Of a stretch of 64,000 nt of DNA, positions 1-64,000 are shown piece by piece. Below the pieces are notes generated by a model. That model made no database searches and was not told the origin of the DNA. It saw nothing but the letters and a program-made list of their open reading frames with translations. Position 1 is the stretch's first letter. The number at the start of each line of letters is the position of its first letter. A program made the translations under genes and the position numbers. The DNA is from Catajapyx aquilonaris (Eukaryota): contig JYFJ02000115.1 of assembly GCA_000934665.2 (NCBI GenBank), positions 1 through 64,000 of the forward strand, in the 5' to 3' direction.

Positions 1-517
1 CACTCTCCACATGCCGATGTCCGAACACGCCCAGTTGCCAGGTAATGCCAAAGTCGTTGTTTACACTTGTTATATGCTATTGTGTCCAGCACTGTACATG
101 CACAACGGTAATGATTCAGGAAATTAATTTCCATAATATTACCCTGTAATGGTTTTGCAGTAACAGAGTTAGATGGTGCTGATTTCATATCTTTCCATTT
201 TTCCTTAACACAGATGTTTTTCTTGCAATGATAATGTGATAATTTTATTATATTACAATTGCATATTTGTACAATGGAAATTACTCCCATGAATCTCACA
301 GCCTTTCATTGAAGTATCACTTTTTTCTGCTGTGCACTCGAATCACTACCATCATAATAGCTAATATTTCCACTTTTATTTTATTTACAGAGAGGAGACA
401 TTGTTGAGTGCGAGATAGATGCCATCGGCACCATTGCAAACAAAGTTGTGTAAAAGGATGTGTATGAGCACATATGTACAATTTTGAGAATAAATAACGA
501 GGGCTTTGCTGTCACTA

Positions 518-2059
518 TCACATATTGAAATACTGCGAGTGCTTCTGCCTTGTGCTGACAATGGCATTCAGAAAGTTCCTCACACTCCAGTCCTCCTCGT
601 GAAGCATGTCATTTGTTGTGAACGGACCATGACGAAGCCTCTGAAGTTCCGTCACATGAGCACACGTGTCCAGAGCTAATGAAAAAGGGATTAAGCATTT
701 CACAAAATGTAGCTCATACAATGCCATTTCCTGGTAATAAATGAGGCTCCACTGGACCCTAGACCTCCATATGCAATAATTCGAAATTAGCTACAAGCCT
801 CACCTAAGCCAAGATCGTGGATCAAGCTCCGGACGTAAAACCCGCCTCCACATGAGACAACGAGTGTGAACAGGGGAGGGTCAAAGGCCTCCAGAGTTAT
901 TTCGTTGCATGTGACCATCCGTGGAGTCGGGTTCACCTCAATGCCATCTCTGTAAAAATTAAGCCAATTTTAGGATCGAATGCACATCAGACTGGCCTCA
1001 TTAATGTGTGTACAAGTTCTAATCCTAAGAAATTATGTCCATAAAATGCATTCAGATGAAGTCATTTCCAGAAATCTCATACATAATATCACATCTGAAT
1101 ATAACAATATTACCATGTCCGAGTGTCTCATCTCTGCATTACAACTGAAAAGCAACGCATTACGATAATTCAATTCGCCATGAAGAAATACCCTGCGTTA
1201 AGTTGTTACTGGCTCGCAGAATAGAGACATTAGTCAAGTTGACATGAGTTACAACGCAGCTTCCCATAAACAAATTCAAATTGAGAAGGTGGGTCCAGCC
1301 GCTCAATATTGATGAGGAACCACACTCAACATATTTTCAACAATGACAAATTCACAAGCCATAAAATGTGGCAAGCTGATGACAATTCACATTCGAGGTT
1401 TCCTGTATTAAAGATGTAAACCTTTTCATTAGGAAAACACGACCGCCTTGTGAACTTACTGGACTAGATCGCTCAGCCTCCTCCCTCCCAGCTTCAGTGC
1501 GGAGTACTTGGGCGGCACCTGCATGACCTTCCCCTTAAACTGGTCCAGGGCTTCGGACAGCGTCTCCTGCGTCACGTGTCCTGCAATGTGTGAACAAGCG
1601 GTCAACTCCACCGTCCCATCCATCCGAAACCGTCCACCCACCGTACTCCCTCTCCTGCACGACTTGTCCCGAGTCGTTGTATGTGTCCGTGGCTGTCCCA
1701 AGCTTCCCGACCACCCTGTAGTCCTTAGCCCCGCTGAGCAGGGTCGGAAGGGCCTTGCAGCCCCAGCCAACTCCAACGGCCAGCACACCCGTTGCGGTGC
1801 TGTCCAGCGTGCCTCCATGTCCAATCCGCAATGGATCCGGACGGAAGCGGGGCTTCACCTCATCGTATATCACCTGCAGTTATGTTAAATATGGTTAGCC
1901 AATAAATGTAATATAATATTAAATTTTAAAAAAAATCACCTGCTTGATTCGTTCCAGGACCTCAACCGAGGTGGAATCCTTGACCTTGTTGACCGCGAAT
2001 AGTCCCTTCCTGAGCAGTCTAAGTGTGGAGTAGTTGTTCACCTTCAGCACCCACCCCAT
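518..2059 (-). CDS. TRUB1: tRNA pseudouridine synthase TruB family (TRUB1-like), 5 exons, ~258 aa
   Basis: Exons 2059-1940, 1873-1642, 1580-1460, 949-804, 675-518 joined by GT-AG introns (777 nt, frame intact). Motifs GLFAVNK, catalytic IGHGGTLD, Q-V-PPKYSALK, GFYVRSLIHDLG, AHVTELQRLRHGPF. Confidence 0.93.
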
Positions 2060-5000
2060 GGTCCGCCCCTGGGTGCCGCCCTTGGTTGCTTCGATTAAAT
2101 TTTGAATATATTAAATCTCACCTGGCCCCTGCCATGGGCGCCGCCATGTTTGAATCCATTGATCCCACACTATTTGAGCTGTTGTCATGGTTTCGGATGG
2201 AAGCCATGTTGGAACAGGCAACAGAGCTTACTAGAATAAAGCAGGGTCTATGGGTGCAGGCAGACCGGGAGGTTTGAAATGGCCCGACACCTTTTCGGAT
2301 GGAAAGGCCCTATACGAGTAAGTGATGTGGTCTTTAATCACTACTCTAAGTCTATAGGGATCTTGAGAATATGCTATCACTAAATGCACATGCGCTATAA
2401 TGAAAAATAATTACGCAAAAGTGTAGCAAGAACTCATGCTGCTAAAATATCATTTGCAGACATATTTAAAGTCCGTTATAGAAAACTCCGGTGGTCATTG
2501 TGCGCAATAATAGCTTAATAATTAAAAATATTAGTAAGTGTGTTTGGGTGGTACACACTACAGTACACACGATCCAAGTCCAAGGTAATGAGGGGGGCAT
2601 CGAAGGCCGGGGGAGAAAGTGCCGATTGTTTACCCCCCACAAACTACTTTATGGAGAGTCTTACATCATTTATGACAACTCTGTGTTAGCTAATTTCACT
2701 GTATACACTTAACTGATAAGACCTCTCAAACAAATAGGTAAAACATCATAAAGCTATTATCCACAGACGGAAAAATCGCGATACTAGGACAGAGCGTAAC
2801 ACTTTAGTAAAATATTTACATGGTTATGGTATCCTCTACAACACTTTTAAAATATACAACTTACTACATTGCATTTTTATTAGAAGTGGTAAAAACTGCG
2901 TCAGTGTCAGCAGGACGCCTATCACAAAAAAAGAAGGCATGAAACAATACAACGAGTGAGATCCGTCGGAGTTTATGAACTCTCTCTGTCTCTTATCGAC
3001 TCTTTTGTCTGTCACAGATAAGAAAAGTAGTAGAAGTGTCACTATGGCTGCTACGTCAACATTTCAAGCAAGCACGGAAGAAGTAAGTAGAATAATGACC
3101 GATTTTTTTGTGATTTCAGACTGAAAAGCCTGGCATTTGAGGCCATTTTATTCCGATAACGAATGAATTACTCTTTGTGCACGATGACATAATATTGTCA
3201 TAACGTGAGTGCGAACCGCACGTCACAGTAGGTAAATCGCTTAGCTTTAACTACCCAAACGTAATAGACGTTATCATTATTCAGTGTGGTGTCAAATAGG
3301 GAGCTTCGAGTCACAATAATGCAAAGTCCATGCCAAATTAATCGAAGTGTTAGTAACGCAACAGCAAAAAAGTGGAGCAGCAAAGTATTAAGAGCCTTAT
3401 CATGTTAGACATGCCGTGCAATAAATCTATCTCAGAATTTAAAGAATGAGAGTTTGAAAATGCGAGTGGGTTTTCGCTGCTCTTGATACGTACAACTATA
3501 GTCAACTACACAAAGCCTATAGAGCAGCAGCAACATACGCTTAACTTATTGAATGGCTACTAGACACATTGGAAGTTATTACGTGTAAGTACTGCTTTTG
3601 CTTCCTTGTGTATATCTTGCTTCACTGCGCTACAGGCAATAATTACGTGCAATGAATGGGATGTGGCCCAGTGAAGTGGCATTTACAGGATGCAAAGAGG
3701 AAGAAAACACTTGTCCGCATTAAATATTTGGCCTGACAACTCCCATGGTAAGTAAGGTGATTCCTCTTCTTCTTCATTCCTCCTCCTCCTCCTTCCATCC
3801 TCTGCACCTCCACCTCTCTATCCCCTTGGTAAGAGAGAGAAGACAAGGCAAGCTGGTGGTGCCCATTGCCCAATGCCCCCAAGTTCCTTCCTTCTTCTTC
3901 AGTTGGCGGCCGATCCTCCGCCGTAACGGTCGCACTCTATCAGGACTCTGTCTCACACACACACTCTGTCTACTCCATATTTTTTTAAAAAAAGTGTCCA
4001 CATAACCACAACGACAATATAAGCGACGACAGTGCGTGGGTGCGTGTGATTGTTGTGCGTCGACCATGACCATTACCCGGGTTTGCCAGCACCATTGTTA
4101 GTCAACAGCCTCCAGAGTGTTGGTAAGTTAATTGTTGTTTTTTTTTTTAAAAAAAAAAGAAGTGCATATTTCAGCAGCTGATTGGGTCGGTTATTGATGG
4201 GATGAATGGTTGGTTTGAGGTTTTGGGGAGGGGTGCAATGCAGCTGATGCATAGAGAGAGAGGGTGGTGGATGGAGAGCCGGGCCATTGGCCATCCCCAT
4301 GGTCAGTGGCCTAACGATTCTGAAAGCCACTCACTCGCTGAACAACACCCCTTTTGCTGCCTTGCCTTTTTGCCTGGCTGACTGCCAACACTCGACCGAC
4401 ATCGGTCACACCGGTACACGGGGGTCTACACACACACACAAATTATTGTATATGAAAAACTACATAATATTATTCGGGGGTGCATGCGTGGGCCATTCCA
4501 CACAGATATGCCCCTCTTAAGTGCTTCTCGGTGTACAAACGATTACAGCCCGGAAAACGACACATGTTTTGTTCCAATTTGTGCTATATTCTGCGCTTTC
4601 TCCTGTCTGTCAGTCCCAAACAGTTCTGCTATGATATCTTATTATAACATATTATTATTATAGCGGAACTCTCTGGTCAGTCCCCAACATTATTCATACC
4701 CAATATTGTTGTATTGCATATTATGACAACGCTTATTTTCATGGGGTTCAATCATTCACTGTGCCAAAGAAATTTATTGTCGCTTTTTATGCAATGCAAA
4801 GTAATTTTATTTGTTCATGCACATTAGCAAACACTTGAGCGGATAAGCATTACTAGTTGTCACGAGTAAACTGTAAACTGGGTACAAAAGTAATTCACAA
4901 AATTAATTATCCAGATATACTTATACTTGTACACGCATAATTATGTTCATCGACATATTAACGCAAGTATATAGTTACAATAATCTACACATTAATAACC

Positions 5001-8000
5001 AGAGAGCAACATATAGTTGAAGGTCAAATCTCTTTCTTGGACATTACCTAGGTGAACCATTTATCATTAAGTAATTAACTAATCCCCTGCCCAGTTCACA
5101 CTGTCACGTTTTTTTCTCTCTCTCTTTCGCCGAGCTTTAGTGACCAAGAAGTGTCTGAGCAAATGCGAATTTACAGTGTATAATGACTCGGGTCGCAGGT
5201 GGGTCGCGGTGCCAGATAAATCGCGTTGTAGATCGTGCCAAAATCTGCCCGAATGAAAAAAAAGGAGAGCACAAGTGCAAGTGGTCACATGTCAGGTGGG
5301 GGAGGTTGAATTTAACGAGCGAGAGGAGCATGAGCTCTGGTGTGTTGGAAGTGACATAAAGTGGCATTACGACTCCAAATGCTGGTCGTTCACACTGTGG
5401 GTGGCTGGCCCTCCCAGTCATGACCATGGACCCTACCAGTCTTCACCAGCATCATTGCACCACCAACAGAAGAAGGGTGAGAAGCCTTGCTTCTTCTTCT
5501 TTACCACCAACCCACCCACCCTGCCCATCTTCTTCTTCACGACAACAATATTGCGGCAGCCTCGACCAGTTGACCTGGCTTCCAAACCACTTCGGGGCAA
5601 AGTGCTCTTTTGCAGCAGAGAACGCTTCATTTTTACGGGCTCTTCGTGCCCCTCGAGAAACATCCGGGATAAGAGAGAGAGGGGGGGGGGGGGCTCAAAA
5701 TCTGCAGAAGGTTAATCATTTACCCCCTTTTTTATCCTCCAAAGCCACTCCCGTACATTAGCCACGTTTTAAAAAAAAAGGTGAAGAGTACAACAACAGC
5801 CTACTCCACTTCTCTCTTTTACAGACTTTATCTCCGAGGAATTCAGACAGGTTGTCTCCGTTTCAAATTTTCACCTCAAATGCAATGTTTTCAATTGTCG
5901 TATAAAGAGATTTTTTTAAACCTGTCCATTTTTTTCTTTCCTGAACAATTCCTCTTTGCGTGTGACAGTATTATGATTGGACTTTTTTAAAATTGACGCC
6001 CTGATTCCCTGTCTGCTCAGCAGGACGTGGTGCAATCCGGCTCCGATTGTCTCTGCGATAATTAGTCTAAAAGTAGGCCTATCATCAAGGGAGGTTAAGG
6101 TTCCTGTTACTGGAACATGGGAAACACGGCGAAGCCCTCATTAAAAATCCTGATGCCTCTAACTTGGAGGAGAATATAGCCACAAAACTTGAGCAGAAGC
6201 CCATAAAAACAACACAATGTGGCCGTAGTGCAAATGAATACTGTAGGGCCTCAACACCTTTCGAAAACCACGTTTCGTGACTTGCATCTAACGGAACACC
6301 TAAGCAGCTGACCCCTCCTCTACCTTATCCACCACTCGTTTTTTTACCATTTTTTTTTTTACATAACCCCCCTCCTTCCTTTTAAATTCTTCCCTTGAAC
6401 ACCAAACAGGCATCTGGGCAAAAGGGTGAGGTCAGGACACCCGAGGTCGCAGGTCAGTGGAACGACGATGACTAAGCAAAAAAAACAACGGAGGATCAAA
6501 GGGGCGGGAACCAGAAAGATTTACAGGTGGATTTTGCAGGTGGATTAAGTGAGGCTTAAAATTACTTAATTATATTACCATATACTTAATTGATTAAGCA
6601 ATTATTAATAACTGATAAACCGAATGAAAATTTGTGCACATCAGGATTTAGCATTATTTGAACATGTTTTTAAAGAAATCTTTAAAAAATGTGGAGATGT
6701 GCATTAGATTTGTCTTGCTTTACAAACTTTCGTTCAGTTCACAGATGCGCAGTTGCCCTTATTCTGAGAGCTAAAAATTGAGGTCGATCCTGCTCCTCAT
6801 CCATTGGAATGTCACAGAAATGGAGCCATCTAGATAATAATATGCCCTCCTCTTCTCGACAGCGGCCTATCGTGTCTCTTTATTATTTATTATTTTTTTA
6901 AATAATGTTTCTCCCGCGGTCTCTCATTCTCTTTCCCAGCATGGATAATATAATACACTGCAACGTAGGCGTTGCCCCGCATGTCGCGCACTTGGCTCAC
7001 TTTCACTCTCGTCTGCTGGCCATACCCTTTGGACTCACGATGCAACCTGTTGGAATCGTGTACTCTCTTTTTGTTTAAGGGAAGGGAGGAGGAAAAAAAA
7101 TAACCAACAATTCAAAAGTACAATGTCAGCAGAAAAAAAGAGGAGTTAGAGCACGCTTCTTCCGTGTACATACATTGTGTCCCTGGAATATTCGTGACGG
7201 CAGCACGTTTAAGATCCGTAGACCTGTAATCTGAAATCGAGATGGGGAATATAAAGAAGAAGAAGAAAAACTTGAACGCGCCCCTTTCAATTATCTGAAC
7301 TCGGCCCCCTTTTCAATTACCATCACGGTTTGTGTACGTGGATTACGCCCATTCTTCTTTCTCCTTCGAATATGCACGCTTTACGAATACAATCGCACGA
7401 TGAATGTGCCAAAAAGTGTGTCCCAATGCGAATTTTCTGATTGATTTCCAATCAATTTCCGAGACGAAATAAATTTTTGCAAGAAAGTTTTGGTCCACCC
7501 TGTAAATATTTAAAGGTGCATAACTGTAAGTGTTGACCTGGCAAGTTGCTCGCATCTTGAAACCAATTAAAGGCTGACAGGTGTAGTGTGCGATCAAAGC
7601 TATAGTCACCATCATGCATGCAACGCAACTAAAAAAAAAAGGTGCGTCGTGACTCGCAAAAGGAAGATAAGCCTTTCGAATGTAGGTTAACGTTACATAA
7701 GTCATTCCTCTCTTCCCTTTCGAGTCACTCTTTTTAGCCATGGCAGCAGTGCAAGTACCGTACATTGTAACAGGTTTTTGAGGCATACGCACATATGTTA
7801 TTGCGGTGATGCAACAACTACTCAGCCCCTTTTGCTGCTTAGCCAAACTTAATAATCTGAGCAATAAAAATTATGGTCCGGGCGAGATAATTAACCGTGG
7901 AACAGGATTGATGGCACTTAAATGTTCCCTTAATGTCCTCCATGTCTCTCATCACATATAAAGGGGTCTCACCCTTCCAGAGAGACACGCAAAAAAAAAA

Positions 8001-11000
8001 TCGTTGTGATTGGTTGCAAGCGTGTCAAGTTGAAAAAAAGATGATGGTGCTTAGTCGGTTTCTCAATCCGTCCTTTCACTATCTTCAAGGGTGAAAGGAC
8101 CTAGTCGAAGGTGACGCAACCGTGAAATTGTTATGGTTCACTTTTTTAGTGTCAACTTTTGTAGCTGGAAGAGTAAGTCGTGTGATTGTTCAGGAGTGCC
8201 AATTCAAACAATGCAAATTGGCTGATTGTATTACTGTATCAACATTGAGTACTAGCTGGTATGATCACCTTGCAATTTTTTTGTTTGTCAGTACTGGACC
8301 TGCCAACCTCTGGAATATAAGTGACAATACACTTGGTGCATGTAAACCACAGCAAGGTGTCAGTGTTCTTGCCCTCTCTTTTTTCCCCCCTTTTTAAAAA
8401 TTTTTCCTGGACCTGTCATCGGGCGGGAAATGTGAAAGGAACGGGCAACATCCGGTTGTGTATAGTGCGAGAGAGTATGATGACCGCCGACAGCTGGCTC
8501 CAGGTTGGGTCTTGTGGGCGGTACCCGGGTACTACAACTTTGCATCGGGACAGACCAACCTGTCCGCCTTGCTGTCCAACTTCACACAAAACGGATCTGA
8601 AACAGTACACCCCCAGCAGGATTAGTTTCTGTTTTGGACCCACGAAACTTCCCCCCAAAAATAATGTGATCCTCTCTCTGCATTTTGTCTTGAAAAAGTT
8701 TGACATTCGGGCACCTTGAGATTGACAGCCGAGATTGTTTGGGTGTAAGAGGATATTATGCCAGAATATCCGGCGCCATGCTGCTGTCGGTTTCTAGAAA
8801 TCTAAAACCGTGTTTTATCAGCAGAATTCCAGAGATTTTGGATGGTATATAACAAGGGTTGCCATTGACACCTCCATTGAACATGATGGATTACTCTCTC
8901 CAGTAGCTCATGCGCAGTCAGACCCAATGCGGTACGTGGGAGTGGAATGCGCACGCGCGGAAGGAATGAGTAATCAATCACATTTTTAGCCACGCCCTGT
9001 TTGTTGGAGGTGCTGCTATTTTTAAACTTGGGAAATTTTTTGACCGCTTCCGTAACAATCGCAATTTTTGCCAGATCTTCCATTGGATCGGTACAGTTAG
9101 ACCTATTTGAAATGATGATGAGTCTGCAACAAGTGTTGGGGTCTCCTCGGCTGCCAACTGGCCAGGTGAAAACTCCGCACCTTCCCACTCACTCACCTTG
9201 CCTTTTTTTCCCCCTCCTCCTCCCCCTTCTCTCAAAGTTACCTCAGACCTGCTTCAACTACCTGTTTATTATGTGGCCGCGACAATGACACTGAACTTCC
9301 TGGTACACAAGTCTCCCTTTCGGAGATGAGATGAGCTCAGGGTGCAACAGCGATCCCCCCCTCTAATTAACTCGTGCAAACGATTCCAGCCGACAATTTG
9401 TCTACCTGGAAGGACCTTCCATTGATCTAAGCCGAATTCGACCACACATTGGCCTTTTTTTCCAAGTAACACTTCGATATTAGTCCCACCCAGCATGACT
9501 AACGGTAGGCAGTTGCGCCTCACCCTGTAATTTGCAAGGAGAATCGTAATCGGCTGGTATTCATCTACCCTGTGTTTTGACACCTAATGATGCTTATTAC
9601 TCGCGTTACACAGTAGCTGGATATGCAGCCAACTCAAATGCTTGCAAAGACCCACTGCCACATAAAAATTGGCCTCTTCAAGAGTGTTTGTATAATGCAT
9701 GTGTCGTATGTACCGTTGGAGTCCTTGCAGGGTTATGTGCGAGGTATATCCCAGTAACCTCCCTGGTGCAAGTGTGTAACGGCACCTGACTGCATGCCCG
9801 CAACTTGCAACAAGTGACCAAAAGGGGAGACTATAAAGGCGCCGACTAAGAGATGTTGAGACGCGATAGACCGGCTATAGACTCAACCGGTATTCGGCCA
9901 CGACAAAACGTGTGTGTGTGTGTGTGTATATATATTTTGCCCCGTTTAGAAATGCTTCGACCACGACTCTCAAAGCTAATCCTTATTGAAGTGCGACCTT
10001 TTTAACCCTTGGTCCAGACACTTCTAAATAATCCGATTCGTTCTTGTCCAGCTTCGAAACGGATTTACTGACCGTGGTCTAATGGGGATTGGATGACTCG
10101 GACTTCTATACTCAGATTCCCATCCGGACTTCACTGGTACCGGCTCGCTTATTTATTTGTATACCATTTTCAACAGCACAATCGCACGAAATAATCGGTC
10201 TGTTATCATGTTTTTTTTCTTCCTTCCCCAACTTGGGCCTCCTTGATGCTGTGCATAAAATCTGTTGCCCCGAAGCAGGTTGTTCCAAACCAGCAAAAGC
10301 ATGGGGCGTATGCAAATGAGCATCTGTCGTCCCTGCCCAATTTCGGAACCATCTTTGCATTTCCCCATATTTTGGCGCCATTTGTTAAATTTCGGATGGG
10401 GGTGTCACGAGGTGTGACACGCCGCTCAGAAAGGAGAGAGAGAGAAAAAAAAGGAGAATAATTGGACGAGCCAAGAAGCTTATTTGCGGGTTGTCAAGTC
10501 CCTTAACGCGATTTTAATCTCCCGAGTTTTTTTTTTGCCCATTCTTTTTTTGAAACGCTGAGGTCAAAATCCTCAGTCACAAACATGATGTGATTTACCA
10601 AGTGTTGATGCTGCATTGTCACAAAAAACCGAAACTCACAATACCTGCTGATATACTCAAAAAATTCTGCATATTTTTCCTAATAGGCTTATTCTCTCCG
10701 TCCGATGTTTGTCCGATGTGATAGTATCGCTACCTCTCACACGGTGGCAGGAGTAAGCTGATGGAGTATGCGCCATCTTTGAGTGAAGATTAGTACTACG
10801 TGGTAAATCGGCGGGTCATCTCATTAAAGTCGCTGTCATTCTGATTTGTAGGTTTTGCCAAATTTTTGGCAACGGGTTCACTAGTTCCCAAATATGGCTA
10901 TACATACTCCTGGGGCTTGAAAGCGTCCTTCACGCCGCCGTTACGTGCTGGAGGCGCCGAAGAATGCGAACCGATCCCCTTTTTCCGGCAATTATCGCAA

Positions 11001-13504
11001 AAGCCACTTCCTGGTAAGCAGGTTCGCACCGCAATTTTTGCAAAGAACCGCCGATGCCCGAATGCAAAACCCGGTGTGTATAGTTGTTGTTGTTGTTGCG
11101 TGTGTGTGAGTGTGTGGGGTTGTTGTCGTGGAACTGGATAAGAATCCTTAAAGCGACGGTGGGTGGTGGTATGCAACTAGCTCTTGAAGAGCTGGCCAGA
11201 GGACAAGAAAGACAAGCCGCGGTGGTAGACACGTCTTTGAGAGTTGACCCCTTCCACTTCGGGCAAGTGTGTGGTCCTTAGCTGCCTTTCGATTATGCCA
11301 AGCCGGACATTTGTTTTCCCACGACCCCCTTTCTGTTTGATCTTCGCCGCCCCTTTTACTTTTACCCATCTTGAACAAGCCTGTATATACTTACAAACAA
11401 ACAAAAAAGTGCAGTAAACAAATAGCCAACAAATAAATAACGAATATTGGCCACACTACCGCCATTAATTTGTGTTTTAAAGACTCGAGCAAATTGGAGG
11501 ATGATTGTCTTCAAAATATATGTGTCAGGGCATGGTGCAAAAATGCTGCGGATATAGATTTTTTTTCCCCTCCAGCCGTTCCACCTCCCGTTTAATGGTC
11601 GATGAGTTTGAGCTTTTATTGCAACTTTCGCACATCATTGGCCATTTTTACGCGCGTGAACAGGTTTTTTTTTGGGCGAATAAAAAAAAAGGTTCTTCTC
11701 GTTAAATAGCGGTAAAAGTTTGAAGATGAAAAATGGCTCGGAACTCGTTTGCGCGCTTGGTGTGTGCTCCATATTCCTTAAAAGCAGCCAGGTTTGGCGA
11801 ATACATAAATTTCTGCAATACTGGTAAATTCGTAGAACTGTGCCATTTGAGGGACCCTGTGAGATTTAAAAAAACAGCAGGCGAGTGCACTTTTCGGGGG
11901 GTCCAACCGACAGATATGTGCAGCACTTATGTAATGGTATTGTCATTGAATATTTTCACATTTGCGTATGTATAGCTGAGCTACGACAACAAAATAATTC
12001 CAAGCGGACTTGGCTGTTTTTTCTTCTTTAAAAAAAATCTCAGACCCCTCATTTGTGGAACCCCAAGAAAATTCACGCGAACACAGAGAGAACTCATCGT
12101 GAATTCCGCAATGTTGACCTGCAATGGTCAGTTTGTAGGTGTGGATTTGTGGTGGACCGGGTCCAGTTTCCTCGCCGTGTGAACGACCTAGTATACCAAT
12201 TTGGGATTGAAGCCAGATTTTGGTGTCACGCCCAAATATCACGTCTTGGACACTCTCGGCTGGACGTGACATGACGCTTAACCTCTTTTTGTTTTTGGCC
12301 ATGTCAGCAATGTTTTATGGTCCTTATGGAGGCGTCGTCGAACGTTGCAAGGGTCGAGGCCTGCTACCATAATCCCCTGGCCCCAGCATGTTTAATTCAT
12401 GAAGATCGGCATGGGAATTGGCCCCAGGCCCTGCCCCTCCGTATATGTTAAGCAGTTCAGATCATACAGGTGGGTAGAGCTCTGGGTATGTAGGTAGGTT
12501 CACACGATTACGTAATTGGGCCAGCAACAGGATGAAAAAAGTGCCCTAATTGCGAATAATTTGGAGGTGCACGTGAAGTCTCCATATGTGACGTCTCAAC
12601 CCCCACACACATGGTGAAGGTTGTGCAACTCTTCTTCTTCTTCTCCCCCTCCAAAAAAGAGGATGAGAACATGTGTGGAATACGTGGGCAAGGCACCTGC
12701 GCCCTGGTGTTATTTGCTCACCTGCTCACAAGTCCTAACGGTGATTGCACATGATAGCTTGTGGTTCAAAACGTTGCCTTTTAGCCGCGTCTCCTTTTGC
12801 TCCTCTTCGTCCTGATTGGTCCTTATAGTTGAGTAGGTGAAGGAAAAAGATCCATCTCCCCCTTGGGGAATAGGGAGGCAAAAGAGGAGGAGGAGGGGTC
12901 AACCTGTGCTTTGTGCTAAGCAGTCATTACAGGCCATGTAGCGGAATGCTAAAGGATTACTCGGAGGCATGCTTGGACGGCACCGCTGCGATCGGATGAT
13001 GATGCTGATGGTATAGATAGATAGCGGATACTTTGCACCCATTCCACGCCATATTCGCACCCACTCGACCCACATTTTTCATGTCTAGAAGCACGGTTTT
13101 GCACAGAAGAAATTATTATTATGAAACACCCTGCAGAAATAGCGACTGGAATGCGGAATCGACTCGTTCGAACCATTCGTTTAAAAAAAAAAACGGTCCA
13201 AAAAATTCCAACCAAGAATGATGGGTCATCAATATATGATAATCTGACCTTGAGAGCAATCCATCTGACCGTACAGTGGTAATGGGAGGACGGCTGTATA
13301 GCTATTTTAATCCAGCTAACGAGCTCAAGTGCAGGCTCTCTAAAAGATCCGGGGCCAACTCTGGCTCAGATCATAAATCATTTTGGCGCCCCCTGTAAAA
13401 CCAGATAAGTCGCCTTCACCCGGATGCATATCTTCGTCACGCGGACAATTGCAAGGTGGATTTGCACACCAAGTAACTAACTCCATTTCTTGTGCAGTTT
13501 CAGT

Positions 13505-16500
13505 ATGGCCCGTGTAGACAGTGGCCATGAGACTTTGTTCTCTGACGAGGAGGAAGAGGATTCTCCGACGCCGACGTGCGACGAGTCGTCTCCTGCGTTC
13601 GTCTCGTCGTCTCCAGCTCCAAACAGCGCCTTCATCAGCAGGGCCCATCACCATCCTTCCTCTTCGTCTTCGGCAACCATCCTGGGCGGAAGAAGGTTCG
13701 TCAATGTGGACGGAGTTGACCTCGGACGACCCGCGCCGCCAAAGCTCACCCCGGTCAGCGGGGTCTTGGGACAGGTCAGTTCAATCAATGCATTTATATA
13801 TGAAAAATCATAACTGAAACGGACAATGACTTCGTACCGGACACAACTGATATTGGCTAATCCATACCAGAAATTGGCACACTCTGCAAAATGTTCCGAA
13901 TGACAGCACTTGAGCGTACGGTCGTGGCCAAAAGGCACGTGGTAGAACATAAAAGCATTACTGCAAGACTAGCAATTAAATAATTAATCTGCGAGTTTCC
14001 TTGATGGGATTACAGTACTGTATACAGTAAGTCACTTGGTTGCCCCAATATTTGGTTATACCTTTTGCACACAGCTGTACACAGAGCCTCTTACTCATTC
14101 AACACTTCATCATTTCTTTCTGGGAAATACCCAGGCAATATAAACTAGCAAAAAAAACCAATAATACCAGTCCTACACGTGTCCTTCAGACCGAATTACG
14201 AAGGGTAGTCTTTGGTTAGTCTTGGCGGTAATTTAGTTCTCTGCAAATGTCGCCAATAAATAATACTAACGTTGCTGAAAGAGCGGTTGTAAATATTTTG
14301 CATTGCACCAGTCCTCTTCTGAGCTTCTTAAACGATACAGCGTGCTTGCAAAATAAAACAAAATTTTAAAGTGCTATAGCATTTTAACTGGTTTTCCAGG
14401 CATACTTCAGCAATTTTGCCTTATACTCGAAGTCAGTGTATCATACTGTTCGGCTTCAAAGCATGTCTGGCTTTTTTTTTCTCCATTGCTACATGCCACG
14501 TAACGTACCACAGTGTTTTGCTTAATATCACGAATGTTTGGTAATGCAAAAAACATTGCACTCAGCATTTCACGTGCTGGACTTTGCGCCAATCACACGC
14601 TTACAGGCCGAGTTAACAACTCAATTGTCGTATAAGCATATTGGTACATTGCACTTTCAGAACTTCGCTTTCGACAGGCAATTTTAAATGCGGATTCCCT
14701 TGCATGCACATGTGCTTTAGCATTGGTCACTTACATAAGGAATCTTATAAAATGTGTTATAATCGCTCGGAATTACTGGCCATCACCCATGTGTAAATGG
14801 CCTGTACAGTACGTGCCGCGTGGAAACTATGCCTATTTTTATATCGCCTCGTTATAGGTGGAGTGTATCTAACGCGTAAGAAAACCGATAAGGTCGTATC
14901 CCACGTATACATAACACAGTTCGGATCAATACACCTGTTTCTTTCCTATCCGGAGCGACAGTGTGCGTGTCTGCTGGATCAAAAGAAATGTATAGTGTGC
15001 ACCCATCGATTTCCTTACAATATTATAGTCTGACCCAACAAGACAAGCTTTGCGACGATGCATTCCTCCTTGGTAAGTCTTGATCATGTGCGTGCATAAT
15101 ATGTAGGTGTTAGGTGTGTGTGTGTGTACGAGAGAGCCTGCATGGCGAAAAAGGAACCGCATTCCAAGCCGACCTCCGGGTTCGAAGGAAAAAGTAACCG
15201 TGCGCTCTTGCTGTGTATACTGTACACATAAATGACATTGGAGCCCAAGCAGGATATACTGTGTCGGACACATCTGATCAAACGTACCTATACACAGTGC
15301 CAGGTGAAGGCGACAGGATCTGAGTGACATTTTTTTTTATACTGTTGCCGGATTCACACACACACAAAAAAGGTGTGGTTGTTTACTTATTTTTATGGAG
15401 TACTTCATCTGTGCCTAAATCATTACTGTTGTTCTCTGTTTTATGGCGTCTCAAGTAGCCTTGAACGACATTAAGGGCCAGTTTCACAGAGCTCGGTACC
15501 GGTATAACTTAAAACCTCGGTTATAACCAGAATTGGCCTATAGCATTGTTGTCAACAATGAAAATAACTGAGGATTTTCAGAAATATATACTGAGCTCGG
15601 TGAAACCGTCCCAACTATTTGGTCCGATTGATTTTTAAACAAAGGATGTTTACATCGCTTTTTATAGCGCTCCATCAATGGTTTACGTCCAGAAATACAC
15701 ACTACACACCTCTGTAAACAATATGTGGATCCAGCTACAGGTGGTGTCCTACAAGATTTGTTAGCGACTTGCCTTATATGATCAGACATCCCTTAAAAAT
15801 TCGCAGACCTTTTGTTTGCTGAATCCAGGACCCAGCTGGCCCGGCTTTAATTAGGTGTAAATTAAAATGCGAACGTGGTGTTTGTGTGCGGTGGCATTGA
15901 CCTGGGCAGCAGTCGGTGTTGCTGGTCTTATGCCGATGCACCGTTACACCAGTCCCTGGGGCAGCCTTTTTGGGGATACCGACTTTTGCTACACATGTAT
16001 CGCGACACCCTATAATATATATAAATTTTTTCAAGAATGGAGGACGAGTGGGCGGAATTATTTTTTTGGAGAGGGGACAGAACCAGGTTAACCTACGCAA
16101 ATCGGATTTTTTTTTGTTCCAACATGGCGGAAATTGGCGAATATGTAGGTACACTTGGGAACCCCCCTGCAAGATCCGCTAACGGTGATGGTGAAGGTCA
16201 AGATCAGAAACGGCTTCGAAGGTTAGATCAAGAAAAAAAAAAAGGTGGGGGGACGCCCTTGATGTCTTTAGTCCTGCGAAACATTGTGCCGGCCGATTTG
16301 ACTCAAAAATATAAATCAAGGCCCTTTGCTGAAAAAAACGTGGTCGTGGAATCATGCGCAATATTTTTTTTTTGCCAACACCGTGTGACTTACAGGCAAT
16401 AACCGTTGCAAATGAACCATTTCGTTTCGGTGTGTGCTTCCACCCAGGGCATGGTCAGGTTGCCTACCTCGAAATTACTTCACATAATATGTGCTCAACT

Positions 16501-19500
16501 AGCAGCAGAAATAATGCATCAGTGTGCTCAGTAGTGTGGAAGTAGGTTAGGTAGCCCGGACAAAACATGCATGCCAACAAACTGTCCAGTTTATACTATA
16601 TACTATACAGGAGACCCGCCATGAACTCTTTGAATGGGCGCCAAGTGCGTCAATTCTTAGCGGGGAGTAAGTGAACCGCCATCACACAGGTTTGCTCCTT
16701 GGGGGTTGATGGATCCGGCCCCAAGGATGCTTGCAGCGGCATACCTGCATGCAACGAGTGATCAATGTGCGGTACCTGTACCGTAGCGTGCAAACCGCCT
16801 CCATTTACATAATATCCTGCACGAAAATGGGGGGGCCCCCTTCCTGATTTTTCGCTAAACCCGATGGCTGCTGCTGCTGCTGCAAGAAGGGGTCAACTAA
16901 CCATTTGAACGGTAAAGTCCCCTCCAGAAAACATTAAAAAAGTGACGTCGATTTTTGCTTATTTGCCCGGAAGGGGGGGGGGGGGGGTTGCTGGAAATGT
17001 ACAGAGAGAAAGGAGAAGAATCGAACAAACGCAGCTGGAATTCCGTCGTACCCAGGTACGGCTTCCTGTGGGGTCGCTTGTTAGGTGAGGTCACCATCTT
17101 TGCTGGTGGTCTCTCTCGTCTCTTCTTCTTCTTCTTTTTTTCTTTTCCTCGAAACAGGACATGATGGTGCGCCCGTGTAAATACGAGGCCTCGAAGGTGT
17201 TGCTAACGGCCTGTCCTGACCAGCATTCATTATTAACGTCAAGGAAGGATTGTTGGACATTAATGGTGTCGTACTTGTAGCGCCACCAGCCGATAGCGAC
17301 AAAAGAGCGAATCGAAATGCCTCCATATGACCACCTTCACTGAGATTGAAATCTTATCTGTACATAATAAAACAGAAATAATTTTGTGTGCATGTCTGGG
17401 CTACCTAACCCACTTCCGGATTACCGGAGAGTGCTGCTCTACATATCTCTTTATATAAACCGTTTATACAGGGTGGACCAACTTCAAGTGTCGTTTTATA
17501 ACGGCGATTAATAGCAGTGATTTTGCGATGACGTTGCAGCGACGTGTAAAATGTCCCACTTCGGCGCCATCGAAGTGGGCCATTTTACACGTCGCTGCTA
17601 CGTCAATCGTAAAGCGCTTCTATTAATAGCCGTTATAAAACGACACTTGAAGTTGGTCCACCCTGTATAAAGATATATATATATATATATATATAGACGA
17701 GTTTCCTCACTCTCAGTAGTCCGAAAGTGGGCATACAGACAAACTTTATGTTAGCAACATAAAGTTTGTCTGTATGTCCGGTTACCTAGCCCACTTCCGG
17801 ACTACTGTGAATGCTGAAACTTGGCACACTGATGGCTTACATGACGCTGACTGACTTGATCGAGTGAAGGTGGCACATTTCGATTCGCTCTTTTGCCACC
17901 ATCGGCTCGTGGCGCCACAAGTACGACACCATTAATGTCCACGGTATACTTTTAACGCGCACCAATTAGGCGAAGGATTACTTCCTCTCGAAAACTCTCT
18001 AGCTGTCATTAACTGGAAGAAAAAGAAGGGTGGCGTCAAAGACCCAAAATAAACGGTGCAGTGATCAGCAGGGCCAGAGGAAGCCACGGTGCGAATCGAC
18101 CATTGTTGCAGAGTTCTCTCCTCTCTTTTTTTCATTATTATTTCCAACCTTTTTTTTTCTCTCTCGTGGAGGTGGGCGAGAGATGCGGTTGCTGATTTCG
18201 CTCAGGAGAGGTTCAGTTGGTGTTGTAGAGCCGGATGGGTAGCAGCAACTTTGCTAGAGGAGCCGGTCCATCATCAGTCGGTCCTGACTTTTTCGGCGGT
18301 CCTGACCTGTCTTTAGAGGTAAACCCCCCCTCGTACACATTATAATATCGGCTCGAAAGCCAAAAAGGAGTAATTACTTTGTAGCAAGTGCAGGAAGAAA
18401 ATAAGGAAGAGAAGTTACAACGTCGTTAGCTGCACCAGGGTGAGGACTCATTTGTAACCAGCCTTTTGTAACGATAATGGTAACAGTGCTGTGGCCATAA
18501 AACCTATACGGTATAAGTGGGGCATATCCGATAATTTTATTACTGACAGTTCGTGACAGTTGGGATGACGGACAGTTTTCTCTCTTTCCAAATGATAATA
18601 ACAAGGTTTGCAACACTCATTTATCTTTTACTATAAAGTGCTTTTAAAACTGACGTATTCGGACGTCAGAAGCCTTTTAAGATATTGCTAAGTACGTTTT
18701 ACATATTGTTGATTTGCTGCTGATGTCAGACCTTACAAGCAAGAACACCTTGTACTATATTAACTCTCAGGTTTACTGTTGACAGCAATGAGTAATAAGG
18801 GCAACAATTTAACTTCTATGTCGCAAATCTGGCCAAACTGGCTGATTTATAGGGCCAGTTTCACCGAGCTCAGTATAACCTAGAACCTCGGTTATAACAA
18901 GCATTGCCATTAGCACAACCATTGTTGTCAACAATGAAAACTGAGGATTTTTCGACCCTGAAAAGAAGCTCGGATTTATAATATATACCGCTGAGCTCGG
19001 TGAAACTGGGCACTTAAAGTGTCGTTTTCTCTCTCGTTTTTTTCTTCTTAAAGTAAACCGTCAGTTTTTTTTCTTCGGACTCGATAATATGTAGACCGGA
19101 AAGTCGCATGTTTATTGCATAAACTTATTTGCAAAACCTTCATACATGCAGTGGCAGGCTACCTCAGCCATGAATGCTTTCACCTACTTTCAATTACAGC
19201 ACTTTTTTTAAGGTCATATCTACACGCAATACTTGTGCTGTACCGACGGCATGAAGCGAATGACAAGCATCGACAACACGAATCGCAACAATTTTTTCCC
19301 CCGAAAATAACGCTAACGTCTAATTTTTTTTCACTCACATCTTACGACATGTTCTGTGTACGCGTCATCCTGTATCATTGTCCAAAAAAAAACCCGCTGT
19401 GTGAAAAGGTATTAACGGAAGTAACCGCGAAACAGGGTGCGAAAATGAATCGTAATTGCCGCGTTGCTGGCAATTAATTAGGAACCGGAGCCATTTCCTT

Positions 19501-22500
19501 GTTCCTCCAAAGTGTGTGAACTAGAATGAACCCAGAAATGATAACCCACTGATTCTTATCTTTTGCAAAAATTGGCGACACGTAGGAATCCCACTCGCAA
19601 TTTTTTTGCCACACGCTGTTGCCTACCGAGCGGAAATGTGAGTCAGAGCGACATTTAGACCTTGGACTAATTTGGACATCCATTTATTTTGGCTCCTAAA
19701 GTACATCCCGAGCTCCTGATCCGATCGCAAAATTTAGCGAGGATAATCGCGGATCTGAGCTCTCGTCACGCGGGTACTGACAAAGCATTAAATTTTTTTT
19801 TACAATGTATATTATGTAGTAACAAGCTTGTGTTGATGCTTACCTTGACGGAACTGAAAAGGAGGCCTGAAGCCCACCAGAAGCCTTGGGAGGGGATGCA
19901 AATTTGCACTAAATTTAATGTCCGGTGGTAATTGCTCAATTGCTGAGTCCAAGGTCTATGTATACAAGAGTTGTAACAAAATATCGCACAGAAGTTAAGT
20001 CCTCAAAGGGTGACTTTCTCTATAGCTGTCAGTCGGACGCGAAAGTAATGTTGGATACACGTTGAGGGGCAGCTTCAACGCTTGTTAGCCACCATGTCCA
20101 GATCGCAATCTGAGGCTCACCCTGGACTCTCATCTAACTGCTCTTGTAACGTGAGCGCGCCCCTAAGAAAGAGTGGTTTCCGTCATGGAGGGAGGGGGGG
20201 GGGACACACTCCCGGAGATTGCCTCAGAGTTATAAAGATATCACCCAAAGATTGGCGCGTGCCCATTCCGAAATTTGGTCACGTCCAACAAGAGTGACCG
20301 CCTGGTTGGTTTTTTTATTATTATTATTAAAAAAAACTGTCTGTGATCTTTACGACTTTGACACGGTCAAGAGTCCAGATTGGGGTTGAAGAAGAAGAAA
20401 AAAAAAATAGATTTTTCGGGGGTTAGTCCAAACCGGTTCTTTTTTTTATTTTAAAAAAAGAGCCTGCGTCACGACTTGCGAATCTGCGCAGGTGCTACGC
20501 ATGCCAGGGTTGGTCACGACCCTTCTGGATGATGTAGAACGACCCCTCCAAAAGTGTATGGGAATTGTCCAATTTTTGTGTTGCTTGTCTTCCAGAGAAA
20601 GCCTACCCTCACAAGCGAAAGTGGAACTGATCAGGGATTCACACAAGATTTTTTTTTTTTTTTTTTACATTTTTTTTTCAGGGAAAAGTTGTGATCCGGC
20701 CGATTGCTTTCAAGCCTGTGATGTCGCCGACTGTTCGGTACCAGAGCACCGGAGGAGAGAGGTACTGCTCGACACCATCGCTACCTCGAGCTGCATCGCA
20801 CATATCGCATTACGGAAGTGAGTATATGGCCGTGATAAGTTTATAATATGACCTCAATACCCATTTCTTCAAGCAAAAACACATCAAAATTCATTTTTAA
20901 ATAATGGCGATTTTTTTACATGGGTTTGCAAAATGTGCACATTTTGCAAACCCATCGTAATTATTTTTAAATGATTTTTGCGCTGTTTGTTTGAAGAAAT
21001 ACGTGTTAGTTTTCGACATATGATCAATCTAAGATCGTACTGACGTCACTGTGGCTAAACAGATCGGTGCTGCAGAGGCAGGAATGCACCCGGGCTGCTT
21101 TGCCGGTTTGCTTTATTGGCGACCATACCAACCGAATCGAGCGGATCGCCAATAAAGCAGGTGCACCTGTCTGCTGACGTCACACTGGTCACGGACAGGA
21201 GTAGGAATGCGCCTTATAAGACCACGCCCCCTTTCCCCCCGCCAATTTGAGAGTGACTTTTAAACCTGCGATAATTTAGCGAGGAATGTCATTTTGATGC
21301 TGAAAAGTGGCGGAATGCTTGTTTATACATGTATGGTTGAGTCCAAATGTTCCAAATCCCAGACTCAAGGCTAGGACATTAATTTGGATAAAAAATGGCG
21401 GCGCCCATGCGACATTCCGCACCCTACTAATTTCAATTGGAAATATGCCTCAATTACGATGGGGTGAAAATCTCTCGTTTACTGAGGGACAAACATTGCA
21501 CCTACCCTGTATATACAACAATCCGTAGCAGGTGTTGCCGTACATGATATGGAAACATGGTTCGTTACCCGAGGACGAGATTTCGCACCTGCTGAATGGA
21601 AAATCCCCCCCATCGCCTGGAGGTCATGTCCATATTTTTTTCTCTCTCTCTATCTCTCTCGCTCTCCTGTGAGAGGTTGAGATCCAGGCAAAGTAAGAAT
21701 GGGGCAAGGTGGAATCTCCAGATTCTTGTAGCCCGCTTCGTGACCAGTGGTGACCAATCCTCTCCTACAGTCCATTAGGCCCCTCTCTAGAGAGACCGGA
21801 TGCTGCTTGCTTTTTGTCCATTCAAAAAAGAAGAAGAAGAAGGGGGGGGGGGGNGGGGGGGGGGCAGGAGTGACCGGTGACCTTAAACCGTGGAGGTCAT
21901 TGGGTAGGTTTGCTCCCGACCGGTATGCGTTTTTTTTTTGAAAGGTCAGCACGCATGCATGATGCTGGGCTGGATTTATCTGAACTGCTATTTTTTTCCA
22001 TCATGCCTACTACACCTAACACTTTTTGTATCGTCCACCAAGGCACGACGGACCTGAGAGTTCACGGCAACCCGTCCAGCTTCTCTCTGGACCGAAAGCT
22101 GGCTCCTCAATCCAGCAAGATCCAGCACTACCACAGCCAGGATAATGTGGTCAAGACCTCGTTACACCACGCGTACCACCAGTACCATCATCTGCACTCG
22201 GGCGCTTCCGCATCGTCGTCTGAGCACAAGTACGCCAACACCTACTGCGACCAAGTGGTGGACACACCGCAGTCATTCTCCAACATGTCAACAATGCAGA
22301 GGATAGGTGGGTCCATGGGAAGCGTCAGACCTGGAGGAGGTACCGGCGGGGGTACGCCGTCGGTCATGAGCGGAAGCATCGGAGGATCCAGCTTGCATTT
22401 GGATTGTCTCGGTATGTCACATTCGAGCGGATGTTTGTCCGACATGATAGTACCACAATCGCCCACACGGTGGCAGAAGCGGGCAAGGGACATCTATGCG

Positions 22501-24555
22501 TGAAGAATAGTACTAATTAGTAAATCGGCGCTGTTAGGTCGGACAAACATCGGGCAGAATAAGCGGCTCATTATAAGTAACACTATAATCACACAGGCAT
22601 GACGACATCGTCGGTGTCCGGTTCCCAACTGAACCTGGAGGATCTCCAGCAGACTCCTTCGCCTTCAGACTCAGGCGTGGCTGAACTGGAGGCGATGCTG
22701 AAGGAAAAGGACTCCGAGATCAACTACCTCCGAGAGACCATGGAGCAGAACGAGCAGGTCATCTTCAAGGTGTACGAAGAGAAGGAAAAGATGTGGGAGC
22801 GGGAACTCAGGAAGATCAAAGGAATGTACGAGAACAGACTGAAGGCCAGTCAGCAAAAGGCTCTAAAGATGGAGCAAATGTTGATGATGCAGACATACCA
22901 GGTGAGAGAGACTTTGCGACAATTTAACCTCGGTTGTTAAAACAAGGCAGTGTTTTTTTTTTTAAATTGCTGCTGCCCAACACTCGTAAAACATACGCCC
23001 GACGCAATTACAAAAGCGGCTAATTACAGGGCAATACTTCTTCGACTAAGATGAAGGTCACCTGCCTGCAATTTTAATGTAGCGGTTGTCAATTGGTGTG
23101 GCATTCGACTCTTAATTACTAACCATTCATTACGAGAAAGAATAATGTATATTTCTATATATAAAAAATTTCAAAGAAGATTTGACCTGGCGAAAAATCC
23201 GCGTCACGCCTTTACAAGCCTGATGGAAATTCGCAACCCCGCCCCCCTTTAACTTCCGGCTTTTTTCCTCTTGACAACTTTAGACTTTTGGCCCACCCAA
23301 CCCCTTAAAATTAATGACCCTCTCTCTGCAGGGACCTGCCTTTTTGACACGATCAAATCAACCAGCATTTAGATTTCTACGCAATGAACAACAATGAGGT
23401 TTTTTTTGCTCCAGGCAATTTTTGCACACATTTTTTTTTTGCATCCGAGTCGTGAGGATGTATGGAGATGGGTGATTTGGGGGCGCTTGAAAATAACAGG
23501 GGTTTGAGCCCTTGTGTGCGCTGCCTGGAAATACGTGGCCTGAGGCACGTTTGAAAAGGAGGAGATACTGCACCAGTGATGCGTGACTCCTTCCTCCTTT
23601 TTGCCTTCCTCAACCATCCATATGTTGGAAGATGATGGTGCGGTACAGTTACACTCAAACATACGGGTTTCCCCCAAATTGCCAATAAGCTCGTGGGAAA
23701 CTGACCTTTAAAAATGACCAAGTTTTGTTTCCTCCCAAACAGTTACAGCAGGAGAAGCGGAAGCTGAGGCAGGATCTTGAAGAGTGTCGGATGCACCGTG
23801 AGCAGGCGGAGAGAAGAAGCACGGAGCTCCAGAGGGAGGTTGAGGCTCTCCGGGTCCAACTTGAGGAGACGGAGTGGGCTCTGTGTCAGAAGTCAGGCGA
23901 GATCTCCTTGCTCAAGTCGCAGCTCAAGGACTCACAAGGAGACCAGACGACAAAGGGACACGAGATGCTGCATCTCAGAGCACAGGTCAGAGAGTACAAA
24001 GCCGAGCTGGAGAGGAAGGATCAGGAAGTCAAACACTTGCAGGATCAGGTGAGATCCAGATTATGGTAGTGTGCCGTTGAATTTCCTGACGCATCGCACT
24101 TGCAGACCGCATCGCTGCGCAAAGAAGGCGGTGAGCTGAAAGGCCAGCTGGAAGACAGCCTGCAGTCGCTGCACGCACGGGGACACCGAGACGACTTGAG
24201 GCAACTGGAGATGCGGCAACAGGAGGCGGCGAAGCAGCAGGAAGAGTTGTCGGCTCAGCTCCAGGCGGCACGTGCTGAAAAGGAGTCGATGAGAGAAGGG
24301 TTTGAGGAGGAGAGGGTCACGTGGATGGAGGAAAAGGAGAAGGTCATCAGGTACCAGAAGCAGCTCCAGTTAAATTACGTCCACATGTATCGCCGGACAC
24401 GAACTCTGGAAGGGGAGTTGGAGGAGCTGGCCAGGCAGATGCAAGGTGGGAATGGAGCAGGGCCAAAGTTGAAGTCACCGGGGCAGCTTCTGGCCGGAAA
24501 GAAGGTCGGATCCTCACTGACGCTGGCCGCCGGGCAGGGTGAGGCACACTGTTGA
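13505..24555 (+). CDS. Leucine zipper putative tumour suppressor (LZTS/ProSAPiP1/N4BP3, Fez1 domain) family protein, 6 coding exons, ~611 aa
   Basis: Exons 13505-13774, 20682-20817, 22043-22411, 22597-22901, 23743-24048, 24106-24555 (1836 nt, phases consistent). Family motifs PPKLTPVSG, VIRPIAFKPV, LEETEWALCQKSGEISLLKSQLKD, W-x-EEKEKVIRYQKQLQLNYVHMYRR. Confidence 0.88.
15475..15612. mobile_element. PIF/Harbinger-type MITE, family A copy 1
   Basis: TIRs GGGCCAGTTTCACAGAGCTCGGT ... ACTGAGCTCGGTGAAACCGTCCC; internal sequence (aacctcggttataac, cattgttgtcaacaatgaaaa) shared with the 18852 copy. Confidence 0.75.
17254..17941. mobile_element. Composite nested fold-back element (outer inverted repeat of ~90 bp containing further inverted repeats)
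   Basis: tggacattaatggtgtcgtacttgtagcgccac...aaaagagcgaatcgaaatg from 17254 is the reverse complement of the segment ending at 17941; internal cccacttccggaYtac repeats and a hairpin at 17732-17776. Confidence 0.7.
17469..17665. mobile_element. Tc1/mariner-type MITE forming a near-perfect ~197 bp palindrome
   Basis: TA|CAGGGTGGACCAACTTCAAGTGTCGTTTTATAACGGC ... GCCGTTATAAAACGACACTTGAAGTTGGTCCACCCTG|TA; TA target-site duplication; a related end (tggtccaccctgta) lies near 7490-7504. Confidence 0.85.
18235..18318 (+). CDS. Candidate alternative first coding exon of the LZTS-family gene (MGSSNFARGAGPSSVGPDFFGGPDLSLE)
   Basis: CT-rich tract, Inr-like TCAGTT at 18213-18218, ATG at 18235, 28 open codons, GAG|gtaaac donor in phase 0, matching the phase-0 acceptor at 20682. 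Confidence 0.55.
18852..19012. mobile_element. PIF/Harbinger-type MITE, family A copy 2
   Basis: TIRs GGGCCAGTTTCACCGAGCTCAG ... CTGAGCTCGGTGAAACTGGGC; homologous to 15475-15612. Confidence 0.75.
20864..20999. repeat. AT-rich inverted repeat with a perfect 36-bp central palindrome (probable degenerate MITE)
   Basis: atgggtttgcaaaatgtgcacattttgcaaacccat at 20920-20955, flanked by imperfect arms tttcttcaagcaaa...tttgtttgaagaaa. Confidence 0.7.
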
Positions 24556-25533
24556 CCTCACCAAGTTCCAACAAGGCCAGAACAAAAGTGCATTTCGTCA
24601 AGGTGCACGCCCCGCTGATCATGAATCTATGGCAAAAATGGGCCAAGACATACTGCTGGTGCAGAGAATCAGTCAACATGGGTAGGCAGATTCAGTCAAG
24701 CGCAAGCTTCTCTGCGCCGGTAGGTATGCATCAAATCTCAGGAGTCGGCTTTGGTAGTTTGACATTTGACATATTAAAGAAACGGCATGTAATTACGCTT
24801 CTAGCATAAAATCAGGCATGCACTGTACATACTTGAGTGCCATAAACATTGAAGGACCAAAAATACGGGGACAAAAATGGTTGCATGTTAGGTTTTATCA
24901 CTGTCGTAACCTCCTTCCCGTGTCTGATACTGCTGCGTACAGGTTAAGTTGTTTCTAACTACTGACCAGTGCCTTCACTTCATTAGTCCGCACTAAGCAC
25001 GGGTCTAAACGAGGTGTTTGAAGTTGGCAGGGATCTTCTCGTATTTCTTTCCAGACATTCCACTTTTAGTGATGCATTGAGAACCGGTGTTGCAATTCTG
25101 TCCGTTAATTTCCTCCAAAGTGCCAAATCTCAAAATGATAGTCATGCAATAGTTCCTGACATCAGGACAGTGCACTTCTTCAAACTATTATGCAAGAGAC
25201 AAGTGTGCTGTGCGCTACAATTCTTCTCCCTCCCTGAAAAACTCAACATGCTTTTTATACATACATTTTTTTTTCTCTCCATGTTGCTGTAATCTGTGTA
25301 CATTTTGTGCCTAGTATTTATTTCTTTTACATAGGCAAAGAGGAGTTTTATTTACTTTGTACATACCAGAGATCTGTTCATATTTAGTCAGCGCATGTAA
25401 ATTGTCGATGAACATATTTGTTGAAGGTAATTTTTTTCTATGACAACTAATATATTTGGAAGAGATTTTTTGTGCGGTCAATCTCTAGTTGTTTCGTAAC
25501 TGTAATAATACCGCAAGTTTTTGCTACACAGTT

Positions 25534-25539
25534 AATAAA
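25534..25539 (+). terminator. Probable polyadenylation signal of the LZTS-family gene
   Basis: AATAAA ~1 kb after the stop, following a U-rich 3'UTR-like region and just before the end of FNTA. Confidence 0.55.
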
Positions 25540-25672
25540 AAGACCACTTGAAAAAAAAAGCCAAGAAAATCTTATTTAGCGTAGAGAAGTAACAAAAAAA
25601 TCATAACCCTTATTGTACACCAAAAAATGCTTTCCCTCAGTCCTTTTTTTTTTTTTTGTTGTTGGAAATGGA

Positions 25673-27007
25673 TTAAGCAGTTGGTTTATCTTGATCTTCC
25701 TCCTCCTTTGCTCCTGAATCTTTAGGTTTCACACTCTCGGCAATAAAGTTCCAGTATCCTGAGCGAATAGTGTCGAATTCACTTGCCAGCATTTTGCACA
25801 ACTGCAAAATAACAAAGAGGACGAAGCTACTGAATTACACGAATTGGACTCGCCATCAAATAACACTTGCCTCGGTTATTCTTGCGATGAGATCATCCTT
25901 ATCCTCACTCTCCCCTTTCTCCAACTTGTCCTGGAGTGTGTCAACAAGGAATCCCAACAGATACGGACTCCGGTTTCCTGCGTCATACAGTTCCTGGCAG
26001 AATTTCGACACCTTTGGATGTTCACCCATACCCTTCTCATAATGCGAAAGGACTCTGAAAAGAATGTGAGCATGTGGGTCGATCCAGGCCATACGAGTAA
26101 TTCGTATTAGTGAAAAGTACCCCCTCAGGTAGTTCCATGCGCTCTCGTTATTGATCACCATCTGGATGGCCCTGAGAGCGACGTTGACCTCTCGCTCAAT
26201 CACATCCTGGCTGAACTGCGTAGTGCTCACAATCACAAAGTGCCTCTGGTTCCACGCCGAATTGTTCCGAATATCACTTTTCAGGAGATCTTCCAAATAC
26301 TCAAGCTCACCTTCCCACAAGCTGGAAATAACTGTTGGTTAAACTGCTCCGTATAGTAGCCCAATCGAATTATTCTTACCTGAAATTCCTCAGAACCCAC
26401 TGCCTATGTTCCCAAGCATGGTAGTTCTTAGAATCCCCATCCAAGACGGACTCGGTCAACTGCAGATCTTCAGAGGCATCCCCGCTCCATTCGACGACCA
26501 CCCGCCTGTGATGCCACACCTGGTAGTTCTTCGGATTGGTCTCGATCATCATCCGAGAGTACTGCATCTCAGCCTCAATGTCCGCCTGCAGCCCTTTCAG
26601 AATCTCCCGCCTTACCCGGATTAAAAGCGGTAAGCGCAATCACCTTGTTGTACTAACCTGCACTGCCACACTGTGTAGTTGGCCGGATTGAAGTTCAGCG
26701 CATCAGCCGTGAGTGCAAGCGCTCTCTCCGACTTCTCTCCGGAGTTCAGTATGGCCCGGAAGTAGTCATACACATCAATGACTGATGAATAAAGATTAGT
26801 CACCAAATAATCACGATTAGAATAGTAAAAGAGTGTGAAACATATGGAACACTCACACTTTTCCGAGTAAGCGATGGCCACGACCGGGTTTGGTCCGTCG
26901 TCCTGCTTGACCGGGGTGACGTCCGCCCACTCCGGCCTGTCCCTGTACATGACCCAGCTTCCGGAGCCTCCGTCCGACCTCTCCTCTCCGCTGCTGCTGT
27001 CCGCCAT
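25673..27007 (-). CDS. FNTA: Protein farnesyltransferase/geranylgeranyltransferase-I alpha subunit, 6 exons, ~339 aa
   Basis: Exons 27007-26857, 26781-26658, 26610-26380, 26321-26121, 26054-25871, 25801-25673 (1020 nt). [27 protein letters not shown] repeats [51 protein letters not shown]-terminal DTIR-x-x-YW. Confidence 0.96.
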
Positions 27008-27937
27008 CGCGCTTGGCCCCGGGTCCGAAGTCCTCGGGCGCACTCTAGGGCGGCCCCTGCCTCTCCTCCTCATTATTCCGCCTTTCGAATACAGTCGCAA
27101 CAAAAATGGAATCCGACCCTCAACGAAGGAATAGAACGCTACAAACGGGCGGCAAAGTCGGCGAAATTTTGACCAACTCTGTACATGCACCTGTTAATAA
27201 CAAATCGCGATGGTCTTATCAGATTCACGCATGCGTACTGCACGGTCAGCTGGAATGTGTAAACAGCAGGACAGCGCCTCTGACGGCCTGTTTCTGCAGC
27301 ATGACTTAACAAATAATGTAGGCGGCGGCTCGAACGATCAATTTCACAGCGATAACAGTAGCAACTAGCGGATATTGCTACAGTGCACGTTCCAGTTCAC
27401 ACAACTAACAAACGTGGCTAAAACTAGCTCCAAAAACTACAAACACGCCTGCTCAGGCCAGCCCGTCATGTCACATAAACCCGCATGAACCACTGTTCAA
27501 GCCACTACACCCAAACAATTCGTCACCGCTTGTTACAACAGCTACGCTTCAAATTTGCCATAAACCCGTTGTTAATAATGCTAATTATTTAATACCAATT
27601 TGCCTCTAAAAATATTTGCCACATTGTTTCAATGATTGTTATGAACAGGTCGTGACTTGCCCCTTCACAAGGCGTGGGTGGCGTGGTTGACAGGTAGACA
27701 GCGATAGGAACGTACCCCGTTTTTACCTTCCCCCCCCCCCCCNNNCCCCCCCCCCCCCCCCCCCCTCCCGTCCCCCCTCTCCCTAACCTTTTGTTAGATG
27801 TCGGGTTGGACCGCATGGCGACGTCCCTGCCGTCGATCGACGCCACCGACGCAAAAGCCGGCCGGCTACTCCCGTCGTCACAAGTGTGAAGAAGGTCCCT
27901 TTGCACTGCTCTCATTTAGGACTTGAGAGAAGTGGAG
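27008..27937. promoter_or_regulatory. Divergent promoter region between FNTA and the TOPAZ1-like gene, with a long C-run and a probable non-coding first exon ending at the 27937 donor
   Basis: Head-to-head genes; CpG-rich; poly-C at ~27730-27765; GAG|gtgagg donor at 27937 and acceptor ttctag|CCATG at 29471. Confidence 0.5.
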
Positions 27938-29473
27938 GTGAGGCGGAGAAAGTCGAGGCGTCATACAAAAAGAGGAGGGGGGAGGGGGAGATGTTAGGCT
28001 AGGGGGAGCACAGGCTGCCTTTGAGACAAAAAAAAATTGCATGAAATTGTTTTTATTTGTAAATTATATCATGGCACCATTTCTAGCACAGTTGCATGTA
28101 CCGCAGAACCGTAGGATTTCACGCATAACATCGCTACACAATTTTTATCCCGAGCGTTTGGTTCAGGCCACTAAATACGAAGCGGCGTTTCCTCTTGGTT
28201 TTAGCAAGCGACTGGGGCACATGCCTGACCCTTTGACTGCCATTGTCTGATGAGTCGGCGCTTAGATGTCGTCACCATCCCAGCATCCTGCATACCGTAA
28301 TGTCATATGTCAGAATGGGGATTGCCTTACAACGGTTACAACCTTTTGCCTTATGCCTTGAGCCGGTTTCCTGCTTACGAATGCCTGATGCCTGTTCTCT
28401 TATAAGCATGTTCCTCAGGTTTCCTATGGATGACACTTTCAAATATTCTGCAGCATTTTCTCTATTTTCGCATCTTGTGTGAGACGAGTGGGAAGCATTA
28501 AGCACAGCATCAATTTCTTTCTCCTTGGAATGCTTCACCCCATTGCAGGAGTGGGAAATTATCAAAAAATGCAGCTAGTCTTCAGCTTACAAAAAAAAAA
28601 AAAAAAGTACTTTTAACGCACATGCAACATTTCCTAGTGCAAAAAAAAAATTCCATGGAACTCTACTGGTAATGTAGGTGGAATATTTATTTGAAACTTA
28701 GACCACCCCATAAGGACTATGTATTGACAATGCTCACTTTAAGGGGACGAGTGGGTCATGCTGGTAATACCTTGTGGAATTGTTGACAATCAGTACATTA
28801 TGAAGTACCTGCATGTCTGCAACTCATTACTTAGGATGCTGCAAATTCAACTTTGACCATTTTATTTATTTATTTGACAGTACCTTGTAGGTATAGGAAT
28901 GTTTAGGAGAGATAAAGATTGTTTCATTTTGGTCTATTGTGTTGGTCCTTGAAAATATTCTTGTTAGATTCCCACTTGTTCATCATATCCAACCAGACCA
29001 TTGTTCTAAGCTATTAGGACGAGGAAGTAGTTATGACGAGGAAGTAGCCAGGACAAGGACGAAGCACTGTGCGACGGCCTAATGATTGAAGGCTTGGTGG
29101 TTGACTGGTTGGACGACTTGACTGGAAGCCCGATGCGTGATTGCCAGTGTTTTAAATTTGATTGTTGCACAGTTGATTTTGTATGTTTTAGTGAAAGGGC
29201 TTAATGTAAGGGCCGGCTGGGAAAGTCCAATAATCTCCTTAATAATCCATTGTTCTATTGTGATGAGTTTTGATTACTGCATGCTTTCTTACTGTTACTT
29301 CAGATCAAAGGGTATACTTGGATGATTAACATCAGCCTGTCACAGATGTCCTTATAATATAAGTTGCCTTCTCCACTTTGTACAAGTGGCCTGCACACAT
29401 CAAGCGAACATAAACCCAACCAAAGAACTCTTAAAACGCAGATTTATAATGCATATTTTGCTTTGTTCTAGCC

Positions 29474-32400
29474 ATGAAGCGGCCACGGAAGGACGGTGGC
29501 AGAAAGATTAAACGGGCGAAGAAAGAAGAGGAAGCGGCAAATGGCGATGTTAGTTTAGAGGGCTCAGTAGCAAGTACCAGCTCTGAGAAGATGTCTGAGT
29601 CACGTTGCAGGGGCTGCAAACCCCAGCGCGACCTGGAACGAATGATGGCCGATCTGCTGTCACAGATGGCCATGGTGAAGTACCAAGGTGATGCTTCAAC
29701 CGAAGGGAGAGCAACCTCATCCATGTCCAGTTTGCCAAACGGGGTATTAGATGATGATGAGCCCATCATATCGCCCAAGGGCAGGTGGTCGACACCCAAG
29801 TCGTCATCTTCCCAAGCGTCCCCTGGGTCGTCCTCAAAAGCCGATCAGTCCCCCTCAAGCAGGAGGTCACTGACAAGTTGCCTGGCTGGGTACACAGCCT
29901 TACCTCCGATGATAGCAATCCCAGGCCACAGCATCTCCATCCCTGTGTCTATACCAATCAGGGAAGGTCTTCCTGTGCCTCCAAACAAGGTGAATGAAAG
30001 AGTACAATTTAAAGGTGGTATTACATTGCATGGAGCCACCTGTGGTAAAGAGTTCATGAGTCAAATTTTCAAAAATCTTGCACATTCTCGCTTGACCGTC
30101 ATCTACTGATTTTTGGAAGCACTTTTTACATACAATACTTTATTTCTAATTGGTAGCTTTTTCTTCCAACAGGCATCACCTGCAAGGCAGAGGCATTCTG
30201 TCGAGTCCAGTCCTGCAGCATCTCTTAAGCTGAGCGACTGTGACAGTGACTTGGTTCCTGTCAGAAGGTCTCACAGGATCAGTGCAATCATCTTCTCTGA
30301 TACTGAAGAGGATGGTTCACTGTCCAGCCAGAGAAGCGACAAGGGTACTGTTGAAGACGTTCCCGCTGAAGAAGGTAGCCCTGCGGTGGTCGATAAGAAA
30401 TTGGACAGAATGCCTAAAGTCCGCCTGGAGAAGCTGCCACTCCCTTCAGAGACACCAAGTCATTCAACTGAGAAGGGACTCAGTGATGTCGGAAAGTCAC
30501 CTGTCAAGTCTGGGTGGAGTGTCAGGGAAGAGGCTTCCCACCCACCGGAGACCTGTGAAGAAGCTGCTGAACCAACTGAAGACGGTAAAGGGAAGGAGGA
30601 GCCAAGTGTATCTGATGCCAGCCAGCCCGAGATTGTGCTGCCGGCCAGCAAGAGCTCCCCTAATAAAACACCTGTCAGCTCCAAGACAAAAACCGTGCAG
30701 AAGAAGCCTCTCAATGTGAAGGAAAGTCCTGTAGAAGCTGAAAATACTGGAGGGGAAGGGGAAGTTACTCCTAGATCGGCGAGAAAATCGACTCCCAAGG
30801 CCAGAAAATCTACCCCTGCCAAAAAAAGTAAGCACAGGCGGCTCAAGAAAAAACACGCGCAACAAGAGAAAAGCTGTGAAGCTGAGAGCCCGGCTGGATC
30901 AGAGGAGACAACTCCCGAAAAGTCGAATCCTGTGGCATCCTCCAGACGGATTTCGCCTCGGAAGAAGGTTCTTAAAAGGCCTTCCAAGAAAGTTAATGCA
31001 GTGCCTGAGGTTCATATAAAGCGGGAGCCACAGGACACAACGGACACTGGTTGCAGCTTAGTGTTACAGCCTGCAGGGGATTGTGTTTCGGTGGAACGGG
31101 GCAAAAGTTCTCTCGATGAGACCATTGACACTGTTGTTTGCAACTGGAAGCCATCAAAGGCAACTAAGAAACCCCGGAAACCTTCGCCCAGGAAGGCAAA
31201 AAAGCCTATCAAAGTTAAATTCCCTATCTCTCAAGGGAACCAAATTGGCAATAGGGATGTACTTTCTGTTCGTCCTGTACAACCTCAAGCAGACAATGTT
31301 TCTGAGAGGTCTGTACAGCATCAAAAAGATGATGATTCTAGGAGTCCTGGGAAGTCAACAGAAAGGGAAGAAATGAGCAGATCTGAAGACAAGCTGCCAG
31401 TGGTATCCAATGGCGCTCCTGTTTTACAAGTCCTGCCGGAAAAGGCTGACCCCCGACCTGTGATAGATGACCTTGGGGAAGGGAAGAAAAATGACTCGGA
31501 TGGGTTGAGCACTCAAGAATCCAGCTTGTCAGAGAACCATGAAACTGTTTTACTTGTTGAAGCGGTACCACCTGCATTAGTTGAAGATGTACCACCTGCA
31601 TTAGTTGAAGCGGTACCACCTGCATTAGTTGAAGATGTACCACCTGCATTAGTTGAAGATGTACCACCTGCATTAATTGAAGATGTACCACCTGCTCAAA
31701 AAATTACAGATTTGGTTGAGCCTGCAGGAGGTTCAGAAGAGCTTGAGTGTGCCAAGGAAGAAGACAACACTGCTTCTAGCAAAGCAAATAATAGCAATGA
31801 GTTGGCTTCTGCTGAGCCGGCAAAAAGGGAAGATATCGTTGATATGGCAATGAGGGACATATCAATGGATATCTATGAAGATGAAGACCTGCTGTCAATT
31901 CATGCTGGGGAGATGGATATCCCGGACGCATCACCTATGCATGTACGACCAACCTTTCCTTACGAGCGAGTGCTGCCTTCCCCAATATGTCGACCTTCCC
32001 CACGTGTCCAGCGGGTGACACGTGAAAAGCCGTCTAATCCATCTTACATGGAAGAAGACGCTTTTGACAACCTTAGCACTTTCATGGTGCCTGACAGCAA
32101 CCGTGCGAGCCCAGTGGATTCTCGCCTGGGTGACTGGAGTGATGAGGTAAGGAAGGCCAATAATTTCATGAATGAGTTTCTAGTTAGAAAGTTACTTTTT
32201 TTTGTTACTTGGTTATGTTTGTACTGGTACCCAAAATGTGCTGGAAATGTAACTTGTTCCCTGTTACCTTGTAATATTATTATTAGTGATATACACATAT
32301 GTAAGGGATTTATACTTAACATGAACTTATTTTTCAGGATGGAGAGTGGACATACGATGCAGGTGAAAACATCCTCCTTCTAATGCAAGACTCTTCCGCT

Positions 32401-35400
32401 TTCTTGCATGAACTTCCTGCTATGCTTGAAGGCATGTTTGCTTTGCTTCCATTTCTGTCTTCAGTGGTTCACGTAAACTTGGGTTTTCTTAAAGCAAAAG
32501 AGAGTGGGCTAGGTTTTGTACGAACCGAGGAAGGATCTTCCTGCTTTGTCAATTCGTGACATACTTTTCATATCTTTCGGTGTCACGGAGAAAAGTTGTG
32601 TTATGCAGTAGTGCTGCATTTATCTTTCCAAACCTGAGTGTGTAGTAATGAGTTTCGAGTTGATTCAAAGTAGTGAGCCATGAGAAAGTTTGACGTCATT
32701 GCTTGTGTGTGTGATGAATGTTTAGTTGCATGGAGTTAGTTTCAACTTCACTTGTGGGTTGAGTAATTATTACGTAGGGTTTGGATGGGTATCGACGTCA
32801 CAGAACATGTGTATCTTCCCTTACAGATGATCCGCATCAAGGCGTCACCAGAGATGGTTTTCCATCGCAACCTTCCCCACCCCCGAATGCCCAGGTTGCA
32901 AACTATGACACACACTCCTTCTACCGAGAGGAATTTCCGGTTTTACCAGCGCCACCTGCACCTCCTCTCACGCTGCAGTGTTGGACCTCACCTCCTGTTG
33001 CGCCACCACGTTCCATCTCACCTCCTCTCATGCGACAGCGTTCGACGTCACCTCCATTAAGCATGAGCAGCAGGGGAAGTAGGGGTAGCAAGGGTAGCAA
33101 GGGAAGCAAGGGTAGCAAAGGTAGTAAGCATAGTCTGACGACGACTTCCTTCCTTGAAATTGTGCGGAATAAGAGGTGGGAAGATTTGGAAGCTGTGATG
33201 GTGAACATAACTTCTTCTGAAGTTATGTTAAGCAGGTTCATGGCCATCTTCAGGGAACTGCAGGACGCACCTCCCCCTACTTTTCCGCAGGTGCTCCAGT
33301 CATTGTCTGTTGTCTATGGTGAGTCACTGTGCCTCATTGATGTTTAAAAAAAATAATTATGAAACACGTGTACAACATTGGTAGTAGGGTTGCACATTTG
33401 TAGCAAACCATTCGACCACATTTATTTCACCTCTTAATTTCTTGAATGAGTGTTTAATTATTTTCAGCTGCCCATCCCCAACTTCCGGCCATGAAGGAAA
33501 ACTTGGGGCGCTTAGGCTCTTCGATGGTGTGGATGGCCTCCCTACAATCAAACTGGGGTGTGATATATTTCATTCTGGAGTCTCTTGTGCTCCACAAAAT
33601 CAGCATCATGAGAAGCCCTGTACGTCAGCGCTCTTATAAAACCTAAGTGCCATGTACTCACCTGTTTATTTGTTCCAGCCTTACGGAGGGATTCAGTGCA
33701 CCCCAGGGTACCTGGCAGTGGCCTGTATAAATGCCTGTTGCGAGGGAGGTAAGCTTCAGGATGCCACTTGCGCCATAAGGGGTGAGTTGGACTTGAAACT
33801 GACAATTCCTAAAGCTGTGGTATGTTGCTGTTGGATTATTATCAGGATGTGGTTAGGAAATTTTTCATGGAGCAGAACTATTCTGCCATGTACTGGTTCA
33901 ACTTCTTCATAATTCAAACCAGATTTAGCATTGTGCATTACTTTGCCGCAATTTTTGCATCCGGCATTATTCATTTGCATGTTAGACATTAGTTTTGGCT
34001 AAGGTCAAGTTGAATTGAACAAATATTTATTTCTCCCACAGAGATCGGTCTGATGTCAGCCGAAGTGCTGGTGATGACACCAGAAGATGTGTGTGCCTTG
34101 CAAAAGGCAACAATGAACTTGTTTTTGAAGTTCATGGATCCCAAGAACATGTTCTTGGGCACACCTGGCATCGTGACAATGGCCCTATCACCCAAGGAAA
34201 TGACAGAGATCATATTCGATGCTCTTGTGAAGAAGATTCCCTTGGAAGGTGAGTCCAGAGAGTCTATGAAGTGCAACTAGTCTTGTGTGCCATTAACTAT
34301 GCCTTCTTCTGCAGCTTCCCAGCTCTACGACGATTTTGTGTGGAGTGCACAAATTAAGGAGATGGTGGATTGGTGCAAGTTTCTATTGAATCTCAAGACA
34401 CCATTTACTCTGTGTGAGGGCACGTGGAAACATGTGATAAACATGCTCGTTACTAAGGGGCAGCTCATAGCAGCTAAAGAGCAGTTCTGCAAAGCTCGAG
34501 ATCAGTTGAACATCTATGAACCTGCTGACATTTCACTGCATGTAAGTGGGGAGTTTCTTTCATTAAGTGGGACTAATCCACAACATGGATAATCGAAAGA
34601 TTACAGTACACTCTTATTGTTTAAAAGGGTGTTTCAGATGATGTTTTCCTACTGCTACTTTCTCTTTTCAGGGAGCGTCTTCCACTTTGAGTGCGACGGC
34701 TATAGTCCGTGCTGACTACTCCCCTGAGGAAGTCCTGCTTGCCATTAAGACCCTAGTCGATAGCATTGCTGAAAGGTTACCTAAACCACTTCCACAGTCT
34801 ATAATCTACATGGTCATTGTCAAGCTGCAGGTATGTATCTGAATCCTTCTGGGTTCAAGGATCTTCCTTACCTAATAGCTGATTTTTTTTTTTTCTCCAG
34901 ATGGGCAGGGATAGAGAAGACATTTCACGCGAGACCGATGATGCAGTTAAATCAGCACTGAGAGCCTGCAACCTTCATGCTTCCAAAGACGGTGACGACT
35001 TTTTCATTGTGAAGCGCAACTGCATTGAAGCACTCATGGAACAGGTCAGTTAAATACTTGCAATGTGGTATTCAAAGTTGCACGTGTTAGATTAATATAA
35101 TGCAATTTGGCGCCGTATGAAAATGTGACTGAACAAATAATTTTCACTTGCACACTGGGTACATAATAGTACGGGCCAGTTTTTCAGTGTAATTTTCATT
35201 TCTTGTGAACTTGTGATACTCCATAAGAGCTTGTAAAATGATGTACTTGCATTGTTCTCATTTGCTACTGCTGCTGTTGCAGATGTGCAATGGCTCGTAC
35301 GTGTCTGGCCGATGGAGGAGGGAAGGTTCATCTGGCAGCATGGGAGAGGAGCAGCCAAATGTGCCCCTGGAGCTTCCTCTCCTCCTGGATCCAATGGCAC

Positions 35401-36827
35401 CTCACCGTCACTCCCCAGCAGTGACACCCACCAGACCACCAGGGGTCTCGCCTTACCATGCGGCTGTCCCAAATGCCCCTGCCAACCCTGGAATGGCAGT
35501 GTCACCAAGCCATCCAGGCATGATGCACCAGGTGTCACCACACCACATGGTGCCTCTCCAGGGAATATCACCAGCCCACTCAGACACACCATTAATGCCA
35601 TCAGGAGGGCTACATAGGGCGTCACCAGCCCATGCGGGGGCAATGCAGGGAGTGTCACCATCTCACTCGGAGCCACAGTTCGCAGTTGGGGCGCCAGGAG
35701 GGATGCAGAGGGTGTCACCAGCTCACTCAGAGCCTCCGTACTTGACTGGACCAATAGGGGCAAAGGAGCTGTCACCGGTTCACCCGGAGCAGTCGTTCCG
35801 AACTGGACAACCTGGCGTGATTCAGAGCGGGACTGTCTACCCTCAGGTGCCCCTTCACCCATCACCTACTTCATCCCTTGTTATACCGCCATACCCACCG
35901 CCTCAGATTGGCCCACCAGTCAGGATGCCATTCCCACCACCTCAGATTGGGCCACCAGTCAGGCCGCCATGCCCCATTAACTTCATGTCATGCCAGCCGC
36001 CACCTGTCAGGCCTCCCTACAGCACAGGGTATCCCAACCACAGACCATGGGGTCAGTACAACCCCAGGATGACTTCCAATAACCAGAGGTTCCCCAGAGG
36101 GCCAAACCCAAGGTTTAATCGTGGTGGCAACCCAAGGATGCCAGTGAGGGATTATAGTTCCCGAGGAGGGCGTGTGAGTTACCATGGGGATGCTGCCCCA
36201 AGGCACATTACCTACGAGACAAGGAACGCAGGAACCACACCCGGCTCTGGGTTGGAGACAAAGGACGCAGGAACCACACCCAGCTCTGGGTTGGAGGCAG
36301 GTCATCCTGAACCAGTCAATGTGACACCACCCAAAGAAGAATCTCCCGAAGAGCCACCAGTGCAAGAACAAACTGATGCTGCTACTGGCTCTAGCAGTGA
36401 AACTGTTGTGACTGCGACACCACTATCGAGTACCACCGTCGCAGCAGAAGCAGGTGATGGTACTCCTGCAAAAGAAGATCACCAATTTTTGGTGCCAGAG
36501 GCTCCACGTCCGCGAATCTCTCTAAAGGAAAGGTTGGGACCGCCAACCAGTAGTAGGGGTGGTGTGCGGCAGTTAGGCTTACTTCGAGGTGGGCACCAGA
36601 GAAGCCTGTCAGCAGGAGCATCTGCAGGCCCAGGATTGCAGGGTTCACCATCTCAGGGGAGGGGTAGATGTATAAGAATCAAGCGTGTGTCGGAGGGTTC
36701 CTTACCATCAAGTCCCCAGCCTGGAAACAAGCCGCCCACTGATCAACCGGCAGCAGCAGTGACATCGTCACAGAGTAACCAACCAGCAAAACCAGCCAGA
36801 AAGCGGTCTCCGATACGCTTCCCTTAG
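29474..36827 (+). CDS. Large (~1850 aa) protein with disordered S/K/E/P-rich N- and C-terminal regions and a central helical domain resembling the C-terminal domain of TOPAZ1
   Basis: Exons 29474-29989, 30173-32146, 32338-32362 (or -32431), 32827-33318, 33468-33619, 33679-33781, 34042-34248, 34315-34541, 34672-34830, 34901-35044, 35283-36827; phases consistent. Segments LGRLGSSMVW..W....ILESL...KI, GKLQDATCAIRE, WKHVINMLVTKGQLIAAKEQF, DYSPEEVLLAI occur in the order recalled for vertebrate TOPAZ1. The gene itself is well supported; the family call is moderate. Confidence 0.7.
31553..31696 (+). repeat. Coding minisatellite, 6 x 24 bp (LVE[A/D]VPPA)
   Basis: Unit ttagttgaagatgtaccacctgca, near-identical copies. 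Confidence 0.95.
33075..33128 (+). repeat. Coding 9-bp repeat x6 (GS[K/R])
   Basis: ggaagtagg ggtagcaag ggtagcaag ggaagcaag ggtagcaaa ggtagtaag. Confidence 0.9.
36216..36296 (+). repeat. Coding 39-bp tandem duplication (ETRNAGTTPGSGL/ETKDAGTTPSSGL)
   Basis: Two adjacent near-identical units; a similar 39-bp duplication (PPPQIGPPVR) lies at 35895-35963. Confidence 0.9.
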
Positions 36828-37441
36828 TGGAGCATCACATAATGGTGGTACAGTTCAGTGACTATTCTCTTTATATTCAGACATAAAGTGAGATCCCATA
36901 TTCGGAACATTGTGTGTGAGGCATTTCAGTACCATCATGAGCTTTCGAGGAAGGCACATTGCATAGGATTTTTCTCCATAGAGAAGTAAATCATCATCCA
37001 TACCACAAGACCATAGTTCATTAGGCATTTTGGCGCCTGCATTATGTTGCTGCAGATCTGGTTTCACAGGTTTTCAGGCATTCATTCCCGTGTCATGTGC
37101 CTTCCTTATGCTCTTGGCAGCTTTTTTTTCCCCCCATTAACAAGAATAATTGTTTAATCATGTGTCTGTGCCATACATACGTACCTGCACACAAGATGAA
37201 TTAAGTTCCTTATCGTTTTGTTTATGCAATGACTTCGGGTATGCTTAATTATCCGGAAAAAGTAATGAATTGTTGTAATCTTGTGATTTGAAAAGGTTTT
37301 GAGTTTTGTAAGTTCAGAAAATATGTAGGGCATGGGAATCGAGTTATACAGTTTTCATTTGCCCTACAAAGTATTCATAGATGGACACCATGTAAGATCT
37401 TTGACAACTTACATGTCTTTCACCTCACTTTCTCATTATAA

Positions 37442-37620
37442 GGCCTGGAACAAACGAGTGGATTCGGGAGGGATAAGTTGCCCGTGAATCCACTAGGAAA
37501 AGCATACAGCGCCAGGAGGAGCAATCAGCACGCCCCAATATCTAACTAGCAATAAACTTGGAAGACGCTCGCACACTCAGGCAGCTTTTCCCTCACGAAT
37601 CCCCTCGTTTGCTCCAGGCC
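37442..37620. mobile_element. PIF/Harbinger-type MITE
   Basis: TAA|GGCCTGGAACAAACGAGTGGATTCG ... CGAATCCCCTCGTTTGCTCCAGGCC|TAA; 3-bp TAA TSD. Confidence 0.85.
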
Positions 37621-38135
37621 TAAAGCTGCTACTCTGATTTAAGTGTTACCTTGCTGCTGTGCCATGCCTGTAGTCAGGTGATGTTATCAAATTTCTGTTG
37701 TGAAGATGTTTTCCGTGAATGAAACTAAGCAACTAAATTGTGGTGCTTTAGGTGCATGAATTTTCTGTGGACTCTCTCAAGGCACAAGTCCCACGCGTAA
37801 AGACAGCGTGGGGAAATTGCATGTGTTAAGTACCGCATCCAATGGGATCACTTTTGCATGCCAGGAGAACAGGGTGTCAAGGGAGCCACTCATGAACTAT
37901 GCTCTGAATCTTTCAAGTTTGGATTACTCATCATCCCACCGATTTTCATAATTTCGTCATACTCTGATTCCACATCGCATTTATTTAATGTCTCCCAAGT
38001 ACCTAACACCACCCTCATGTTCTGCGAATAATAGTTCATTATAATCAATGACTTCGAGTCCAAATTTGTAAAACAGTACAGAAGAGAAGTGTTGAAGCAT
38101 CTAGAGCAGTGGTTATAACACAGGTAACACCTTGA

Positions 38136-38319
38136 AGCCACGTTTACATGTGAGCGATTTGACAAGCGAAGTCTTTGCCGAGCTAAGTAACCAATATTGT
38201 TTGAGGTGAAAGTAAAAATCGATTTTCGCCTCGAACAATACTGATTACTTGGGTTGTTCAGCGATGTCACCGCTTGGCGAAGACGTCGCTCGTCAAATCG
38301 CTCGCATGTAATCGCAGCT
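38136..38319. mobile_element. PIF/Harbinger-type MITE
   Basis: TGA|AGCCACGTTTACATGTGAGCGATTTGAC ... GTCAAATCGCTCGCATGTAATCGCAGCT|TGA; ~45-bp imperfect TIRs and 3-bp TGA TSD. Confidence 0.75.
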
Positions 38320-39676
38320 TGACACTTCATCACAGAGGCCTAAATCGTATATCAGTGCATGTCACATCCATGGAAACACATCTTGGGTATACAGCAATTG
38401 GAAGTATTGCTGCGATACTTCATACTTAAAGCAATTTGGTACTTCTAACCCGCAATGGCATGGTAAGCAAGCGTTATTAAGAAATTTGAGCCGTTTTGAT
38501 ACTTATATTTTTATAAAGTCATAACCTGTTTTTTTTTCTCTGTTAGTGTTTCCTTATGCAGGAGTTGCAACATACACATGCAATTATTATGCACAAATTT
38601 GTTGGTGAAGTTTTAAAATTTATCTAGGACCCATTTCCAGTTGACAAAGAAAAAAGTAAGGCCCTTACCCTGATTCCAGCGTATGGCTTGCATGTGGAGA
38701 AGTATTCCATTGTTTGCATCCACTCAAGTCATGTATTTGTACTGTGGTAAAGTGCCTTTTTTATTTCGCTCATGCTGGAAGACTCAGTCCAGTGTGGAAG
38801 ATAGGAACTTTCCAAACGTTTCCAAAACAATGTGTCAGTTGCAAGCTCCTGCATTATTAGTGCCTGGGGCTGATGCTCTATCCGCATCAACCCCACTAGT
38901 AGTTTTCTTTCTTTCCCTTTTTATTATTATACGGTGGTATATTTTTGTTGGGTCCATCAGCCAAAATCCATTGAACGTTCGGTTTTCAAAGATCTTGCCA
39001 TACGGGTACTTTAGAAGTCTGATTTTTTAAAAATAAATTGGAAAGGAAAATATGGCAGTTGGTGGTGTCGAGTGTTACAGTTGAAATGAGCTGACAGTGC
39101 TGCAATTTACTTGCTCCCAAATATTGACAGTTGTGCATACAGACTCTACTTTTGTTGACTATACACATGAAGACTTTTCTGCAGATTGTTTATGCGAGTT
39201 TTTCTGGCTCGACTGATCTGTTAGGGTGTTATTGTGGCTCATTGTTGAGAGGTCATTTTATGATTATTAAGTTGCACTAGCACTACAACTGTGCTGTGAG
39301 CGAGTAACTGAGCAAAAGGCTGATATGATACTGAACCTCAGCCATATGCCTAGAAAAAGTACTCCTTTTGGAGAGGGTAGTGTAAAAATGTATATGGACT
39401 AAAAGTTTTGCATATAATTATGGAGACTTTAAAACAAGTCTTACTTCAGAGAGTTTTTTTTTTGTATTTTTGGACAGTGTTTCTTGATTGTTTTGTAATG
39501 ACACTCATGAAAGCGGGACCTAATGAATCATGTCGTAGAGGTCCACATCATGACACCTCGAGATGTGTTCTGAAGAAACCTGTGTTTTATACAAGTGTTT
39601 TTCCAATAAAAAGCAATCATGTTGTGTAAATTGTGTTGTTTATTCTCAAAATGGAACAAGCAGCATAAACAGGCTG

Positions 39677-41480
39677 CTATCTAGGCATCCATGGGTACAG
39701 TTCCCTGTGTAATGGCCACTCCTCATACTGCTTCTTCCTGGTGTCCACATCCAATAGCCATGCTTCATATGCCTCATTGTTTTCTTCAGCGCGTTCCTTC
39801 TTAGTCGCGGCATCCAGCTGCACCTTCAGTTTTAGCAACCTGAAAGGCAGACAATGAAACATTTCAAGTCGTGCACGACAGGAAAAGTATCACACTATCA
39901 TCCTGCATGCGTCACACCTCTCAACCTTAATTTCGTATCGAGTGGATCTGAAACTCTACTATGGGGCACTTCCCTGTCCCCATTCTACGACAAGTCAAGT
40001 TTTGCATGTCACCCTGCGTGTGACTGCTAACTAGCCAATCACTGTGCACAACTCACTTCTTCTTCTTCAGCTCCTTGGCCAGCTCACTGTCCTTTTTCTC
40101 CTTCCAGGCCTCGTACCCAGCGGCAGCGTCCTTCTTCCTCGCCTCCTGCCTGTCCTTCTCCTCCTCCTCCTGCCTCCTCTTCTTTTCCTCTGCTTCCAAC
40201 TTCTTCCTGGCTCTTTCCTGGTCTGCCTTCTCCTTCCAGGACTTGAATGCAATCTTAGCCACCTCTTCCTTCTCCTTCTCCTCTTCCAACTTCTTCTTGA
40301 AGACCTCCTCCTCTGCCACCACCAGCTTATTGAACCGCTGGGCAATTTCCTTGTCCTTCACCTTCTTCCAGGCTTTGAATGCCTTCTCCTGCTTCTCCTT
40401 CTTTCGCCTCTCCTCTTCCTTCTTGTCCACTTTGTCTTTCTCTGTCTCCACCACCGCGTACTTCTTCTTCTTCTGATTCACCCATTCTTCAAAGGCAGCG
40501 TCCTGCTTCCTCCTCATCTCCGCCTCCACCACCTTCTTTCGCTCCTCCTCTTCCCTTCTTTTCTGTTCCTCCTGCCGATCCTTCTCCTTTTTCTTTTCCA
40601 TTTTCTGGAAGTACCACTCCTGGTAGACAGCCTCGGCGAGGGTTTTCCTCTCCGGGAGTTCGCCATTGGTGACCCTCAGGTCTTCTAGTGACACCGTACG
40701 TTTTGTAAGGCGCGTCACCATGGTCGGGCAACCCCTAGGCAAGAAAGGGGGATAGCTTGCAGCATTATACCAAAGACCCAGACTAAAAGCCGGTATCCAC
40801 GTTCGAGTTTCTCTCATAAGAGTCCTCTTACACGAGAAATCTTGTACGTCGAGACGGACTCTTTGTCGCCTCAGGGCCCCTCTTGTCCCTCTAAAAGGGG
40901 ATTAAAGTTGAAAATTTTCAACTTTTCCTCTTTCCTCGTATCCGGGCATGCGCAGTTGGCTCCTCTTATCCTCCTGAGACCCCTGGTACAGTATACTGTA
41001 CCTTTGTTTTTTCCAGTACCTTCTGACTAACTCAAACCCGTTAATAAAAAAACAAAAACAAAGGTTATTGAAAGGTGAACTAGGGGTCTCAGGAGGTTAT
41101 GAGAGAAAACTCTTACGTTGGTACCGGCTTTAAGGTAATACATACAGTGGCGGAATAAACTTTGGTGGAGGCTCCACCTCCTCTTCTAATAATCCAAACT
41201 CGGCCGGGTTGAGCCCAAGAAGCTTCAGGTTCCTCCTGTTAGACCTCAACGTTGGCCCTTTCTCTTTCGAAGCACATTGAGACGGCTTCGGGATATCTCC
41301 TGGCCTGCGGATCATCACTGGCTTGTGGACGAACTTGGAATGGCTATTAATTAGTTCCACTTGCGTGCCTCCCCTCGTCGGATGAGGTGCCTTCACCGGC
41401 CCACGGCTGGAATTAGTGGCAGAGAGAGGCCTCCAATGTGCAGATCTGCTAGTTCTCGGTGAAGACATCACACCTGACAT
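39677..41480 (-). CDS. MAP9/ASAP- or CCDC181/CCDC34-like charged coiled-coil (microtubule/cilia-associated) protein, ~391 aa
   Basis: Exons 41480-41146, 40734-40057, 39839-39677 (1176 nt, phases 2/2). K/E-rich helix with repeated aromatic motif AVYQEW, AAFEEW, AFKAW, AFKSW, GYEAW, AYEAW. Inclusion of the first exon is less certain; alternative start near 40721. Confidence 0.65.
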
Positions 41481-41639
41481 TGCAGGAGTCTCTGCAATGC
41501 AAAATCTCAGTGTGACAACAAACACTAGGTGCCATTGAGGTTCTGGTCTTTAAGAACATTTTAGGTGGATGTTCGACAGAATAAATTATTAATGATGCCA
41601 CCTTAAGAAACGCGTTCTTATCCGAACTTCCAGTGGTCA

Positions 41640-42000
41640 ACCGCTGTCCTGTCCTCCCCTAGTATGGTCCACACCCGGCCTTCCTTTTTTTCCTTTCCAG
41701 GCAGCCTCAAAAACCTCCCGAGGAAACCGGCCCAACTTCAGCTCCGTTCTAAGCGACGCCAAATCGTGTTTGACGCCATGTTGCTACGGATTTCAAATTA
41801 ATCCGACCTTCTTTTGTCTGGGCATGCGCGTCGCAATCCCCCGATTATATTAATTACCGCCGCGTTAATTAAAAAGCGATTAAATTTTAGTGGTAAATAA
41901 TTCGGTTTAATTGCGTTTATGATTTTCACTTTAATTGTCCCTCTGGTGGTGGGACAGTGAGACTCGTGGAATGGAGCGTCTTGCTGCGGCAGAAAAAAAG
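41640..42000. promoter_or_regulatory. Short bidirectional promoter shared by the MAP9-like gene and TCERG1
   Basis: Start codons only ~520 bp apart, head to head; GCATGCGCG (NRF1/EWG-like) at ~41823; AAGATGGCGG (YY1/Pho-like) overlapping the TCERG1 ATG. Confidence 0.55.
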
Positions 42001-45000
42001 ATGGCGGACGGCATCGATGACTCTGGAGTGGACGGGTCGGACGTGGACCAAGGGATGGACGGCGGGGACTACGGCGGAGGAGGAGAGATGGTCGGGAAGG
42101 GAGCGGGAGGACCGCCTGGAGAGGACCAGGACCAGGACGGGGGAGGACAGCAGGACGAAGGGATGGGGGACGAGGAGGAGGACGAAGACGGGCCTGGGGG
42201 ACTGGGCGGGGAAGGAGAAGACGAGATGATGGGGATGATGGACGAGGAGGACATGGAGGAAGGGGGAGGGGGGCCGGGATGGAACCCTGGAATGGGCTTC
42301 AGGGGAGGGAGAGGGGCCGGATTCAGGTAAATCCAACAACTTCTCATCACTCCGGGGGAAGGGGGCACCGGAACGCAGGGGTGCCAACCGGTTGGCCCAG
42401 CCTTGTTGACCCAACGACAGAATATTTATTCACACTTTGACATGCAATTAGAGCGATATGGGCTTGCCAGTACTGCAGTCGACAAATCGCAGTAAGAAAC
42501 TATACCTGTCTGGCGCTGTCCACTTACCGCGACAGTTAAAACGTCCTTTCTGCTACTTGCTGTGCTGAATGGAACTGCCGAACGACATTTCGACAGCAAC
42601 TGTCTGTGCATGGGACTTCTCCATGGATATGCCCTCACGCAACAATGGGCGTAAACAGTCCCTTTGTTGCTCGATGGCATGGTGATTTGAAAAGAGGGAG
42701 GGAATTTGAATTCATAAAATTTTGCTTGCCTAAAAGCAGGAAGGGAATGGCTGGGAGAACAGGAAATCTTGCAGTCCATGGAACGTTCCAGGGGTGAATT
42801 CGGCCCCACCTACATAGACCTGCTTATGGCCGGTTTCACCAAGCCCGGTTTTCATTTTTTTAAATGGTTCTTTCGGAAAATCCTTGCATATAGAATAGGG
42901 ATTTTCCGAAAGAACCGGGGTTTTTATGAAAACCGGGCTTGGTGAAACTGGCCATTATTCAGATGGCTAGAAATGATCCAATATGCGCTGAACATCATAG
43001 ACTGGAGGAAATGTAACACAAAAAATAGTACTTTCTGACCTTGTGTCCAAATGCCCCCCCTCTTCTGTTAGGTTTGATGGCACCCTGTGGCTCATCTTAT
43101 CTCAATCATCTTACAAAGGTGCACTTTGTGCACAGAGTCATTGCTAATATCAATACTAAATAGGGTACTTGTAGGGTATGGATTTTAAGTATTTAAGTCA
43201 TGTTGCAACGCACCAGGAAGAACAACATCAGATGGTCAATATTGTGGATTTTATTACCATGCTTGAGACCGGCTTGAACTCCACCTTATTGTTCCAGGGG
43301 TCGAGGACGTGGTCCATATGACTTTGGCCCTCCCCGAGGTCCGATGGGCCCACCACCTCGCTTCCGTGGTCGTGGGTTTGGACCTAGAGGGCCCCCCTTT
43401 CGTGGGCCCCCACCACCTCCATATGGACCAAGGGGCCCGCGGTTTAGAGGTCCTCCTCCATTTGACCCTAACTGGGGGCCCATGCCCCCTCCGCCTCCAG
43501 GGATGCACCATCCTGGAATGATGGGACCGCCACCACCAGGAATGGTTAGTTATCTTCACTGTTTGTCATCGCCAATAATCATATTTTGAGTTTGAAAAGT
43601 TAACGCTCATTTGTGAGTAACTAGGAATAATTTGGAAGATGAAATCACTATAGTTTTTACACTGGGGAGTTGCCATTAAAACTTAATGTCTTCTGCCTTT
43701 ATTATTGGTAAGTCAATTGCTCATGATCCTTGCCACATGGTGCAATTGAGCTGACCTTCTGGATGTTGAAAAGAAACATTCACTGTCATATCTAGTTGTT
43801 TTGGGTATGGTAAAATTTCGGTACACCCGCCTTGATGGTAAACTGCTCGATAATAATGGTAAGATGTCTTCTATAGTGACTGCATTCCTATTCCTTGCTG
43901 TGTGCTATGATGTCAGTACTATTTATTGCTGAAGATGGCCCAACACTTCGTTAGTGCCATTTGCTTCGAAGTGGTTGTACCACATGTACGTTTAGGGCAT
44001 TTTCTCATGACATTTATCTAGTGTCAAAATAAATCAGGAAGTGTGGTGCACACGACGGAATTTATGAAAATAAGTGCATGTCGACGAGGATTTTTTTATT
44101 GCAAATTAGTGAGCAACACAAAGGCATTTTTGTCCCCAAAATGGACACCCTCCTCTCCAGTGCAGGGCTTGCTAATGAAAACCCTGCAATGGACGGGTAA
44201 ATGAAGTGAATGATTAGCTTGTGTGAATGCGATCCACCCCCAACCCCTTATGAATTAATCCTTGTTTGACCCTGGATTGATTGTGGCTGCCTTGCTCTGT
44301 CAGCCCCCTCCTCCTCACATGATGGGGCCCATGGGGATGCCCCCTCCTCCTGGTGCATACGGGCCCCCAATGGGAGGACCATCCACAGGGGCCATGTCTG
44401 CAACCACCAACACTCAGGTCAGTCTAATCACATTTGGTAGACCTTCTCTCCTCCCGTCTCTCAAATTAATTTTAGTCCCCAGGGATTTACAGCTGTTGTG
44501 GATATACAGTTGTTCCCTTGTTTGTTGCAGACCACCGCCTTGTCTGGGATCGACATGAACTCTGAAATTTGGGTGGAGACCAAGGCTGGGGAAGGAAAGA
44601 GTTACTATTACAATGCTCGAACCAGGGAGACCACATGGACCAAGCCAGAGGGCCCCAACGTTAAGGTCATCACCCAGGAACAGGTATTGTGTGCAAGATG
44701 GAGCCGATTGAGCGCCAGGTCTGATCCATTAACAATCTTGCAATTAACATATTTTATTAATTTTCACTGCCAATTAAGAACTACAGTTAAATGTGAGATT
44801 CCGACTGTATCCAACCTGGTGCAACTGGCCAAGTGACAGCTTGTTTCTGAGCAAGCACTTTTGTGTGTGTCGGTTTATGTTGGCTCCCCCCTGAATATGA
44901 ACAATTGGCGTGGAATTCTTGATTTTATTCTTGCTTGTGCATCAGGGTAGTACTCTCACTGCGAGCTAAAGAAGCAAATGCTGGATAAATTTTTCTTCTT

Positions 45001-48000
45001 TGATGTTAGTACTTTTAGTGACATTAACAACCTGTTTTCAAAGGAATTTAAGGCTGTGTGATAGTGTTACCCTGTCACTAAAATTATTGATGCACAACTG
45101 TTAGGAAGGATATTTTTGCATGAGTTATGGCACTCAAAATTTGGGAGTGATACTACAAGTACATTAGCATGAATAATTTTAGTTACTGTACAAAAAGTAA
45201 ACGAGCAGTATCACTCTTGCTGTTCTTAGGTTAGCTAAGTACTAACTGATTTGTGGAATACTACTAACATGTAGTACTTGCATGTGAATTGGGAACTTAG
45301 GCTGGGATTGTAGTATGAGTAGGACAGATTCATTAGGAGGGTGGGGGTTAGGGAGTAGTCTTACCTGGTGGTGCTGATTGTGCCAGAGTAAGTGTTGGGT
45401 TGTCCTTTGAATCTGTGCGTGTGGAGGTGGAAGTGATAGCTCAGGCTGCGGGGGCCAACCAGGCATCATCCAGTACCACAACTGCTGCACAGGCTGCTGT
45501 AGCACAGGCCCAGGCCGCCAGCCAGCAGAAGCAGGACCCCAGCGGAGGAGGGGCCGCTGGATCCGCACCAGGGGTCAACAGTTCCCAGGATGCCAGTGCC
45601 CAGGGCAACCAGCAGAGCTGTAAGTTTGGCTACCCTGGAAACATAATGTCAACAATGGACATGTATGGTGGGACATTCTTTTTGTTCTCCCCAGCTCCGA
45701 GCCACGGCAGCAATGGGAATGTCAACACCATGCAGCCGCCACCAGGGATGATGGGAGGAGGTATGCCACCACCCTTTGGCGCCATGCCCTTTGGTGGGCC
45801 CCCACCATTTGGAATGCCACCTCCTGGTATGTGGAAAGTGTTCTAATCGTTAGGCTGGTGAACGGAGAGATGGTGATGGTAACTTGCATGACCATTGCTA
45901 CATTTATTCAGCAAAATTCCAAGTTGAGATTCAGCGTTGTTTTGTTAGCCATTAATAACAGACACAGGCATTCATGGTGTTGGCTTTCAGCCAAGGTCGT
46001 GCTAGAGCAGAAGAATCCATCACACATGCAGTGGGTTTAGCAAGACATAAATACTTTTTGTTTGCATAATTGAAATTTATCCAGCTTAGATAATGCAAAC
46101 AATGGTTCAGATCGTATGTTCGTCTGAGCCTAGACGCTCACGTCCTAGCCTTTTGTAACCCAGCTGAAACAGTGGAATTTATCACTGATGGAATGTCAAG
46201 TGGTGCAGGTTTGAGGCAGTTGTTTGCAGCACTCATCCGGGAAATGCTGTGACCTTCACTTGGGTGACGTGTTTGTGTTGCAAAGCGCCAAAGTCTGGTT
46301 ATTCAGAGACATGCCATTTAAATTTCCTTCCTATAATCATTCAGAGCTACGTCACTGCCTTTAGAGATAATGTGAATGCATAGGATGCCAGTCACTTGCC
46401 TTCTGTCATAGATCAGAGGATGAATTGTTAGTGAGACGGCATTGACAATGGTATGTTAATTGTATGCTGATAATGATGTGGTAGCCTTTAGGATGTCTTC
46501 TTTTACTTGTTTTTCACTTGATGTGTTATATTCTCTGCAGGTTACCCAGGATACCCCGGGTTTGGGATGCCCTCCGGCATGCCCCCTCCAGGTTGGGGTG
46601 TTCCAGGTCCTGGAATGGGTCCACCAGGGATGGCCATGGGTGCTGGAGGAGGGGCTTCTCCAGCTATTCCAGGGACGCAAGATATCAACTTGGCACACGT
46701 ATGCAGTTTTTTCATGTTAATGAAATGATCTTGACACTTCTGTGTGTCATATGTGAATAGGTACCTCTGCCCTTGGATCAGGGGTTTGGTCAAGAATTTG
46801 ACAGTCACAATGTTATTTATTCGGATGACTTGTAGGTGGATCCTGACCTCCATGCTCGTGCGATGGAGTGGTCCGAGCACAAGGCCCCAGATGGTCGTTC
46901 CTACTTTTACAACGCCAAGACTGGGGAGAGTGTGTGGGAGCGTCCTCAAGCCATGAAGGACATGGAGTCAGCCATGAAGGGAGGGGGAGCCAGAGCTGGA
47001 AGTGGTGCCATGTCTGGAGCTGGAACACCTGCAGGAGCAACTGCAGCAGGATCTCCTATGGGTCAACAGATGGTCATGGATGGAGTCCCAGGAGAGATGG
47101 AGGTTGGGTTAGGTGTGGGTGTGGGAGGGCAGATTCCAGGTGTAGGTGCAGATCAGCAGGTGGAGCAGCCAGCGCAGGCAGCTTCCCAGGCCCCGATGGT
47201 GCTTCACAACGGAGAGGGGATATCTGCTGCAGCTGCGGCAGGTATGCTGGGTGAGATGATGCATCTGAAGGCAGAGGAGAAGGCTGTAATCATGGAGATG
47301 GAGAAGCAGCAACTGGCTCACCATCAGCAAAGGCAGCAGGCTGACATAGAAGCTGGGCTGACTGCAGCCAAGGTGAAGGCCAAGCTGGAGGATGCTGAAA
47401 AAGCTAAGGAGGCACCAAAGATCCAGGACAGGTCCCGCCCTGTCTCAAGCACACCAGTTCCAGGAACTCCATGGTCAGTGGCTTAAGCTTCCTGTCCTTG
47501 ACTCATTCAGTCAGCCCTGAATAAAATCATTTTGTTTCGTAATGTTTTTGGTTTGTCCACTGCAGCTAATGTGTTCTTGTGCCGTTACTTTCCAGGTGTG
47601 TGGTGTGGACAGGAGATGGTCGTGTGTTCTTCTACAACCCTTCATCCCGGACATCTGTGTGGGAGCGACCTGATGAGCTGCTTGGCCGGCAGGACGTGGA
47701 CAAAATGGTGCAAAGCCCACCAGAGGCCGTTCAGCAGTCAGCGGAAAAGAACAAGAAGGCAGCTGCCGCTGCTGCTGCCCAGGCTGCAATTACATCATCT
47801 TCCCAGGCAGGTGAGGACGGAGCTGGTGGGGACAGCAGTGAGGAGGAGCCAGCCCCCAAAAAGGCCAAGGTGATCAAGGAGGACGGTAAGGATGGTCTAG
47901 ACGGGGAGAAACTTGGAGGAGAGAAGAAGCAGATTGACATGGGAAAAGAAGCAGCCATCGAGGCCGAGGTCCGTGCAGCTAGGGAGAGAGCAATGGTCCC

Positions 48001-51000
48001 TCTGGATGTCCGCATAAAACAATTCAGGGAAATGCTCGCTGAGAAAGATGTGAGTGAAAAACACTGGACCAGTCTTGAATTTTTTGTACTGTATCAGCTT
48101 TCAAATCATTTATATCAGCTATTTTCAATTTTTTTCTACTGTGCCACATTGTTCATTTGAAATGCGAAGTTTTAATTATTCGCTAACAGTTGATGTACCT
48201 CTCTTTTTGTCAGGTGTCTGCATTCAGCACGTGGGAGAAGGAGCTCCACAAGATAGTATTTGATGCCCGGTACTTGCTGCTGACTTCTAAAGAACGCAAG
48301 CAAGTGTTTGAAAAATACGTGAAGGAGCGAGCGGAGGAGGAGAGAAGGGAGAAGCGGAACAAAATGAAAGAGAGGAGGGATGACTTCAGGAAGCTTCTTG
48401 AAGATGCTAACCTTGTTGGAAAGTAAGTTGAATACACGTCAGGACACTACTTGCTTCCCAATTCTTGTATACGTCGCTAAAGGAAAACTGGGATGCACGC
48501 ATGTCATGAAATATGCAAGCGTAATATTTTCACAGTTAACATGATTGACTTTGTTCTGTTTCCCACAGGTCCTCTTTCAGTGATTTTGCCCAGAAGCATG
48601 GGAAGGATGAGCGCTTCAAGAACATCGAGAAGATGCGTGAGAGGGAAAGCCTCTTCAATGAGTACATTTTGGAAGTGCGCAGGAAGGAGAAGGAAGAAAA
48701 GGCCCAGAGGCGGGATCAGGTAAAGACGAAAGTGAGGCCATTTTTCACCCACTCCTCCTTATCTCTCTTAATTTTCTTGCTCGTGGCTCTGCTCAGCCGG
48801 ACCACAGATACTCTTTGCCATGATTATTTCCAGACATTTAAAATTTTCGCTCTGACTGAACACAAAATGTTTTGGCCCTTTGCATTGGGGTACGTATTTC
48901 AATCATGACCAAATTTCTTTTTTTGTTTGGCTCTCAGTTGATCGTTGATGTTGATGTTGTGAGTGCATTGCAGTTGCAAAGTGTTCTGTTTTTTTCTATG
49001 TTCTTTTATTCCAGGACTACATTTTTTATTCTCTTTCAGAATGTTTTTGTGACAATGTTGTGCAATGTTGATGTCAAAATTTCTGCTTGGAATTTTACTC
49101 CAACATTACACACACAAAAATAAGTGTATTAATAACCATGTTTCTTTTTTATGGTTGTTTCTCATGCCTGTTGGTTCAGAGTATTTTGTGTGTAGTTTAA
49201 GACCATTCTGCATGCCTCTTGTAAGCTGTTGCTCTCTCAATTGACTCATATAGTTGAAGCAAAGACTCTTTATTGCCAGTTTAATATAATATTTTCACAT
49301 ATATACTTTAATTTTCAAGCCATATGAAAAGAGTCGCAAAAGTTGATATAAAGTGAGAGATTTCAAAGCAAAAAAAAATGCAACTGTAGTAATTACCAGT
49401 GAATCTTTTTTATTGCCCCCACACTTCCAATAATGGTAACCACAAAACAAAAAAAGATGTAGCTAAAAAAGAGCTCTGTTGTGATATACTCCCACTCGCT
49501 CCACTCGCAGCGCTCATTTTTCGAAGCAGCGTCCGCCCCAACATTTGCAGTGTTCAGACACACTGAGCCTTCCTACTACCACTACTACTTCTACTACTAC
49601 ATCCGGCTATGCGTCGTTGTGAAGGCCCCCGCCAGTTGAGAACCATGTTGCGTCCAAATATTCCTAGCCAAGTACATTATGGGATAAGCTCTCTCAGGGC
49701 TAAGAAGCCAGAACTATGGCCGTGTGCGGGTGAAGTTGCCTACCGGTACTGAATCCTTAATTTACCAGTTTTTGGTTTTTTACCTATTTATGCCATTATT
49801 CTTACTGTTTCTTTCATTATTATTGGGCTCTATCCAAAGGCCATTCTGTAATTAGAGAGAGAAGAAAAAGATAATAACCTCTTTTGAAGGCCCACTTGTT
49901 TGTCAATTAAGCGCTTGTGCCTTGGGCTGAGGATTTCTTACCATCATTTGTTGTTGTGATTGTTGTTCTCTCATGTGCTTTTTTTAAGCCTCTTGTAACA
50001 CACAGTAAGAGAAAAAAAAAAGTGCTTGCAAAAAAAAAAAAAAAAGTGTTGATGGAGAGGCATAGTTCACCAGGAATTTGAGCATTGCTATTAATAACGG
50101 AATGGAATTTGTCAGTCAAAGTTACCAGAGCTCAGATTCCTTGTGGATTCTAATGGAGTTTTTCCTTGTTTTTTTGTTCCTGTCAGCAGAAGATGAGGAA
50201 GAAGATCAGATGTTGTTATTGTTAATCCAACACTTGTCAGATTTGAATTGCTTCCCCATTACTTGAGTTTTAAATGGAGCGTGACACTCACTTGCTCATG
50301 ATTTCATATCTTCAAGAGAATAGTGAGGGCAGCAATTCATGGCTGCCAGCTTGGATGTCGATTTTGAAGTGTTAACTCTAGAAATGTTCAATAACTTGTG
50401 AAAACATTTGTTCAAGACCTTGCAATATTATTTCAAGAAATTGTTTTAAGATGAGAAACACAAGAAATGAAGTAATGTTTTGTCAGAAATCAATGCAGCT
50501 GTAGCTTCCATTTCAAAGTGCATTGAGCTGCCCGAGTCACTTTGCAGAGACAGGAAGTACTTCATTTACATGCGTATAAGACAACCTGGACTCTGAATGA
50601 TTTCATAGTGCAATATTTAGTTCTCGTAACAAACCCCAGTCATAACATCTGTACCAGTACTGCAAGATCTCGCGGTTTTTTCCCTCATTTAATGAGTGAG
50701 CCATTGTCGAAGAGGAATTCAAGCCAATGTTCTGATGGTACAGTATGCTGAAACAAGGCAGTGTAGACCTGAAAAGTGACTATTACGTGGCTATCATGCG
50801 GATTCCTTGTGGGAAGATATACTGCATACAAGAAAGCAAGTAAAAATGCACTATACATGTTCTTTGCACTGAGTTGGCTTATGCGTAAGTAAATGTGGTA
50901 GTTACAATCATAACGAGTGCTTTGATGTTTCAGCCTCCAGATTGTGTATAACCCCCTTCATTTTCAGCAGCACATGTTTAACTTTCATTTTCCGCAGGGT

Positions 51001-53225
51001 AGGAAGTAAGAATATTAAGAACTCGCCATGTTGACGTTATGCTTGAACATTGTTTTTCTTTCTTCCCTCTTCCTAACCTGCCAACCAACCAACCAACCAA
51101 CCAATCATCAACCAATCAACCCACCAACAAGGTGAAGCGAGACTTCTTCAACCTCCTCCGTGAGCACCCAGAACTTGACCGCCACACCCGGTGGGGCGAT
51201 GCCAAGAAGAAGCTGGACACAGATCCCAGATACAAAGCGGTCGAGTCCAGTGCACAGAGGGAAGATTGGTTCCGAGACTACTTCAAGGCCATGAAGGAGG
51301 AGAGAAAGAGGGATAAGGAAAAGGACGGGCCGAGGGGCGGCAGCGGAGAGGGGAGAAGCAGCAGCAGAAGCAAGGACAGGGATAGGGAGGAGAGGAAGAG
51401 GGATTCGAAGGACAGCGGCAGGGAGAGGAGCAGGGACAAGGAGAAGGAGAGGGAGAGGAGAGGCAGCCGGGAAAAGGACAGGAGCAGCAGGGATGAAAGG
51501 GGAGGCGGAAGGGAAGAGAAGGAGAGAGAGAAAGAGAAGGTGGAGAAGGAAATAGAGGGAGCAAGGAAGGAAGATGAACGGGAGGAGCCTTACGGGTTAG
51601 AGGTGAGCACCCTTTTCTCCTTGTCTCTTAACGACAAATAAAAACTAAGGACGTCGTTCAGAAATATGGAAGCATTGAAAGGCTCTAACCAGTTTAGTAG
51701 TGGTGGTATGTGTATTTTTTACATGAATGGGTACTTATTCTGCAATTTATTGCCCTGCTGGCTACTCCTGTATTTTAAGGTGCTTTAGAAACAAAATTCG
51801 GAATTAGGGGTGCAATGATGAGGTAACTCACAACAGAATGACCTTGGGCTGGCAGCTGCCGACTGTCCTTAACATTAATTTCTGGATGAGCAAACCTAAC
51901 GTCTCTCTTCATTAAAAGCCAATGGAAGAAACTGCAATGGAGGAAGATGAGCAGCGTGAGAAGGAGGCTCTCGAGCGAGAGCGGAAGGAGCGTGTGAAAG
52001 CCAGTTTGCGTGAGAGGGAGAAGGAAGTGCAGCGCACCCTTGCCTCCCACCTGCGTGACCGAGACAAGGAGAGGGAGCAGCACAAGCACGACGAAGCCGT
52101 GCAGCATTTTTGTGCGCTACTGGCTGATCTGGTCCGCAACTCAGAGCTTGGCTGGAGGGAGACCAAGAGGCAGCTGCGGAAAGACCACAGATGGGAGCTG
52201 GCAGACCTACTCGACCGTGAGGAGAAAGAGAAACTCTTCAACCAGCACACAGAGATGCTGGCCAAAAAGAAGAGAGAGAAATTCAGGGAACTGCTTGATG
52301 AAACTTCAGAGGTCTCCCTCACGTCAAGCTGGAAGGAGGTCAAGAAGCTTATAAAGGAGGATCCCCGTTACAGCAAGTTCTCCTCCAGTGACCGGGTGAG
52401 TTCAAACTTCCAAAAGTGTGGGCAGACGTTGAGAAGACCAGCATGTACACATTGGCCCATGTGTAACCTTGAAACCTTGAAATTACTTGACGTATGTTTC
52501 TTATGAAAGCATGTGATTGTTAGAATGTTTCATTTCTGCAGTACAAGAATTCTGTTTTGGAAAGCGGTTTAACCCTTGCGCAAACATGTTTTGTGAGTAG
52601 GAACCCAGGAGTTAGATCGCAATGTCATATAACCTTTGTATTCTTTGCAGAAGTGTGAACGAGAATTTAAGGATTACATCAAAGACAAGGTGGTAGCCAC
52701 GAAGGCTGACTTTCGGGAGCTACTCAAGGTAATGAACACCTCATGTTGGACCCAATCATTTGCAGAGTCTTGCATAATTTAATATTGAGATAATTTAACC
52801 AATGAACAGGATTGCGCTATGGATGGGAAGTAACAATATTTCCTAATGTGTTAAGCAGCGAACTTGTAAATTGTTCTCAGAGACCCTTATAAGATATTAA
52901 CCTGAATGCCTGCTACGGAGCTTACCTATATAAAATTTATGCGCACATCTATACGATCCGATGGATAATTTGTTGGCTTATCCCCTCTCCTCGCCAGGAA
53001 ACTAAGTTAATAACTCACAAGTCTCTGAAGATGGTTCAGGAGAACGAACAGCACCTGAGGGACATTGAGGAGATCCTGAAGAAGGACAAGCGCTACCTGA
53101 TTCTGGATGGGATCCCTGAGGAGCGCCAGAAGATGGTAATCACCTATCTGGAAGACCTGGAGAAAAGAGGTCCCCCACCTCCTCCCACAGCTTCTGAGCC
53201 TACCAGAAGACCCACAAACAAGTAA
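42001..53225 (+). CDS. TCERG1: Transcription elongation regulator 1 (CA150), 3 WW domains plus FF repeats, 15 exons, ~1340 aa
   Basis: Exons 42001-42326, 43298-43544, 44304-44417, 44531-44683, 45427-45619, 45695-45826, 46541-46698, 46836-47473, 47596-48049, 48214-48422, 48569-48719, 51132-51602, 51919-52395, 52651-52728, 52998-53225 (4029 nt). WW1 [29 protein letters not shown]3 [40 protein letters not shown]-terminal [11 protein letters not shown]. Confidence 0.96.
42827..42954. mobile_element. PIF/Harbinger-type hairpin MITE in TCERG1 intron 1
   Basis: TTA|TGGCCGGTTTCACCAAGCCCGGTTTTCAT ... ATGAAAACCGGGCTTGGTGAAACTGGCCA|TTA; TIR related to family A (GGCCRGTTTCACC). Confidence 0.85.
51081..51130 (+). 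repeat. (AACC)n microsatellite directly upstream of a TCERG1 3' splice site
   Basis: ccaaccaaccaaccaaccaaccaatcatcaaccaatcaacccaccaacaag|GTGAAG. Confidence 0.9.
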
Positions 53226-53849
53226 ATGGACACTGCACAAGTAAAAGTGTACTACTACATATAATTACGCCATCCCATTTTGTTGGGAGAGAAGGGACCC
53301 CTTTAAGCTGTAGATTAGATAGTAATTATTATTTTTCTGCCTGGCAAACCATGAATGTCATTTTCCCCTTTCAAACCGTGTCTGTTTTGTGGATGTTTTT
53401 ACGGCTTATAGTGAAATATGCATAGTTGTTTTTTTTTTTTCAATGTTTTTTTGTAAGTCAACAACAGGAGTTTTAGGCATAATGCTGCTCCAATGTAAGG
53501 ATTAAAAATATATATAAAAATCAAACATTGCCTCAGTCACCCAACATTTTATTCCAAATTCCAGCTACAGCGTCACATACCGTCACAAGCCATGCAGTGT
53601 CAGGTGATGCTACAGCCTGGCTGCATGGAATTGTCAGAGTTATAGTAACATTTTCCACGTGGGAATATTTTCACTGACAAGTTAGACCAAAAGTAAAATT
53701 GTCACAGAAATATCATTGGGATTGTATTAAAAGTCTAGTGCATTACACTGATCCTGTTTTCAGCCGTTTCAAGACAAATTTATTAGACGTCAGTAAGGTG
53801 TGCTGTGAATTTGGACAACGATTTTTTTCCCCCTTGCTCCACTACTGTA

Positions 53850-55090
53850 TTAATATTCAAGTGCGAAAGGGTAGTGCTTGTGGTCCTTGTAATAGTCACA
53901 CCCTAGGATGCGACCGTTGAAATCAAGGTTGTCAATCTCAATTATGTCTCGAGGAGTCAACTTGAAGTCAAACACGTCGAAGTTCTCCTTGAGGCGGTGG
54001 GCCTTGGTGGACTTTGGGATGGGGAGGTCCTCACGCTGAATGTGCCAGCGGAGGGTCACCTGAGCTGGAGTCTTGTTGTACTTGGCTCCTATCTTCAGCA
54101 GGACAGGCTCCTGCAGAAGCTCGCGGCGATTGGCACGATCAAGCTGGCCTCCAATTGGGCTGTATGCCATCAGAATTATCTGGATGGGGAATATGAAATG
54201 ATGCACTTTGCAGCTTCATGAATATATTGCAATTTTGAAAAGGTTTTGCCCCATAATAGTTCTAGTTTGGGGTGAACTTGTGATGCCCATTATCTAATCC
54301 AAGATGACAAGTAAATTGAGAGAAAAGTGCACTCACGTCATTCTTTTTGCAGAAAGCCAAGAGTTTTTTCTGGTTGAGGAAAGGATGACACTCAACCTCG
54401 TTAACAGTGGGCTTGACAGTGCAGGAGTCCAGGATTCGTTGCATCTGTGCATGGTTGAAATTTGAGACCCCTATCGACTTGCACAGGCCCATCGCCTTGC
54501 ATCGCTCCATTTCCTTCCAGGTGTCCACGTAGTCCACATCAGAGTAGACAGAGTCAGGACCAAAGGCCTCGTTGCCAGTGCCAGGCTTGAATCCCATGGG
54601 CCAGTGGATCAGGAACATGTCCAGAGGGCCCAAGCCAAAGGTCTCCACCGCCTTCTTGCACATGGGCACCACCATATCTTTGTCGTGGTGGTAACACCAC
54701 AGCTGCATTTGGTTAAGAATTTCAAGTGTCAAGCCTTACCACAAATCAATACATATTTCACTTTTGTCGTCAAACCTTGGTGGTGATGAAGACATCCTCA
54801 CGCTTGATGACACCTTCATCAATCTTGGCCTGGATTCCCTGTCCAATTTCCTTCTCGCACTTGTAAAAGTAGGCGCTGTCAAAGTGGCGGTAGCCTATGT
54901 TGATGGCACTCTTTACAGCATCCACCATCTCCTTGGCATGGTCAGGGTCGAACTGCAAGGAGGAATTAGATGATCAAAATACCTTTTGTCATCCGCATGT
55001 TACTCCTCAACTCACCGAGAAGGATCCCATTCCTAAGGCAGGGATCTCATTGCCATCGTTCATCATCATCTTGTGGGCAAGGGTTGGCAT
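53850..55090 (-). CDS. Aldo-keto reductase family 1 (aldose reductase-like), paralogue 1, 315 aa
   Basis: Exons 55090-55016, 54952-54776, 54702-54337, 54179-53850. Catalytic tetrad in GYRHFDSAYFY, FITTKLW, LIHWP; SIGVSNF, IPKS, ENF. Confidence 0.95.
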
Positions 55091-55825
55091 TGTCGGTTGC
55101 TGTCGTGAAACTTACTCAGGAACAATTACCGGCTGCAAAAAAATTAAATTCGGGGCATTTGCATTTATCTCAGCAACCTTTTGTTTCTGATGGTAATAGA
55201 ATATTGAAATCAGTAACCCCCACGCTCCTGTCATTTCATCACGATACTTAGATAACAGTGCAATTACTATGTCACACTGGTAACATTGCGGGCATGTGCA
55301 CATCAGTAATAATATAAAAACGTCCGCATAAAAGTGACCTGGCCATAGAATTCTAATCTCTCAAGGCTGAACAACCAGGAACCAAGATTAGCAATAATAA
55401 TTGTCTCAGTATTGTGTAGATAAAATTGCGATAAAACTTACACAACCATCACATAATCTGGTTGTTCACTAATCAGATGAAATCAAAGTTGCCGCATTAT
55501 GTGACTTGACATTATGATTTCAAAATAAGTATGGAGAAAAATTATGCAGAGCATGATGCCAATATGAATATTTCCTCTTTCAATCAGAAAACAAAATATG
55601 TATGGTCGCCTTCTGGTTGGACTCCACTTTAATAGTCCCTATTTGTGACTATTTCCCTCCGAGAAGTGGAGGTTTAAAACTAATGCCTGACTAATTACTA
55701 TAATAATGATGTTACCTGTGCCGCAGCACAATAAGTGTAACGTACAGTACCTGCAGGCCAGGTGGTCCAGGAACAAAAGAGCCGTCTGTGCACCTGGCAA
55801 GTGTCCCAATAGTCAATTGCAAGGT

Positions 55826-55835
55826 GTCATGTGAC
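55826..55835. promoter_or_regulatory. GTCATGTGAC motif conserved upstream of all four AKR paralogues (also at 58669, 60557, 62643)
   Basis: Exact 10-mer seen four times, once upstream of each gene; contains the M-box/E-box TCATGTGA. Confidence 0.55.
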
Positions 55836-56104
55836 TCATATCGACAGCCTTTCATTTGCTGAAAGAAATGACCTTCATGCTGTATTTTGTTATCTTTCCC
55901 GGTTCGTGGTTTGATAGTTATTGCTTTACGTTACACACTGAGTAATTCATGGTGAACTTGGATAAAATGAGAGGTCGATATAGGCCTGTTTGTAAAGTAA
56001 AGGACAACACAGGTGTTTTTTCAATGTTTATTAAACCAAATTGATTACACATTAGCAAGGTGTACTATGAATTTTGACAGCAATAATATGCTTCACTACC
56101 ATTA

Positions 56105-57365
56105 TTAATATTCAAGAGCAAATGGGTAGTGTGGATGGTCTTTGAAATAGTCGCATCCCAGGATGCGACCGTTGAAGTCCAAGGCGTCAATCTCAGCCAT
56201 GTCTTGAGCTGTCAGCTTGAAGTCAAACACATCGAAGTTCTCCTTGAGTCGGTGGGCCTTGGTGGACTTCGGGATGGGGAGGTCCTCACGCTGAATGTGC
56301 CAGCGGAGGGTCACCTGCGCTGGAGACTTCTTGTACTTGGCTCCTATCTTCTTCAGGACGGGCTCCTGCAGAAGCTCGCGGCGATTGGCACGGTCAAGCT
56401 GGCCTCCAATTGGGCTGTACGCCATCAGAATTATCTGGATGGGGAAAATTAAAATGATGTTTCTCAAACAAATAAAACCATGAAATGATGCACTTTGCAG
56501 CTTCATTAAGTGCAATGTTATGAAAAGTTTTTGCGCCGTTCGTAGCATTGTTTTGTGGCAAACTAGTGATGCCCATTAGTATGTTGTTGTCTACTAATCC
56601 AGAGAAGAGTTGGCTCACGTCATTCTTTTTGCAGAAGTCCAGGAGTTTCTTCTGGTTGAAGAAAGGATGACACTCGACCTCGTTAACAGTGGGCTTGATC
56701 TTGCAGGAGTCGAGGATTCGCTGAATCTGCGCATGGTTGAAGTTGGAGATCCCGATGGACTTGCACAGGCCCATCGCCTTGCATCGCTCCATTTCCTTCC
56801 AGGTGTCCACGTAGTCCACATCAGAGTAGACTGAGTCAGGACCAAAGGCCTCGTTGCCAGTGCCAGGCTTGAATCCCATGGGCCAGTGGATCAGGAACAT
56901 GTCCAGAGGACCCAAGCCAAAGGTCTCCACCGCCTTCTTGCACATGGGCACCACCTTATCCTTGTCGTGGTGGTAACACCACAGCTGAATTTCAAGTGTC
57001 AAGACTTATCACAAATCAATTCATAAATTTCACTTTTGTCGTCAAACCTTAGTGGTGATGAAGACATCCTCACGCTTGATGACACCTTCATCAATCTTGG
57101 CCTTGATCCCCTGTCCGATTTCCTTCTCGCACTTGTAGAAGTAAGCGCTGTCAAAGTGGCGGTAGCCAATGTCGATGGCACTCTTCACAGCATCCACCAT
57201 CTCTTTGGCATGCTCAGGGTCGAACTGCAAGGAGGAATGAAGTGGTCAGAACACCTTTGTCACAAACATGTTAATTACTCCTAAACTCACAGAGAAGGAT
57301 CCCATTCCAACTGCAGGGATCTCATTGCCATCGTTCATCTTCATCTTGTGGGCGAGGGTTGGCAT
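56105..57365 (-). CDS. Aldo-keto reductase family 1, paralogue 2, 315 aa
   Basis: Exons 57365-57291, 57224-57048, 56984-56619, 56434-56105; same structure with intact tetrad. Confidence 0.95.
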
Positions 57366-58901
57366 TGTTGTATGTTGTTGCGAAACTTACTTTGGAACGA
57401 GATACAACTGCAAAAAAAGAAAAGTATCTTGAATTATTACAGTACAGATTTTGTTAGCACTTTATGTTTTACAATTATTTTCAGGCCAGACATTCCCAAA
57501 TGGTTTGAAAATAATGTATTATACAGTATTTATCCCACCTAATATTACCGGTAGTTAATTTATTGATGAGCAGCATGCTTAGAACAAACAAAAATTGCAA
57601 TGTCCTTGATTTCTCAAATGAAACATTAGCATTCTCTTACCAGTAATCTGAGTCAGCCCAATATTTTTATCGCACAGTTGTATGTACAGTACACTGTAAT
57701 CATATGTAAAGAGTGGAGACCCCATCTGTTCAATTTTTTTTTGTGCATTTGCAGCACTTCAGCCTGCTGTCAAAATGACGAAGGATGAAGGTTATGGGAA
57801 GGAAAATTATTATTTTTCCTCCTGGCATCTGCCATACCCTTACTGAATAATATTGCAAGCAACATATCGGAATTTACCATAGTTGCAGGAAGCTGCTACA
57901 TTATGACACGCACTGCCGCCATAAATACTGAGGCTTAATTTCCTCAAGGTCACGTCATTTATTAGTCCTCCGGTATATTTTTTCAGCCCGTGTAAATATA
58001 GACTATCCGAGTCATTCACGCAATTACGTAATTGCTGCATTTACGCGTAGTTTACATTTTTCTCGTCAGCCCTTTCTGATGGTAATAAAATATTGTAATT
58101 CGTACTTACATAACCGTGCAACTATGTCACACTCGTAATATTGCCGGCACATACGTACGTCAGAAATAATATTAAATTGTACGCATATATAAGCGACCGG
58201 CACCGTAAAATGTAGTCGTACTCTAATTACCCAAGTCCGAACAGCGTGGAACCGAGATTATCAATAATATATTGCCTCCAGTATTGTGTAGATGATATTG
58301 CGATAAAACTTGGATTGTTCACTAATAATCAGAAAAAAATCAAAGTCGCCGCATTATGTGACTTCACATCAATTGCAAAATAACGTATGGAGAACAATTG
58401 CTTCTTGTCCATATATGGAAAATTATACAGAGCAAGGTGATGGGAATTTCAATCAGAAAATGAAATATTCTAATGTGTCGCCATTTCCCTCCAAGAAGTG
58501 TAGGTTTAAAACTAATGTGTCACTAAATTGCTATTAATGATGTCACCTGTACCGCGCAGCACTAGTTCCAACTTACCTTCACGCCAGGTGATCCCGGAAC
58601 AAAAGAGCCGTCTCTTCCTCGTGCACCAGGAAATAAAAGAAGAGTCCCGAGCGGTCAATTGCAAAGTGGTCATGTGACTCACAGTGTCTATACAGCCTTT
58701 CATTTGTTGGAAGATATGACCTTCGTTCTGCAATTTTTTGTCCTGCGTAAAGTTCGCAATTTTTGTGGATTAGTTGCATTAATAATAGGCTATTGAATGA
58801 CGCTGACACTGTTGTTTTATGCATTTATTTAAACCGAATTGATTACACATCACTGTGAATTTGGACGACAATTTTTTTCCCCATCACGCTCCACTACTGG
58901 A

Positions 58902-60158
58902 TTAATATTCAAGTGTAAAAGGGTAGTGTGGATGGTCTTTGAAATAGTCGCACCCCAGGATGCGACCGTTGAAGTCCAAGGCGTCAATCTCAGCCATGTC
59001 TTGAGCTGCCAGCTTGAAGTCAAACACGTCGAAGTTCTCCTTGAGTCGGTGGGCCTTGGTGGACTTTGGGATGGGGAGGTCCTCACGCTGTATGTGCCAG
59101 CGGAGGGTCACCTGCGCTGGAGACTTCTTGTACTTGGCTCCTATCTTCTTCAGGACTGGCTCCTCCAGCAGCTCACGGCGGTTGGCACGGTCAAGCTGGC
59201 CTCCAATTGGGCTGTATGCCATCAGAATTATCTGGATGGAGAAAATGGAAATTATATGCTTCTAAAAAAAATTGCAGCTTCCTGAATTGTAACTATTATG
59301 AAAACGGTTATGCGACGATTAGTTTACACATCAATCTTATTCCAAGATGGCAAATAAATCTAGAGAAGAGTTGGCTCACGTCATTCTTTTTGCAGAAGTC
59401 CAGGAGTTTCTTCTGGTTGAGGAAAGGATGACACTCGACCTCGTTAACAGTGGGTTTGATCTTGCAGGAGTCGAGGAGTCGTTGAATCTGCGCATGGTTG
59501 AAGTTGGAGATCCCGATGGACTTGCACAGGCCCTTCTCCTTGCAATGCTCCATTTCCTTCCAGGTGTCCACGTAGTCCACATCAGAGTAGACAGAGTCAG
59601 GAGTGAAGGCCTCGTTGCCAGTGCCAGGCTTGAATGCCATGGGAAAGTGGATCAGGAACATGTCCAGAGGACCCAAGCCAAAGTTCTCCACCGCCTTCTG
59701 GCACATGGGCACCACCATGTCCTTGTCGTGGTGGTAACACCACAGCTAAAGAGGAACAAAAACGCCAAACCCTATATGTTGTACTCGTGGCAAAAATATA
59801 TGATAAAACGTCACAAATTGAATCTATCAACAAACCTTGGTGGTGATGAAGACATCCTCACGCTTGATGACACCTTCATCAATCTTGGCCTTGATCCCCT
59901 GTCCGAGTTCCTTCTCGCACTTGTAGAAGTAGGCACAGTCAAAGTGGCGGTAGCCAATGTCAATGGCACTCTTCACAGCATCCACCATCGCCTTGGCATG
60001 GCCTGGGTCGAACTGCAAGAATAAGGAACAAGTTGTCTCAAAATGCTGTCCCAAGCATATGTTAATTTCTCCTATAAACTCACCGAGAAGGATCCCATTC
60101 CAAAGGCAGGGATCTCACGTCCGTCGTTCATCTTCATCTTGTGGGCAAGGGTTGGCAT
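58902..60158 (-). CDS. Aldo-keto reductase family 1, paralogue 3, 315 aa
   Basis: Exons 60158-60084, 60012-59836, 59745-59380, 59231-58902; FDCAYFY, TTKLW, LIHFP. Confidence 0.95.
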
Positions 60159-61100
60159 TGTTGTTTCCTATTGTGAACCTGCCTCCGCCGAACAAATACC
60201 AACTGCAAAAATAATTTGGTGATTGCAGATTTGCAGATGTGTTGAATTGAAGTGTACGCTTCGGTTAGCTCCAATTTTTAGACTAGACATTCCTAATTGG
60301 TTTGAACTTGCACAATCATCAGATAATCTAATTGTTCACTAATCAGATAAAATCAAAGTCCCCGCATTATGTGACCATATGATTACCGAGAACAAGAAAT
60401 ATGCATGGTCGGCTGATTCACTAGGTGTCACCAATAGCAGCACAAGTGTAACGTACCTGCACGACTCTATAGGGTGATCCGGGAACAAAAGAGGCGTCTA
60501 TTCCTCGTGCACCCGGCAAATAAGAAAGAGTCCCAAGTCTGTTCAATTGCCAAGTGGTCATGTGACTCGTATCTGCAGCCTTTCATTTGCTGCGGAAGAG
60601 ATGACCTTCGTTCTGAAATTTTTTATCGTGTGGTTTGAAGGCTATGCCGGCCGGGGAAATCCAAGGTAGACCACTCCTCTTAGTCTTCACCTGTTACGTA
60701 ATTACAGGCTTGTCTCCATGTGCCCATCCGACCCAAAATGCAAAAGTTGCATGACCCATTACCGCAAGTGACGATTTCCCAAATTGGTTAAGCTTGTGGT
60801 CGATATGTCACTAATATTCAGTGCCGGATAGTGTTTACGTGATGATTGGCGGTATTGATCACGGCAACGGACAGTGTTTTCGTTTCCTAGCTCGTTCAAA
60901 TTACGTTGTACTACTTGCATGAGAAAAATCGAAGAAGAAAAACACCGACAATAATGTCACGTACTTCCACCAGTGTATACAACTATAGGCTGAAAATATA
61001 CATGACCTCATTGCAATTCACATAACATATTGTGCAACGTCCCTTTTTCTTTTTATTTCCGATGATACATTGCAAAGACTGCGGTACAATGCACCGTACT

Positions 61101-62269
61101 TTATTCTTCGTTGAAAGGATAATGAGGATGGTCGTTGAACCACTCCGCCTTGAGGATCCGAAAGTCGCAGTTGAGTCCGTCGACCTCTGCCATTTCTTGT
61201 GGGGTCAGCTCGAAGTCGAAGACATTGAAGTTCTCTTCCAGACGGTACGACCTGGTGGACTTCGGCACCGGTACCACGTGCCTCTGGATGTGCCATCGGA
61301 GGGTCACCTGCGCTGAAGTCTTGTCGTACTTGGATCCAATCTGCTTCAGGACAGGTTCCTCCAGCAGCTCTCGCCGGTTCTTCCTGTCCAGCTGACCACC
61401 GATTGGACTGTATGCCATCATCATCACCTGAAAATGACATATGGGACAGCGGTGGTGGCTTTTTAGGCATTCGGACACCAAATGTCTACCTGGTTCTCCT
61501 GGCAGAACTGGAGTAACTTCTCCTGGTTGAGAAATGGGTGGCATTCGACCTGGTTGACCACAGGCTTGACCTTGCAGCTGTCCAGCACCCTCTGGAGCTG
61601 CTGGCTGTTGAAGTTGGACACCCCGATGGACCTGGTCAGCCCTTGCCGGACACACTCCTCCATCTGCGTCCAGGTGTCCACGTAGTCCACATCAGAGTAC
61701 TCAGACCCAGGTGTGAACCCCTCGTCTCCTGTCCCTTCCACGAACCCCATCGGCCAGTGGATCAGAAACAAATCCAATGGACCTAACGCGAAATTCTCCA
61801 CCGCCTTTTTGCACATCTGGACAACCATGTCCGGCTTATGGTGGTAGCACCACAGCTAGAAAAATATGCCAATTCGAACACAAGCATATAGAGTGGCCAT
61901 CCGCAACTGACCTTGGTGGTGATGAAGACATCCTCACGTCGGATGGCCCCTTCTTCTATCTTGTCCTGGATGGCCTTGCCAATGTCCTTCTCGCACTTGT
62001 AGAAAAACGCGCTGTCAAAGTGCCGGTAGCCTATATCAATAGCCGATTTAACAGCCTGCACCATCTGGTCCGACTGCACTGGGTCTAACTGTGCAAAAAC
62101 AGTCGCGCACTTGAGAAATCAGCAATTAGTTTAGCAATTAGCTGCGTACCTGGAATGATCCCATGCCAATTGCTGGTATTTCTTTGCCGTCGTTCATCCT
62201 CAGCTTGTTGGCCAAAATTGGCATTCGGACCACCTCGTCCGAACCAACCTTCGCACAGCACATACCCAT
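61101..62269 (-). CDS. Aldo-keto reductase family 1, paralogue 4 (most divergent), 329 aa with N-terminal extension or 314 aa from ATG 62224
   Basis: Exons 62269-62150, 62088-61912, 61855-61490, 61427-61101; FDSAFFY, TTKLW, LIHWP, VNQVECHP, VPKS, HPHYPF. Confidence 0.93.
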
Positions 62270-63123
62270 TATTTCCCTGCAAAATATTGTCAATCCAAAA
62301 AAAAAAAAATGCAAATTATCCACTCTTAGCCAACAATATATGAAGCGTGAAATGATTCGTTATGGAAGTGTCCTTGAAAATAAAGTTTATGACCACTTAC
62401 GCAACAGGGTGGAGCAGAACTGACGGGAAATCCAACAAATATTTTTGGCACACTTTAGCACTGAGGCACGTTCACCTGCTTCACACGCGATCGCCGCACA
62501 TGTGAAAGACCACTGCAAAATTACGATTTGGTTCCCCTCACATTATTTTCCTGTTTCCCAAACCGCAGTCTCGGTAAGTTTGGATCGAAAGACGACCAAA
62601 TAAACCGCTTGTTAAACAGAAATGGTAACTCTCAGTGACTGAGTCATGTGACATCGATCGTTGGGGGGGCATATGTGGGGGTGGGACCAATGCTATCAGA
62701 AGGCTATCTTTACATTGGAGTTGAGTATGTAAGTACGTATAGTCTAATCCATCTTTGTAAGGATTTTCAGCACGAATTCCGCCTTTGCAGAAATTGCAAT
62801 TGAGGCACTCACTGCCCGATGAACAGCAGGAAGCATACATTCACAAGCTGGTCATTACCACTTATTGACTGCATAACGACACAGAGAATTGGGCATTAAC
62901 TGCTAACGAAATGAAAATCAAGAATATTTCCAAAGAGCCAATTTGCACGTACATTCCGAGTGGCTCACCCGCAGATAATGTGCGGTGTTTTCTCAACTTA
63001 TCTCCATCTACGATATCACAATGTGAGGGTCAGACAAAGTCAAGAGGTGTAATATGATAATATTTTATTTCTGGTAACATATAAAAAGAGTACAAAGATT
63101 GCCAATTAGGAATATTGGCTTGA

Positions 63124-63390
63124 TCACTTCTTCCTCTCCTTGACAGATCCGTCTTCAGTCCCAAAGTATGCCACTGCTGCCATACCAACAAACAGTCCAG
63201 TTTCGACAACGCCTGTAAATTGTTAAAAAATAATCAGAAAAGCTCTGTTTACTCTTCCATAACGGAAAGCAAATATTACACCACAGATACCTGGTATGCA
63301 CTTAATTTCTCGGTGAACTTTGTCCCAGTCTTTCACTTCCTTGAACTTCCAGTCCAGGATGAAATTGCTGTTGTCAGTAATGACAGGTCC
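63124..63390 (-). CDS. RPIA: Ribose-5-phosphate isomerase A, last two coding exons (5' part outside the window)
   Basis: Exons 63390-63291 (GPVITDNSNFILDWKF...IKCIP) and 63212-63124 (GVVETGLFVGMAAVAYFGTEDGSVKERKK*); minus-strand AATAAA at 63064-63069. Confidence 0.93.
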
Positions 63391-64000
63391 CTGTTGGTCA
63401 GAAAGAAAGAAAAAGATGGAAAACACCATAAACATATTGTTGTGTGCAGTACAAACTGTAAGTTCCTCATTTCCTAATTGTTGACATATGGACATTCTCT
63501 TTACACAAAACAGGAACAGGAAATGTAACGTGTGAGTCACTGTTATGATAACCCCCACTTTTGAAGGAAATACAATGAATCAGCCCACTTTTCAGTTGAC
63601 TTTCGTGATGCAATAACTTCGGAAAGAAAGATTCACTCCAGAAGTGTTTGCCTTCCACACACAGTTGCCTCTCAGTATGAACACACAATATTACTCATTT
63701 TCTGGTATCAGTTTCATAATGCGGTATTGTCTTGCCTAGCTTTTAAAATATTGTTTTCCACTGAAATATGTTAGCAGACAGGCACCGTCATATACAATTT
63801 CTCAATCAATAAATCATAAAAATGAGCAGACTGGGTAATAAATTATTGACCTGTGTAATTAATATCCTTAACAGTAGCCTATTAATTCTTCAATTAGCTG
63901 CCAAAATTTGTATGTAATCTGGTATGTCCTATCCAATACTCTTAGAAAATGGGTGGATGTGATGAAATCATTTGTACTAATGCAATATACTAATGTACTA

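Follow-up and report, generated by a model that had tools for sequence, protein, structure and literature searches.

A predicted dual-acylation N-terminus on one of four tandem aldo-keto reductases of Catajapyx aquilonaris, and its probable remnant in a neighbouring paralogue

Aldo-keto reductases (AKRs) of the AKR1 type are regarded as soluble and are normally cytosolic enzymes, and N-termini of the form MGxCC are typical signals for N-myristoylation plus palmitoylation. A locus in the hexapod Catajapyx aquilonaris at which one of four neighbouring AKR1-like genes opens with such a terminus therefore raises the question of whether this enzyme is held at a membrane, and whether its signal is a shared inheritance that the neighbours lost or a late gain of its own. 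The locus lies in the first 64 kb of contig C43 (the window, i.e. the whole stretch analysed), from an assembly of 286 Mb that was covered by the genome search. Four intact AKR1-like genes, P1 to P4, are arranged there in tandem, head-to-tail and all on the minus strand, with three CDS introns apiece at positions matching across all four. The P4 protein is 70% identical to each of P1-3, which are 89-94% identical among themselves. The coding and upstream features are as follows.

61098..62269, minus strand: P4 CDS, 329 aa, exons 62269-62150, 62088-61912, 61855-61490 and 61427-61098, with the Asp/Tyr/Lys/His tetrad and NADPH motifs intact.
58899..60158, minus strand: P3 CDS, 315 aa, starting at the shared Met, with Glu at the Gln183-equivalent.
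56102..57365, minus strand: P2 CDS, 315 aa.
53847..55090, minus strand: P1 CDS, 315 aa.
62225..62269, minus strand: P4 N-terminal extension, 15 codons MGMCCAKVGSDEVVR, with predicted myristoylation of Gly2 and palmitoylation of Cys4 (and possibly Cys5).
62277..62400, minus strand: P4 5' UTR intron, donor GTAAGT at 62400 and acceptor AG at 62278-62277, exon 2 running from 62276.
62401..62573, minus strand: P4 non-coding exon 1, from the RNA contigs, its 5' end not fixed.

An in-frame upstream ATG in strong context had been proposed for P4, and this was borne out: the ATG at 62269 (gaaataATGgg) lies 7 nt after the acceptor AG and adds the 15 codons in the same frame before the shared Met at 62224. 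The expected exon start at 62276 was recovered from RNA, the evidence being one unstranded contig set (X1, run type unrecorded, contigs only) compared over 53500-63500, in which a contig joins 62400 to 62276 (listed as 62275-62400, CT..AC, cut +1). Two of the three P4 CDS introns are seen among the joints listed for X1, as is a spliced P2 non-coding exon (58577 to 57407); the P3 and P1 leaders are absent from the joints and pieces listed, and P1-3 collapse onto each other in this set. The contig at P4 exon 1 runs on through a plus-strand GT..AG joint (62574-63146) and so merges antisense RNA with the P4 mRNA, which is why the 5' end of this exon is not fixed. Across the 180 nt of contig-covered leader two in-frame ATGs precede 62269, one at 62543 (start-stop) and one at 62501 (six codons), and neither stays open; since both short frames stop before the CDS and in-frame stops follow, no upstream AUG can bury Gly2. 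The ATG at 62269 is the first AUG to open the P4 reading frame in the spliced leader, and the observed splice and frame make its use as the start codon very probable.

By the start-codon context rule (positions -3 and +4), the first AUG of P4 is strong (A at -3, G at +4), that of Met3 carries G at -3, and the shared Met of P4 shows C at both positions; the shared Met of P1-3 has A at -3 in an A-rich context. The earlier note had suggested that leaky scanning could give two isoforms of P4, an idea the contexts do little to encourage: with a strong first AUG, an intervening in-frame AUG at codon 3 and a weak context at the shared Met, leaky scanning to the latter is unlikely to be a major route in P4.

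The dual-acylation N-terminus claimed for P4 holds as a predicted signal, as MGMCCAK fits the strict N-myristoyltransferase (NMT) motif MG[^DEFRWY]X[^DEKR][ACGST][KR], as quoted in PMC9018777, at 7 of 7 positions and places two cysteines, Cys4 and Cys5, within residues 3-6. In the G-alpha-o heptapeptides reported in that source Ala6 worked, Cys4 was palmitoylated and the fusion was targeted to endocytic structures as well as the plasma membrane, and peptides with Cys5 only were poor substrates; the motif and cysteine rules derive from human enzymes and G-alpha-o peptides and are applied here to a hexapod. Across 140,795 bases (the window and eight other stretches of the genome) there are 3078 open ATG starts; two match the motif, and of these only that of P4 has a Cys in positions 3-6. 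A given start would combine the motif with Cys4 by chance with a probability of about 4e-5. It is the Cys codon of position 4 that the P3 and P1 relics retain. No second copy of the P4 extension was found elsewhere in the genome. We consider it quite likely that P4 is dually acylated. At the level of sequence the feature itself is real: an AKR1-like enzyme opens, in an exon confirmed by RNA, with a well-formed start predicted for dual acylation, and the adjacent gene has a homologous remnant of it that is statistically sound.

A different outcome would be that the extension is translated and forms no working acyl anchor, or is myristoylated only, or that translation starts mostly at Met3 or Met16, in which case most P4 would be soluble, and the extension would be a linker that is tolerated or serves some other function. 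The in-frame AUG at codon 3, with its G at -3, is compatible with this, as is a TCAGTT at 62423 which we take to be initiator-like and which would give a 28-nt 5' UTR. The leakiness of AUG 62269 turns on the transcription start site, since in human AKR7A2 a 20-nt 5' UTR is reported as leaky and one of 40 nt as not (PMC13219423). Against a soluble P4 stand the first AUG with its favourable -3 and +4 positions, the great improbability of a strict motif plus two cysteines by chance, and a contig that crosses the junction and extends 30 nt or more into exon 1, which would mean 5' UTRs of at least 37 nt if the assembly words are 31 nt. We regard this outcome as distinctly unlikely, and the anchored form of P4 as the better prediction.

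Whether the signal has a history in the cluster depends on the leaders of the other three genes.

60159..60202, minus strand: P3 5' leader, an in-frame relic (G-I-C-S-A-E-A-G-S-Q-stop-E-T-T) that has no ATG, with TAG at 60170-60168.
57366..57407, minus strand: P2 leader, 42 nt, a frameshifted and further decayed relic, spliced to the non-coding exon ending at 58577 (X1).
55091..55132, minus strand: P1 leader, 42 nt, with GGT AAT TGT TCC retained out of frame.

The leader codons of P4 and P3 had been quoted correctly, and the P3 leader does align with the P4 extension: 24 of 42 nt match, ungapped and at zero offset when anchored at the shared Met (p 2e-5, 100,000 shuffles), the next best of 13 offsets giving 14. 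In all nine anchored non-coding comparisons of P4 with P1-3, used as controls, 6-12 of 42 positions matched, and an alignment as good as that of the P4 and P3 leaders arose in 1 of 1000 shuffles. A free search of AT-rich flanks reached 23 and 22 of 42, so the significance of the match rests on its anchoring. Elsewhere P4 and P1-3 share no alignable non-coding sequence (0 of 18 comparisons; the three CDS introns account for nine, and the promoter/exon 1, 3' UTR and 5' intron for nine). These comparisons support homology of the P3 leader (whose acceptor, at 60203, is placed by homology only) with the P4 extension, and the leader has the appearance of a former coding stretch.

The ATG is indeed missing from P3 and a TAG is present, as had been noted; the TAG is confined to P3, the same site being CAG in P1, CAA in P2 and GAG in P4, and whether a copy has the ATG comes down to a single 8-nt indel immediately downstream of the acceptor, together with one substitution. 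For P1, which had been described as keeping G-N-C-S followed by a stop, the letters GGT AAT TGT TCC TGA are there and the frame is wrong, since they lie 40 nt before the P1 Met and are out of frame with it. The P1 and P2 leaders have a common 2-nt deletion that shifts the frame, and they match that of P4 at 17 and 15 of 40 positions respectively (p 0.044 and 0.059, one gap), the local alignment not being significant.

Could the likeness of P3 to P4 be chance, or reflect a short gene-conversion tract that P3 received from P4, and so say nothing about ancestry? P3 does lie nearer to P4 than P1 or P2 do, and the free search of AT-rich flanks shows how far unanchored matches can go. Yet the match needs no offset, the leader of P3 resembles that of P1 (30 of 40) more than that of P4, and the greater distance of P1 and P2 from P4 is explained by three changes shared on their stem together with the 2-nt deletion, so that we hold chance or conversion to be very improbable and proceed with homology.

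Two candidate arrangements were rejected in the course of the comparison. The GTAAGT inside the P1 and P2 leaders cannot serve as a splice donor, there being no space for an intron before the Met, and a start codon split across exons 1 and 2 in P1-3 fails because the exon-1 ends are G and no ATG is formed.

Homology of the leaders does not by itself give the direction of change. Loss is favoured because the leader aligns with no indel at a P4-P3 dS of 1.17 while all other non-coding parts of P4 and P1-3 are unalignable. Read as codons, the extension has a P4-P3 pS of 0.61 (CDS 0.59) and a pN of 0.38 (binomial p 0.018 against neutrality); the bias in matches by codon position, 9/9/6 of 14, is not significant (Fisher p 0.16). 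A simple likelihood model (Jukes-Cantor, omega 0.1-0.4, branch share 0.45-0.55, event time taken as uniform) put the rough ratio of loss over gain at 1.8-4.3 when substitutions alone were counted; adding indels at the rate of the leaders raised it to 4.6-18, and at that of the introns to 29-363. These indel rates are crude, that of the leader rests on one event, and the ratio omits a parsimony prior. The anchor was probably lost in P1-3 rather than gained in P4, and the cluster would then record a relocalisation, with a putative targeting signal present in P4 and dead in P1-3.

The converse, that the anchor was gained in P4 alone by an 8-nt insertion after the acceptor, the P3 leader being a sister UTR and P1-3 having always been cytosolic, has the appeal of parsimony, in that one gain in P4 is cheaper on the tree than a gain followed by a loss. 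It would also fit with the extension being found in none of the other AKRs examined (seven from this genome and 140 homologues), and a look-alike of the acceptor-plus-start 13-mer at 62553 offers a possible template, while constraint on the P4 branch alone could put pN below pS. On this reading, however, the P3 leader would have drifted neutrally over a dS of at least 0.55, yet it has no indel and keeps its Gly and Cys codons in a setting where every other non-coding part has become unalignable, and the likelihood ratio is 2-18 or more against. We judge a gain in P4 to be unlikely, and take loss in P1-3 as the working direction.

How deep such an ancestral anchor could lie was asked of the genome and of wider collections. 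The genome search returned 15 exon matches, from which seven further AKR genes were roughly rebuilt; an eighth weak match, on contig C173, has an N-terminus that falls outside the motif count. An MG-x-C start occurs in 0 of the 7, and no relic of the extension was detected upstream of five outgroup paralogues (p 0.50-0.78). None of 140 homologues matches the NMT motif; Met is the first residue in 131 of them, and MG opens six. A quick tree computed with IQ-TREE from 88 rows (4 from the window, 7 from elsewhere in the genome and, of 120 homologues, the 77 with a length of 295-345 aa) gives the topology (P4,(P3,(P2,P1))) with support 99, 99 and 88, and puts P1-P4 inside a long-branch clade of nine genes from this genome (support 99), with no outside member in the tree and no clear position among insect AKRs. 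A more canonical AKR copy lies at about 86-89 kb of contig C43, and the closest single-domain homologues are insect AKRs, with about 52-67% identity over single exons. With the 40-aa first exon as query no P1-P4 orthologue was found in 1.84 billion representatives at E 0.001, a weak negative given the short query and an apparently unsampled lineage, and a word search with the same exon likewise yielded no candidate, the query again being short; searches with exons 2 and 3 returned distant AKRs only. The ESM Atlas (recognition 2184, short unnamed clusters at 0.89-0.90) was uninformative. The claim that a membrane-anchored AKR was ancestral here therefore stands in part: the P3 leader is homologous, and since the extension is absent from the seven other AKRs and the 140 homologues it would be ancestral at most to P1-P4, a late gain within the nine-gene expansion.

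From these results we propose the following account, which as a whole we put at slightly better than even. The P4 mRNA would be spliced so that AUG 62269 opens the frame, the Met would be removed and Gly2 myristoylated co-translationally, and Cys4, perhaps Cys5 too, would be palmitoylated, with the rest of the extension acting as a spacer. The acyl groups would tether P4 to the plasma membrane or to endosomes, on the side facing the cytosol, and there the enzyme would most likely reduce lipid-derived or other lipophilic carbonyls. The common ancestor of P1-P4 would have acquired the extension in a single event. Following the first duplication, a deletion of 8 nt where the exon begins would have removed the AUG from the P1-3 lineage, which would have taken the old family Met in its A-rich context as its start, moved to the cytosol and replaced a Gln that binds the cofactor with Glu. 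The defunct leader would then have decayed separately, through the TAG of P3 and the 2-nt deletion of P1 and P2. In this history the sequence states and the tree are observed, and the direction and order of events are inferred. Loss from an ancestral state confined to four genes of one genome is, on our assessment, likelier right than wrong.

The AKR catalytic tetrad consists of Asp, Tyr, Lys and His. The AKR domain PF00248 is matched by three of the four P4 CDS exons (34.2, 79 and 48.9 bits against a cut-off of 24), the 40-aa first exon giving no match, and the best solved matches to exon 3 are aldose reductase (E 1e-32). RHFD....Y, ITTKLW and LIH[WF]P are present in all four paralogues and align to solved AKR1 chains. 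P4 has the equivalents of Ser159, Asn160 and Gln183, and P1-3 have Glu in place of Gln183. These three residues are reported cofactor contacts in aldose reductase, in which Gln183 bonds the nicotinamide amide (PMC5056380). Gln occupies this position in all 127 motif matches among the 140 homologues, in P4 and in six motifs from elsewhere in the genome. P4 is predicted to be an NADPH-dependent AKR1-like carbonyl reductase, and our best guess at its task, drawn by analogy, is the reduction of lipid-derived or other lipophilic carbonyls; AKR1C enzymes are reported to reduce lipid peroxidation products, and myristoylation to take FSP1 to the membrane (PMC8026611). The change of Gln183 to Glu in P1-3, and a 10-mer, GTCACATGAC, found before each paralogue, would fit a division of labour. 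A bolder proposal, speculative and rather improbable in our view, would have a dually acylated P4 protect plasma or endolysosomal membranes from lipid peroxidation much as FSP1 does, controlled by Mitf/TFEB through an M-box kept in the four promoters, with P1-3 losing the anchor and retuning the cofactor site on the same branch, so that the four genes would form a natural matched set for the effect of membrane tethering on a carbonyl reductase.

Several known systems resemble parts of this arrangement. P4 likewise has the domain, tetrad and cofactor motifs of AKR1B-type enzymes (PF00248; human aldose reductase and the insect AKR1B-like proteins), from which it differs in its NMT motif, and P1-3 differ in the substitution at Gln183. 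In human AKR7A2 an N-terminal extension from an upstream AUG also sets location and a downstream AUG gives a shorter cytosolic form; there, however, the targeting is mitochondrial and one gene makes both forms by leaky scanning or a second promoter (PMC13219423), whereas here the forms appear to be split between paralogues. Arabidopsis thioredoxin h9 (TRXh9) has Gly2 and Cys4 at the same spacing, on an extension that some of its paralogues lack (PMC9311986), and TRXh9 and FSP1/AIFM2 are both soluble redox folds brought to membranes by Gly2 myristoylation (PMC8026611, PMC9311986), although folds and chemistry are unrelated to those of P4 and acylation is reported for them and predicted for P4. 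The seven-residue code of the SH4-type G-alpha-o/i N-termini (Gly2, Cys in 3-6, a small residue 6, Lys7) is the same; those are signalling proteins, and the tested peptides described in PMC9018777 do not include MGMCCAK itself. Relocalisation after duplication is established, acylated N-termini included (PMC10939215). In that report tandem duplicates of the trypanosomatid protein FCaBP differ in an N-terminal myristoyl/palmitoyl sorting peptide, and in one Leishmania copy a 5' stop would leave an anchorless protein; the damaged copy was read as a pseudogene, whereas P1-3 are anchorless yet intact, expressed as a group and multiplied to three (PMC10939215).

We found no description of a myristoylated or palmitoylated AKR in the literature, represented mostly by titles and the beginnings of abstracts, with subscription papers largely outside, and the supplements of myristoylome studies could list one. 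If P4 is indeed lipid-anchored, it would carry out carbonyl reduction at the membrane, the place of origin of lipid peroxidation products and lipophilic hormones, much as FSP1 is brought there by myristoylation. The reach of the finding is limited: a single gene in a single genome shows the trait so far, and dual acylation, like relocalisation, is an established mechanism. The cluster would preserve successive decay steps of a targeting peptide, from the loss of the AUG to the later stop in P3 and frameshift in P1 and P2, so that relocalisation following duplication would be unusually easy to read in P1-P4.

The promoters hold one further shared element.

62643..62652, minus strand: GTCACATGAC, upstream of P4, the other strand holding the M-box TCATGTGA.

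The M-box is described as a motif of the MiT/TFE factors (PMC6355916). The 10-mer occurs nowhere else in the 64-kb window than at four sites, one per paralogue (62643-62652, 60557-60566, 58669-58678 and 55826-55835), and is retained although the P4 promoter around it is unalignable with those of P1-3.

The four tandem AKR1-like paralogues (P1-P4, minus strand) differ at the nicotinamide-binding Gln183 (aldose reductase numbering), where sequence comparison places Gln in P4, the copy with the predicted dual-acylation extension (the anchor), and Glu in P1-P3, within a VNEVECH motif.

59439-59441 (P3), 56679-56681 (P2) and 54397-54399 (P1), approximate, minus strand: Glu codon at the Gln183 equivalent

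The position is Gln in six motifs from the same genome and in 127 of 127 homologue matches, and the change to Glu arose on the branch of apparent anchor loss leading to P1-P3. Further AKR genes lie elsewhere in the assembly.

C43 (the contig carrying the window), about 86-89 kb, 137-140 kb and 176-178 kb; contigs C1764, C1588, C903 and C173: further AKR genes

Five of them cluster with P1-P4 as a long-branch expansion of the Catajapyx genome; the gene at 86-89 kb has a canonical look and may contain a duplicated exon.

In the leaders of P1 and P2, upstream of the Met shared by the paralogues, a perfect donor-like hexamer has arisen, and its use as an intron donor is ruled out by a distance to that Met too short for an intron.

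57392-57387 (P2) and 55115-55110 (P1), approximate, minus strand: GTAAGT

Further upstream, GTCACATGAC occurs exactly four times in the 64-kb window, once ahead of each AKR gene, and is overlapped upstream of P4, P2 and P1 by the AP-1-like TGA[CG]TCA.

62643-62652 (P4), 60557-60566 (P3), 58669-58678 (P2) and 55826-55835 (P1): GTCACATGAC, M-box on the opposite strand

The P4 5' end also carries an antisense RNA, overlapping exon 1 head to head and extending into the final exon of the gene for ribose-5-phosphate isomerase, its splice being based on one contig with a short side of 30 letters, and two upstream ATG elements.

62401-62573 and from 63147 on, plus strand: antisense RNA, spliced between a GTAAGT donor at 62574 and an acceptor at 63146
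62553-62538, minus strand: start-stop ATG TGA in strong context, upstream of the P4 CDS
62501-62481, minus strand: candidate six-codon uORF, upstream of the P4 CDS

The 13-mer at the start-stop is similar to the acceptor-plus-start of P4, and whether the P4 mRNA contains both elements is set by the position of its TSS.

The cluster is flanked by two other genes.

About 47500-53225, plus strand: gene for a protein with WW/FF-repeat-like text, presumably resembling TCERG1
63124-64000, minus strand: ribose-5-phosphate isomerase A gene, 3' end (a 28-residue exon matches PF06026 at E 0.0017, under the cut-off)

The latter, a pentose-phosphate gene, adjoins a cluster of NADPH-using enzymes.
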